Assembly (NCBI RefSeq): GCF_963921235.1
Contig: NC_086097.1
Span: forward strand, 18,726,001 to 18,790,000
DNA: 64,000 nucleotides
Direction of reading: 5' to 3'
Origin: Mobula hypostoma
Lineage: Eukaryota
The first letter of the stretch is position 1. Every line of letters begins with the position of its first letter. A model generated the notes under the pieces. That model saw only the letters and a list, made by a program, of their open reading frames with translations, was not told the DNA's origin and made no database searches. Positions 1 to 64,000 of the stretch are shown one piece after another. The position numbers and the translations under genes were made by a program.

Positions 1-450
1 CAGAGCCCATCAGTGCGTGATGTCAGAGGACAGTGCCCATCCCATCAGTGTGTGATATTAGAGGGCAGTGCCCATCAGTGGGTGATATTTAAGGGCAGAC
101 CCCATCAGTGTGTGATATTAGAGGGCAGTGCCCATCAGTGGGTGATATTTAAGAGCAGTGCCCATCAGTGGGTGATGTTAGAGGATTGTGCCCATCAGTG
201 AGTGATATTAGAGGGCAGTGCCCAACAGTGGATGAGATCAGAGAGCAGGGCCTAGCAGCGGGCAACATCAAAATGCAGAGCCCATCAGTGTATGATGTCA
301 GAGGGCAGAGTACAGCAGTGGGTGATGTCAGAGGACAATGCCAGAGGGCAGACCCATTTGTGTGTGCTGTCAGTGTCAGCAGTGAGTAAGGTCTAAGGGC
401 AGTTTCCATTCGTGAATGATATCAGAGTGCGTGACCTTTAGTAGGTGATA
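1..450. repeat. ~30-bp minisatellite (GAGGGCAGTGCCCATCAGTGGGTGATATTA-like), decaying rightwards
   Basis: The unit recurs every ~30 nt from 1 to ~350, with degenerate copies beyond. The short repetitive ORFs here are by-products. Confidence 0.9.
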
Positions 451-1357
451 TCAGATGGTAATGACTTTCACTTTGATAATGTCAGGGACACTGATCTTTA
501 ACTTTACAGTGAAAGATACTGTAAAGTTGCAGGCGATATCAAGAAACAACGTCTTTCAGCAGGCGCTATCAGAGGACTGTGACTCTGAGTGGGTAACGAC
601 AGTGCCCACCAGTGGTGTCAAGTTCAGAGTGGTGCTGGGAGAGACATCAGTGGAAGATAATATTCAGTGAATTATTTCAGATGACAGCACTGCTGTGAAT
701 GAAATAATAGAGCAAAGCCTTTGCTGAATAAGTTCCCCAAACAGTACCCTGTGGTGAGCTGCTGAGCAGAATATCATTCCGTGAACGGTGTAAAAGAATA
801 GTGATAACCCAGCTTCAAAGGATTGCAGAGGTACAATGGCAGCTAAGATCGTTCCTCTCATGTTTTATTTTGCTCTCTGCCTCATAAATATCAAGGTGGG
901 TAATTTATCAAGAGCAGCTCCAAATTCAAGCAGGTAGACCAAGGTGAATAGTCCTACTGAAGTCCAACGTGCCGAACGAGAGCAAGAGCCAACATGGGAG
1001 TAAAGTCCATGAATAGCATGGAATAAATGTATACATGCTACTATGTGGTTAGGCCGGAGCAAGTATTAGGGGTGGGGGTCAGAGAGGTTGTTGGTGGTGG
1101 ACTTACATCATTTACCTCCTGTTACACAAAATTACCACCCTTGAAGTTGGACATAATATACATAATCCCACAGAAGGATAAAGATGTTATAATCCATGCA
1201 AATAAAGTGCATAGTGCATTAACTGCTCTTTGCCTTGCCTTGTTGTTGATGAAGCAGCTAAAGATAGTTGGTCTTACCTTGGGAAACCACCAATTAACCT
1301 CCAGCAACTACAACCATTTTCCTTTCTGTGACATATGACTCCATCCAGTAGAGTTCT

Positions 1358-1571
1358 TTGCTGGCTGGTGGCGTAGTGGCATCAGCGCCGGACTTCGGAG
1401 TGTAGGCTCCCGAGTTCGAATCCAGCTGGCTCCCTTGCACGCTTTCCATCTGTGCTGGGTTCAGTGTCAGCAACTCGGCCTTGTAAAAATAAGAAAGCCT
1501 GCTAAAAAAACGCTGTCATGACAGCGTCCTGATGACTCCAGTCAGAGTTATGGGCTTCTTCTTCTTCTTCT
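1358..1571 (+). mobile_element. tRNA-derived SINE with (CTT)n tail
   Basis: A-box-like TGGCGTAGTGG, B-box GTTCGAATCC, (CTT)n tail at ~1556-1570, and a perfect 10-bp TSD GTAGAGTTCT (1348-1357 / 1572-1581). Confidence 0.85.
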
Positions 1572-1794
1572 GTAGAGTTCTATACTCTGTTTCTATATTG
1601 ATCACACTTTTTCCAAAGCTCATTGATAGTCCTCAGTGGCTGATATGGTGTCAAGCTCAGAGTGATGCTACAAGACACATCAGTGGAAAATGATCTTCAG
1701 TGAATTATTTCAGATGACACCAATTCTAAATGCTGACTCCAGGAGTAATCACTCTCAGTTCATCTCCATAGGGTGACATGGCAGCGTACTGTAA

Positions 1795-2450
1795 GTAGGG
1801 TGACACGGTTAGTGTAACACTTTATAGTGCCAGTGATCTGGGTTCAATTCCTGTTGCTGTCTGTAAGGAGTTTGTATGTTCTCCCCATGACCGTATGGGA
1901 TTTCTCTCACAAAGATGTACGGGTTAGGGTTAGTGGGTTGGGTGGCCAGGTGGAGATATGGCTCTGCCAAAGGAGGTGTAAGGCACTCCTTCCCTCCGCT
2001 AGCCTGCAGATCACTCTTGAACAAAGTGTAGCCACTTGCTTACTCCTGATCAGGGTCACGTGAAGCCACGGGAGGAGGTGGGGGATGGCCGTACGAGCAG
2101 CCGGTGCATATCACAAGTCCTAGCTGTGTGACCACTCACACCAGGCAGACAATCTCTGAGGAGTAGTGATAATGGATGGGGTTACCTGTCTTGTAAAGAT
2201 ATTGCCCAGAAGAAAGCAGTGGCAAACCACTTCTGTAGAAAACATTGCCAAGAACAATCATGGTCATGGAGACTATGGTCGTCAGACAACACAGCACATG
2301 ACGATGATGATGGCAAACTATGTTTACACTGGAAGCGTGATGACACTATCAGACTGTCCCTGACACTTCCTCACACTGCGTTGGTCACTTATGAAAATGA
2401 TACATTTCACTGTTTTGATGTTTCAACGTGCTTGTGACAAATAAAGCAAG
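1795..2450 (+). mobile_element. V/HE1-like SINE interrupted by a second short repeat (~1940-2315)
   Basis: The head GGGTTCAATTCC...TGTAAGGAGTTTGTATGTTCTCCCC recurs at ~19725-20040. The inserted GGTGGAGATA...AAAGGAGGTGTAAG family recurs at ~19335-19700 and ~25995-26375. Confidence 0.65.
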
Positions 2451-2796
2451 TCTTTAATTCAGCTTTTTAGTCCATGTTTAAATGCAATGCTCTTCTCCAT
2501 TTATTCATCTCTTTAATCCTTTGAGAATATGGGTTTTGATGGTAGGACAGAGAGTTCTGGTGGAGCCTTTGTCACAAACTTTACCCTCTGTGCTCCTGCC
2601 ATCAATTCCTAGCTCTACCACTCCTGAGGATTTACACCACCCCAATCCAGCTGGAAATCTGAAGCAACACACATAAAAATTGCTGGTGAACACAGCAGGC
2701 CAGGCAGCATCTATAGGAAGAGGTACAGTCACCAATTAATTGGATGGTTCTTAATCTTGCATCGCGCACACTCTCTCTTCCCACTGGCCATAGAGG

Positions 2797-3762
2797 TACA
2801 CTCAGTGACCATTTTAATAGGTACCTGCTCTACTCCTGCTATTTAATGCAAATATCTAATCAGACAGGGTAGTGGATAGTGGCTCCATATGTCACTACTA
2901 CAGGGCGTGACGACCCTGCCTTACACGAGTCCTGGGCTCAGCTGGCTCCGGCTGACAGTACCCGGGTATGGGTCTCTATCCACTGCCTTGTGGGTATCTT
3001 CGGGAGAAGAGGAGGCTAAGGAGTAAACCCTACACAAATCCGGAGAGGAGACCCTAAGGCAGTCAGATGACGTATCACGTCACCACCCGGCAGCTCCTGC
3101 AGCCAAGCTGATGCCAAGTGTACTGCTTTGCATTCCTTTGGACCACATCCGCGAGGCCGAGAGGGGGATCTTGATGTCTGGGCAGCCCAGGATCTCCATA
3201 TTCATCACCCAGGTCTGCGCCCTGGAAACCGGGCGCATCCATTGTCTACTGAGACAGATGGAGCCATCAATCAATCAGTCAATCCTGTGACTCTAAGTGA
3301 CTTTGACAGTGGAAGATTGTTGGTGTCAGTTGAGACGGTTTGAGTCATCGAGTCATAGAGAAACAGGCCCTTTGGCCCATCTAGTTCATGCGAGCCATTT
3401 AAACAGCCTACCCCCATCAACCTGCACCGGGAGTGGTCATAGAGAATCTCAGAGTATCTCAGAAACAGTTGATCTCCCAGGATTTTCATGCACAACAGTC
3501 TCTAGGGAGAATGGTGTGAAAGTCTTACAGAGAATGGTGTGAAAAACAAAAAACATCCAGTGAGCAGCAGTTCTGTGGCGAAACCGCCTTGTTAATGAGA
3601 GAAGTCAGAGGAGAATGGCCTGACTGGTTCAAGTAGACAGTAACTCAAATAACCACATGTTACAACAGTGTTGTGCAGAAGAGCCTGTCTGAACTCACAG
3701 CATATTGAAACTTGAAGTGGATGGGCTTACAGCAGTAGAAGACTATAAACACTCAGTGGCCA
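2797..3762 (+). mobile_element. Tc1/mariner-derived non-autonomous element with nested insertions
   Basis: The terminus TACACTCAGTG(G/A)CCA is shared with the copies at 29101-29590 and 48819-49430. Degenerate transposase N-terminus (LSDFDSG...TTVSR). Interrupted by an (ATCA)n-tailed retroposon at ~2864-3277. Confidence 0.65.
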
Positions 3763-4292
3763 CGAGACACAACATCAAGGCACCTGAAACCCTCTGTCGC
3801 CTTTTAATGCCACCCCAAGTGGTTCTCCCATTCTGGTAATTAACTCATTCTAGGGATGGATGGCTTCAGACTAACACTAAGATTTGCAACACTCTGAGTG
3901 GTGTCCCTCAGTCGCCCTTTTCCTCCTGTCCTACTCCACATCTCTCTGCTCAACCCTTCAGCTCAAGCCATTCTTTTCTGGCCAGACCCTTTTGCCAGAT
4001 TGCAAGGCTGTGCTCTTCATTTCCTGGGACTTGCTGGAAGAAAGAAAACATTAGACTCAGCAAGTTGTGCTTTTAGTTTTTTTTTCTGGTAACCTTGCAA
4101 TCAAAAGTAATAGAACGGAGCCTGAATAAGCTCTATATTCAGGTTGTCCTCTAGCTTGATCAAAACTTAGAAAGAACTGCATGAAACAAAGGCTCTGGTG
4201 GTAAATAAGACTGGTGAATTGAAGTCCAAACAGGCACAAGAGATTTTGATAAAGAACTCACTCAAAGTAGGGTCTGTGTATTGAACATTCTT

Positions 4293-6228
4293 GGAAGAGA
4301 ATTTTAGAAATCCAAAGTGTGTGTCTTATTCCCCCCCACCAAGTAGGAAGGGACTGGACTGAACTGTGGGGGATATGAACTGTGGATACGAATTCAGTGG
4401 GGCAGGAACAAGCTGAAAAAATGAGTCTAGCTGGACATGCAGGTTTGTGGATCTTAGGTAGGAGGTAGAAATGGAAAGTGCGGGGTGTGGGAACTATGAG
4501 GTTGGTGGCAGTGGCATCTTATTTTCACTATAAACTTCCAATCCCTAAACACTTCCGTCACCATCCAGGAAAGCCTCAAAACCCCCCGTTTCTTTCTGGA
4601 CACTAGACACAACCAGTTTCCCTCCACCACCACTCTCCTCCATCTAGCGGAACTTGTCTTCACTCTTAATAATTTCTCCTTTGGCTCCTCCTAATTCCTT
4701 CAAACAAAAGGTGTAGCCAAGGATACTCGCATGTGTCCCAGCTATGCCGGCCTTTTTCTTGGCTACATGGAACAGTCTCATATTCCAAGCCTACACTGGT
4801 GTCCGTCCCCCACTTTTCCTATGCTACATCGACGACTGCATTGGTGCTGCTTCCTGCACCCATGCCAATCTCTTTGACTTCATCAGCTTTGCCTCCAACT
4901 TCCACCCTGCCCTCAAATTTACCTAGTCCATTTTCAACACATCCCTTCCCTTTATCAATCTCTCTGCCTCCAGCTCTAGAGGCAGCTTATCTATTGATGT
5001 CTATTATAAACCCACAGAGTTTCACAGCCACCTGAACTATACCTTTTCCCATCCTGTTATTTGTTAAAATGCCATCCCCTTCTCTCAATTCTTCTGTCTC
5101 TGCTGCATCTGCCCTCAGGATGAGGCTTTTCATTCTAGAACAAAAGAAATGTCCTCCTTTTTCAAAGAAAGGGGCTTCCCTTTCGCCACCATCAACAATG
5201 CCCTCACTGCATCTCTTCCATTTCACACACGTCTGCTCTTACACCACCTCCCGCCGCCCTACCGGGGATAGGGTTCCTCATGTCCTCACTTACCACCCCA
5301 CCAGCCTCCGCGACCAGCACATAATTCTCCAAAACTTCCAGCATCTCCAACGGGATCTCTCCACCAAGCATGCTGTTCCCTCCCCCCACTTTCTACTTTT
5401 TGTAGGGATCACGCTCTCTCTTCCATCCTTCCCTCCCCACTGATCTCCCTCCTGGCACTTATCCTTGCAAACAAAACAAGTGCTACACCTGACCCTACAC
5501 CTCCTCCCTCACTATCATTCAGGGCCCTAAACAGTCCTGTCCTTTCAGGTGAGGCGACACGTCACCAGTGAGTCTGTTTGCATCATGTACTGTGCCTGGT
5601 GCTCCCGGTGTGGCCTCCTGTGTATCGATGAGACTCGACGTAGATTGGGAGACTGTTGCACTGAGCACTTATGCTCTGTCTGCCAGAAGAGGTTGGATCT
5701 CCCAGTGGCCACTCATTTTAATTCCACTTTCCATTCCCATTCTGATATGTCACCCCATGTTGGAGGAACATTTAGGTTGGAGGAACAGCACTTTATCTTC
5801 CGTCTGGGTAGCTTCCAACCTGATGGCACAAACATCAATTTCTCAAACTTCCAGTAATTCCCATCCTTCACCATTTCCCAACCCCTTTTCCCTCTCTCAC
5901 CTTATCTCCTTGCCTGGTCATCACCTCCCTCTGGTGCTCCTCCCTCTTTTCTTTCTTCCATGGCCTTCTGTTCTCTCCTATTGGACTCCCCCTTCTCCAG
6001 CCCTGTATATCCTTCACCAATCAACTTCCCAACTCTCTACTTCATCTCTCCCCCTCCTGCTGTCACTTAAGACCTTGTGGTTCTCTCTGCCCTCCTCCAC
6101 CTTTTAATTCTACTCCTCATCGTTTTTTTCTCCAGTCCTGCTGAAGGGTCTCGGCCCGAAACATTGACTGTACTTTTTCCACAGGTGCTGCCTGACCTGC
6201 TGAGTTCCTCCAGAATTTTGTGTGTGTT
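4293..6228 (+). mobile_element. Penelope-like retroelement, 5' truncated with inverted 5' segment (RT + GIY-YIG remnants + terminal repeat)
   Basis: YIDDCIG RT motif (ORF 4744-4926) and degenerate GIY-YIG CSRCGLLCIDETRRRLGD..EHL (ORF 5549-5857). TSD-like TATTGAA(C/T)ATTCTT at 4279-4292 / 6229-6242. Confidence 0.88.
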
Positions 6229-7554
6229 TATTGAATATTCTTAATTAACTACTTACTTAAACCCAGCACCCCTACTGGGGCATAGGCCACCGACAGCAGC
6301 TCACTGTCATGTGCCAGTCATTCAAATTATCCCCAGATGTAGCCCACCATCTAAGATCCTTCCTTTCCCAGGGATGAGGTCCTTGGAACTTCAGTTGGTG
6401 TTTTTGTAGTTCTGGGATTTTACACGATGGGGTTACAAACTCTGTATCCAACCCTCCTCCTCTCACAGCCGTGCTTGGCGGAGTTGCATTGAATGTTGTC
6501 CACTGCGTACATACAGTGTAGGACAGATGGGAGTGGAAAGATAGGAGATAATAGGTTGGGGTGTGGCAGTATTGATCATAGTACTGGAGAAGGAGAATAG
6601 TCTTGAGAGGTGAAGCAATTAATCCATACGTTTAGAGATAAGAAAAAGATTTCATTACACTACTGGGCATGTTCTCTTTGTCACCAAACTGGGGAAAGAT
6701 AAAAATATTGGCTTTATTTGTCAAAAGTACATTGAATTACACAGTGAAATGTGTTATTTTCATCAAATCAAATCAGCAAGGATTGTGCAAGTGACACCAC
6801 ATTTAAAAAATGGAGTACTCTTCATGGGAATATACAGAAGAGTGCAAGAAAAACAGAGCTAATGTAGCTTACCCATTACTAGGATAATTTACATTACTAG
6901 GCTATTAATCCAGAGACCTGAATTAATGACTATTGCCATGAGTTCAAATTTCACTGTAGCCACTGGGAAACATAAATTCATTAAATTAAATGAATCTGGA
7001 ATACAAATATAACATCAATAATCATGACTGTAAAGCTACCAGACTGGCCATTAAAAACTTATCTGACTTACAGAGTCCTTAAGGGAGTAGAATCTGCCAA
7101 CTTTATTTATTGTGACTTATAGGTGACGCCAGATCCGCAGCAGTGCGACTGATTCTTAACTGGCTTTGAATATATACCAGCTTTGTCAACAGCAGCCACA
7201 GTCTGTGGAAGATTGGATGCATTCTGGGGTTGCAACAGTGGGTTTGTTGTTCTTGTACGTGTCCCCTACAATAAGGAAAGTCAAGTAGGTCAGATGACAA
7301 TGGGAATCACTGATGATCCTTCTATCTTAAGGTTAGGTATTAGAAAAAAACAAGAAGCAATTTTGAGTAAAATACTGGAGGAGGTACAATTTTTGTGGGG
7401 TGAAAAAATATCTGCAAATTCTCAACATTTTAAATAAAAACAAAAAAATACCAGAAACACTCGGGAAGTTAGGGAAGATCTGTGAAAAGGGGAATAGGGC
7501 TTTGAGTTAAAGGCCTGTTGAATTCAAAGGACCTTCAATCTGAATTTTCAACTA

Positions 7555-8910
7555 GAAACACAAGGAAGTATGCAGATGCTGGAAATCCAAAGCAACACAC
7601 ATAAAATGCTGGAGGAATTCAGCAGGTCAAGCAGCATCAATGGAAATGAATAGATAGTCAATGTTTCAGGCCGAGACTCTTCTTCAGGACTGAGGAAGAA
7701 GGGAGGAGATGTCAGAATAGAAGGTGGGGAGAGGGGAAGGAGGTTAGCTAGAAGGTGATCGGTAAAGCCAGGTGGGTGGGAAAGGTCAAGGGCTGGAGAA
7801 GACAGAATTTGATAGGAGAGGAGAATGGACTATAGGAGAAAGAGAAGGAAGAGGGGACCCAGTGGGAAGCGATAGGCAGGTGAGAAGAGATGAAAGGTTA
7901 GAGTGGAGAATAGAGGAAGAGGGACGTTGACTGTTCATCAGTGGAACTAGGTTACGAAATTCACTACACAATTTTTAATTAATTGAAGCTTGCCAATTCT
8001 GTTTTAAGGATCTACCTCTTAGTAACAATGATCAGAGAGGGACAGACAGAATCTGTATTTATCGACAAGTAACCTTTATTGTCTCAACTAAAAAGCACGT
8101 GGTTTCACAAACTCGTTACCTGTATGCACACCCTCTAGAATTCCCTGACCCTCCCAGGAACAGTCAATGAAGAGAAAAGGTACTACCCAGGAAAGGACTT
8201 CTATGCTGGCCAAGTGTTCTTCGTGGTCCCGACCTCGGTTCCTCTGTTGAACTGATTATCTCCATCCCATTAGGTCAAGGTCACCTGACTTACCTGGGTC
8301 ATCTTCTTACGGGCTCTGGTCCAGAGCTACAACCAACGTTTTTCTATGGTCTCTGCCCTCATACTTGTGCAATTGCTCCTTTCTGCTCTGACTGGTTCAA
8401 ACCAGACGGTGGCCTCTTCTTGTCACAAGACTGACTCGTTGGAATGGCAATGGGAATCGGAATTAAAACGTCTGGCCACTGGGAAGTGCCGATTGTGGCG
8501 GATGGAGTGGAGGTGCTTGGCGAAGCAGTTCCCCAAATTTACAGTGGCTCTCACCGATGTAGAGGAGGCCACGTCGGGAGTGCCGGACTCACTTATGACC
8601 CCAGCAGATTCGCAGGTGAAGTGTTACCTCACCTGGAAAATCTGGGGCCCTGAATGGAGGTGATTGGGCAGGTGCAGCACTTGGGCTGCTTTCAGGGTTA
8701 AGTGCCAGGTGGGAGATACGTGGGGAGGGGCAAATGAACAAAGGGAATCACAGGGGGGTGATCCCTGTAGAAAGCAGTAAGTTGGGGAAGGAGTTGGGGG
8801 ATGTAAGGATATGTTTAGTAGTAGGGTCCCTTTGGAGATGACGGGAGTTGCGAAGGATAATGTGTTGGATGTGGAGGCTGATGGGGTGGAAGATAAAGAT
8901 ATGAGGAATT
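7555..8910 (-). mobile_element. Penelope-like 3' fragment split by an unrelated ~500-bp insertion (~7930-8435)
   Basis: Reverse complement of the PLE terminal repeat at 7555-7930 and of the GIY-YIG region at ~8440-8910, matching the 5300-6230 copy. Confidence 0.7.
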
Positions 8911-9589
8911 CTATCACTGTTAAGGAGACAGGAAGAATGGTGGACTGTGGATATATTGTTTCTCTTTCCATCGCTACTGCCTGGTTTGCTGAGCAGTTCC
9001 AGCATTTCCACCTTAAGTGGTCGGGTTGAAATTATATACCTTAAACAATTGTGCTTGTGTGTTCCAGGGTAAAAAGACACCACAGAAAAGGTAATCAAAA
9101 AAGTATCAATCTTTAAAAAGCTGATTTAGCTAGTCTTGGTATATTCCCAGCAGAGGAACGGAGGGATGTCCAAAGCTGGAGCTGCCTAGAAGATAGAAAA
9201 ATGGCACAGATGACAGTTAGACTGAGCATACAAGTGAAAATCAGGTACTATCTGGAAAAAATCCAGCAAGTAGCAGAAAAAGAAATGGTGATGCAAGAAA
9301 AGAGTTTGGAATAGATTGGTAACCAACATAATGGAGGTGAAGGTGTGGCATCATACAGAAGAGCCTCAGGCCATTTGGCCCACCTCAGCCATGCTGACCA
9401 TTGTACCTTTTCTGTACTAATGATACTTACCAGCACTGGGTCTGTAGCCCTCTATGTTTTACTGAGTAAAATAATTTTCCAGGTATATACATACTGTGAG
9501 AAACAGTTAATCTCTAATTATCTGGCATCTAATTGTCTGCCAATATGCTTGCTCATTAGTCCAGAATTCAAGAGAACAAATTGGTTATG

Positions 9590-12390
9590 TGGTCACTGAT
9601 GGGGTCTGGACTATGGTGGGGAGTGTGGTCAGTGACAGGGTCTGGACTGTGATGGGGAGTGTGGTCAGTGTGATGGTCTGGACTGTGGTGGGGAGTGTGG
9701 TCAGTGTGATGGTCTGGACTGTGGTGGAGAGTGTGGTCAGTGTGATGGTCTGGACTGTGATGGGGAGTGTGGTCAGTGTGATGGTCTGGACTGTGGTGGG
9801 GAGTGTGGTCAGTGACAGGGTCTGGACTGTGGTGGGGAGTGTGGTCAGTGACAGGGTCTGGACTGTGATGGGGAGTGTGGTCAGTGTGATGGTCTGGACT
9901 GTGATGGGGAGTCTGGTTAGTGTGATGGTCTAGACTGTGGTGGGGAGTGTGGTCAGTGACAGGGTCTGGACTGTGATGGAGAGTGTGGTCAGTGTGATGG
10001 TCTGGACTGTGGTGGAGAGTGTGGTCAGTGACAGGGTCTGGACTGTGATGGGGAGTGTGGTTAGTGTGATGGTCTAGACTGTGGTGGGGAGTGTGGTCAG
10101 TGACAGGGTCTGGACTGTGATGGGGAGTGTGGTCAGTGTGATGGTCTGGACTGTGGTGGGGAGTGTGGTCAGTGTGATGGTCTGGACTGTGGTGGGGAGT
10201 GTGGTCAGTGACAGGGTCTGGACTGTGATGGGGAGTGTGGTCAGTGTGATGGTCTGGACTGTGATGGGGAGTGTGGTTAGTGTGATGGTCTAGACTGTGG
10301 TGGGGAGTGTGGTCAGTGACAGGGTCTGGACTGTGATGGGGAGTGTGGTCAGTGTGATGGTCTGGACTGTGATGGGGAGTGTGGTCAGTGTGATGGTCTG
10401 GACTGTGGTGGGGAGTGTGGTCAGTGTGATGGTCTGGACTGTGGTGGGGAGTGTGGTCAGTGACAGGGTCTGGACTGTGATGGGGAGTGTGGTCAGTGTG
10501 ATGGTCTGGACTGTGATGGGGAGTGTGGTTAGTGTGATGGTCTAGACTGTGGTGGGGAGTGTGGTCAGTGACAGGGTCTGGACTGTGATGGGGAGTGTGG
10601 TCAGTGTGATGGTCTGGACTGTGATGGGGAGTGTGGTCAGTGTGATGGTCTGGACTGTGGTGGGGAGTGTGGTTAGTGACAGGGTCTGGACTGTGATGGG
10701 GAGTGTGGTCAGTGTGATGGTCTGGACTGTGGTGGGGAGTGTGGTCAGTGACAGGGTCTGGACTGTGATGGGGAGTGTGGTCAGTGTGATGGTCTGGACT
10801 GTGGTGGGGAGTGTGGTTAGTGACAGGGTCTGGACTGTGATGGGGAGTGTGGTTAGTGTGATGGTCTGGACTGTGGTGGGGAGTGTGGTCAGTGTGATGG
10901 TCTGGACTGTGGTGGGGAGTGTGGTTAGTGACAGGGTCTGGACTGTGATGGGGAGTGTGGTCAGTGTGATGGTCTGGACTGTGGTGGGGAGTGTGGTTAG
11001 TGACAGGGTCTGGACTGTGATGGGGAGTGTGGTCAGTGTGATGGTCTGGACTGTGGTGGGGAGTGTGGTTAGTGACAGGGTCTGGACTGTGGTGGGGAGT
11101 GTGGTCAGTGTGATGGTCTGGACTGTGGTGGGGAGTGTGGTTAGTGACAGGGTCTGGACTGTGATGGGGAGTGTGGTCAGTGTGATGGTCTGGACTGTGG
11201 TGGGGAGTGTGGTCAGTGACAGGGTCTGGACTGTGATGGGGAGTGTGGTCAGTGTGATGGTCTGGACTGTGGTGGGGAGTGTGGTCAGTGACAGGGTCTG
11301 GACTGTGATGGGGAGTGTGGTCAGTGTGATGGTCTGGACTGTGGTGGGGAGTGTGGTTAGTGACAGGGTCTGGACTGTGATGGGGAGTGTGGTTAGTGTG
11401 ATGGTCTGGACTGTGGTGGGGAGTGTGGTCAGTGACAGGGTCTGGACTGTGATGGGGAGTGTGGTCAGTGTGATGGTCTGGACTGTGGTGGGGAGTGTGG
11501 TCAGTGACAGGGTCTGGACTGTGATGGGGAGTGTGGTCAGTGTGATGGTCTGGACTGTGGTGGGGAGTGTGGTCAGTGTGATGGTCTGGACTGTGGTGGG
11601 GAGTGTGGTCAGTGACAGGGTCTGGACTGTGATGGGGAGTGTGGTCAGCGTGATGGTCTGGACTGTGGTGGGGAGTGTGGTCAGTGACAGGGTCTGGACT
11701 GTGATGGGGAGTGTGGTCAGTGTGATGGTCTGGACTGTGGTGGGGAGTGTGGTTAGTGACAGGGTCTGGACTGTGATGGGGAGTGTGGTCAGTGTGATGG
11801 TCTGGACTGTGGTGGGGAGTGTGGTCAGTGACAGGGTCTGGACTGTGATGGGGATTGTGGTCAGTGTGATGGTCTGGACTGTGATGGGGAGTGTGGTCAG
11901 TGTGATGGTCTGGACTGTGGTGGGGAGTGTGGTCAGTGACAGGGTCTGGACTGTGATGGGGAGTGTGGTCAGTGTGATGGTCTGGACTGTGGTGGGGAGT
12001 GTGGTTAGTGACAGGGTCTGGACTGTGATGGGGAGTGTGGTCAGTGTGATGGTCTGGACTGTGGTGGGGAGTGTGGTCAGTGACAGGATCTGGACTGTGA
12101 TGGGGAGTGTGGTTAGTGTGATGGTCTAGACTGTGGTGGGGAGTGTGGTCAGTGACAGGGTCTGGACTGTGATGGGGAGTGTGGTCAGTGTGATGGTCTG
12201 GACTGTGGTGGGGAGTGTGGTCAGTGACAGGGTCTGGACTGTGGTGGGGAGTGTGGTCAGTGACAGGGTCTGGACTGTGATGGGGAGTGTGGTCAGTGTG
12301 ATGGTCTGGACTGTGGTGGGGAGTGTGGTCAGTGACAGGGTCTGGACTGTGGTGGGGAGTGCGGTCAGTGACAGGGTCTGGACTGTGGAT
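9590..12390. repeat. 36-bp minisatellite array (~78 units) with alternating unit variants
   Basis: Units GGTCTGGACTGT(G/A)(G/A)TGGGGAGTGTGGT(C/T)AGTG(ACAG/TGAT), very homogeneous. The long ORFs on both strands follow from the 36-nt period. Confidence 0.98.
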
Positions 12391-12809
12391 GGGTTGTGTG
12401 GGCTGAGCTGGGCACTGGACAATGGAGAGCATTCAGGAGCTTGAAGACCCACAGTCAACAATTCAGAAACAACGTTTTTCCCTCTGCCATTAGAACTCTG
12501 AAGGTCCATGAACCCCACCTCATTATTCTTTTCTCTGCACTATTCATTTCCTTTTATATTTTAAAGTAATTTTGTATTTTCACACTACAATGCTGCCATG
12601 AAACAACAAATTTCATATGATATATATCAGTGTACCTGATCCAATATACCAGATTATCAGAGATTTAGTTAATATGTCTCCACAATCCCCTCAGGGACTG
12701 TGGTACAGGTTCCAAACAACCTCTGGATGAAAGATGTTCTTCTTAGACTCTCTCTAAACTTTTCAGCCTTTAACCTAGACCTATGCTCTCCTTCATATGT
12801 TCTACCAGT

Positions 12810-13270
12810 ACAATCTTCTGTGTGGTGGCGTGCTAGTGCAATGGCATCAACATGGGTGTTGCCAGTAGACTTAATGAACTGATTAGAAAGGCTGGCTCTG
12901 TTACAGGAGTCAACCTGGGCACACAGGAGGTTGTTGTAGAACAAAGGACCCCGTGGAAAATCCTGGCAATTCTGGACCATGTTTCTCATCCTCTGCCTGC
13001 TACCTTGGCTGAACAGGGGAGCACTTTTAGTATTGGACAAAGACAACTGCACTGCTCCAAAGAGCATTCTATGGGAACATTTTTGCCCTCAGCCATTAGG
13101 CTCTACAATGAGTCAACCTATAGACGGGAAAGTGTTGACTGTTAAACTGTTTGGGGCAACTTATTTTTTATTCTTTCTTTCTTCTCTTCTAGTATCTGTA
13201 TGTTCATATATCTGTGAACTTGCAATGCTACTGTGATGCTATAATTTCCTTTGGGATCAATAAATTATCT
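12810..13270 (+). mobile_element. Rex1/Babar-type LINE 3' fragment nested in a minus-strand CR1 3' remnant (~12640-13500)
   Basis: LNELIRKAGSV...HPL...FLPSAIRLYN C-terminal signature (ORF 12852-13145). The flanks translate to CR1 C-terminal motifs (SYKERLDGLHLFSL). Confidence 0.7.
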
Positions 13271-13719
13271 AACTATCCATGAAGAATGTTCCCTACTATT
13301 AACTTTACATTGCCCTCATAATATTGTCTACCTCTATTAGAAGTAACTTCAGACTCCTCTGTGCAAGGAAAACAAATGCAGCCCATCCAACCTCTCTTTA
13401 TAACTGAAGTGCTCCAATCCTGGTCCTTTGGTAGCCTCTCTAGTGCAATCATGTTCTTCCCACAGTGTGGCAACCAGAAGCCTAGTGCAGCATAGAAATA
13501 ATAACACGGAGTGAGGGGGTGGATCCAAAGAGGATTTTATACATAAAGCCAAAGAAGGGCCAATAGTCCAGTGTTCCTGGTGGAAGAGGGGAGCACTGGA
13601 GAGAAGCAAAGTTCATGCTCCCGTTTAAATATGGAAGCAAGGTTCTATCTAATAATTGTAGGCTAGTGAGGTTCAAAAACTTGAGGAAGCCATTCGAGAA
13701 ACAAATTCGGACAAAATTG

Positions 13720-14110
13720 ATAGTTACTTAGACAGAGTAGGTTAATAAAGAAAAATCCAAGCCAATCTATGAAAGACAAATATTGTGTGACTAACTTAAT
13801 TGAATTTTTAACTGTGAGAGTTGATGAGTGCATTGTATTTGATGCTGTGTATGTGACCTTTCAGAAGGTGTTTGACAAAGTGCTACATAATAGGTTTATC
13901 AGCAAAGTTGCAAAGCTTGCATTAAAAAGGTTACTGAAGCAAGGATATGAAATGAGCTTTGAGAGAGGAATGATTTTTTTTCAGGCTAAAGCATGTTACT
14001 CCCAAGGGTTGGTGTGATGCCCACTAATTTTCTGGATATATATTTATAGATTGCGTTTATGTATTCCTGGCAGAACTATTGAAAACTTCTTGAGGACACA
14101 AAACTTGGAA
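13720..14110 (+). mobile_element. old CR1 RT fragment
   Basis: CVTNLIEF...DAVYVTFQKVFDKVLH (ORF 13769-14017). Confidence 0.7.
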
Positions 14111-14674
14111 GAATGAAGAAAGAGTGATGGACTTGAAGAAGGTAGAAGTCAATAAATTGGGAGTCCTGACGAAATGTAACCCAAAAAATAGGGGGCACAT
14201 CCCTCCTCATCATGGATTGTACTCACAGGGCACGCTGCATCAAGAATCCATTGTCCACTATAAACGATTCCCATGATCTGGGCCATACAGTCTATTCACA
14301 GCTACTCTCAAGCAGGAGGTACAGAAGCCTGAAGTCCAAAATCACCAGGTTCTAGAACAGCCTTCAACAATTCAGTTCTTGAAACAATTCGCAGAACTAC
14401 AGTTTAGAAACACTATAACCACTTTGATCACTTCTCACTTTGCAGTACCTTGGACATTGTTGTTCTAAATGAGTTCTTTTGTAAAATTGTATTTAAGCTA
14501 TGTTTAATTCATGTTTTTCTTGTGACTGTGGCTTATATGATGCTATTCGCCTGTAATGTTGCGGCAAGTAAGTTTTTTATTATACCTGTGCATACATGTA
14601 CTTATGCAGATGACAATAAACTCCACTTTAAATTTGGCTTGGAGTTGTGGTGATATTAAGAACAGAGTAAGAGA

Positions 14675-16700
14675 GTCATAGAAACCTCCAGCACAGAAGA
14701 AGGACCTTCAGCCCATCTACTCTGTGGCTAACTATTGATCTGCTTAGACCCATTGACCCGGACCCGGTCCATAGCTCCATAGCCCTCCATATCCCTCCTA
14801 TCCATGTACCAATCCAAATTTCTCTTAAGTGTTGAAATGAAAACCCACATCCACCACTTCTGCTGGCAGCTCCTTCCACATTCTCACCACCCTGTGAGTG
14901 AGGAAGTTCCCCCTCATGTTCCCCTTAAATCTTTCACACTTAACCTATGACTTCTTGTTCCAGTCTCACCCAACATCAGTGGGAAAAGCCTGCTTGTGTT
15001 TACCTTTTCTATACCCCTCAAATCTCTGTACCTCTGTCAAATCTCCCCTCATTCTCCTCTTCTTTAGGGAGTCAGATCCTAACCTGTTCAACCGTTTCTG
15101 TGACTCAGGTCTTCAAGTACTGCCAACATCCTTGTAAATTTTGTCAGCACTATTTCAATTTTATTGGCATCTTTTCTATAGGTAAGTAACCAAAAGGGCA
15201 CACAGTACTCAAAATTAGGCCTCACCAAGGTCTTACACAACTTCAATATATCTCTCAACTCAATTTATGAAGGTCAATATGCCAAAAGCTTTCTTTGTTA
15301 CTTTATTTACCTGTGATGCCACTTTCAAGGAATTATGGATTTGTATTCTATTGTGGATCCTTTTGTTCTGTTGCACTCCTCAGTGTCCTACCATTCATCA
15401 TCTAAGACCTACCCAGCTTTGCCCACCAAGGTGCAAAACCTCACACTTGTCTGCATTAAGTTCCATCTGCCACTTTCAATCCTATTTTTCCAGCTGGTAC
15501 AGATCTTGCTGCAAACTTTAATAGCTTTCCTCGCCATCCACTATGTCCCCAATCTTGGTGTCATCCACAAATTTACTGATCCAGTTTACCACATTGTCAT
15601 CCAAATGATTGATATAGATCACAAACAACAATGGACCCAAAACTGATCCCTGCGGCACACTATGAGTCACAGGCCTCCAGTAAGAAAGGCAACCCTCTAC
15701 TATCACTCTCTTCCTCCCTCTGTGAAACCAATGACTGATCCAATCTTCTATCTCATTTGAATGCCAAGCAACTGGACCTCCTTGACCAACATGTATACTG
15801 TAATCGACTTATTTATTTATTTATTTATTTATTATTACTATTTTTTTTTCCTTCTATATTATGTATTGCATTGAACTGCTGCTGCTAAGTTAACAGATTT
15901 CATGATACATGCCGGTGATAATAAACCTGATTCTGATTCTGAACCTCCCATGTGGGATCTTGCAAAAGGCTTTGCTAAACTCCATGTAGACAAAATCCAC
16001 TGCCTTGCCTTCATCAACTTTCCTGGTAGCTTCCTCAAAAAACTCTGTAAGATTTGTTAGGCATGTCCTACAGCAAACAAAGCCATATCCCCAATCAGTT
16101 CCTGTCTATCAAAATATTTATATATCGGGTCCCATAGAGTATCTTCCCACTGCTAATGTCAGGCTGACTGGTCTATAATTTCCTGGCTTACTCTTCGAGT
16201 GTTTTGCAAACAAAGAAACATCATTAGCCCTCCTCCAATGCTCCAGCACCTCACCTGTGACTAAGGATACCAGCAGCTGCAGATTTTCTCTTGTTTTAAG
16301 TATCCCTGTTATGTCCCCGCAATTTCTGTACTAGCCTCACACAGGGTCTGAGGGAGCACATTGTCAGTCCTTGGTGATTAATCCACCCTAATTTGCCTCA
16401 AGACAGCAAACACCTCCTCCTCTGTAATCTGTATACAGTCCATGACCTCACTGCTGCTTTGCCTCTCATCTCTAGACTCTATGTTCTTCTCCCGAGTAAA
16501 TACAGATGCAAAAATTCCATTTAATATCTCACTGAACTCTTTTGGCTCCATGCATAGATTATCCTCTGATCTTTCAGAGGACCAGTTTTGTCTCTTGCTA
16601 TCCTTTTGCTCTTAATATACCTGTGGAATCCCGTAAGATTCTCCTTCACCTTGTCTGCTAGAGCAACTTTATGCCTTTTTTTCGCTCTCCTGCTTTCCTT
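14675..16700 (-). mobile_element. decayed CR1 LINE ORF2 (RT to 3' end) with small internal insertions
   Basis: SVPQGSVLGPLLFVIYINHLD...KFVDDTKIG (ORF 15518-15706) and a CR1-type 3' end at ~14680. Confidence 0.8.
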
Positions 16701-16824
16701 CTTTCCGATGTTTCTAAGCTTTATAAGAGTTCAACCATGATCTGCAATAAGACAGGTAGCTAAGATCCAATAAACAAATATCTTTATCTTGCTTCAAGTT
16801 GTATCTTCTATAAAGCCATCTCCA

Positions 16825-19300
16825 ATCTTGAGCAACACACACAAAAATGCTGGAGGAACTCAGCAATTCTAGCAGCATCTGTGGATGGGAATAAACAATC
16901 GTTTCAGGCCAAGACACTTCATCAGGACTGGAAAGGGATAGGACAGAAGTCAGAATAAGAAGATGGGAGGAGGGGCAGGAGTACAATCTGGCAGGTGATA
17001 GGTGAGAGGGAAAGTGTGTGGTTCTCAGTTAGTCAACCTGAGCAAGATCTTTCTCTGACAGTTTCCCTCAGCTGTCATTTCTACCTCAAGAATTCCTTTT
17101 TCCTTTTAACCATGTGGGGACAGAGAGGTTATTTCTATGGAGTTTTGTATTTTGCAGAAAAGAAAGCAAATAAGCCAAGAATGTTGTGATGGCCTGTCTG
17201 AGTCGCTGCCACAGCTCCAGGATTCTCTCTCCTCTGCATGCAATGAACCTTTCCAATACTTTATCCCCCGTTGGATCCACACTTTCAATTGTCAGTGCTT
17301 CGCCTTCCTCACCTCCAGCAAGGATTGGAAGATCGTCAGTCTGCTGACCACAGAACCCGTCATCTCCAATGCCGGCAGCCCTGGATGTCCCCAGACCACG
17401 ATCCCAGCTGTCGCTCGCTTGGACTTTGATACCATTGGACACCTCCAGATTGTGAATCTCTCCAAATCCATCCATGGCTCTGATGGCTGTGGACACCCCC
17501 ATACTGGTGACACTAACTTCACCAACACCGGTTCCAGCGATCCCGAGTGGATTCAGATCCTGGATTCCAGCACAGTTAATACCAATTCCAATTACCCCAG
17601 ACTGCCAGTTGTGCAGCCTCTAACTCTGATTCCAACCTGGACCTTGACTGACAGCACATCCAGGCTGCCACTGGAACCCCAGTCTCTCCTTCCTCCACCA
17701 CCACTCTGTAATCCTGTGTCTCTCAGGCCTCACCGTCTGCTCTTGGGTCCACAGAGCCTCCATCTTCCTCCCACCGCATCTTCCCCGAATACCCTAACTC
17801 TTCTCACCCCTCAGACATTACCAACCCTCTTCCCACTCTCTTCCCAGCTCTCATCAGTGCCAAGTCTTCACAATTCCCCCTGACCTTCCCCTCTCTGAGA
17901 CAGAATGTTCATTCCTCAGTAAGGGCCTCACCTTTGTCCCCCTGCGCCCACACCTCAGTGAGTTCTGTGCCCACCATGACGCCGAACTCTTCTTCCGCAG
18001 CCTCCGTCTCCATGCCTACTTCTTTGGCAAGGGCTCTCCAGCCCGCATCGATGACTCCTTCTCCTGTCTTCAACTATCCTCCTCTTCCTGGATACCCTGC
18101 TCTGCTCTTCTACCTGCTCTGGATCATTTTATCACTAGCCACCAACGAGACATCAACCGTCATGACTTTAACACTGCTCTCTCCAGTTCTAACCTCATTC
18201 CCTCTGAATGCCCTGTTCTCCACTCCCTTCACACTGATCCCAACCTCACCATCGAACTTGCAGATAAGTTGGGGGGCGGGTGCTATAGTAGTCTGGTGGA
18301 CAGACATCTATCTTACTGAGGCCTGGTGGGAACTCTCAGACACCTCCTCTTACTTACCCCCTGAACAGGACCCCACTAAGGAGCACAAGGCCATTGTCAC
18401 CAGCACCATCACTGACCTTATCAACTCTGGGAATCTCCTGACCACTGCTACCAACTTCATAGTTGCCTTACCTCACACCTCCAAACCAAGATCCTGAAAC
18501 CTGCCTGTCCAGGAAAACCCATTGTTTCTGCCTGTTCCTGCCCACCTAACTTGTGTCTATGTACCACGACTCTGTTTTATCCCATCTGGTTCAGTCCCTC
18601 CTTCCTGCATCCATGAAACATCACACACTCTTGACCTTTTCAATGACCTTAAGTTCACTGGCCCTAATAGTCTCATTTTCACTGTGGATGTCCAGTCCTT
18701 ATACATCTCCATCCCCCATCAGGAGGGCCTTAAAACTCTCCCAACTGGACACCAGTCCCAACCTGTTCCCCAACACCACCACGCTCCTCTGTCTGGGAGA
18801 ACTGGTCCTCACCCTCAATAATTTCTCCTTCGGCTCCTCCCACTTCCTTCAAACCAAAGGTGTAGCCATGGGCACTCACATGGGTCCTAGCTATGCCTGC
18901 CTTTTCATCGGCTACATGGAACAGCCCATGTTCCAAGCCTACACCGGCATCGACCCCCAACTCTTCCTACGTTACATCAACGACTGCATTGGTGCTGCTT
19001 CCTGCACCCATGCCAAGCTCTCCAACTTCATCGACTTTGCCTCCAACTTCCACCCTGCCTTCAAACTTACTTGGTGGCCCATTTCCGACACCTCTTCCCC
19101 TTTCTTGATCTCTCTGTCTCCATCTCTGGACACAGTCTATCTATCCACTGATATCTTTTATAAACTCACTGACTCTCACAGCTATTTGGACTATACCTTT
19201 TCCCAACCTGTCACACATAAAAATGCTCTTCCCTTCTCTCAATTCCTCCATCTAAACTGCATCTGCTCTAAGGATGAGGCTTTTCATTCCAGAACAACTG
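16825..19300 (+). mobile_element. Penelope-like element, long N-terminal + RT region, frameshifted and 3' truncated; minus-strand terminal-repeat piece at 16825-17000
   Basis: LSKGLTFVP N-terminal motif near 17915. KGVAMGTHMGPSYA and LRYINDCIG RT motifs (ORF 18553-19308). Confidence 0.88.
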
Positions 19301-19334
19301 GTTTGTGATTGTCACATGTACTAAGATACAGAGA

Positions 19335-20040
19335 TGGTGGGGTGGAGATATGTCTCCACCAAAGGAGGTATAAGGTGCTCCTTCCCTCTGCTAGCCTGCT
19401 CGTCACCCTTGGACAAGGTGTAACACCTGCCTAGCACCACCCCCCCCCTCCAACAGATTAGGTTCATCTGAAGCCATGGGATAAGGTTGTGGATAGCTGT
19501 ATGAGCAGCTGGTGCACATCACAGGTCCTGGTTATGCAACCACTGATGCCAAGCAAACAGTCTCTGAAGTGTATTGATAATGGCTGGGATCCCCCATCTT
19601 GTGAAGACACTCCCCAGAAGAAGACAATGGTAAACCACTTCTGTAGAAAAATATGTCAAGAACAATGGAAAGTCCATGATTGCCTACGCCATAATGAACA
19701 AATGAACCAAGATACTGAGGGTGGAATGAGAGTGTAGCATAACGCTTTACAGTACCAGCCATCCAGGTTCAATTCCCACGGCTGTCTGTAAGGAGTTTGT
19801 ATGTTTTCCCCATGATCATGTGTGTATTCTCCAGGTGCTCCAGTCTCCTCCCCATACCAAGGTCAAATGGGTTAGGGTTAATAAGTTACAGGCATGCTAT
19901 GTTGGCACTGGAAGCATGGCAACACTTTCAGGCTGACCCCAGAACATCCTCGGATTTTATTGGTCATTGACGTAAACGATGCATTTCACTGTACTGCACG
20001 TTTCAATGTCTCGATGTACATGTGACAAATAAAGATAATC
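19335..20040 (+). mobile_element. two adjacent short repeats (same families as 1940-2315 and 1795-2450)
   Basis: Direct sequence similarity to the other copies in the window. Confidence 0.6.
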
Positions 20041-20574
20041 ATATTCTATACAGTGGAAAGCTTTTGTCTGCATGCTAACCAGACAGATTATGTTGAGGTA
20101 GTATAAAAAAACAGAATGCAGTATATAGTGTTAAAGTTTAAAGAAAATGCAGTATGGGAAGATAAATGAAGTGCAAGGGCTATGACAACAAAGATTGGGA
20201 GATCATCTTGAGTGGGTCTCTTACAACAGCAGGGTGGAAGCTATCCTTGAGTGATGGTAAGTGCTTTCAAGTCTTTATTTCTTCTGTCTAATGAAAACGT
20301 GGAGAACAGGGAATGACTAGAGTGGGAGGGGTCCTTAATTATATTGGCAGCTTATGGCCAGAAAGACTTCTTTCCACACTCCCTTCCATTGGTGCACCTC
20401 CCATCTAAGTGGTACAGTCCCTATCTCTCTCCAAATCTCTAACCCTATACAGAAGCCGTTCAATGCTATAGAGCTCCTTCCATAATGACGTGGAAATTCA
20501 ATCCAAGTTAGACCACAGACACTGGAGCAAAATTAGGCCATTCAGAGTATTCAGTCTGCTCCACCAGTTGATAA

Positions 20575-21158
20575 CACAAAATAATCTGCAGATGCTGTTG
20601 TCAAAGGAACACTCACAATACGCTGGAGGAACTCAGCAGGTCAGTCAGCATCAGTTGAAAAGATTAGTCGACGTTTCGGGCCAAAACCCTTCGTCAGGAC
20701 TGAAGGAAGAACTTTGGGGAGGGTTTGAAGAATGCTGGTAGTTGAAAAAAAACAGTAATTTTTAAGACAAAGGGGTGGGGGAGGGGAAACAGGGAGGTGA
20801 TTGGCAGGAGAACAATAGTAGAAGGAGGCGGAACTATGAGGGAGGTGATGTGAAATAGGGTTAGGGGAAGGGAGGGGGAGGGAATTACCGGAAGTTGGAG
20901 AATCTATGTTCATACCAAGGGGCTGGAGACTACCTAGAGGGTATATGACGTGTTGCTCCTCCCTCCTGAGTTTAGCCTCATCATGGCAGTAGAGGAGGCC
21001 ATGTATGGACATATCTGAATGGGAATGGGAAGCAGAGTTGAAGTGGGTGGCTACTGGGAGATCCTGTCTGTGGTGGTGGACGGAGTGGAGGTGCTCGACG
21101 AAGTGGTCCCCCAATCTGCGTCGGGTTTCACCGATGTAGAGGAGGCCGCACCGGGAGC
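20575..21158 (-). mobile_element. Penelope-like 3' end (GIY-YIG + hammerhead-bearing terminal repeat)
   Basis: SRCGLLYIGETRRRLGDHFVEHL in ORF 20641-21189. Intact hammerhead core at 20666-20702. Confidence 0.88.
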
Positions 21159-21536
21159 TTCCAGCGCCGCAAACTTGCCAATGCAGCATCCTGGAAGCAC
21201 CCGACTATAGTCCAACTCTGAGTCGTCCGAAAACTTCGAGCCTCCAACCAGCCCTCCGACACTGAGCACCGTGCACCATCTCTGCCCAGCGCTTTGACCC
21301 CAGCCCTGGTCACCAGCAACAGGAAAAGCCGAGGATTTGGGGCCTTCCCTCCAGAGATTCTTAATCGCACAGTAGCAGTGGCAGTGAACCGGGCATTTCA
21401 GAAGTTTCTCCAGATGTTCCTCCGTGCTTCTCATGTCTGTTTCCATCAAATCAGAATTGTGCACGGTACCTACTTAACAAATCATTTCATCGGAGAGGCC
21501 GCGCGCGCTGCGTCGCGCTGCCATCTTCTCCTCCCG
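21159..21536 (-). mobile_element. 5' half of a non-autonomous retroposon (same family as 35249-35908)
   Basis: Starts GGGAGGAGAAGATGGC(A/G)GCGCGAC. The conceptual translation MHNSDLMETDMRSTEEHLEKLLKCP is near-identical to that at 35339. Confidence 0.8.
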
Positions 21537-21539
21537 CCT

Positions 21540-23331
21540 GTTTGGTCTCTGGATCCAGGGCGGATTCCTTCCCCCAACCCGGCCCAGCCACCATCCCTTG
21601 CTCAGCCACACACTCACCTGAGCCAGCAGGGTGATCGATAGTGGGGAAGGCTACCTCACCGCTGTCTGCCACCTGAAGCACCACTACGGCCACTTGCCCC
21701 AACCCTCTATGTTGCATCGGGCCGCTGTGAGACTGGTGGTGTTTGTTGCTGCGCCTGCCTTTTCCATTTCCTGGAGCTGCCCTGCTGAAGAACCATGACT
21801 TCAGTGACAATGTAGAATTTTGCCCCTGGGGCACATCCTCGTGCACCCCCCCCCTTGCCTTCCAAGGGGACAGCAGGTCCAGGCCAACGATGCAGGAGTC
21901 CCGGATGTGAGCTAGCCACACCTCATGCTTCACTATGCTTTTCCCCGCTGCGATGTGTGGCCAGTTCTCCCCTCTCAATGTCACACAGTCGCCGGTGACC
22001 ATAACGAGCTGGACCAGCGTTGTTGACCACCCTGGTGGGGATGCCTGGTCCGTGTTGGGGAGGACACCTGGACAGATGATGGTGATGGTTGGCCCCATGT
22101 CCACCAATGCATGACATCTGACGCCCTCCACCACTCAGTCCATGTACAAGCCTTGCTCTTCACTCCAAATGGATCCCTGGGGAAGTGACATTAGGTGACA
22201 CCGCCCGCTCGCTGTTTCCCAACGCCTGTGCTGGGCTGTGGTGCAGCGCTAGTGAGAGGCTCGAGAGCCTTGGGGGGCTAAGATTGCTTCTGCCCTCTCC
22301 GCTCGGCCAGCGATGATGGCGATGTCAGGGGAACATGCTGCCGGAGGCATTCCAGCGCCGGCACCTTTACAAAGGCGTGGAGGGCAAACTCTTCCTGAGC
22401 TGCCGTCGGGAACTGGGGTTGACCATGCTGAGCACAGTGGCAGAGATCGGCTGCAAATGGACTCAGCTTTTCTCCCACACGGCATTGCCTGCTGCCCTGG
22501 TCTTCCCTCATTTGCCCGAAAGCCCACTCCAACGCCGCTACGAGAGCCCGGTAGTCACGCTGCTCAGCTGGCTTTAGGTCAGGAAGAGCCCACAGGGGAT
22601 CCCCCTCCAGCGCCAGGGCAAGGTGCACCACCGTCTTGGTGAGGATCCATCCATTGTGCCATACGACAAGTTTGACTTGTGCCAGGTCAGGCTGCAGGTG
22701 GCTGGCATCATTGCATTTGGGGAGCTTCAGAGTGGACCTCGTGGAGTGAATTACTGAGGTCTGTCAGTCTTCCTCTTTCTCCAGTGGTGTTGGTGGTGCC
22801 TGCCCGTTTTCCCATCTTCCCATGGCTGCAGCGTCTTGAGTTCCCCGTCGCAGCCCACGAGGAAGGCGGGCGATGCGCTCTGCCGTGTACCCTGGGTTGC
22901 AAAGCCTGGGTATGCCCAGCTCATCAGGATTCCCTGGGAAGCAACACTCTTTGGTCCCCAGGTTCTCCTCCTCCGTCTTCAGGAACGGCATACTACTTGG
23001 TCCTTCAACTTATTCCTCAGGTTTAAAGGCACTCCATCCAATGTCACAGCTCTTCAGTCCCATTGCCCCGGTTACAGTCAGGGTGGCCCACAAACACACG
23101 TGTGAATAACTATATAACCCGGGATGAAATGCAACAATAAATGGACTTGAACATCTCACCATAATCCCACAAATGTATTTTAAAGGAGAACAATAAATAG
23201 TGCTGGCTCCAGGAATGCTGGGGTGAGCTGCTGACTACGCATTCCGCGCCCCCCCCCCACACCCAGAGTGCCATAGCGTCTTACTATTAATACAAGCCTG
23301 ATCCAGTCAGAATATCACAAATTATGTTACA
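21540..23331 (-). mobile_element. Gypsy-type LTR retrotransposon remnant (gag, aspartic protease; RT apparently deleted; possible LTR ~23042-23331)
   Basis: Gag-like HLALALEGDP...DYRALVAALE (ORF 22278-22631) and protease-like CHALVDMGPTITII...CIVGLDLL (ORF 21487-22134). A TGT...ACA-bounded segment upstream is only a tentative LTR. Confidence 0.72.
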
Positions 23332-23754
23332 ACCGATCCGTTATTACAGATAGGACAATCCATAATCACCATCTGAATATAATAATAGAGTAAACAAGCA
23401 AAAACAACTTATTTAATCAATATAGCCATTCCAAACACACATAACTTACAGAAATCAATAAGAGAGAAACACCAGAAATATGATGAATTAAGAGGAATTT
23501 GAAAGACTTTGGAACATGAATGGGGTATACATTGTCTGGATAGTAATATCTACAACTAATATCATCCCAAAGGTACTACACAATAGCATTAAACAATTAG
23601 GGCTGCACAGTAACATTTATGTAAATCTTCAGAAAGCCACAATATTAAACACCACTAGAAGAGTCGGAGAATTCCGAGCAATTGACAAATGAATGTGCTT
23701 GGCTATGCCCGTACCTCAGGTTTTACCAGTCTGAGCTGAGAAAAAATAAATTGC

Positions 23755-24510
23755 AATAATGATAATAATAATAATAATCTTTATTTAGAGAGCACTTTTC
23801 AAACAGGTGATGTCATTCAAAATACCTTACAATGGGATTAAAGTACAACCATGAAAATAAAATAAAATAACATGAAGATAAAAGTCAGAAATGAGGTTAA
23901 TTAAAAGCAAAGTTAAACAAGTGGGATTTGAGCTGACAACCAAGTCTGCATCCTGTATAGTTTTAGGTATTAAATTCCACAGTTTAGCTGCATAGTTCAA
24001 AAAGCTGGCCTGCCAATTTTCTATCTTTGGAGGGAGATAGATCAAATTTAAGAGACTGGCAGAAGAAGCCGTGAGAGCTTGAACAGGATTATAAAACGAA
24101 AATGATTCTGTGATGTACTCCAGAGCCAGAACATTAAGAGCTTTGAAAACAAGTAATAGAACTTTAAAATCAATTCTAAAAGTTACAGGAAGCCAATGCA
24201 GAGTAGCTAGCATGGGAGTGATATGTTCCCTCATCCTGGTTTTGGTTAATATCCTAGAAGCAGTGCTCTGAATCAGCTGAAGTTTGTCAATTGCTTTGGA
24301 AAGTGCATTGCAGGAACCTAGTCTACTCAATATAAAGGCGTTCATTAGTTTTTCAGCTTCATTACATGACATAAACGAGCATACCTTTGCAATATTTCTT
24401 AAGTGTAGAAGTGCTGCTCTGATCACTTTCTTTATGTGGGATTTAAACTTCAAGTCTGAGATGAGGATAACACCCAGGCAAGTTACTTCTGTTTCTGCAG
24501 GGAGGTCCAA
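23755..24510 (-). mobile_element. L2-clade LINE 3' fragment
   Basis: LGVIL.SDLKF...LRNIAKV...HITPMLATLHWLPVTFRIDFKVLLLVFKAL (ORF 23827-24594) and a (TTA)n tail at ~23755-23778. Confidence 0.85.
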
Positions 24511-26839
24511 GCTCCCAAGATAAAAGCACCCAATCACTTGGCTGCCACAGCCATCTGAGGCAATGAATTCCACAGATTCACCACACTCTGGCAATAGAAA
24601 TTCCTCCTTATTTCTGTTGTAAATGGATGCCCTTCTGTACTCTGGTCCAAGACTCTCCCACCGTTGGAAACATCCTCTCCATGTTCACTCTATCTATTTC
24701 AACATTTGGTAAGTGGTTATTTGCTTTATGAAGAAAGTCACTTTCAAATGTCCACAAGCAGCTCAGCAGTGATGCACTATTCAATCGATTACCAAACAAG
24801 ATATTAAAGTTTGGGGAAATCAAAATCATTTGAAGATTCAGTCTTTTCCATCTTGCAGCCTTCCTCTCTAGCCTTGCTGAAAATCAACATCTCTTTTCCT
24901 GTCACTGTTCCATCTTTTCTTCCTTTCTCATTTCTCCCCGTCCCTATCCTATTCACCTCTTCTTTTCTCATTTATCGTCCTGTTTCCTTCATTCCTTCTT
25001 CTCATTGCGGAGAGGCTCGCAGATCTATCCCCATGTGATTCGAACATCTAATTTAGCTCAGGCTTAAAGCAATTCGGAGGTTGTGAAGAAAAATGTTTGG
25101 GAATGCTAACGGCATTCTTGGCCGACGCTGAATTTTTCAGGTTGGGAAATGGCTTTTGATTTTACGGGGCGCAAGGGTGATCTGGCAAAGCCTCACTAGC
25201 AATTTATCATCACCAAGCCTCACAGAACAAGGTGGGTGAGAGCTTGCTGATAGAACCCACAACCCAAGAGTTGCAGTAAAAATGATTTGCGGACCAAAGA
25301 GCATGAAAAATATATATATGTATGAGGTGCTGGCTGTATATTGTAATGCACAGAGGGGCCTCTGCCACTAGTGCTTCAGATAAGCTTTGATGATTTATAA
25401 AACCTGTGGGTCCACTATAATGTAAAGTTGAATAAGGCAGAAGATGGATTATTTGACCGTGATAATAACATGGCCAGATCACAGCCAGCAATCCAGTTTT
25501 ATTGGCGGAAGGTCGCATCCTGTTACCTTTTGTAGTTGTGGTTTGGTGACTGATGATGGGGTCTCCACATATTTGCCCCAGCAGTGCATTTGTAAATCAA
25601 CAGAGGCAGTGAACAAGCAAGCATCTGACTGACTTCCCAGGTGACCCAGCTTGTAGCTTGACAGGACCTTTGAAGTAATCAGAGAAGAGACCAGCAGGGA
25701 GGAGGAGCATGTGGCCCTGCCGTGGATTCAAAAATTGATTGCAGCAGCAGACTGCCTTCACAGTCACTGCATTGTGTTACCTACAGATAACCAGGTCAAG
25801 GAGATCTGTGTTAGAAATCCTGAATAATCCAGGGTGAGGTTTTAGGCTGCAATATATATTTATAAATATATATACGGCATTTATCTATTTATTTATTTAT
25901 TTATTTAGAGATACAAAACAGGTCCTTCGACCCCAACGAGCCACACCATCCTGAAACACACCTATTTTAACACTAGCCTAATGACTGGTCAAAGGAGGTG
26001 GGCTGGAGATACATCTTTACCAAAGGGGGTGTAAAGTGCTACATCCCTCTGCTAGCCTGCAGGTTATTCCTGAGCAAGGTGTAGCATCAGCTTATTCCAT
26101 CCACCCTCCCCGCCCCCACCGATCAGGGTCAGGTGAAGCCATGGGAGCAGGCGGTGGATGGTCGTGTGAGCAGTTGGCGCAAGTCACAGGTCCTGGTTGT
26201 GCGACCACTGATGCCAGGCAGACAATCGCAGAAGAGTATTGATAATGGCTAGGGTCACTCATCTTGTAAAGACACTGCCCAGAAGAAGGCAATGGCAAAC
26301 CACTTCTGTAGAGAAATTTGCCAAAAACGTCCATGGTCATGATCGCCTACGTCATACAACACAGCACATAATGAACGAACGAATCACAGGACACTTTACG
26401 ATGACCACTTAACCTACTTATCTGTATGTCTTTGGACTGTGGGAGGAAACCGGAGCACCCAGAGGAAACCTACATGGTCACGGGGAAAATGTACAAACTC
26501 TTTGCAGATGAAACCAGAATTAAGATACGAACTCCGGAATGTTCTGAATTGAAATAACATCATGCTAACCACTATGCTAACATGGCACAATATCATAGGG
26601 AGGGTCAGGATGGCTACTAGATAAGAAATGGTTGCGTAATGAATATCAATATGGTTGTGGAACAATCCACCTCGTTAAGATCTTGCACCTTATTGTCTAC
26701 CTGTACTACACGTTCCCTTCAGCTCAGAATCATGTTGAATATCACCGGCATTTGTCATGAAATTTGTTAATTTTACAGCAGCAGTATGATGAGTTACATG
26801 ATTGATAAATATAAAGAAAAGGACTGAGTTACATTAGGC

Positions 26840-27137
26840 ATCCGATAGTCACATGAGACCGTGGATTTGCACCTTGGAAGGTTTTCCAGGGCGCAGGCCT
26901 GGGCAAGGTTGTATGGAAGACCGGCAGTTGCCCATGCTGCAAGTCTCCCCTCTCCACGCCACTGATGTTGTCCAAGGGAAGGGCACTAGGACCCATACAG
27001 CTTGACACCGGTGTCGTCGCAGAGCAATGTGTGGTTAAGTGCCTTGCTCAAGGGAACAGCACGTTGCCTCAGCTAAGGCTTGAACTAGCGACCTTCAGAT
27101 CGCTAGACGAATGCCTTAACCACTTGGCCATGCGCCA
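26840..27137 (-). mobile_element. tRNA-derived SINE
   Basis: Reverse-complement head GGCGCATGGCCAAGTGGTTAAGGC...GGTCGCTAGTTCAAGCC has A/B-box-like motifs. GC-rich island in AT-rich flanks. Confidence 0.7.
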
Positions 27138-27449
27138 ATTTAAGTATACATATAGTCTTAAACAACTTAAAGTATACATATGTCTTCTAAATAGATAAGT
27201 TAAAATAAGTAGTGGAAGATAACAGAAATAAGAAAGCAGTGAGGTAGTGTTCATGGGTTTAATGTCTGTTAAGAAATCAGATGGCAGAGAGAATAAAGCT
27301 ATTGCGCTTTATTCTGCATTTTGTTATTATTTTATCTTGCTCTACCTCAATAGACTGTGTAATAATTTCATCAGTATGCATAGTATGCACGACAAGCTTT
27401 TTGCTGTACCACAGTACATGTGACAATAAGAAAACAATTCCAATTCCAA

Positions 27450-28430
27450 CATAGATAAGTATAGCTCATTAACTGCCCACAACGTCTGTGCCAAACACAA
27501 TGTCAAATTAAAGTTTATCTCTTCTGTCTGCACATCCCACGTCCCCTGCATATTCTCGTGTCTAAAGCCTCTCAAATGGTACTTTCATTTCTGCTTGCAC
27601 CACTAGCCCTGGTAGCCTGTTCTAGCTACCTACCATTCCCTGTGTAAAATAAAAGATGTTGCACATATTTCCTTTATTCTTTCTCCCTCTTAGCCTAGAT
27701 GCATGTCCTCCAGTATTTGACATTCTATCCTAGGAAAAAGATTCTGACTGTCTATCTATGCCACCCAGAATTTTATAAACTTCTATCTAGTCTCCCATCA
27801 GCCTTCAAAGCTCCAGAGAAAACAACCCAAGTTTGACCAAACTGTCCTTCTAGCTCATACCCTTTAATCCAGGCATTATCCTGGTAAACACCCTTTCCAA
27901 AGCCTCCTCTTCCTGGCTGAAATGGGGTGACCAGACATGCATACAATCCTCGAAGTACAGCCTAAACAGAGTTTTATATAGCTGTAAAATGCAATCAAAC
28001 ATATCCAGTGTTTTGTGTATACAATCATAGAGTCAGATTCAAGTTTATTAGGCCACTTCACCCATCAAGTCTGCTCCGCCATTTCATCATGGCTGATTTA
28101 TTATTCCTCTCAACCTAATTTTCTTGTCTTCTCCCCGTAACCTTTGACACCCTAAGTAATCAAGGACCTATCAACCTCTGCTTTAAATATACCCAATGAT
28201 TTGGCCTATTTGTTGCAATGAATTCCACAAAGTCACCACCATCTGGCTAAAACAAATTCCACTTCACCTCTGTCCTTCCATTCTGAGGCTGTGCAGACTT
28301 CCCCGCTCTAAGAAACATCCTTTCCACATCCAATCTGTCAAAGCCTTTCAATATTCAGTAGGTTCCAATGAGATCCTCCCTCATTCTTCTGAACTCCAGT
28401 GAGTACAGGCCTAGAGCTATCAAACGCTCC
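27450..28430 (-). mobile_element. two old CR1 3'-end fragments
   Basis: ERLIALGLYSLEFRRMREDLIGTY (ORF 28355-28537) and CR1 3' UTR-like sequence. Confidence 0.65.
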
Positions 28431-29100
28431 TGGTGCATTATCACTGATGTGTGCTGTGAAATGTGTGGTTTTGCCGCAGTTGTACAGTGCAAAGCAGAAA
28501 AAATTCCTATAAGCTGCAAAATAAATAAGTAGTTCATATTCAGGCTGCTAATGCCTCCGAGGCATTGTTTTACTTGGAAGTATAGATTGAGATATTGGGA
28601 TTAGATGGCTGTGGCTCTGACTTTACAGGCTGCACTTCTACTCTCTTCATATGGAGGGTCTCACTCAATGCACAGAGAGAATTGGCACAAATATTCTTCA
28701 CTCTACACAGAATTCTGTGATCTGGAATCCACTGCTGGCAGGGTATTCAAAGCAGATTCAATAATAACATTTATAAACGGAAATGATTGGATTAAGTAAA
28801 TAGCTCTATCAAATAGATGGCACAGTTACAATAGGCAGTGAATCATTCTATAATTTTATGAGATACAAAAGTGAGTTACAGGCAGGAATTTAATTCAGAT
28901 GGTTTATGTAGATACAGCAAGATGAGTATCAGTGGAATATATTATTTACTGCAAGCCAGAGGGCTCAGTGATAGTCTGAACCGTGAGAGAAAGCATTAAA
29001 ATTTATGCCTTACCTGAATGCCAAGATTAGGTAATTGCCTGAAATTCACAAGCTGCTTCTTTGCACTGTATGGGTGCCGTATAATGTGAAAGAGGCATAA

Positions 29101-29590
29101 ACACTCTCACCGGCCGCTTTATTAGGTACTGTCTGTACCTAATAAAGTGGCAACTGAGCGTATGTTCATGGTCTTCCGCTGTCCTAGCCCGTCCAATTCA
29201 ATGCACTGTGCATTCAGAGATGCCCTTCCGCATACCACTGTTACAACACATGGCTATTTGAGTTATTTTTGCCTTCCGGTCAGCTTGAACCAGTCTGGCT
29301 ATTTTCCTCTGACCTCCCTCATTAACAAAGCATTTTCACCCACAGAGCTGCCCACTCATTGGATTTTTTTTTGTTTTGTTTTTCACACCATTCTTTGTAA
29401 ACTCTAGAGACTGTTGTGTGTGAAAGTTCTAGGAGATCATTATCTTCTGAGATACTCAAGCCACCCCATCTGGCACCAACAATCATTTCACAGTCAAAGT
29501 CACTTAGATCACATTTGCTCCCCATTCTGATGTTTGGTCTGAATAACAATGGAACCTCTTGACTGTGTCTGCATGTTTTTATGGATTGAG
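29101..29590 (-). mobile_element. Tc1-family non-autonomous element, transposase N-terminal HTH remnant
   Basis: MGSKCDLSDFDCEMIVGARWGGLSISE..LLELSHTTVSRVYKEW (ORF 29322-29636). Inverted repeat CTTTATTAGGTAC / GTACCTAATAAAG at ~29117-29147. Confidence 0.75.
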
Positions 29591-29594
29591 TTGA

Positions 29595-30700
29595 ACTGTA
29601 AGAGAAATCTGGCCTTTCTCCAATATAGAATTTCAACCCAAGGACCAGACCTATCCTTCTCCATAATTGTATTGGAACTTATAGAATTATGATCACTAGT
29701 TGAAAAGTGTTCCCCTATACACACTTCTATCACCTATCCTATCTCATTCCCTAATTGGAGTTCTAGTATCACACTCTCTTTAGTTGGGACTTCTATGTAT
29801 TGAATTAGGAAATTTTCCTGAGCACATTTGACAAACTTTATTTCATCCAGTCCTTTTGCATACGGGAATCCCAGTCAATATGTGGAAAGTTAAACTCACC
29901 TACAATCACAGTCTTATGTTTAATGCAACAGTCTGCAATCTCCCTGTAAATTTGCTCCTCTAAATCCTACTAAGTAGTGGGTAGTCTATAATACGATCCT
30001 ATTAACGTGGTCTTCCTTTTCTTATTCCTCATTTTCACCCATAAGTCTCAGTAGATGAGCTCTCTAGTCTGTCCTGTGTGAGCACTGCCATGACATTCCC
30101 CCTGACTGGTAAGGCCACCCCTCCCACTTTAATCCCTCCCACTCTATCACATTTGAAACAATGAAATCCCGGAACATTAAACTGCCAATTCTGCTCCGCC
30201 GGCAATCAAGTCTCACTAATGGCCACAATGTCATAATTCTACATGCTTATCCATACTTTCATCTGACTTTCCTACAAAACTCCTTACATTGAAATATACA
30301 CAATCAGAACATTCGTCCCCTCATGCTGATTGTTTCGATTCCTGACTTTGTATCTAAGGTTAACTATATCTTTCACCAGAACCACTCCACTATGTGCTGT
30401 GATTCCCATCCTCATGCAACTCTAGTTTAACCCTCCCACTACCCCACCCCGCACCCCCCAATGTGCAAACCTTCCCTCAAGGATACTAGTCCTCTTCTAG
30501 TTCAGGTGCAAATTGTCCCTTCTGTACAAGTCCCACTTTCCCTGCAAGAGAACCCACAGAGCCAGGCTCACTGTTGGAGAGTTAACTACTGAGGTTTTCC
30601 TCTGCTATGTTACCCCCTCACCCCCTCACCCCCCCCAGCCCCTACAGTATCCAAAACAGTATTTCTGTTATTGAGGGAAATGGCCACTTGCTGCCTATTT
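29595..30700 (-). mobile_element. old CR1 fragment: partial ORF1 + APE endonuclease
   Basis: EHFSTSDHNSI endonuclease motif (ORF 29509-29733). ORF1 C-terminal LYRRDNLHLN-like remnant near 30480-30540. Confidence 0.7.
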
Positions 30701-30710
30701 CACAAGATCA

Positions 30711-33700
30711 CAAGATCACAAGACAAAGGAGCAGAAGTAGGCCATTCGGCTCATTGAGTCTGCTCTGCAGCTCCCCCATGAGCTAAACTATTCACCCATC
30801 TAGTTCCAAATTCTGGCTTTTTCCCCATATCCCTTGATACCCTGACTAATTAGATACCTGTCAATCTCCTCCTTAAACACCCTCAATGATTGGGCCTCCA
30901 CAGCTGCATGTGGCAACAAATTCCACAAATCCACGACCCTCTGGCTAAAAAAATTTCTCCTCATCTCTGTTTTAACTGGGTACCCTCTAATTCTAAGACT
31001 ATGGCCTCTTGTCCTGGACTCACCCACCAAGGGAAACAACCTTTCCACATCTACTCTGTCCAACCCTTCCAACATTCGAAATGTTTCTATGAGATCCCCT
31101 CTCATTCTTCTATACTCTAATGAATACAATCCAAGAGCCGACAGACGCTCCTCATATGTTAGCTCCTGCATTCCAATAATCATCCTCGTAAATCTTCTCT
31201 GAACTCTCTCCAACATCAGTACATCCTTTCTAAGATAGGGGGCCCAAAACTGCACACAGTATTCCAAATGAGGTCTCACTAATGCCCCATAGAGCCTCAT
31301 CAACACCTCCTTACTCTTATACACTATTCCTCTTGAAATGAATGCCAACATAGCATTTGCTTTCCTTACTGCCGATCCAACTTGGTGGTTAACCTTTAGG
31401 GTATCCTGCACGAAGACCCCCAAGTCCCTTTGCACTTCCGATTTTTGAATTTCCTCCTCATCTAAGTAATAATCTGCCCGATTATTTCTTCTTCCGAAAA
31501 GTACAACCGTACATTTGTCAACGTTGTATCTCATCTGCCATTTCTTTGCCCACTCTCCTAAACTGACTAAGTCTCTCTGCAACCTTTCCGTTTCTTCAAC
31601 ATTTCCTGCTCCTCCACCTATCTTGGTGTCATCTGCAAACTTAGCCACAAAACCATTTAATCCATAATCCAAATCATCAATACACATCGTAAAAAGAAGC
31701 GGCCCCAACACCGACCCCTGCGGAACACCAACTAGTAACCGGCAACCAATCAGAATAGGATCCCTTTATTCCCACCCTTTGCTTTCTGCCTATCAGCCAA
31801 TGCTCCACCCATTTCAATATCTTTTCTATAATTCCATGGGCTCTCACCTTATTAAGCAGCCTCATATGCGGCACCTTATCGAAGGCCTTTTGAAAATCCA
31901 AATACACAACATCCACAGCCTCTCCCTTGTCAATCTTATTCGAGATTACCTCAAAAAATTCCAATAAGGTGGTAAGGCAGGATCTTGCCTTCATGAAACC
32001 ATGCTGGCTTCGGCCTATCTTGTCATGCACCTCGAGGTATTTCATAACCTCGTCCTTGAGGATTGACTCCAATATCTTTCCAACTACCGATGTCAGACTA
32101 ATAGGTCTGTAATTTTCTTTTTGCTTCCTCCTTCCTTTCTTAAATAGCGAACTACATTTGCGACCTTCCCGTCCTCCAGAACCATGCCAGAGTCTATTGA
32201 TTCCTGGAAGATCATTTCCAATGCTTCCACAATCTCCAAAGCCACCTCCTTCAGAACCCTTGGGTGCACCTCATCCGGACCAGGAGATTTATCTATTCTT
32301 AGTCCACTTAGCTTCCCAAGCACTTTCTCTCTAGTAATCTTGACTGTACCTAATCCTATTCCCTGATACCTCTGGCTATGAGGTATATTGCTCATGTCTT
32401 CCACTGTGAAGACTGATGCAAAATACTCATTCAGTTCCTCCGCCATCTCTTTGTTATCCATTATAATTTCTCCAGCATTATTTTCAATCAGTCCCGTATC
32501 TACCCTTGTCACTCTTTTACTCTTCATATGTTTAAAAAAACTCTTAGTATCCTTTTTTATGTTAATCGCCAACTTCCTTTCATAATTCATCTTTTCTTTC
32601 CTAATGACTTTCTTAGTTTCCTTCTGTAAGTTTTTAAAAGTCTTCCAGTCCTCATTTTCCCCACTAATTTTTGCTTCCTTATACGCCGTTCCTTTTGCTT
32701 TTATTTTTGCCTTAACCTCTCTCGTTAGCCACATTTGTGCCATTTTTCCATTCATGATTTTCTTTTTTCTTGGAATATATTTTTCCTGCATTTTCCTTAT
32801 TTCTTGTAGGAATTTCATCCAATTCTGCTCTGCTGTCCCTCCATTTAGTTTACTTTTCCAATCGACTTGGGCCGGTTCCTCTCTCATACAAATGTAATTT
32901 CCCCTGTTCCACTGAAATATCGATACACCTGATACCAGCTTCTCCTTTTCAAATTTGAAACTGAACTCAATCATATTATGATCACTACTTCCAAGGGGTT
33001 CCTTTACCTCCAGCTCCCTAATCGCCTCAGGTTCGTTACACAGCACCCAATCCAAAACAGCCGGTCCCCTGGTGGGCTTCTGGACAAGCTGCTCCAAAAA
33101 GCCATCCTGTAGGCATTCTACAAACTCCCTCTCCTGAGAGCCATTACTTTCCTGACTTTCCCAATCCACTTTCATATTAAAATCCCCCATAATTATCTTG
33201 ACATTTCCCTTCTGACGCGCTTTTTCTATTTCCAGCTGCAACTTGTAGTCCACATCCCGGCTGCTGTTTGGAGGCCTGTATATAACTGCTATTAGTGTCT
33301 TTTTACCCTTGCCATTTCTTAATTCTACCCATAAGGATTCTACTTCTTCTGATCCTACGTCCCTTCTTTCTATTGATTTGATGTCGTTACTTACCATCAG
33401 GGCCACGCCACCCCCTTTACCTACCTTCCTATCCTTCCTGTACACTGTGTATCCTGGGATATTCAGTTCCCAATCACATCCATCATTTAGCCATGACTCG
33501 GTGATGGGCACAATGTCATATCTTTTAACCTGCAGCTGTGCAGCAAGGTCATCCACTTTATTTCTAATGCTGCGTGCATTTAAGTACAGTACATTTAGAT
33601 CAGTATCTGTTGCCGATTTTGCTATATTTCTATTTTGCTGTAAATTATCCTGTATATTCATCGGCCTGTCCTTCTTGCCATCTTTGCTGCACAGTATTTT

Positions 33701-34300
33701 TGACTTATTTCTATTTCCCTCTTCCTCAACCCTAACACCTTGGTTTCCTTCCCCTTGCCAACTTAGTTTAAACCCTCCCTAACAGCTATATTAAACAATC
33801 CCGCCAGGATATTAGTACCTTTTAGGTTTAGGGGTAATCCATCTTTTCCTTTCCCCTTCCTGACAGCCATCCAGTTGCCTGCACACATTCACTTTGTATC
33901 GTCTACTGACGAATCTCTCAGCCTCCCGAATGATCCGGAGCTCATCCAGCTTCAGCTTCCTCTCCTTTCGTGAATTGTTAGAAGCTGCAGCCGGATGCAC
34001 TTCTCGCAGGTGCAGTTGCCAAGGACACCGGAGGTCTCCCTGCCTTCCCACTTCCCAGAAGAGGAGCATTCCACTATCCTGCCAGGCATACCCACTGCTC
34101 TAACTGTGCAATAAGAAAAAATAAATAAACCAAACATCATCCTACAGCTATCCTATAGGCCAAAGGCTCAACCCCACAATCAAATATTGGCCTTTTCACA
34201 CAATTGGCCGCTCTACTTTAACTTAATTTCTTTTCATTGGCCCTTGCCAAGAGACTAATTATGCAAAATCCAACTATTCCAGGCGATGTGTGGCGTGCAG
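30711..34300 (-). mobile_element. near full-length CR1 LINE (short ORF1; ORF2 APE endonuclease + RT broken by frameshifts)
   Basis: ORFs 32093-33661 (YLNARSIRNK, ITESWL, IYRPP, MGDFN, SDHN), 31677-32072 (YLDFQKAFDKVPH) and 30800-31711 (KFADDTK, LVRPHLEYCVQFW). (ATCTTGTG)n tail at 30711-30724. ORF1 Zn-finger-like VECSS...CTCEKC near 34000-34075. Confidence 0.95.
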
Positions 34301-35248
34301 AGTGTCCTGATGTAGAAGTAGGTGTGACTAAGAAGTAAACCGGGCCTGCTCAGACTAGATGGCCCGAATGGCCTGTTTCTGAGCAGTAGTGCTCTATGAC
34401 TCTATATGATAGGCTAGCACCACCTACAAAAAACATCTGTGACTGACGGCTAAGCCGTGCTCCATGGAGGTACTGGTTACACGGTGGCAATTGTAGCTAA
34501 TGGCACATCTTCTAGCTCAGTGACCTTTGTATCGTAACGTACAGCAGGTAGTTCAGTAACTTGACTATCTGGCTGTTGCCATGGTTACCCATCTGCTAAA
34601 AGAAAACTGTCAATGTTATATCAACCTGCTCTATTTTTTTGCATGATTACCTTTTAACCCTGATGTGTAAATCAGGTCTGTGTGCACTGTTACACTGAGG
34701 GCCTCCTTTGGTTGGGGTGACCATGGATACTGCATCCTAGCTGCCTACATAATATACAAGCTGGTGCGCAAGCCAGGGCAGTGCGATAAGGAGAGCAAAC
34801 CGTTGCCCATGCAGCAGGCTCCCCTCTCCATGCAGCTGATAAATCTGAAGGAACAGCAGATATCGATACCGTTTGCCAGCGTCAGCAGCATCGCAGGAGT
34901 GGCCAGTCAGTGTTGAACACAATGTAGGACTGCCTTAGGGACGCCAGCTCCGGATTTTTCCCTTGGAGTTTACTCACGAAGCCTGCCCCATGAGTGGACA
35001 TAGCCGCAAGGCAGCAGAGGCTTGAGATCAGAATTTTCCTTCTCCTAGATGAACTGCCAACCACAGCTGACAGGCCCCTTCTACCTGAAGCAACTGGGTT
35101 TAAGGCACCAGTAACCCACTTTTGTCCCTACTCCAGGTTCAGTAGAAATGGTTTCACGAGGCTTAGTAGCTAAGTGACTCAGGAAGGCCAGGAGCTGGAC
35201 TTGGTTGTCAGAGGCTTTTTGAGATGCACGCCATCGGGAGCATTTAAT

Positions 35249-35908
35249 CGGGAGTTCCTACTGAGGGAGGAGAAGATGGCGGCGCGACACAGCACGCGCA
35301 GCCGTTCTGAATGATATCGTATGTGTTAACTAGGGGCCGTGCACAATCCTGATTTAATAGAGACAGCCGTGAGAAGCACAGAGGAACACCTGGAGAAACT
35401 TCTGAAATGCCCGCCTCGCTGCCGCTGCTACTGTGCAATCGAGAATCTCCAGAGCGGAAGGCCGCAAATCCTAGGCTTTTCCTATTGCCTGTTGCCGGGG
35501 CTGGAGTTGAAGTGCTCAGCAGAGATGGTGCTCAGTGTCGGAGAGCTGGTCGGAGGCTCGGAATTTTCGGACGGACTCGGAGTCGGACTGTGGTCAGATG
35601 CTTCCAGGATGCTGCATTGGCAAGTTTGCGGCGCTGGAGGTTCACCGTCTGCGTGAGAAGATGGGACTTTCGAGAGACTTTGAGACTTTTTACCGTGCCC
35701 ATAGTCTGTTCTTTATCAAATTATGGTATTGCTTTGCACTGTTGTAACTATATGTTGTAATTATGTGGCTTTTGTCAGTTTTTCAGTTGGTTTGTCATGT
35801 GTTTCTGTGATATCATTCTGGAGAAACGTTGTATCATTTCTTAATGCATGCATTACTAAATGACAATAAAAGAGGACTGCGTGTCCTCATAATCTAATCT
35901 AATCTAAT
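35249..35908 (+). mobile_element. complete non-autonomous retroposon with AAGATGGCGGC 5' motif and (AATCT)n tail
   Basis: AAGATGGCGGCG at ~35272, AATAAA at ~35865, (AATCT)n tail at 35891-35908 and TAAT at both flanks. No RT motifs. Second partial copy at 21159-21536. Confidence 0.75.
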
Positions 35909-36719
35909 AGGTAGTGGGAGTTTATCCCCACTACCTCCCCCAATGACGACAAACTTAAGGAACCACTGCTGCTCTGCAATAAGTGTTTTATTCTAAACTA
36001 CGCTGGAGATGCCTATTAACCACTTGAAAAGGAAACTTAATGAAGCAGAAATGTAATAATCATTGATGACAATTTCTTGAAGTTATAGAGTGGCAATTAC
36101 TGTCAGTTCTGCAGTATTCATAGCATTACTGTTCACATCAGGAATGCTTGTCAGGGATGTTGTTTCAATCAGTTCTACAATTGGATTTAAATTCAATCCA
36201 GCATCTTTAGATGGCTAGGTCTTAACATATTGGGTGGCCTTACCTAGATGCTCACAAAGCTGCAACTATAAGGAAGGTGTGCCAGGATTGTTTAAGAGGT
36301 TAAGGATGTTTGGTGTGCCACCAAACACTCCAACAAATTTCTGAGGATACACTGTTTAAAGTATCCTGACCGATTGCATTATGGTCTGGATGACAATTCA
36401 GAAGATGGAAATCCATTGATTCGCGGACTATTCATAACTCTAATGGCCGAGGAAAAGAAACTCTTCTGAAAACATTGACTCTGCATTTCCAGAGTCCTGC
36501 ATTTCTGCCCTGATAGTAGTAACGAGAAGATGGCAGAGGATGGTGGGGGATGGGGGTCCTTCATGATGGATGCCACCTTTCTGAGGCATTACCTTTTGAA
36601 GATGTCCTCGACGCTGGGCCCATGATGGAGCTGGCTGAGTTTACAACCCTTTGCAGCTTTTTCTGATCCTGTGCATTGGCACCTCCACACCAGACAGAGA
36701 TGCAATCTGTGAGAATGCT

Positions 36720-37140
36720 AGTGTGTGCAGTTCCAGTTACCGCACTATAGAAAGGGTGTGGTAGCGCTGGGGAAAATGCAGCAAAGATTCACAAAGATAT
36801 TATCTGGACTGGAGGGCTTTAGTTACAAGGAAAGATTGAATTGGTTGTGATAGTTCTCACTGGAGTTTAATAAAATTATGATGGACATGGATAGAAGCCT
36901 TTTTCCAAGGATACAGAGGCCAAGACAAGAGGATAGAGGTTACAGTGAGAAAAGAAATATTTAAAGGAGATTTGAGGTCAATTTTTCCCACAGAGAGTGT
37001 TGGATATATGGAATAACTACTGTAGGGTAGAGACAAACACAATCACCACATTTTAAAATCATTTAGACAGGTACATGGAGTAGAGGAATATATAGGAATG
37101 CAGGTAAAAGGGATTAGAGTAGATAGGCATTGTGATCACC
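36720..37140 (+). mobile_element. old CR1 3' end
   Basis: VCAVPVTALYRKG/MQQRFTKILSGLEGFSYKERL-like degenerate CR1 C-terminus. Confidence 0.55.
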
Positions 37141-37799
37141 ATGAATAATTCAGTCTAAGGGGCCTATTTTACTTTGACATTAGCATCTGAGATGACTAAA
37201 CTTGAGTTGTCAGTTGATGTGAGACCAAGGTAGGTAATTGGTGTTGAAATGCACAATAATAGAGGCACAGTGAAATTGATGAGCAGGTGGGTGAGAAAAG
37301 GTATCAGGATGAATCGGATTTTGCTGACACCTGGCATAGAACCATAGAGGTGAACAGCCTCCTTCTACATCACAATATGAGAGTTGTGAATGGTGGTGGA
37401 CAACTGAACAGGAGAATGGGAACATCAAAGATAATCCTCACCCTCAGCAAGGGGAGAGCTGAGCAAGTGCGTGCTAACAACAAGGTTGAAACACTCCCCC
37501 TCATTCAGCCTGAAGTATCAAGCGGGTGATCCATCTCTGCTTCTGCCTCAGAGGCTCTCCATCATGGAAACCAGTCTTCAGCCAATTAAATTCACCCTGC
37601 ATGACGATGAAAATGACCCAGAGCACAGAGTATAATAACCAGTAGAACCATGACCTCACAGTGTCAGAGACATGGGCTGAGTACTGATCTCAGGGCCTAC
37701 CTGAGGGAGGGGTGCATGTTCTCAAAGAGCATAGAACGTTGCAGCACAGTACAGGCCCTTCAGCCCATAATATTGTGCCAACCTTTTAACCTTCCCTAA

Positions 37800-39033
37800 G
37801 GCTGGAATACTGCGCACATGCAACAGGTGCTCTCCCGCGCAGGTCCAACAAAGAGCTTGAAAAAGCAGTAGGTTTTTCAATGGGAGTCATTGATTCCCCT
37901 ACTGTGCAGACAGAACAGAAGTGTTCCAGCGCAGATCTGACAAAGAGCTTTTAAAAGCCCATTCTCTATAAAAGAGAAGTACTGTTTGGCGGAGCGGCCA
38001 TTGTGGGAGCAGTCCTTGTCGAAGCAGTCTGAGTCAGAGTAGTAAGGCTTTGGTTCAAACAGGGCTTTGGCGAGAACAGGCAGAGGTAAGGTAAGTTCAT
38101 TCGTTATTTCTTATTTAACTCTAGAGAGAATAGGAAATATATCTACAGAGCCAGTGTTCTGTTCTGGGTGTTAGGGGTGGGATTTCCAGAAAACTCCCAG
38201 CCTCCCTGATGGCCACATCTACGCCAGGTGCATCGAGATGCAGCTCCTTATGGACAGTGTTAAGGAACTGGAGCTGCAGCTCGATGATCTTCAGCTTGTT
38301 AGCGAAGTGAAACAGTGATGGACAGGAGCTACAGGGAGGTAGCAGGGTGCAGGAGACAGATAAATGGGTGACAATCAGGAGAGAGAAGGGAGAACGTCAG
38401 ACAGTGGAGAGCCTCTGTGTCCGTCTCCCTCAACAATAAGTTCTCTATATTGAGTACTGCTGGGGGAGGAATGGCCTTCCTGGGGGAAGCAACAGCAGCT
38501 GTGGCTCTGGCACTGAGTCTGGCCCTATGGCTCAGAAGGGCAGGGAGCTGAAAAGGATAGCAACAGTAATAGGGACTCTGTAGTTGGGGGACAGATAGTC
38601 AATTCGGTGGATGTGAAAAGGAAACACGGATGGTAGTTTGCCTCACAGGTGCCAGGATCCAAGATATTTCTGGATGCATCCACAACATCCTGAAAAGGCA
38701 GGGTGAGCAACCAGATGTCGTGGCATATATTGGTACCAATGACATTGGAAGAAAAAGGGAGGAGGTCCTGAAAAAAGAATACAGGGAGTCAGGAAGGAAA
38801 CTGAGAAGCAGGACCTTAAGGGTAGTAAACTCGGGATTTCTGCCTGAGCCACACGACAGTGAGGATAGGAATAGAATAAGGTGGCAGATAAAGCCGTGCC
38901 TGAAGAATTGGAGCAGGGAGCAGGGATTCAGATTTCTAGATAATTGGGACCTCTTTTGGTGTAGGTGTGACCTGTACAAGAGGGATGGTTTGCACTTGAG
39001 TCCGAGGGGGGCAGGTTTACCAGAGCTGTTGGG
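37800..39033 (+). mobile_element. CR1 5' UTR + ORF1 (Zn finger/coiled coil + SGNH esterase), degenerate
   Basis: IGDS-like block near 38568, then VVCLTGARIQDI, YIGTNDIG, FRFLDNW and YKRDGLHL (ORF 38630-39082). Confidence 0.85.
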
Positions 39034-41740
39034 AATCATCCTCTCCACATCCACTCTATCAAGGCCTTTCATCATTCAATAGGCTTCAACGAGGTCATTC
39101 CCTCATACTTCTGAGTTCTAGTGAATACAGGGCCTGAGCTGTCAAATGCTCTTTATATAACAAGACTTTCAATCCTGGAATCATTTTCGCAAACCTCCTT
39201 TGAAGCCTCTCCAATTTCAGCACATCCTTTCTAAGATAAGGGGCTCAAAATGGCTCACAATGCTCCAAGTGAGTCCTCTTGAAATGAATACTAACATTGC
39301 ATTTGCCTTCCTCACCACAGACTCAACCTGCAAATAAACCTTTAGGGAATTCTGCACAAAGACTCCCTTCTCCCCTTGTGCCACAGTTTTTTTTTTGTAT
39401 TTTCTCTCCACTTAGAAAATAGTTAGCCCTTTAATTTCTTCTACCAAAGTACATGAACATACACTTCCAGACACTGTATTCCATCTGCCACTTCTTTGCT
39501 CATTCTTCTAATCTGACAAAGTCCTTCTATAGCCTCTCTCCTTCCTCAAAACTACCTTCCTCACCACATATTTTATATCATCCATAAACTTGGCCACAGC
39601 GTCATTAATTCCTTTTTCCAAATCATTGACATATAATGTAAAAGGAGCAATCCTAACATTGACCCCTGCAGCATACCACTAGTCACAGGCAGCCAACCAG
39701 AAAAGACCACTTTTATTCCCATTCTTTGCCTCCTACCAGCCAGCCAATCTTCTGTCCATGCTAGTATCTTTCCTGCAATACTATCAGCTCTTATCTTGTT
39801 AAACAACCTCTTGTGTGGCACCATGTCAAAGGCCTTCCAAAGATACAAATAAGCAACATCCACTGGCTCTCTTTTGTCTATCCTGCCTGTTATTTCCACA
39901 AGGAATTCCAAAAGATTTGTCAAGCAAAATTACCCTTTTAGAAAGCCATGCTGAATTTGGCCTATTTTATCATGTGGCCCCCCCAAAACCTCAAACTTAG
40001 TAATAGACCCCCAAAACTTCAAACTTGTAATAGATCAGAACCTCTTTCCAATCACTGACCCCAGGCTAACTGGCAAATAATTTCCTATCTTTTGCCGCCC
40101 TCCCTTCTTAAAGAGTGGAGTGAATTTTTTGAGCATGTGACTAAACACATTGATGAAGGTAGAGCGGTAGATGCAGTGCATATGGATTTCAGCAAGGCAT
40201 TTGATAAGGTACCCCATGCAAAGCTTATTGAGAAAGTAAGGAGGCATGGGATCCAAGGGGACATTGCTTTGTGGATCCAGAACTGGCTTGCCCACAGAAG
40301 GCAAAGAGTGGCTGTAGACGGTTCATATTCTGCATGTCGGTGACCAGTGGAGTGCCTCAAGGATCTGTTCTGGAACCCCTACTCTTTGTGATTTTTATAA
40401 ATGACCTGGATGAGGAAGTGGAGGGATGGGTTAGTATATTTGCTTATGACACAAAGGTTGGTGGTGTTGTGGATAGTGTGGAGGGCGGTCAGAGGTTACA
40501 GCGGGACATTGATAGGATACAAAACTGGGCTGAGAAATGGCAGATGGAGTTCAACCCAGATAAGTGTGAGGTAGTTCATTTTGTAGGTCAAATATGATGG
40601 CAGAATATAGTTTTAATGGTAAGTCTCTTGGCAGTGTGGAGGATCAGAGGGATCTTGGGGTCTGAGTCCATAGGACACTCAATGCTGCTATGCAGGTTGA
40701 CTCTGTGGTTAAGAAGGCATATGGTGCATTGGCCTTTATCATCCGTGGGATTGAGTTTAAGAGATGAGAGGTAATGTTGCAGCTATATAGGACCCTGGTC
40801 AGACCCCACTTGGAGTACTGTGCTCAATTCTGGTCACCTCACTACAGGAAGGACGTGGAAACCATAGAAAAGGTGCAGAGGAGACTTACAAGGATGTTGC
40901 CTGGATTGGGAAGCATGCCTTATGAGAACAGGTTGAGCGAACTCGGCCTTTTCTCCTTGGAGCGATGGAGGATGAGAGGTGACCTGACAGAGGTGTACAA
41001 GATAATGAGAGGAATTGATTGTGTGGAGAGTCGGAGGCTTTTTCCCAGGGTTGAAATTGCTAGCATGAGAGGTCACAGTTTTAAGGTGCTTGGAAGTTGG
41101 TATAGAGGAGATATCAGGGGTAAGTTTTTTGCGCAGAGAGTGGTGAGTGCGTGGAATGGGCTGCCAGCGGCAGTGGTGGAGGCGGAAACGATAGGGTCTT
41201 TTAAGAGACTCCTGGATAGGTACATGGAGCTTAGAAAAATAGAGGGTTATGGGTAAGCCTAGGTAGTTCTAAGGTGAGGACAGGTTTGGCACAGCTTTGT
41301 GGGCCGAAGGGCCGGTATTGTGCTGTAGGTTTTCTATGTTCCTATGATTCTATGAATGACATTTGCAATTTTCTAGTCCTCTAGAATCATTCCAAATTCT
41401 AGAGATTCTTGAAAGATCATTATTAATGCCTCCACAATCTCTTCAGCTACCTCTTTCAGACCTGGGGTATAGTCCATCTGGTCCAGATGACTTCAGACCT
41501 TTCAGCTTCCCAAGAACCTTCTCCTTATAGTAACAGATAGAAAACTAATTTCTGTCCCCCTGACATGCTTACATTTCTGGCATTCTGCTACTTTTTTCCT
41601 CAGTGAAGTCTGATGGTAAATACTTCTGAAGTTCGTCTGCCATTTCTTCGTCCCTAACTACTGTCTCTCCAGTGCTATTTTCCTACAGTCCAACATCTAT
41701 TCTCATCTCTCTTTTACTCTTTAAATCTGAAAAAAAAAAA
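39034..41740 (-). mobile_element. old CR1 ORF2 (RT) interrupted by a younger plus-strand CR1
   Basis: TNLLEF...AFDMVPH (ORF 39573-39923). The sequence GAGTGA|CATTTGCAATTTT is split at ~40123 / ~41360 and is contiguous in the copy near 52465. Confidence 0.8.
40124..41355 (+). mobile_element. 5'-truncated CR1 (RT to 3' tail)
   Basis: DFSKAFDKVPH, SGVPQGSVL and LVRPHLEYCAQFW (ORFs 40092-41256). (TTCTATG)-like tail at ~41332-41354. Confidence 0.92.
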
Positions 41741-42249
41741 CTTTTTTTTATATCCTGGCTATAGTATTCTGTTCCATCACTAGTTTAGCCTCTGGCCAAA
41801 ATATTCCAGTATAATTACAACAGTGCATCCACCTGACAATGTGGAATGATGCCCAGATATATCCTGTTCATAGGACAAATCCTATTTGGTCAATTACTGC
41901 TTAGTCTACTCTCAAGCAGCAGTAAGTGATTGCAGGTATTGTCAACAGTGCACTCCAGTGGTATCTTATTCCCTTTATATCCACCATCTGTTCTTCAGGT
42001 CACAGGGTTTCTGCTGGTGCCTGCAGAGCTGTCTTCCCCCCCCCCCCCCCTAGAAACATGGTGGAGCTTCTAATCCAAGAACACCTTCTGTTTGTGGTTA
42101 ATTAGTCAGGGATCTTATAGTCCTTCTAATTAAAGCAGCATTGGTGTGTTCTAATAGCGAAGCCAGGAGTCTCTTTAAAAATGTTAATTATGGTACACTT
42201 CAGGACAGTCCATGGAGTGCAGGCTTCCAGTACTTAGAGATCATTAGCC

Positions 42250-42880
42250 TGATTATGAGATGCTGCCCGAGAAGAGCTTTTTCTCAGACAATTTGAGAGT
42301 TTCAACGTAGATTTTCTTGAGGCAAATATTTGATGTTTTGGAGCCAGATTGATGGAGAGGAGAATAGATAATTATGCTCAGCCCAACAGATATTGCATCG
42401 AAGTTGCCCAGGAGAACCAGTTTTGCTTTCTCAGGAACACCAGCCAACTATTTTTAAAATTCCCCTTGAGCTCGTCCACAGCTCCCGAGAATATGCTAAT
42501 GAGTGTGGTGTTGGTGATGTGGAGATCCTCAGAGCCTCTTTCTCAGGCCATGCCATAAACCATATGTGCCCATGCTTGGATTGCGATGATGCAGACAATT
42601 CTTTTTGTTTTATCTCTGACCATACAAGGCAATCAATGGTTGTGACAAAGCTGTGTTCTAGGCATCTCATCAGGAGGACTTTACTTTGTCTACAGCCTCC
42701 TTGCCAATCCCATCTTTCCTTCCTGACCTTGGCATTGAGGTTGCCTGGGAGAACCAGTTTTGCTTTCTCTGGGACACTGGCCAGCTATTTTTAAAAACGA
42801 GCAGGATTCCCCATGGGCTCGTCCACAGCTCCAGAGAATATGCTCATGACTGTGGCATGTTGATCCCACTTTAAAGTGAA
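42250..42880 (-). mobile_element. RTE-like LINE remnant containing a duplicated APE endonuclease segment
   Basis: AGVPEKAKLVLLGNFDA (ORF 42253-42447) resembles the APE xxGDFNA motif. A ~110-120-bp direct repeat lies at ~42400-42510 / ~42737-42858. Confidence 0.5.
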
Positions 42881-43587
42881 CTAGTACTGAGATGCTTACG
42901 TATTCCACAGGGAGGTCTGCTGAGAGGCCAAATTAGTCCATTCATCACAGCAAAGCCTAGACCCATAAGAGTACATTCCTTTTCATAAAACATAGTATGG
43001 GCATTTCAGCCCACAATGTTGTGCTGACCTACATACCCACCTTACAACCAATCTAACCCTTCCCTTTTACATAGCCCATAACCCTCCACAGTTCTTACAT
43101 CCATTTAAGAGTCTGTTAAATACCCCTGTGGTATCAGACTACCACCCCTGGCAGAGTGTTCGAGGCACGCACCACTCTGAGTAAAACAACCTACCTTTGA
43201 CATGTCCCCTAAACTCTCATCCGCTTACCTTAAATGAGTGTCCTCTGATATTGTCCATTGTGGCCCTGGGATAAAAGCACTGGCTATTCACTCTATCTAT
43301 GCCTCATATTGTCTTATACACCTCTATCGAGTTGCCTCTTATCCTTCTTCTTTCCAAAGAGAAAAAACCGAACGCATTCAATATTTCCTTCAAAACACGT
43401 TCTCTAATCTTGGTGGCATTCTGGTAAATGACCTCTGCACCCTTTCTAAAGCTTCTACATCCTTCTTACAATAGTGCAACCAGAACTGAAGGCAAATTAC
43501 ATGAGTTTCATAGAGCTCTGGCTAAATAAATTTGTCTTCATATCTGTTCTAAAGTGACACCCTTGTATTCTGAGGCTGTGCCCTTTG

Positions 43588-45224
43588 AACATAGAACATA
43601 GAATAGTACAGCACAGTACAGGCCTTTCGGCCCACAATGTTGTGCCGACCCTCAAACCCTGCCTCCCATATAAGCCCCCAACTTAAATTCCTCCATATAC
43701 CTGTCTAGTAGTCTCTTAAATTTCACTAGTGTATCTGCCTTCACCACTGACTAAGGCAGTGCATTCCACGCACCAACCACTCTCTGAGTAAAAAACCTTC
43801 CTCTAATATCCCCCTTGAACTTCCCACCCTTTACGTTAAAGCCATGTCCTCTTGTATTGAGCAGTGGTGCCCTGGCAAAAAGGCACTGGCTATCCACTCT
43901 ATCTATTCCTCTTATTATCTTGCACACCTCTATCATGTCTCCTCTCATCCTCCTTCACTCCAAAGAGTAAAGCCCTAGCTCCCTTAATCTCTGATCATAA
44001 TGCATACTCTCTAAACTAGGCAGCATCTTGGTAAATCTCCTCTGTACCCTTTCCAATGTTTCCACATCCTTCCTATAGTGAGGCGACCAGAACTGGGCAC
44101 AGTACTCCAAGTGTGACCTCACCAGAGTTTTATAGAGCTGCATCATTACATCGCGACTCTTAAACTCTATCCCTCGACTTATGAAAGCTAACACCCCATA
44201 AGCTTTCTTAACTACCCTATCCACCTGTGAGGCAACTTTCAGGGATCTGTGGACATGCACCCCCAGATCCCTCTGCTCCTCCACACTACCAAGTATCCTG
44301 CCATTTACTTTGTATTCTGCCTTGGAGTTTGTCCTTCCAAAGTGTACCACCTCACACTTCTCTGGGTTGAACTCCATCTGCCACTTCTCAGCCCACTTCT
44401 GCATCCTATCAATGTTTCTCTGCAATCTTTGACAATCCTCTACACTATCTACAACACCACCAACCATTGTGTCATCTGCAAACTTGCCAACCCACTCATC
44501 CAGGTCGATAATACAAATCATGAAAATTAGAGGTCCCAGAACAGATCCTTGTGGGACACCACTAGTCACAATCCTCCAATCTGAATGTACTCCCTCCACC
44601 ACCACCCTCTGCCTTCTGCAGGCAAGCCAATTCTGAATCCACCTGGCCAAACTTCCCTGGATCCCATGCCTTCTGACTTTCTGAATAAGCCTACCGTGTG
44701 GAATCTTGTCAAATGCCTTACTAAAATCTATGTAGATCACATCTACTGCACTACCCTCATCTATATACCTGGTCACCTCCTCAAAGAACTCTATCAGGCT
44801 TGTTAGACACGATCTTCCCTTCACAAAGCCATGCTGACTGTCCCTGATCAGACCATGATTCTCTAAATGCCCAGAGATCCTATCTCTAAGAATCTTTTCC
44901 AACAGCTTGCCCACTACAGACGTAAGGCTCACTGGTCTATGATTACCTGGACTATCCCTACTACCTTTTTTGAACAAGGGGACAACATTCGCCTCCCTCC
45001 AATCCTCGGGTACCATTCCCGTGGACAATGAGGACACAAAGATCCTAGCCAGAGGCTCAGCAATCTTCTTCCTCGCCTCGTGGAGCAGCCTGGGAATATT
45101 CCGTCAGGCCCCGGGGACTTATCCGTCCTAATGTATTTTAACAACTCCAACACCTCCTCTCCCTTAATATCAGCATGCTCCAGAACATCAACCTCACTCA
45201 TATTGTCCTCACCATCATCAAGTT
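43588..45224 (-). mobile_element. 5'-truncated CR1 (RT to tail), relatively young
   Basis: 360-aa ORF 43955-45037 with RT motifs (DFSKAFD, GVPQGSVLGP, KFADDT), a (TTCTATG)n tail and a 7-bp TSD CCCTTTG (43581-43587 / 45225-45231). Confidence 0.93.
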
Positions 45225-45252
45225 CCCTTTGGCCCTAGACTGCCCCACTATA

Positions 45253-46398
45253 ATGTCTTTACATATCTGGAGAAGGGGATGCTTATGTGAAAATGCTGTT
45301 CTTGGACTACAGTTCAGAATTCAACACCATTCTTCTCTCCAGGCTTGACAAGAAGCTCAAAGATCTCGGCCTTCGCCCTGCCTTGTGTAGCTGGATCCTG
45401 GATTTCCTGTCAGATCGCCATCAGGTGTTGAGTGGGCTCCCTCACCTCTGCTCCTCTGACCCTCAACATAGGTGCCCCTCAGGGCTGTGTACTAAGCCCC
45501 CTCCTTTACTCTCTGTATACCCATGACAGTGTCACCACCACAGCTCCAATCTGCTAATCAAATTTGCTGATGACACTACACTGATTGGCCCAATCTCAAA
45601 TAATAATGAGGCAGCCTACAGAAAAGAAGTTACTACCCTGACACAGTGGTGTCAAGAAAACAACCTCTCCCTCAATGTCACAAAAACAAAGGAGCTGGTT
45701 GTGGACTACAGGAGGATTAGAGACAGGCTAACTCCTATTGACATCAATGGATCTGAGGTTGAGAGGGTGAACAGCTTTAAGTTCCTCGGCATAAACATCA
45801 CCGAGGATCTCACGTGGTCTGTACATACCGGCTGTGTGGTGAAAAAGGCACAACAGCGCCTCTTTCACCTCAGACAATGGAAGAGGTTTGGCGTGGGCCC
45901 CCAAATCCTAAGGAATTTCTACAGGGACACAATTGAGAGCATCCTGACTGGCTGCATCACTGCCTGGTAAGGGAATTGTACTTCCCTCAATTGCAGGACT
46001 CTGCAGAGAGTGGTATAGACAGCCCAGCGCATCTGTAGATGTGAACTTCCCACTATTCAGGACATTTACAAAGACTGGTATGTAAAAAGGGCCCAAGGAT
46101 CATTGGGGACCGGAGTCACTCCAGCCACAAACTATTCCAGCTGCTACAATCCGGGAAACGGTACCGCAGCATAAAAGCCAGGACCAACAGGCTCCAGGAC
46201 AGCTTCTTCCACCAGGCCATCAGACTGATTAATTCATGCTGACACAACTGTATTTCTGTGTTATATTGACTATCTTGTTGTACATAATATTTATTATAAA
46301 TTACTATAAATTGCACATTGCATATTTAGGCAGAGACATAACATAAAGATTTTTACTCCTCATGTGTATGAAGGATGTAAGTAATAAAGTCAATTCAA
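45253..46398 (+). mobile_element. Rex1/Babar-type LINE, 5' truncated
   Basis: MLFLDYSSEFNTI, KFADDT, FKFLGINITEDLTWS, KKAQQRLFHLR and IESILTGCITAW motifs, with AATAAA at the 3' end. Confidence 0.9.
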
Positions 46399-47665
46399 TA
46401 TAGGAAACATCCTCTTCCCATCCACTCTATATAGGCTTTTCAATATTTGATAGGTTTTAATGAACCCTCCCGCCCCGTTCTTCTAAACTCCAGGCAGTAC
46501 AGGCCGAGAACAATCAAAAGCTCTTCATAAGTTAGCACTTTTATTTCCCAGGATCAATCTCATGAATCTTCTCCGGCCCCCTCCAATGCCATCACAGCCT
46601 TTCTTAGATAAGCAGCTCGAAACTGCTCATCATACTTTAGCTGCTATCTGACCAGCATTACATCCTTGCTCTTCAATTCTAGTCCTCGAAATGAATGCTA
46701 ATATTACATTTGCTTTCCTTTCTACTGACTCAACCTGCAAGTTAACCTTTGGGGAATCTTGTCCATCTCTTACTCATTGCATTGAAAGAATCTCAAAATA
46801 AGTGACAGGGCTACAGGAGTGAAATGTCCTGATGTTTATGTCAAAGGTGCAATTCCCCGTGTGTTACCTAATGTGGGATGACCATTCCTTACAGACTTAA
46901 TAGGGCAAGGTCTTGATACAGTGGTACAGGAATCCAAGATGTCTGGAATCTAGGCTCTGTTATAGGGCATGAATCACAGAGGTGGCCATGCATGTCAGTA
47001 CCTATTGGCACAAACAGACAGCCACACACAAAATCAAATGCTTCCACTCACTCAACCCTTCTTCTCCATCCTTCCTGTCTCTCTCTTCACTCCTTCAGCG
47101 TCCTTCCTGACTCTGAAATTCATCCAACCTTTCTTCACCCCATCCTCTCATTTGCACCCTGCCACTCAATCCCCTTCTTCCTTCCCTGCTTTAGACAACC
47201 TCAACTCTCTTTCCTCTGATTAGCTGCTTCACCTCTGTTCCCTCACCTTCCCTTCACTCTGCACCCTCTATCCCTGACCAGAGGTTGTACAGTGTGACCA
47301 ACATTTGGTTGATAGCTACTTTGTGGGCAGATTTTTCAGTACTGTCAAGGTTACCTTACCTTCGGCCTAAACACCCAAGGCCCCACTAATGAATCCAAAC
47401 CCTGAAGAAACATTATGTAACACAGAGAGACAATCAGTATCCAATCGAAGGCAAGATTCAAAGACCTCTTCAAAATGGATAGTATACCATAGAAGCCTAT
47501 CTAATCAAGCCTTGTTGCAAATCTGGACCAAAAGGAACTTGAAAAAGCCAAGTGCAACTAATAAACAATAAAGCAACAACCCGATGATCCAAAATATAAC
47601 AGTAAAGAGCTTGAGTCACAAATTCATCTCCAATGTCTCAGTAGAAAAGGAGAGGCCCAATAGTG

Positions 47666-47766
47666 GCCCACCTGTCCTGACGAAGGGTCTCGGCCTGAAA
47701 AGTTGACTGTAGCTCTTCCTAGAGATGCTGCCTGGCCTGCTGCGTTCACCAGCAACTTCAACGTGT
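47666..47766 (+). mobile_element. short PLE terminal-repeat insertion (degenerate hammerhead)
   Basis: GTCCTGACGAAGGGTCTCGGCCTGAAAAGTTGAC, flanked by GAGGCCCAAT(A/T)GTG at 47652-47665 / 47767-47780. Confidence 0.75.
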
Positions 47767-48818
47767 GAGGCCCAATTGTGACTGCCTTCCAAAAAAGAGG
47801 ACAGCTTTGGTAATTACAGAGGAATCCCCCTGTTATGGTTCCTCCTCAAATGCCTCTTCCCAGCGTCTGAAGAGCTGCTCCTTGACTTACGTTGCAGATT
47901 CTGTCCATCTTGAAGCACGTCAGGCGTGATCTCTACCGTCTGACGCCTTTGAGAGAAGAGGAGGAAGCAGCCGTAGCTATGCAGTCATTCAAATTCAGAT
48001 TCAACTTTAATTATCATTCAACCACACGTGAATACAGTCGAACGAAACACCATTCCTCTGGGGCAAATGTGCAAAACATACACAGCAGAAGGCACACAGC
48101 ACATTCATGCTAGCGAGCACACATACAGTCACGCAAAAAATATACATACAGTATAGCTCAAGTCGCTGAGGGACGTACCCCGCTTATAGATGGTGCAGTT
48201 CTTGAAACGTTGACTGTTCACTCCTTTCCAAAGATGCTGCCTGACCTGCTGAGTTCCTCCAGCATTTTCTGTGTGTTGCATTGGGCTCCAGGACATTTTT
48301 TAGTTCCTGGGGGGGGGGAATCTGTCTTAAACACAATAGTGTAGTTAGGTTTCAGTTTTAGGCTATTAAGTCCAAAATGTTTATTTCCAGAAGATACTGC
48401 AAAAGCTAAATGATTGGTATATTAGAACTTGCCCTCAATGATCTGTGAAACTGACAACAACTTGTTGACAGAAAGCGTGAGAACACTGGTGATGTAGCAT
48501 TTACCTAACAGGCTTTAGTTTATGCAGCTTTCTCCACTGGAATCAAGGGAAATCACTCAAACTGAAGTGAATTTAAGCTGCTTACAAAGTACTCTCAACT
48601 AAAATACCATGAAAATCTTATACTTTGTTGTGTGAGGACTAAGTAGGCTTTAATAGCATATTAAGCCATTCTCCTGCTTAACCAATCTTATGCCCTTAAA
48701 GACCTGGCGTGATGAATGTTCATTACAATTTCCTCATGAATATTAAAATTTAATTTATTTTGAAATATTTTTGAAGTGTATTTATCCATGTACAGAGAGA
48801 GAGCCAGAATTAGAGCAT

Positions 48819-49430
48819 ATACTCAGTGGCCACTTTATTGGGTACACCTGCTCATCAGTGCAATTATCTAATCAGCCAATCATATGCCAGCATCTCAAGG
48901 GATAAAAACACGTAGACATGGTCAAGGGTTCATTAGCTATTCAGCCCAAACATCAGACAGGGGGAAGAAATGTGATCTAAGTGATTTTGACCATGGAATG
49001 GTTGTTGATACCATATGGGGCGGTTTGAGTATCTCAGAAACTACTGATCTGCTGGGATTTTCACCCACAACGGTCTACCGAGAATGGTGCAGTAAATGAA
49101 AGACATACAGTGAGTAACACACACAAAAAAATGCTGGTGAACGCAGCAGACCAGGCAGCATCTGTAGGAAGAGGTACAATCGACGTTTTGGGCAGAGACC
49201 CTTCGTCAGGACCAGGACCTTTGTTGCTTGAATTTCCAGCATCTGCAGATTTCCTCGTGTTGACATACAGTGAGTGGCAGTTCTGTGGACAAAAGCACCC
49301 TCTTAATGAGTGAAGTTGGAAGAGAATGACTAGACTGGTACAAGCTGACAGGCAGGTGGCAGAAACCCAAATAACCACACATTACAACAGTTATGAGCGG
49401 AAGAGCATCCGGAATGCACCACATACCAAA
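48819..49430 (+). mobile_element. Tc1-family non-autonomous element carrying a PLE-end insertion (49116-49261)
   Basis: TA-flanked CTCAGTGGCCACTTTATT terminus and KKCDLSDFDHGMVV...GLSISETTDLLGFSPTTVYREW. The insertion has a 14-bp TSD GACATACAGTGAGT (49102-49115 / 49262-49275). Confidence 0.8.
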
Positions 49431-50500
49431 CACTAAGTGTAATATTATCATTAGAAATTGTACTTTTTCTTCCTGGCATGGGACCAGGATGTTTGCTTGT
49501 TCAGCCAGCATCCTGCTGATTCTCTTTGAACTAAAACCTGACATTAGTAGTTGCTGGAGGGAGGGATATTAAAATCATGAGGGTTACTTGATTTTAATAG
49601 GAAGTTTTTTTTGAATATTAGTGAATTTACTTCACTGCTGTGAATCCCAGGTTAATTTTTCACTCAGAAGACACCAGGTGGCCGTTCTCTGCAGATCCTC
49701 TACCAGTGTTCAGCATCAGGAAAGAACTCGTGCTGAATTAATCCACTCAAAATATCTGTGAGGTTTCTTTATTCTGAGCTGGTACAATACACACACTTAA
49801 TGCTTATTCACACACTAAACAGAGGAGATCTCCACCCTTGAAGAGTACACGTCAGAAAATGTGAATTCTCTAATTGCTAGTTGAAAGGCAAACATAACAT
49901 GACCACAAATGTCCAACAACTCCACTCAGAAAGAAGGAGAAGGATTTAGGGAGTGAATTCTGTGCATAGTAAGTCTCTTGCAGTTAAATGTAATGTTGAA
50001 ATTTCAGCCTTGCAGAGTGAGACCACTCGTGCCATCTGGCAAATGGCAGCCCTTTGAAAGAACTACTCTGTTCTTTCTCACAACTCTACAAATACCTCTT
50101 TTCCAAGCTTATCGTTGACTTCTTTAATCTGCTTCCGAACTAATTCTATCCAGTCCAGGGTTTAGACTCAACCAGCTCCATCATGGGCCCAACCTTCCCA
50201 TCATTGAGGACAATGGTGCATCATTAAGCATCCTCACCATCTGGGACTTGGCCGCTTCTCATTATGAACTTTGGGAAGGATGTAGAGGAATCTAAAGACC
50301 CACACTCAACATTTTTAGAAGCAGCTTCTTCCCTTTCACGATTAGAGTTCTGGATGGTCCTTGAACCCATGAAGACCACCTCACTAGTTCTCTTTTGCAC
50401 TATTTATGTATATATTTATTATTGTAACTTATAGTGATCTTTTATATCCTACACTGTACTGCTGCCACAAAACAACACACCTCACAATGTCAGTGATAAG

Positions 50501-51105
50501 ATCTCCCAGTGGCCACACATTTTAATTCCACATCCCATTCCCATTCTGACATGTCTATCCACGGCCTCCTCTACTGTAAAGATGAAGCCACACTCAGGTT
50601 GGAGGAACAACACCTTATATTCCGTCTGGGTAGCCTCCAACCTGATGGCATGAACATTGACTTCTCTAACTTCCGCTAGGCCCCACCTCCCCCTCGTACC
50701 CCATCTGTTACTCTTTTTAATGCACACATTCTTTCTCTCACTCTCCTTTTTCTCCCTCTGTCCCTCTGAATATACCTCTTGCCCATCCTCTGGGTCACCC
50801 CCCCCCGTCTTTCTTCCCGAACCTCCTGTCCCATGATCCTCTCGTATCCCCTTCTGCCTATCACCTGTCCAGCTCTCGGCTCCATCCCTCCCACTCCTGT
50901 CTTCTCCTATCATTTTGCATCTCCCCCTCCCCCTCCAGCTTTCAAATCCCTTACTCACTCTTCCTTCAGTTAGTCCTGACGAAGGGTCTCGGCCTGAAAC
51001 GTCGACTGCGCCTCTTCCTATAGATGCTGCTTGGCCTGCTGCATTCACCAGCAACTTTGATGTATGTTGCTTGAATTTCCAGCATCTGCAGAATTCCTGT
51101 TGTTT
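50501..51105 (+). mobile_element. young Penelope-like 3' end (GIY-YIG C-terminus + terminal repeat)
   Basis: DLPVATHFNS...RLEEQHLIFRLGSLQPDGMNIDFSNFR* followed by the terminal repeat. The last 133 bp differ from 60401-60533 at one position. Confidence 0.9.
50972..51007 (+). ncRNA. minimal type I hammerhead ribozyme (PLE-associated)
   Basis: AGTC-CTGACGA-[AGGGTCTCGGCCT]-GAAAC-GTC-GACT: conserved core boxes, stem I AGTC/GACT, short stem II, palindromic ACGT stem III and a GUC cleavage triplet. Confidence 0.82.
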
Positions 51106-51131
51106 GTATAAGTCTGATTCTGATTGTTTTA

Positions 51132-53322
51132 GACCATAAGACGATAAGACTAAGGAGCAGAAGTCGGCCATTCGGCCCATCGAGTCTGCTCCACCATTCT
51201 ATCATGAGCTGATCCATTCTCCCATTTAGTCCCACTCCCCCGCCTTCTCACCATAACCTTTGATGCCCTGGCTACTCAGATAACTATCGATCCCTGCCTT
51301 AAATACACCCAATGACTTGGCCTCCACTGCCGCCCGTGGCAACAAATTCCACAGATTCACTACCCTCTGGCTAAAAAAAATTCTTCACATCTCTGTTCTG
51401 AATGGGCGCCCTTCAATCCTTAAGTCATGCCCTCTCGTACTAGACTCCGGCACCATGGGAAACAACTTTGCCGAATCCACGCTGTCCATGCCTTTCAACA
51501 TTAGAAATGTTTCTATCAGGTCCACCCTCATTCTTCCAAACTCCAAGAAGTACAGTCCAACAGCGGTCAAACGTTCTTCATATGTTAACCCTCTCATTCC
51601 CAGAATCATTCTAGTGAATCTTCTCTGAACCCTCTCCAACGTCAGCACATCTTTTCTTAAATAGGGAGCCCAAAATTGCACACAGCACTCAAAGTGAGGT
51701 ATTACCAGTGCCTTATAGAGCCTCAATATCACAACCCTGCTCCTATACGCTATTCCTCTAGAAAAGAATGCCAACATTGTTGAACGCCTTCTTCACCACG
51801 AACTCAACCTGGAGGTTAACCTTAAGGGTATCCTGCACGAGGACTCCCAAGTCCCATTGCACCTCAGAACTTTGAATACTCTCGTCATTTAAATAATAGT
51901 CTGCCCGTTTATTTCTTCTACCAAAGTGCATAACCATACACTTTCCAACATTGTATTTCATTTGCCATTTCTTTGCCCATTCTTCCAAATCGTTGATGTA
52001 CAAAGTAAAAAGAAGCAGCCCCAACATGGACCCTGTGGAACACCACTGGTAACCGGCAGCCAACCAGCATAGAATCCCTTTATTCCCACTCTCTGTTTCC
52101 TGCCAATCAGCCAACGCTCTATCCACGTATGTAACTTTCCCATAATTCCATGGGCTCTTATCTTGTTAAGTCGCCTCATGTGTGGCACCTTGTCAAAGGC
52201 CTTCTGAAAATCCAAATATACAACATCCACTGCATCTCCCTTGTCTAGCCTACTGGTAATTTCCTCAAAAAATTGCGATAGGTTTGTCAGGCAGGATTTT
52301 CCTTTTAGGAAACCATGCTGAGTTCTGCCAATCTTGTCATATGCCTCCAGGTACTCTGTAACCTCATCCTTGACGATCGAATCCAACAACTTCCCAACCA
52401 CCGATGTCAAGCTAAAAGGTCTATAATTTCCTTTTTGCTTCCTTGCCCCCTTCTTAAATAGCGGAGTGACATTTGCAATTTTCCAGTCCTCCGGAACCAT
52501 GCCAGAATCTATTGACTTTTGAAAGATAATTGTTAATGCCTCTGCAATCTCCACAGCTACTTCCTTCAGAACACGAGGGTGCATTCCATCTGGTCCGGGA
52601 GATTTATCTACCTTTAGACTATTCAGCTTCCTGAGTACTTTCTCTGTCGTAATTGTGACTGCGCACACTTCTCTTCCCTGCTACCCTTGAGTGGCCGGTA
52701 TACTGCTGATGTCTTCCTCAGTGAAGACTGATGCAAAATATTCGTTCAATTCCTCTGCTATCTCCTTATCTCCCATTACAATTTCCCCAGCATCATTTTC
52801 TATCAGTCCTATATCTACTCTCACCTCTTTTATTCCTTATATACTTGAAAAGCCTTCAGTATCTTCTTTGATATTATTTGCTAGCTTCCTTTCGTAGTTC
52901 ATCTTTTCCCTCTTAATGACCTTCTTAGTTTCCTTCTGTAAGCTTTTAAAAACTTCCCAATCCTCTGTCTTCCCACTAATCTTTGCTTCCTTGTATGCCC
53001 TCTCCTTTGCTTTAACTTTGGCTTTGACTTCTCTTGTCAGCCACGGTTGTATCCTTTTTCCATTCGAAAATTTCGTCTTTTTTGAAATATACCTGTCTTG
53101 CACCTTCCTCACTTCTCGCATAAACTCCAGCCACTGCTGCTCTGCCGTCTTTCCCGCTAGTGTCGCTTTCCAGTCAACTTTGGCCAGTTCCTCTCTCATG
53201 CCACTGTAATTTCCTTTACTCCACTGAAATACCGACACATCGGATTTCGGCTTCTCATTTTCAAATTTCACAGTGAACTCAATCATGTTATGATCACTGC
53301 CTCCTAAGGGTTCCTTCACCTC
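51132..53322 (-). mobile_element. 5'-truncated CR1 ORF2 (end of endonuclease, RT, tail)
   Basis: ORFs 52837-53319 (GSDHNMIEF), 51958-52668 (KSPGPDG, DFQKAFDKVPH) and 51385-52126. Closely related to the 30711-34300 element. Confidence 0.93.
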
Positions 53323-54696
53323 TTAGGAGGTGATTCTTACTTTGTTCCTGCCTGGAACCCAACCCAACTGCATCCTTCACGAAGGGCTAGTTAAGGTGAA
53401 TTCGCACAGGTCAGGAGAATCTAATACTCGTGGGTCTCGAGGGGAGTGATTTAAAGGCACAACAAGCAATCAGTTGGGGGAAGCCAGCAGGCCGATGCTG
53501 ATCAATCTATTGAGTTCCTCCAGCATATTGTGTGTTGCTCCACATTCCAGCATCTGCAGTGTCCTGTGTCTCCCAGACTTAAAGAGGACCTGAGGGACAA
53601 CATTGTTTAAACAGAAAGTGTTATCTATATGGAACAAGCTAACAGTGGAAGCGGTAGAGACACTACACTTAAACTAACTTGTCCATCTTATTTTGCACTG
53701 TATATTCATTTTGGAAATTACAGGTATGTCTTTAAACTCTGCTGTTGTCACAAAACTAATTTCATGTTATATAAGTTAGTGTAAAACCTGATTCTGATTC
53801 CTACACACCTACAAGAAAGGTTCAGAAGGATATGGGCCAAAGGCAAGCAAATGCAACTGGCCCAGATGAACAACTTGGTCAGCATGGATGATATGGGCTG
53901 AAGGGCCTGTTTCCTGCTGTACAACTAATGACTATGATTGTAACTCTATGATTCTTTCAGTGAGTGCATTTTGTTCATGGCAATTTGTTGTGCAGAAGGA
54001 AAATTCTCCTCATTGAAACCATGGGATATACACAATTTGAAATCCGTGTCCTCTGGTTACTGAGCCTCTTGTCTTCAGAAACAGTTTGTCCCTATCTAGT
54101 CTTTAAAAAAAACACTTTATAAATCAGATTAGAGTCACAGTACTACTAATCTGATCAATACTACTAAATTCCATTAATCAGAAACATGCATGTGGACTGT
54201 AGCCTCAGTAAAAACAGACTGAGCATTCTGGGCAGATGATGATGATAAATAGCAGTCACTAAACCAAATTACAACATGTAACACTTTGTTAAATTTTCAA
54301 TACAGTGACAAATCATCTGAGTGTACATCCCCTTAATCAAAGTCAGTTGTAATAAACATTCGATTTTAACGGCTGTATCTGATAGTGCTTGGCAGAGGTA
54401 CTGTGCACAGTGCATGAAGCCACATTACCTTCCTACACCACTAGAGAGTGGCCTGCCAATAATATGAGATTCAAATCAAGTTTAATTATCATTCAGCCAT
54501 ATACGGATACAGCTGAACAAAACAGCTTTCCACTGGGGCCAAGGTGCAAAACATACACAGCACATTCAAAATACTGAGCAAAAAAACATAGTCACACAAA
54601 AAAACATACATATATAGTCCAAAACCCTGAGCAACATATCCCACAATTGATCATCCCAGCAATGCAGCCCGTCATTCCACCAATCAACATTATATT

Positions 54697-55722
54697 TTAT
54701 ACTTTATACTTTATTGTCGCCAAACAATTGGTACTAGAACGTACAATCATCACAATGATATTTGATTCTACGCTTCACACTCCCTGGATTACAAATATTA
54801 AATGTTAAAGATATTAAAAGTAATTAAAATTAGTAAATATTAAAATTTTAAATCATTAATCATAAATAGAAAATAGAAAAATGGGAAGTAAGGTAGTGCA
54901 AAAAAACCGAGAGGCAGGTCCGGATATTTGGAGGGTACGGCCCAGATCCGGGTCAAGATCTATTCAGCAGTCTTATCACAGTTGGAAAGAAGCTGTTCCC
55001 ACATCTGGCCATACAAGTCTTCAGGCTCCTGAACCTTCTCCCGGAGGGAAGAGGGACGAAAAGTCTGTTGGCTGGATGGGTCGTGTCCTTGATTATCCTG
55101 GCAGCACTGCTCCAACAGTGTGCGGTGTAAAGTGAGTACACGGACGGAAGATTGGTTTGTGTGATGTGCTGCGCCGTGTTCATGATCTTCTGCAGCTTCT
55201 TTCGGTCTTGGACAGGACAACTTCCATACCAGGTTGTGATGCACCCTAGAAGAATGTTTTCTACGGTGCATCTATAAAAGTTAGTGAGGGTTTTAAGGGA
55301 CAGGCCAAATTTCTTTAGTTTTCTCAGGAAGTAAAGGCGCTGGTGGGCCTTCTTGGCATTGAACTCTGCTTGGTTGGACCAAGTCAGGTCATTTGTGATA
55401 TTGACCCCGAGGAACTTAATGCTTTCGACTTGTTCCACTTGCGCACCACCGACGTAAATTGGGTCATGCGGTCCGCTACTCCTTCTGAAGTCAACAATCA
55501 ATTTCTTCGTCTTGCTGACATTGGGGGATAGGTTATTGTCTTCGCACCATGCCACCAGGTTCTTAATTTCCTCTCTGTACTCAAACTCATCATTACTCAA
55601 GATACGGCCTACAATTGTTGTGTCATCAGCAAACTTATATATTGAGTTTGATGGAAACTTGGCTACACAATCATGGGTGTACAGTGAGTACAGCAGGGGG
55701 CTGACCTTGTGGGGCACTGGTG
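54697..55722 (-). mobile_element. Rex1/Babar-type LINE, 5' truncated
   Basis: 254-aa ORF 54953-55717 (SPLLYSLYTHDC, KFADDT, KKAHQRLYFLRKL, FFPTVIRLLN) and an (AAAGTAT)n-like tail. Confidence 0.92.
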
Positions 55723-57142
55723 CTCAGAGTGATTGTAGAGGAGAGCTTGTCTTTTAGCAGGCACCACCAGCGGGAAAGGCCTGTCTCCAACTAAGCACAG
55801 ATGCCATGCTGCACCGTCTCTGGCGTCTCTTCTCCAGCACTGCAACAGCAGGCAAGGCCATGGCTTGAGGCCTATTCCTTGCTACAAGCAAGGGCAGGCA
55901 GCTCCCATGCCGCCTTTTGTGCTATTGAACAAGGGAAACAGGCCGGCGGACTCTACAGCTGGTGGGGTGGAGCTACGATGGTGCTCAACAGCAGCTCTTT
56001 CGAGCTTATCTGCAGAAAAAAATTATTTTCTACCTTTTCAGGATGGATGGGGTTCTGCTGATGACCCTGGCTTGGAGTTACACTCAGTCTTCAGTTCTTT
56101 TCAATAGTGGGACCCGCTCCAGGGGCTCACACCATCCACTTTTTGAAATCCCAAGGACGCAGCCTAGAAAATGAATGTGCCTTTAGGGTTCTGAGGTATC
56201 ACAGCCCTGCAGATGGGCTGATTCTATGCCCGTGCCATTGACAGAAGTGCCATGGGAGAAAATGGAATATAGGGAACAGCGGAGCGGCTGTTGGAGGCTC
56301 CATACTCTGTGAATCTCTCTCTCTCTCTCTCTCATTGACAGAGAGTTTGTTGCTGATTCTGGAGAACTAGGAAAGAAAAGCAACGCGACAGATCATAAAT
56401 CAATAATTTGCTTTGTCATGTCTCCCCTCTCACTGTGAAAGGGGGACACCTTTCTTTATTAGGGAGAGAGAGCCTCTGGTATTTTGAATTGTCAGGCGAA
56501 CGATTAGTTTTTGTTGTACTGCAGGTCATGGTCTTTCTTAGGGGCCTTGCTATTGTATGCTTGGTGGGTGGAGGGTTTGATGCTTTTCTGCGGAAGTTGG
56601 CGTGGGTGGGGGAGGGTCGTTGGTGTGTTGCTGCTTGTGTGTGGGAGGAGTAGTAGGGGGGACTTTGGAGTTCTAACATTTTTACTGTTACTCATTCTTT
56701 GAGGCATTCTGTTTTCCTGGATGTCTGCGAAGAACAAGAGTTTCAGGATGTATATTGCATACATTTCTCTGATATTAAATGGAATGATTGGACTATTGAA
56801 AATGATCAATGTTCAGCAGGGTCTTGAGATCACAAGAGAGTTGTCCAATTCAATTAACCATCGTTACAGCATGCTGTCTTCGCGCACCAACTTTAATACC
56901 CTTGAGTAGAAGGCAGTTCCTCTGAACCTAATCCGACTCCACCAACATACTGGCTGGCTTCACTGACACCCTGGCCAGCTACTCTGATCAACGAGCAGCT
57001 CACTGATGGGATAGGCCTGCATTGCTGAAGTTCATGGAGTCCAATATTGTCTTGCGATCGTTAAAAAACACACTAACAAAGAAAAAACACCATTGATTGC
57101 ACCCACAGAGACCACTGAGTCTGAACATGCCGCTATCTTACC

Positions 57143-58285
57143 AGAACACACACAAAATGCTGGGGGAACTCAGCAGGTCAGGCAGCATCTATGGAAGTGA
57201 ATGAACAGTTGACATTTTAGGCCTTCTTCAGGACTGGAAAGGAAAAGGAAAGATGCCAAAATAAAAAGGTGGGGGAAGGGGAAGGAGGACAGCTGGAAGG
57301 CTGGAGAATAGATGAAGCCAGATGGGTAGGAAAGGTCAATGGCTGGAGAGGAAGGAATTTGATAGGGGAGGAGAGCGGACCATAGGAGAAAGGGAAGAAG
57401 GAGGGATCCAGAAGGAGGTAATGGGCAGGTGGGAAGAGCTATGAGGCCAGAGTGAGGAACAGAAGAGGAGGGGAGGGGGTGGGAAAACATTTTTTTACAG
57501 GAAGAAGAAATTGATATTGATATTGATTGAATATGAGCCATTTCTACGGCAAACTTTGCTATGTCTTGTGTTTACATTACAAAGAGCATTTCTCACACAG
57601 AAGTCATAAGTAACCTTGACTCTGAGTGTACTGAATGCCCCTCATGGGTTCCCTGATTAAATTCTTGACCTATGACCTAGTGGCAAGCAAAAACCTACTT
57701 GGGAAGCCTTATTAGTCTACTTAGTTTAGCCTTTCTACAACAGCCCATCCTGATGTCACAGAATCACATGTGTTAAATGGAACAAAAGCAGGTCATTCAG
57801 CCTAACCATCCAAGCTTCTTGCCATCTTTCCTCACCTAAATCTATTAACTGTAACCCTGTATTCCCTTCCCCCCTCTCTATTTACATTATCTTATTCCGG
57901 CTCCCCTCTTACCCTTTCCCCTCCTCACCTGCTTATCACCTCCCTCTGGATCCCCCTCTTCCATGATCCACTCTCATCTTCTATAGATTCATTCTTCATT
58001 CCTTTACCTCTTCCACCAACCAGCTCCATTCCTACCTCATCCCTCTATCCCACCCACTTTCCCCCTCACCTGGATTCACCTATCACCTGCCAGCTTGTAC
58101 TTCCCCTCTCCCTATCTTCTTCTTTTTGTGTCTTCCCCTTCCTTTCCAGTCCTGATGAAGGGTGTTGGCCTAAAATGCTGTTTATTCCTCTCTATAGATG
58201 CTGCCTGATCTGCTGAATTCCTCTATTCCCTTCACCTTCTCACAGATTTGTTTTTTGCAAAGGTCCCAGCATCTGCATTCTGTTA
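57143..58285. mobile_element. two degenerate PLE terminal repeats (57143-57520 minus; ~57900-58285 plus)
   Basis: Similar to the CAGTCCTGAnGAAGG...GATGCTGCCTGACCTGCTGAGTTCC end sequence, with mutated hammerhead cores. Confidence 0.65.
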
Positions 58286-59029
58286 TACCATCATCTGTTT
58301 GTTCCTGACATGTACCCAAACTATTTACCACAAACACACCCTCCGCTAGCAAGATCCACATTCTCACAATCTCTTGGGAAAAGAAGTTTTTAATTCCCCA
58401 CAAGATTCCTTGACAACCCTGATATGTTAATGGCCTTTAATTAAACTCTACCCTACAAGTGAAATGTTATCTTGGTATCAATTTCAGCATTGCTTTCTGT
58501 AAAGAAAAGAGACTAGACCAAGTTAGTTAACTCTTTCCTGATAGTATATTATAAAAGCATAAGATATAGGAACAGAATTAGGCCATTTGGCCTGTCATGG
58601 CCCATCATGGATGATTCATTTTCCCTCTCAGACCCAATCTCCTGCCTTCTCCTTGTATCACTTCATGTCCTAACCAATCAATAATCAATCAACTCTGCCT
58701 TAAATATATCCAATGACTTGGCCTCCACAGCTGCCTGTGACAAAGAATTCCACAGATTTACCACACTCAGGGACGGTGCTAAGGTGGTGCTAGCTGGTGC
58801 TATAGCACCAGCAGAAATTACAATAGCACCACCAAGAAATTAACTGAAATTTGTCCACTCTATACTTCTGCTTATTCGTTTGTTGTTGATGTCTTGCCGT
58901 TGCTGTCCTCAGGTCAGTTAAGCTGATCTAAGATCACTTAAGGTAGTGATGTCACTCACTCTCACTAACGTGAGAGATTGATAGTAAACATCCAGGCACA
59001 GATCCGTGGTCTTGCGAGACTAACGGATG

Positions 59030-59063
<34 letters not shown>

Positions 59064-59073
59064 CGTGCTTTTA

Positions 59074-59160
59074 CAAGCTAGCGAGATGGCAGTGCTACTG
59101 AACCTTCTGCAGACCCAGAGTAACCTCAGCGTCTCCCAGCTGGCACAGGCGCTCAATGTC
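59074..59160 (+). pseudogene. CDK12: captured CDK12-like C-terminal-region fragment
   Basis: [29 protein letters not shown] resembles the post-kinase segment of vertebrate CDK12 ([26 protein letters not shown], recalled from memory). Confidence 0.75.
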
Positions 59161-59162
59161 GA

Positions 59163-59609
59163 CACTTTAGGTTCTTTGCAGTCCTTTGCATTGATCTTGG
59201 CCGCCACCGCGGCTCTCGCCTGCTTCATTTTGCTGAGCTCGGCGCCCAGGCTGAACGTGAGGGTAAACTGCCCAGGGGAGATGCTCAAGTGCTGACTGGG
59301 AGATCGGGACTGCCTGTGCTTACTGTGCAACCGCGAGGGCCTCAAGTACAATGGGCTCTGGCTCCTCGACTTCACTGACCTTCTGGTCACTGGACTTTGA
59401 CTGAAGGATCTCCTGCTGCTGTAGGGGCTTATAGACCGCCGCCTGCCGTAGGGGCTTGCTGACCTCCCGCCGCACTCGTACGAGCTGCTGTGCCTGTCGT
59501 AACTGGGTGACCGGGGTGGTCTGCTGTAAGGGCTCGAAGACCTTTGCCTCCTGCCGTAAGGACTGGGCGACCGCATGTTATATCCAGTGTGATAGGCTGC
59601 GGGCTCCCT
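59163..59609 (-). pseudogene. CDK12: captured CDK12-like N-terminal RS-domain fragment (~149 codons, open)
   Basis: REPAAY...[18 protein letters not shown]...[12 protein letters not shown]...KSRSQSP...SISP...SLGAELSK...RAAVAAK matches the order of motifs in the CDK12 RS domain (CDK13 is the close paralogue). GC-rich relative to its flanks. Confidence 0.82.
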
Positions 59610-59680
59610 ACAAGTACAAAGTATGAAGTATATAAAGTAGTTTGGGCCTGACACGTGCATTATTTTGGCCGGTGTGAAAA

Positions 59681-62183
59681 ATGGATCGATTTTTAGTGAG
59701 AAAACGACCTCATCCAGAGGAATCAGTGGTGTTTCAACCTGAGCCTGTCTTAATTGAAAGTGACATGCAGAAAGAAGTAAGTGGGGATGAGGATGACAGC
59801 AGTTCATCGAAGGAGTGTGAGGGCGAAGTAGAGGAACAAGAAATGGAGCGGGATTCAGAAGAGAACGTGGATGAAGCTGCTCTTAGTGCTAGTGGGAATA
59901 CTGTTAGTGATGTTAGCCAGCAGCCTGAGGAAGGACCCCGTCGGCCAGGATTGAAAAAGTACCCTTCGCTGCTTGCAATGGCTTGGCAATCAGCAAAGGA
60001 GTTTTACTCGTGGCTGGTTTGACTGACTGGAATATTCGATCACGAAAGATACTACGTTCTGCTTCGCATGCAGGCATTTCCTGTGTGGAGGACATGGGTT
60101 CCATTCTGAGTCTACCTTCACTATCACCGGTTACCGCAACAGGCGGAAAGCTACAACAGCTTTCAAACCCACCATGTAAGTGCAGCTCATAAGTTTGCGA
60201 TGGAGGCATGGGCCGAATTCAGATTGAGAAAACAAGGCGGTTCAAGATTGGGAAATATGCTTGAAAAAGGACATGCAAAGATTGTCCAAGAAAGTCGTGA
60301 GTATATGAGAGCAGTGTTTGAGTCTCTACGCTATACTGCGTGCCAAGGCATTGCCCAGCGAGGACACCGGAAGGATGATGGATCTGGGAACAGGGAAAAC
60401 GTCCTGACGAAGGGTCTCGGCCTGAAACGTCGACTGCGCCTCTTCCTATAGATGCTGCTTGGCCTGCTGCGTTCACCAGCAACTTTGATGTATGTTGCTT
60501 GAATTTCCAGCATCTGCAGAATTCCTGTTGTTTACAGGGAAAACTTCGTTGAGTTGTTCAGTGAATTGGGAAGTTTGATAAGACTGTAACTAAAAAAAAT
60601 AGAGGACAATCCTGGAAATGCAAAATACACCGATCACGATATCCAAAATGAAATTATGGGTATTATGGCAGATATGGTCAGACGTCAAATAAGTGCAGAA
60701 ATCAAGGAGGCTGGGCATTTTGCCATCATGGTGGATGAAAGTAAAGACTTGAGTAAAAAGGAGCAAATATCAGTGGTGGTGCGGTATTTGAATAACGAAA
60801 CAGTGCTTGAAGAATTCCGACACTTCACTCCAGCAGAAGGGTTGGACGCAGAGTCGCTCCTTCGAAGCATTGAACAGACACTTGCCCAGTGTGTTATTGA
60901 TAAGAACGCGTGTATGGGTCAGTGTTATGATGGGGCGACAGTGATGCCCGGGTGCAATAACAGGGTACAAGAGAGGTTCAGGAAAGAGGTCCCGCAGGCA
61001 TTATATATACACTGCCATGCTCACAGACTTAACCTTGCTTTAGTGGATGTTGTGAGCAATGTACAACAAGAGGGCGGGTGAGTTTTTGAAACTGTGCAGC
61101 TGCTTTACAACTTCTTTTCAAACTCTGATGCCCACGATCTTTTCGTGAAGAAACAGAGAGAACTGGAATCAACTGCACAGTCCGTGGAGATGAAGAAATT
61201 GTCGGATACACGCTGGGCATGGCAGTATACAGCTTTGTGGGCTATCAGGAAATCACTCCCTGCCATTCTAGCTACACTACAGGATATTATGGGTCAAGCA
61301 AATGCACGAAGGAAAACGGAGGCCAGAGCTGCAAATGGATTGATTGACGAGCAGTTTGCTTTACTTCTCACTCTGTTTGAGGATTTATTCCAAGTAATCA
61401 AGTTCATATCAGACCAGCTACAATCTCCCAGTTTGGAGCTTTCATCCGCTGTGGACTTGGCTCAGTCTGTTATTGATGCACTCTCAGCGAAACAGGGAGA
61501 GGAATCATGGAGTGAAATTCAGGCAAGAGCTAGGGACCTGTGTGTCAAGGGCGGTATACAGAGCAGACCACATGAAAGGAACATCAGGCCCAGCCACCCC
61601 GCCGCCTACATGATTTTGTTGTTGAGGTCCAAATTGAACGCACACCAGTCACATCCTCTGATGACCTTTGCAAGCACTGTTTCTATCTGGTTATAGACAG
61701 ACTTCTGACTGAAATGAAAACAGGGTTCTTAATTGAGACTGGGGGTGTTCTGACTGGAGTCTCCGCACTGAGTCCCAAACACAAGTACTTCCTAGACAAG
61801 AATTGTCTTTGGCCAATGACCCAATACTATGGAGTGACTAAAGTGAACCTGACTGCAGTTCAGCATCTGCTGGAAACAAAACAAAGCCAAGGACATTCAG
61901 TGGAATTTCTAGCTCTAATGAGACCCTACTGTGATGCATTTATAGATTTTTACAAACTAATCTGCATACCACTGACTCTACCTGTGACATCTGCCTCATG
62001 CAAACGGAGTTTCTCTTGCCTCAGACTACCTAAATCTACTTAAGGAATAGCAGCAGCAATGCTCGGAACAGCAGCTTGGCCCTGTTGGCCATAAACAGCC
62101 AGAGGACCAAAGCATTTGGCATCCAGAAAATCACTGATGCTTTCGCCACCAATCACAACAACAGATGGATTGTGCTTCTCTGA
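59681..62183 (+). pseudogene. hAT transposase (TTF-type Zn finger, DUF4371-like region, C-terminal dimerisation domain), frameshifted
   Basis: MDRFLVRKR start, LEYS...FCFACRHF, RGH...N.ENFVEL, FAIMVDESKDLSKKEQISVVVRY, QCYDGA, YIHCHAHRLNL, LSDTRW and LTLPVTSASCKRSFS, with multiple frameshifts and stops. Confidence 0.92.
60401..60533 (+). mobile_element. 133-bp PLE terminal-repeat insertion with intact hammerhead core, inside the hAT transposase
   Basis: Perfect 11-bp TSD ACAGGGAAAAC (60390-60400 / 60534-60544). Removing it restores GSGNRENFVELF. Confidence 0.92.
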
Positions 62184-62737
62184 AAACATCAATGGTGAGT
62201 GCAGTTGATTTTTTTATAATTTGGGCCAAGACTAATGCTGATTATTATTATTATTATTATTTTGTGGTGGATACGCCATAGTCCTTATGTTTCCTGCAAA
62301 TCCTAAAATATTACATTTACTGCTATTAAGCCCGCTGGTTTTGCTTAGACTTCCAAGCAGTGATTCTGTTGATTTTTGTTTTAAATTCAGTAGTCGAATT
62401 AATTGAGGTATTGCATGGTCAGAGTATGATTTGTCCAACTCCTGGTAAAGCCTTGCATCTGTCGTTTGCCTTATTTCACTTTAATAACGGTGTATCTTTT
62501 GGCATTGTCTGTCTATGTAATGCAAATAGCAGTGGACATTGTGGGTTAGTGCTGTGTTTTTCAGTTGAAAAGTACGCATTTGACGCTGATTGCAGGATTT
62601 GTGCGTGAATCACGTTGTGCGCTGTGGTTCGGATGCTCTGTTGGTTTGTTTGTTTATGCTCTGTGTAGCCCGAATTGCCTCCGATGCTGTTGACACTGTC
62701 ACAGTTCACTTCTATATTATATCTATAAATTGCTGTT

Positions 62738-64000
62738 ATAGACAATAGACAATAGACAATAGGTGCAGGAGTAGGCCATTCACTGTGATCATGGCTGATC
62801 ATCCATTATCAGTATCCAGTTCCTGCCATATCCCCATAACCTTTGATTCCGCTATCTTTAAGAGCTCTATCCATCTCTTTTTTAAAAGCATCCAGAGACT
62901 TGGCCTCCACAGCCTTCTGGGGCAGAGCATTCCATATATCCACCACTCTCTGAGTGAAAAAGTTTTTTCCTCAGGTCCGTTCTAAATGGCCTACCCGTAA
63001 TTCTTAAACTGTGGCCTCTGATTCTGGACTCACCCATCAGCGGGAACATACTTCCTGCCTGCAGCGTGTTCAATCCCTTAATAATCTTATATGTTTCAAT
63101 AAGATCCCCTCTCAGCCTTCTAAATTCCAGAGTACACAAGCCCAGTCGCTCCAATCTTTTGACATATGACAGTCCCGCCATCCCGGGAATTAACCTTGTG
63201 AACCTACACTGCACTCCCTCAATAGCAAGAATGTCCTTCCTAAAATTTGAAGACCAAAACTGCACACAGTACTCCAGGTGTGGTCTCACCAGGGCCCTGT
63301 ACAGCTGCAGAAGGACCTCTTTGCTCTTATACTCAATCCCCTTGTTATGAAGGCCAGCATGCCGTTAGCTTTCTTCACTGCCTGCTGTACTTGCATGCTT
63401 GCTTTCAGTGACTGATGTACAAGAACACCTAGATCTCGTTGTGCTTCCCCTTTACCTAACTTGACTCTATTTAGATAATAATCTGCCTTCCCGTTCTTAC
63501 CAACAAAGTGGATAACCTCACATTTATCCACATTAAACTGCATCTGCCATGCATCTGCCCAATCACCCAGCCCGTCCAAGTCACCCTGCATTCTCGTAAC
63601 ATCCTCCTCACATTTCACACTGCCACCCAGCTTTGTGTCATCGGCAAATTTGCTAATGTTACTTTTAATTCCCTCATCTAAATCATTATACATATTGTAA
63701 ACAGCTGCGGTCCCAGCATTGAACCCTGCGGAACCCCACTGGTCACCACCTGCCATTCTGAAAGGGACCCGTTAATCGCTACTCTTTGTTTTCTGTCAGC
63801 CAGCCAATTTTCAATCCATGTCAGTACTCTACCCCCAATACCATGTGCCCTAATTTTGCCCACTAATCTCCTATGTGGGACTTCATCAAAGGCTTTCTGA
63901 AAGTCCAGGTACACTACATCCACTGGCTCTCCCTTGTCCATTTTCATAGTTACATCCTCAAAAAATTCCAGAAGATTAGTCAAGCATGATTTCTCCTTCA
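62738..64000 (-). mobile_element. CR1 LINE (RT to tail), continues beyond the window
   Basis: ORFs 62882-63983 with DFQKAFDEVPH, KFADDTKLGG and RPHLEYCVQFW, and an (ATTGTCT)n tail at 62738-62762. Confidence 0.93.

Follow-up and report, generated by a model that had tools for sequence, protein, structure and literature searches.

How did fragments of the host gene CDK12 come to lie between the TIRs of a hAT transposon? The question is raised by one transposon copy in the 64,000-nucleotide stretch of Mobula hypostoma DNA analysed here (the window). A sequence-only reading of the window had proposed Pack-type capture in a transposase-bearing element, with the CDK12 fragments possibly travelling as cargo of a hAT family. 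The evidence set out below points to a different origin, and we consider it probable that the fragments form a one-off, RNA-templated, end-joining-type templated sequence insertion (class 2), that is, a patch made from spliced CDK12 mRNA. The features on which the argument depends are collected in Table 1.

Table 1. Features of the hAT copy and of its CDK12-derived insert (the island); positions are those of the window, or window-equivalent beyond its end.
Feature	Position	Strand	Basis
hAT element copy	58768..64000, continuing past the window end to window-equivalent 64709	+	left end and TIR/TSD alignment
hAT TSD, left copy, 8 bp (ACCACACT)	58760..58767		identical octamer right after the right TIR
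(CA)n microsatellite of the hAT family	59034..59062		variable length in 10/10 aligned copies
hAT transposase remnants	59681..62183	+	ORF list; at least 7 broken frames
Nested retroelement-tail insert, 133 bp	60401..60533		missing from copies L020-L022
Nested LINE 3' fragment, about 1.8 kb	62738..64000, to window-equivalent 64533	-	interrupts hAT homology (62737 / L019:534)
Copy-specific insert (island), 559 bp	59084..59642		other copies join 59083 straight to 59643
AGCG microhomology, 4 bp, hAT/CDK12 exon 13, left junction	59080..59083		copies compared with exon 13
CDK12 exon 13 fragment (post-kinase helix)	59080..59165	+ (sense)	82/86 (95%) to C91:71941871-71941956
CDK12 exon 2 fragment, first 223 nt	59160..59385	-	196/226 (87%) to C91:71874148-71874373
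CDK12 exon 1 fragment, last 224 nt	59383..59609	-	209/227 (92%) to C91:71842180-71842403
AT-rich filler, 33 nt, not CDK12	59610..59642		AAGTA repeated about every 7 nt
Stop-free frame, 305 codons, across the RS fragment and hAT flanks	58965..59882	-	ORF list

The carrier element

The carrier is a DNA transposon of the hAT superfamily, with an 8-bp TSD, short TIRs and a dimerisation domain, the last of these in the family copy L014. Its left end is common to about 37 other hAT copies (genome search, 40 of 1009 candidates scored). Alignment to these copies extends to 62737 and resumes at L019:534-709, past a nested LINE. A right TIR beyond the LINE and a second copy of the octamer ACCACACT had both been predicted, and both were found: the right TIR ends at window-equivalent 64709, and the octamer abuts it at L019:710-717 (window-equivalent 64710-64717), the TIR end and TSD together occupying L019:702-709 and 710-717, or window-equivalent 64702-64717. 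In the window copy, the left TIR (CAGGGACGGTGC) agrees with the right end, read as its reverse complement (CAGTGGCGGAGG), at 8 of 12 positions. In another copy (L022), the TIRs agree at 10 of 12 positions and a perfect 8-bp TSD, ATTCTGAC, stands on both sides. Both flanks of the window copy continue one older LINE-like repeat.

The transposase ATG at 59681 is kept in nine of ten aligned hAT copies. The window-copy transposase matches DUF4371 (Pfam, E 2.2e-12), and its match to Dimer_Tnp_hAT (E 0.0029, 17.8 bits) lies under the 21.4-bit Pfam cut-off; a 518-aa ORF in copy L014 holds both Dimer_Tnp_hAT (E 1.5e-9) and DUF4371 (E 7e-11). The window copy is a full-length, transposase-bearing element of about 3.4 kb after subtraction of three nested inserts, and it is now broken and decayed. 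The description of a transposase-bearing hAT copy with CDK12 fragments between its left end and the ATG was sound. Two of the nested inserts are retroelement-derived and carry direct repeats. The 133-bp insert is flanked by the 11-bp repeat ACAGGGAAAAC at 60390-60400 and 60534-60544 (read from the sequence), and the nested LINE is flanked by the 5-bp repeat CTGTT. This LINE terminates in a 7-nt repeat, and its minus-strand frames resemble LINE reverse transcriptase by eye rather than by domain scan.

Extent and uniqueness of the insert

The third insert is the island itself, which had been described as a GC-rich tract of about 540 bp between the hAT left end and the transposase ATG. Its presence and composition were borne out, with 58-60.5% GC in 200-bp windows over 59100-59599 and 40-47% in the adjoining windows; its extent was revised to 559 bp, including the 33-nt filler. 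The island is carried by none of the 37 other hAT copies that match the 5' 316 bp of the element (40 of 1009 candidates scored), and 36 of them run directly into 59643-59700. Base-by-base alignment likewise gave ten copies out of ten without it. When the 3.48-Gb genome was searched with the island DNA, four candidates were returned and all were scored: the island itself, on contig C1, and, on contig C91, three stretches of exon belonging to the only CDK12 gene. This hAT copy alone has the insert.

To the 5' leader of the transposase, the insert adds 559 nt and an upstream ATG-led frame of 69 codons. Translations of the island gave only sub-threshold matches in Pfam (TOH_N and HTH, E 0.006-0.05, all under the cut-off). 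For the 305-codon open frame on the minus strand, chance and descent from coding sequence are the only explanations at hand, and the frame counts as a point against the preferred reading.

A spliced CDK12 source

The minus-strand translation of 59163-59609 (149 aa) matches 550 proteins at E<=0.001, and among the 120 matches listed, all that are descriptively named are cyclin-dependent kinase 12, the rest being unnamed or "hypothetical". The top-ranking match, a CDK12, aligns with the whole query (100%) at 89% identity (E 5.9e-68). The earlier assignment of this RS part to CDK12, antisense to the transposase strand, is upheld. The plus-strand piece, previously taken for a post-kinase helix of the same protein, corresponds to residues 1081-1112 of a 1504-aa CDK12 (P0002; 24 of 32 identical, E 3e-13), which map past the kinase-bearing exons; its identity stands, and its start moves from 59074 to 59080. 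The island holds no kinase-domain sequence, as had been noted. The CDK12 paralogue in this genome is only 59% identical. Judged by these identities, the fragments derive from CDK12 and not from generic RS proteins or CDK13.

The parent gene comprises 14 coding segments over 114 kb on C91, and the pieces in the island are internal to exons 1, 2 and 13. The exon 1 and exon 2 stretches lie 32 kb apart on C91 and are contiguous in the island, where the GT/AG intron 1 is gone. They are joined exactly at the splice sites (...GACCAG/gt and ...ttgcag/): genomic exon 1 is followed by gtacat, and the exon 2 piece begins exactly at the exon 5' end, after ...cctttgcag. In runs X1 and X2, a transcript contig likewise has the two stretches adjoining; in a 4750-nt transcript contig, the exon 1-2 block occupies nt 764-1210 and the exon 13 stretch nt 3314-3399. 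Since the splice junction is exact and the 32-kb intron is missing, the source was RNA or cDNA. The spliced nature of the fragment was unforeseen in the sequence-only reading.

The geometry agrees with the earlier proposal that transcription from the hAT promoter would give RNA antisense to the CDK12 RS-domain mRNA. The search of sequencing runs found no run that contained more than 0.08 of the query words. Among the assembled contigs of runs X1, X2, X5 and X6, which unlike raw reads cannot show absence, none crosses either island junction. What the run contigs do contain is the transcript of the parental CDK12 gene and hAT 5' ends without the island; X5 had no match.

The question of capture by the transposon

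Plant Pack-MULEs and multicopy Pack-TYPE elements hold gene fragments between their TIRs, sometimes from multiple sources and in either orientation; they are non-autonomous, capture genomic DNA and are amplified with their cargo. The island also consists of gene fragments between TIRs, but it is not amplified and is RNA-derived. If a hAT lineage had gained the CDK12 fragments as cargo and moved them by transposition, the cargo should be found in at least two copies with different flanks and TSDs and should retain introns and flanking sequence, and neither is the case. The sequence-only reading had itself stated that the island would be a one-off insertion rather than family cargo if other hAT copies lacked it. 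It is absent from all 37 scored and all ten aligned copies and has no other place in the genome, so the notion of family cargo has to be given up. The exact exon 1/2 junction and the loss of the intron speak for an RNA route and equally against a DNA-level capture, as Pack elements copy genomic DNA. Because the cargo is enclosed by the TIRs and the element has a clean 8-bp TSD, this copy might in principle have transposed after the capture, and breakpoint microhomology is typical of animal Pack-TIRs (PMC8277862); however, the insertion in the 5' leader probably crippled this copy. Taken as a whole, Pack-type capture appears very improbable.

The nearest animal counterparts are described in the survey of Tan et al. 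(2021), in which 208 of 370 Pack-TIR cases were hAT elements and nearly all were single-copy, four being multicopy (PMC8277862). Pack-TIRs are explained there by transposition-independent gap filling, with breakpoint microhomology common, and antisense transcripts to the parent are discussed as possible (PMC8277862). Like the single-copy cases of that survey, the island is host sequence between DNA-transposon TIRs and shows breakpoint microhomology, here the 4-bp AGCG. The Pack-TIRs described in the survey are, however, DNA-level copies, taken mostly from less than 15 kb away in cis, and they lie in short, degenerate relics of TEs, whereas the island has a parent on another contig, is spliced and sits in a full-length transposase-bearing carrier, with no sign of an origin in cis or at the DNA level. 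According to its published account, the survey pipeline discarded intron-less captures of multi-exon genes, and events like the island would therefore have been filtered out (PMC8277862). In C. elegans, the DNA transposon Turmoil-1 contains pieces of rsp-2, a gene for a splicing-related SR protein, and these pieces are described as not under selection (PMC2572040). Unlike the island, the Turmoil-1 fragment retains an intron, which marks a DNA-level event, and lies within ITRs in several copies (PMC2572040).

Junction anatomy

The sequence at the left junction is AAGCTAGC[G/A]TGGGCC in the hAT copies and ...aaccagAGCGAGATGG in exon 13. At the inversion junction between the exon 2 and exon 13 pieces, CGRCAC is common at 5 of 6 positions. 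The junction microhomologies thus amount to 4 bp and 2-6 bp. No hAT sequence is duplicated or lost at the insert, and the island accordingly has no TSD, positions 59083 and 59643 being adjacent in other copies. Neither island end carries a poly(A) or A-run. The three outer ends of the CDK12 pieces all fall inside exons, both ends of the exon 13 piece included, and the 3'-most mRNA positions of the two CDK12 blocks meet at the inner junction. As to the filler, a genome search allowing up to 3 mismatches matched only its own place, and comparison with 170 kb of the CDK12 locus and with window positions 57001-64000 gave just 9-12-nt matches at chance level, among them CAAGTACAA inside the island (59343-59351).

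Retroposition by a LINE has to be weighed against these junctions. In endonuclease-independent LINE insertion, reverse-transcribed RNA fills an existing break without a TSD. Twin priming makes 5'-inverted retrocopies in which the inversion arises inside the copy of one RNA, and it places the 3'-most mRNA positions of both pieces at the outer ends. A LINE reverse transcriptase might have made a nick in the hAT copy and retroposed there a CDK12 mRNA fragment, rearranged by twin priming or template jumping, as a processed-pseudogene fragment. The two nested retro-inserts show that LINEs did act on the same copy, a spliced RNA source fits such an event as well, and the roughly 7-nt periodicity of the filler recalls LINE microsatellite tails, the nested LINE itself ending in a 7-nt repeat. 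Yet the two LINE-type inserts in the same element serve as an internal control, with direct repeats of 11 bp and 5 bp, and the island has none. There is neither poly(A) nor an mRNA 3' end, and every CDK12 piece is internal. Twin priming is ruled out on the geometry of the pieces, which is the opposite of that expected. The TSD, the tailed mRNA 3' end and the twin-priming arrangement of a target-primed retrocopy (class 1) are all missing, and the island contains no LINE sequence that would liken it to an endonuclease-independent insertion. We regard LINE-mediated retroposition as unlikely.

The preferred reading, a class 2 templated sequence insertion, agrees with the lack of a TSD, of any loss of hAT sequence and of poly(A), together with the microhomologies and the 33-nt filler. 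Class-2 TSIPs are described as having no TSD or poly(A), as showing microhomology and non-templated nucleotides, and as able to use multi-exon spliced cDNAs (PMC5110952). The island shares these properties, with no TSD or poly(A), marks of end joining and an RNA or cDNA template from a distant locus. As in the insertions of Onozawa et al. (PMC5110952), a short patch comes from a distant transcribed locus. The TSIPs described there belong to human cells and human polymorphism, whereas the island is fixed, old (about 10% diverged), in a cartilaginous fish and inside a transposon. It also differs from the TSIPs described there in combining two segments of a single mRNA that face opposite ways and in its 33-nt filler (PMC5110952).

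Divergence from the parent gene

The island is about 10% diverged from both the CDK12 gene and the expressed mRNA and has one extra codon relative to the parent. Contamination can show itself as a gene fragment that lacks introns and sits in an unexpected place, but an assembly artefact or a cDNA contaminant joined into the contig may for practical purposes be set aside: near-identity to the mRNA would be expected of a contaminant, and the insert shows CpG decay and the extra codon and is placed precisely within hAT sequence with microhomology.

The pattern of divergence is less straightforward. Synonymous changes make up 32 of the 45 island-parent differences (71%) against 16.4 expected, a number that 0 of 5000 simulations reach, and pairwise dN/dS between island and parent CDK12 is 0.105. 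Non-CpG differences at codon positions 1, 2 and 3 number 3/126, 3/119 and 20/119. This synonymous excess, of the kind found between two functional coding lineages, is far above the prediction for a dead fragment and counts against the dead-patch reading. Neutrality of the island would require about 3.6 times the expected synonymous changes in the parent lineage. Fast GC-biased synonymous change in the parent is plausible given its position in a GC-rich region near the contig end (52% vs 45% GC).

There is a small chance that the cargo is not a simple dead copy of CDK12, its RS frame having once been under selection or its cDNA having come from a distinct CDK12 lineage (a lost duplicate, a retrogene or a sister species). 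Against selection on this frame in situ stands the CpG decay, which has struck replacement positions as often as silent ones, with 8/29 CpG sites changed at codon position 2 and 9/29 at position 3, or 10/51 at positions 1 and 2 together against 9/29 at position 3. Twelve of the 13 amino-acid differences are specific to the island, which, like the even CpG decay, fits neutral decay.

A separate, constrained CDK12 lineage as source could be a lost retrogene or duplicate, captured at the DNA level when already intron-less, or the CDK12 of a closely related species, brought in by horizontal transfer of the cargo-bearing hAT. Such a source would account for the roughly 13-20 excess synonymous differences at non-CpG sites, which come with hardly any amino-acid change on the side of the parent, and for the fact that the private divergence of the hAT copy (69/1918, 3.6%) is matched by the nonsynonymous non-CpG divergence of the island (6/245, 2.4%) but not by its third positions. 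We nevertheless judge such a source improbable. In DNA and protein searches of the assembly, the C91 gene was the sole CDK12 found, alongside the 59%-identical paralogue, and the RNA contigs carry just the C91 form at all 37 listed differing sites. The island also shares with the CDK12 of its own genome a derived Asn in KVNAKD, in contrast to 7 of 7 other aligned CDK12 proteins, which disfavours horizontal transfer from a distant species. Moreover, the window hAT copy is not a clear outlier (91.6-93.3% identity to other copies, against 92.3-95.2% among those), and the GC-rich setting of the parent offers a plausible alternative cause of the excess. Were a sister-species source true, the insert would be a "passport stamp" of a hAT move after capture, possibly across species. 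On the preferred reading, that of an RNA-templated patch, the insert decayed afterwards, chiefly at its CpG sites, and is most likely functionless.

Proposed origin

Under RNA-templated break repair, a full-length hAT would have inserted into an older LINE-derived repeat and created the TSD. A DNA break would have occurred in the window copy alone, between the (CA)n tract, a possible fragile site 21 bp upstream of it, and the transposase ATG, which lies 38 bp downstream. The break may have been sealed by a patch of 559 bp for which spliced CDK12 mRNA of the host served as template and in which the end of exon 1 and the start of exon 2 came to lie antisense, head-to-head with a sense stretch of exon 13. 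The two parts would have been joined at the CG..CAC microhomology, the 86-nt exon 13 stretch coming from about 2.1 kb further along the mRNA, and a stuttered 33-nt filler would have completed the patch. One simple route to the observed order would be for the 3' end of a cleaved mRNA, within exon 13, to fold back on the exon 2 GUGUCGG and prime cDNA synthesis. We infer the break and its repair, the reverse-transcribing enzyme and the order of template switches from sequence, the break from junction anatomy only. The insert would have stayed put afterwards, and the longer leader with its upstream frame probably helped to disable this hAT copy.

Significance

The biological consequence of this single decayed event is probably nil; at most, it helped to immobilise one hAT copy. 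Its value lies in what the locus demonstrates. A host gene fragment between TIRs is not enough to call transposon-mediated capture, and the internal controls within the same element help to separate patching from LINE retroposition and from Pack-type capture. If the proposed origin is correct, the locus would offer a clean natural case, open to dating, of a chromosome break patched from an RNA template in a cartilaginous fish.

Results

The 559-bp island at 59084-59642 lies inside a hAT copy starting at 58768 and differs from its surroundings in composition, with 58-60.5% GC over 59100-59599 vs 40-47% in the adjoining stretches. The sequence-only reading had recognized two distant parts of CDK12 here, the kinase domain being absent, and the protein matches to both translations bear this out. 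The Arg/Ser-rich 149-aa product of minus-strand 59163-59609 returned 550 protein matches at E<=0.001 in a search limited to longer proteins; the top match covers the full query at 89% identity (E 5.9e-68), the closest matches come from rays and sharks, and among the 120 matches listed all descriptive names are cyclin-dependent kinase 12, while the few other rows are 'hypothetical' or without name, yet with kinase domains present. The plus-strand translation near 59074-59165 resembles residues 1081-1112 of CDK12 (1504 aa), with 24/32 residues identical (E 3e-13). When the genome (3.48 Gb, 200 contigs) was searched with the island only, all four candidates were scored and proved to be the island, which lies on contig C1 (the window is G000:C1:18726001-18790000), and, on another contig, C91, three parts of a single gene; no second CDK12 was found in the assembly by DNA and protein searches. 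Elsewhere in the genome the RS fragment has a single further match (59% identity over 70 aa; G000:C1:246939247-246939456, minus, L027), presumably the CDK13 paralogue.

The source of the island was spliced RNA. A CDK12 protein query placed 14 coding segments on C91:71841535-71955986 (tblastn), and the island contains the terminal 224 nt of exon 1 (92% identity), the opening 223 nt of exon 2 (87%), and nt 34-119 of exon 13 (95%). On C91, exon 1 ends in ...GTGACCAG and is followed by gtacat, and exon 2, 32 kb downstream, is preceded by ...cctttgcag; in the island the two exons are fused exactly at the splice borders. Contigs of two public runs, which we guess to be RNA, contain the spliced transcript; in a 4750-nt record, nt 764-1210 are the exon 1-2 block and nt 3314-3399 the exon 13 stretch. 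These contigs agree with the C91 gene at 37 of the 37 listed exon 1-2 sites at which the island differs. Each of the three outer ends of the CDK12 pieces falls within an exon, and the pieces contain neither poly(A) nor the mRNA 3' end. As a side observation, CDK12 on C91 extends over ~114 kb, of which intron 1 takes up 32 kb, and the GC3 of exon 1 is 0.85.

The exact start of the carrier at 58768 is common to ~37 other genomic copies, and homology with other copies extends to 62737, where a 1.8-kb LINE 3' fragment interrupts it. By alignment to other copies, the right end was found past the LINE and beyond the window end: the hAT resumes 534 bases past that end and terminates in ...CCGCCACTG, directly followed by ACCACACT, the octamer at 58760-58767, so that the 8-bp TSD predicted from sequence is found at both ends of the element. 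Both flanks belong to one older LINE-like repeat, the insertion target of the hAT. In another copy, L022, the 8-bp TSD (ATTCTGAC) is perfect and the TIRs match at 10/12; an ~830-bp insert specific to that copy lies close to where its transposase region begins (L022:809-1642; G000:C21:13777800-13782700). In the window copy the transposase is split over seven or more frames, with DUF4371 detected at E 2.2e-12 and a weak hAT dimerisation match at E 0.0029, below the cut-off, whereas copy L014 retains a 518-aa open frame in which both domains score clearly; parts of the family are thus far less decayed than the window copy. Contigs with 90-99% likeness to the hAT 5' coding sequence (59643-59800) are abundant in public run X2 and present in run X6, from another organism, so the family or a relative is represented in those libraries, whether RNA or DNA.

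The query 58768-59700 brought up 1009 candidates, 40 of which were scored. The first 316 bases are matched by 37 other scored copies, 36 of which run straight on into the equivalent of 59643-59700, and 59084-59642 is in none of the 37. At base level, ten aligned copies give the family sequence at the site as AAGCTAGC[G/A]TGGGCCTGGCACGTG; the window has AAGCTAGCG, 559 inserted bases, and TGGGCCTGACACGTG, with no hAT base lost or duplicated. The island is also at no other genomic place save the CDK12 stretches. The suggestion that it travelled as mobile family cargo is therefore not upheld, and absence from other hAT copies is the very outcome that the sequence-only reading had named as speaking against it.

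Coordinates of the hAT copy, its island, and related features (window positions unless prefixed; L019 is the stretch beyond the window end)
Feature	Position	Strand or sense	Remark
hAT, ends AGCG	up to 59083	+	
CDK12 exon 13 piece	59080-59165	sense	
CDK12 exon 2 piece	59160-59385	antisense	
CDK12 exon 1 piece	59383-59609	antisense	
AT-rich filler, 33 nt	59610-59642		
hAT resumption	59643 onward		
Retro-insert, 133 bp, in transposase frame	60401-60533 (with repeats 60390-60544)		11-bp direct repeat ACAGGGAAAAC
LINE 3' fragment, 1.8 kb, in hAT 3' region	62738-64000 + L019:1-533	minus	flanked by CTGTT
Older LINE-like host repeat	58560-58767, then L019:718 onward		family similar to nested LINE
518-aa stop-free frame, hAT copy L014	L014:2109-3662 (G000:C91:27232327-27236383)	minus	
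CDK12 region	G000:C91:71826001-71996000 (L028-L044)		

The AGCG at the left junction is a 4-bp microhomology common to the hAT and exon 13. At the inversion junction, CGGCAC of exon 13 faces CGACAC of antisense exon 2, with 5/6 bases common, and it is there that the two pieces meet with their 3'-most mRNA positions. The filler shows AAGTA at a ~7-nt period; a genome search at <=3 mismatches returned only its match to itself, and the CDK12 locus and its vicinity gave no significant match. There is no direct repeat around the island, unlike the two other nested retro-inserts in the same hAT copy, which are flanked by direct repeats and provide an internal control. The 133-bp insert is absent from copies L020-L022 and resembles the 3' tail of a retroelement/SINE common in this genome; the nested LINE has reverse-transcriptase-like frames and a terminal 7-nt microsatellite, (ATAGACA)n on the plus strand. 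The (CA)n tract of the hAT, variable in length and 21 bp away from the break, is a candidate fragile site.

Island and parent differ at 45/444 aligned coding sites and by one extra codon. Set against seven further CDK12 proteins, the island has 12 replacements and the extra codon to itself, and one replacement, Ser to Gly, is on the parent's side; a derived Asn common to the island and this genome's own CDK12 places the source in this lineage. Parent CpG bases are altered in the island 19 times and in the reverse sense three times, and the spread of CpG changes over codon positions 1, 2, and 3 (2/22, 8/29, 9/29) makes the decay look unconstrained. Private divergence of the hAT copy, counted against copies chosen as best matches, with eight loci in the first block of the count and one of these a duplicate of another, is 3.6% at non-CpG (69/1918) and 14% at CpG sites (13/93). 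The island's non-CpG replacement-position divergence of 2.4% (6/245) is compatible with an age like that of the hAT copy or somewhat younger.

Synonymous differences are in excess: they make up 32 of the 45, random placement of the same mutation classes gives 16.4 +/- 2.9, and none of 5000 simulation trials reached 32. Pairwise dN/dS is 0.105, and non-CpG differences by codon position are 3/126, 3/119, and 20/119. A neutral island would imply ~25 synonymous changes on the parent branch, ~3.6x expectation. Because the parent carries G/C and the island A/T at 12 of the 20 non-CpG third-position differences, rapid GC-biased synonymous change on the parent side may be a reasonable and ordinary explanation; the parent region has 52% GC (vs 45% in the window) and lies ~1.1 Mb from the end of a 73-Mb contig, with an outward rise to 55-60%. 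Such an excess could also stem from a distinct source lineage under constraint, or from a spell during which selection acted on the 305-codon open frame; to either we assign a low probability.

Discussion

Our best reading is that the island is a one-off RNA-templated break-repair patch. What had been observed from the sequence is confirmed and sharpened, and the interpretation offered with it finds support in part. It is possible that the 3' end of an mRNA, lying in exon 13, paired with GUGUCGG in exon 2 and primed cDNA, which would yield the observed order; alternatively, a template switch by a repair polymerase at the microhomology would yield the same order. The geometry of L1 twin priming is the opposite of that at the island's inner junction.

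Class-2 templated sequence insertion polymorphisms have no TSD or poly(A), show microhomology and non-templated nucleotides, and can derive from a spliced cDNA template, and the island is like them in each of these features. Their origin is ascribed to the mending of double-strand breaks by reverse-transcribed patches (PMC5110952). A survey of 100 animal genomes reports 370 Pack-TIRs, 208 of them hAT-associated and only four multicopy, with microhomology at 67.6%, and attributes most cases to transposition-independent gap filling (PMC8277862). According to its methods, intron-less captures of multi-exon genes were thrown out, so that events of the island's type would be outside its net. A literature search at the level of result listings found no paper on CDK12 capture of this sort.

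Through the insert the transposase leader gains 559 nt and a 69-codon frame opened by ATG (59086-59295), which would be expected to hamper translation and fits the lack of daughter copies. A hAT-strand transcript, its expression being hypothetical, would be antisense to CDK12 exons 1-2; the contigs of the runs examined include none that spans either island junction, although contigs cannot show absence. Nothing indicates a function for the island, and on our best reading it is a further example of an already known kind of event.
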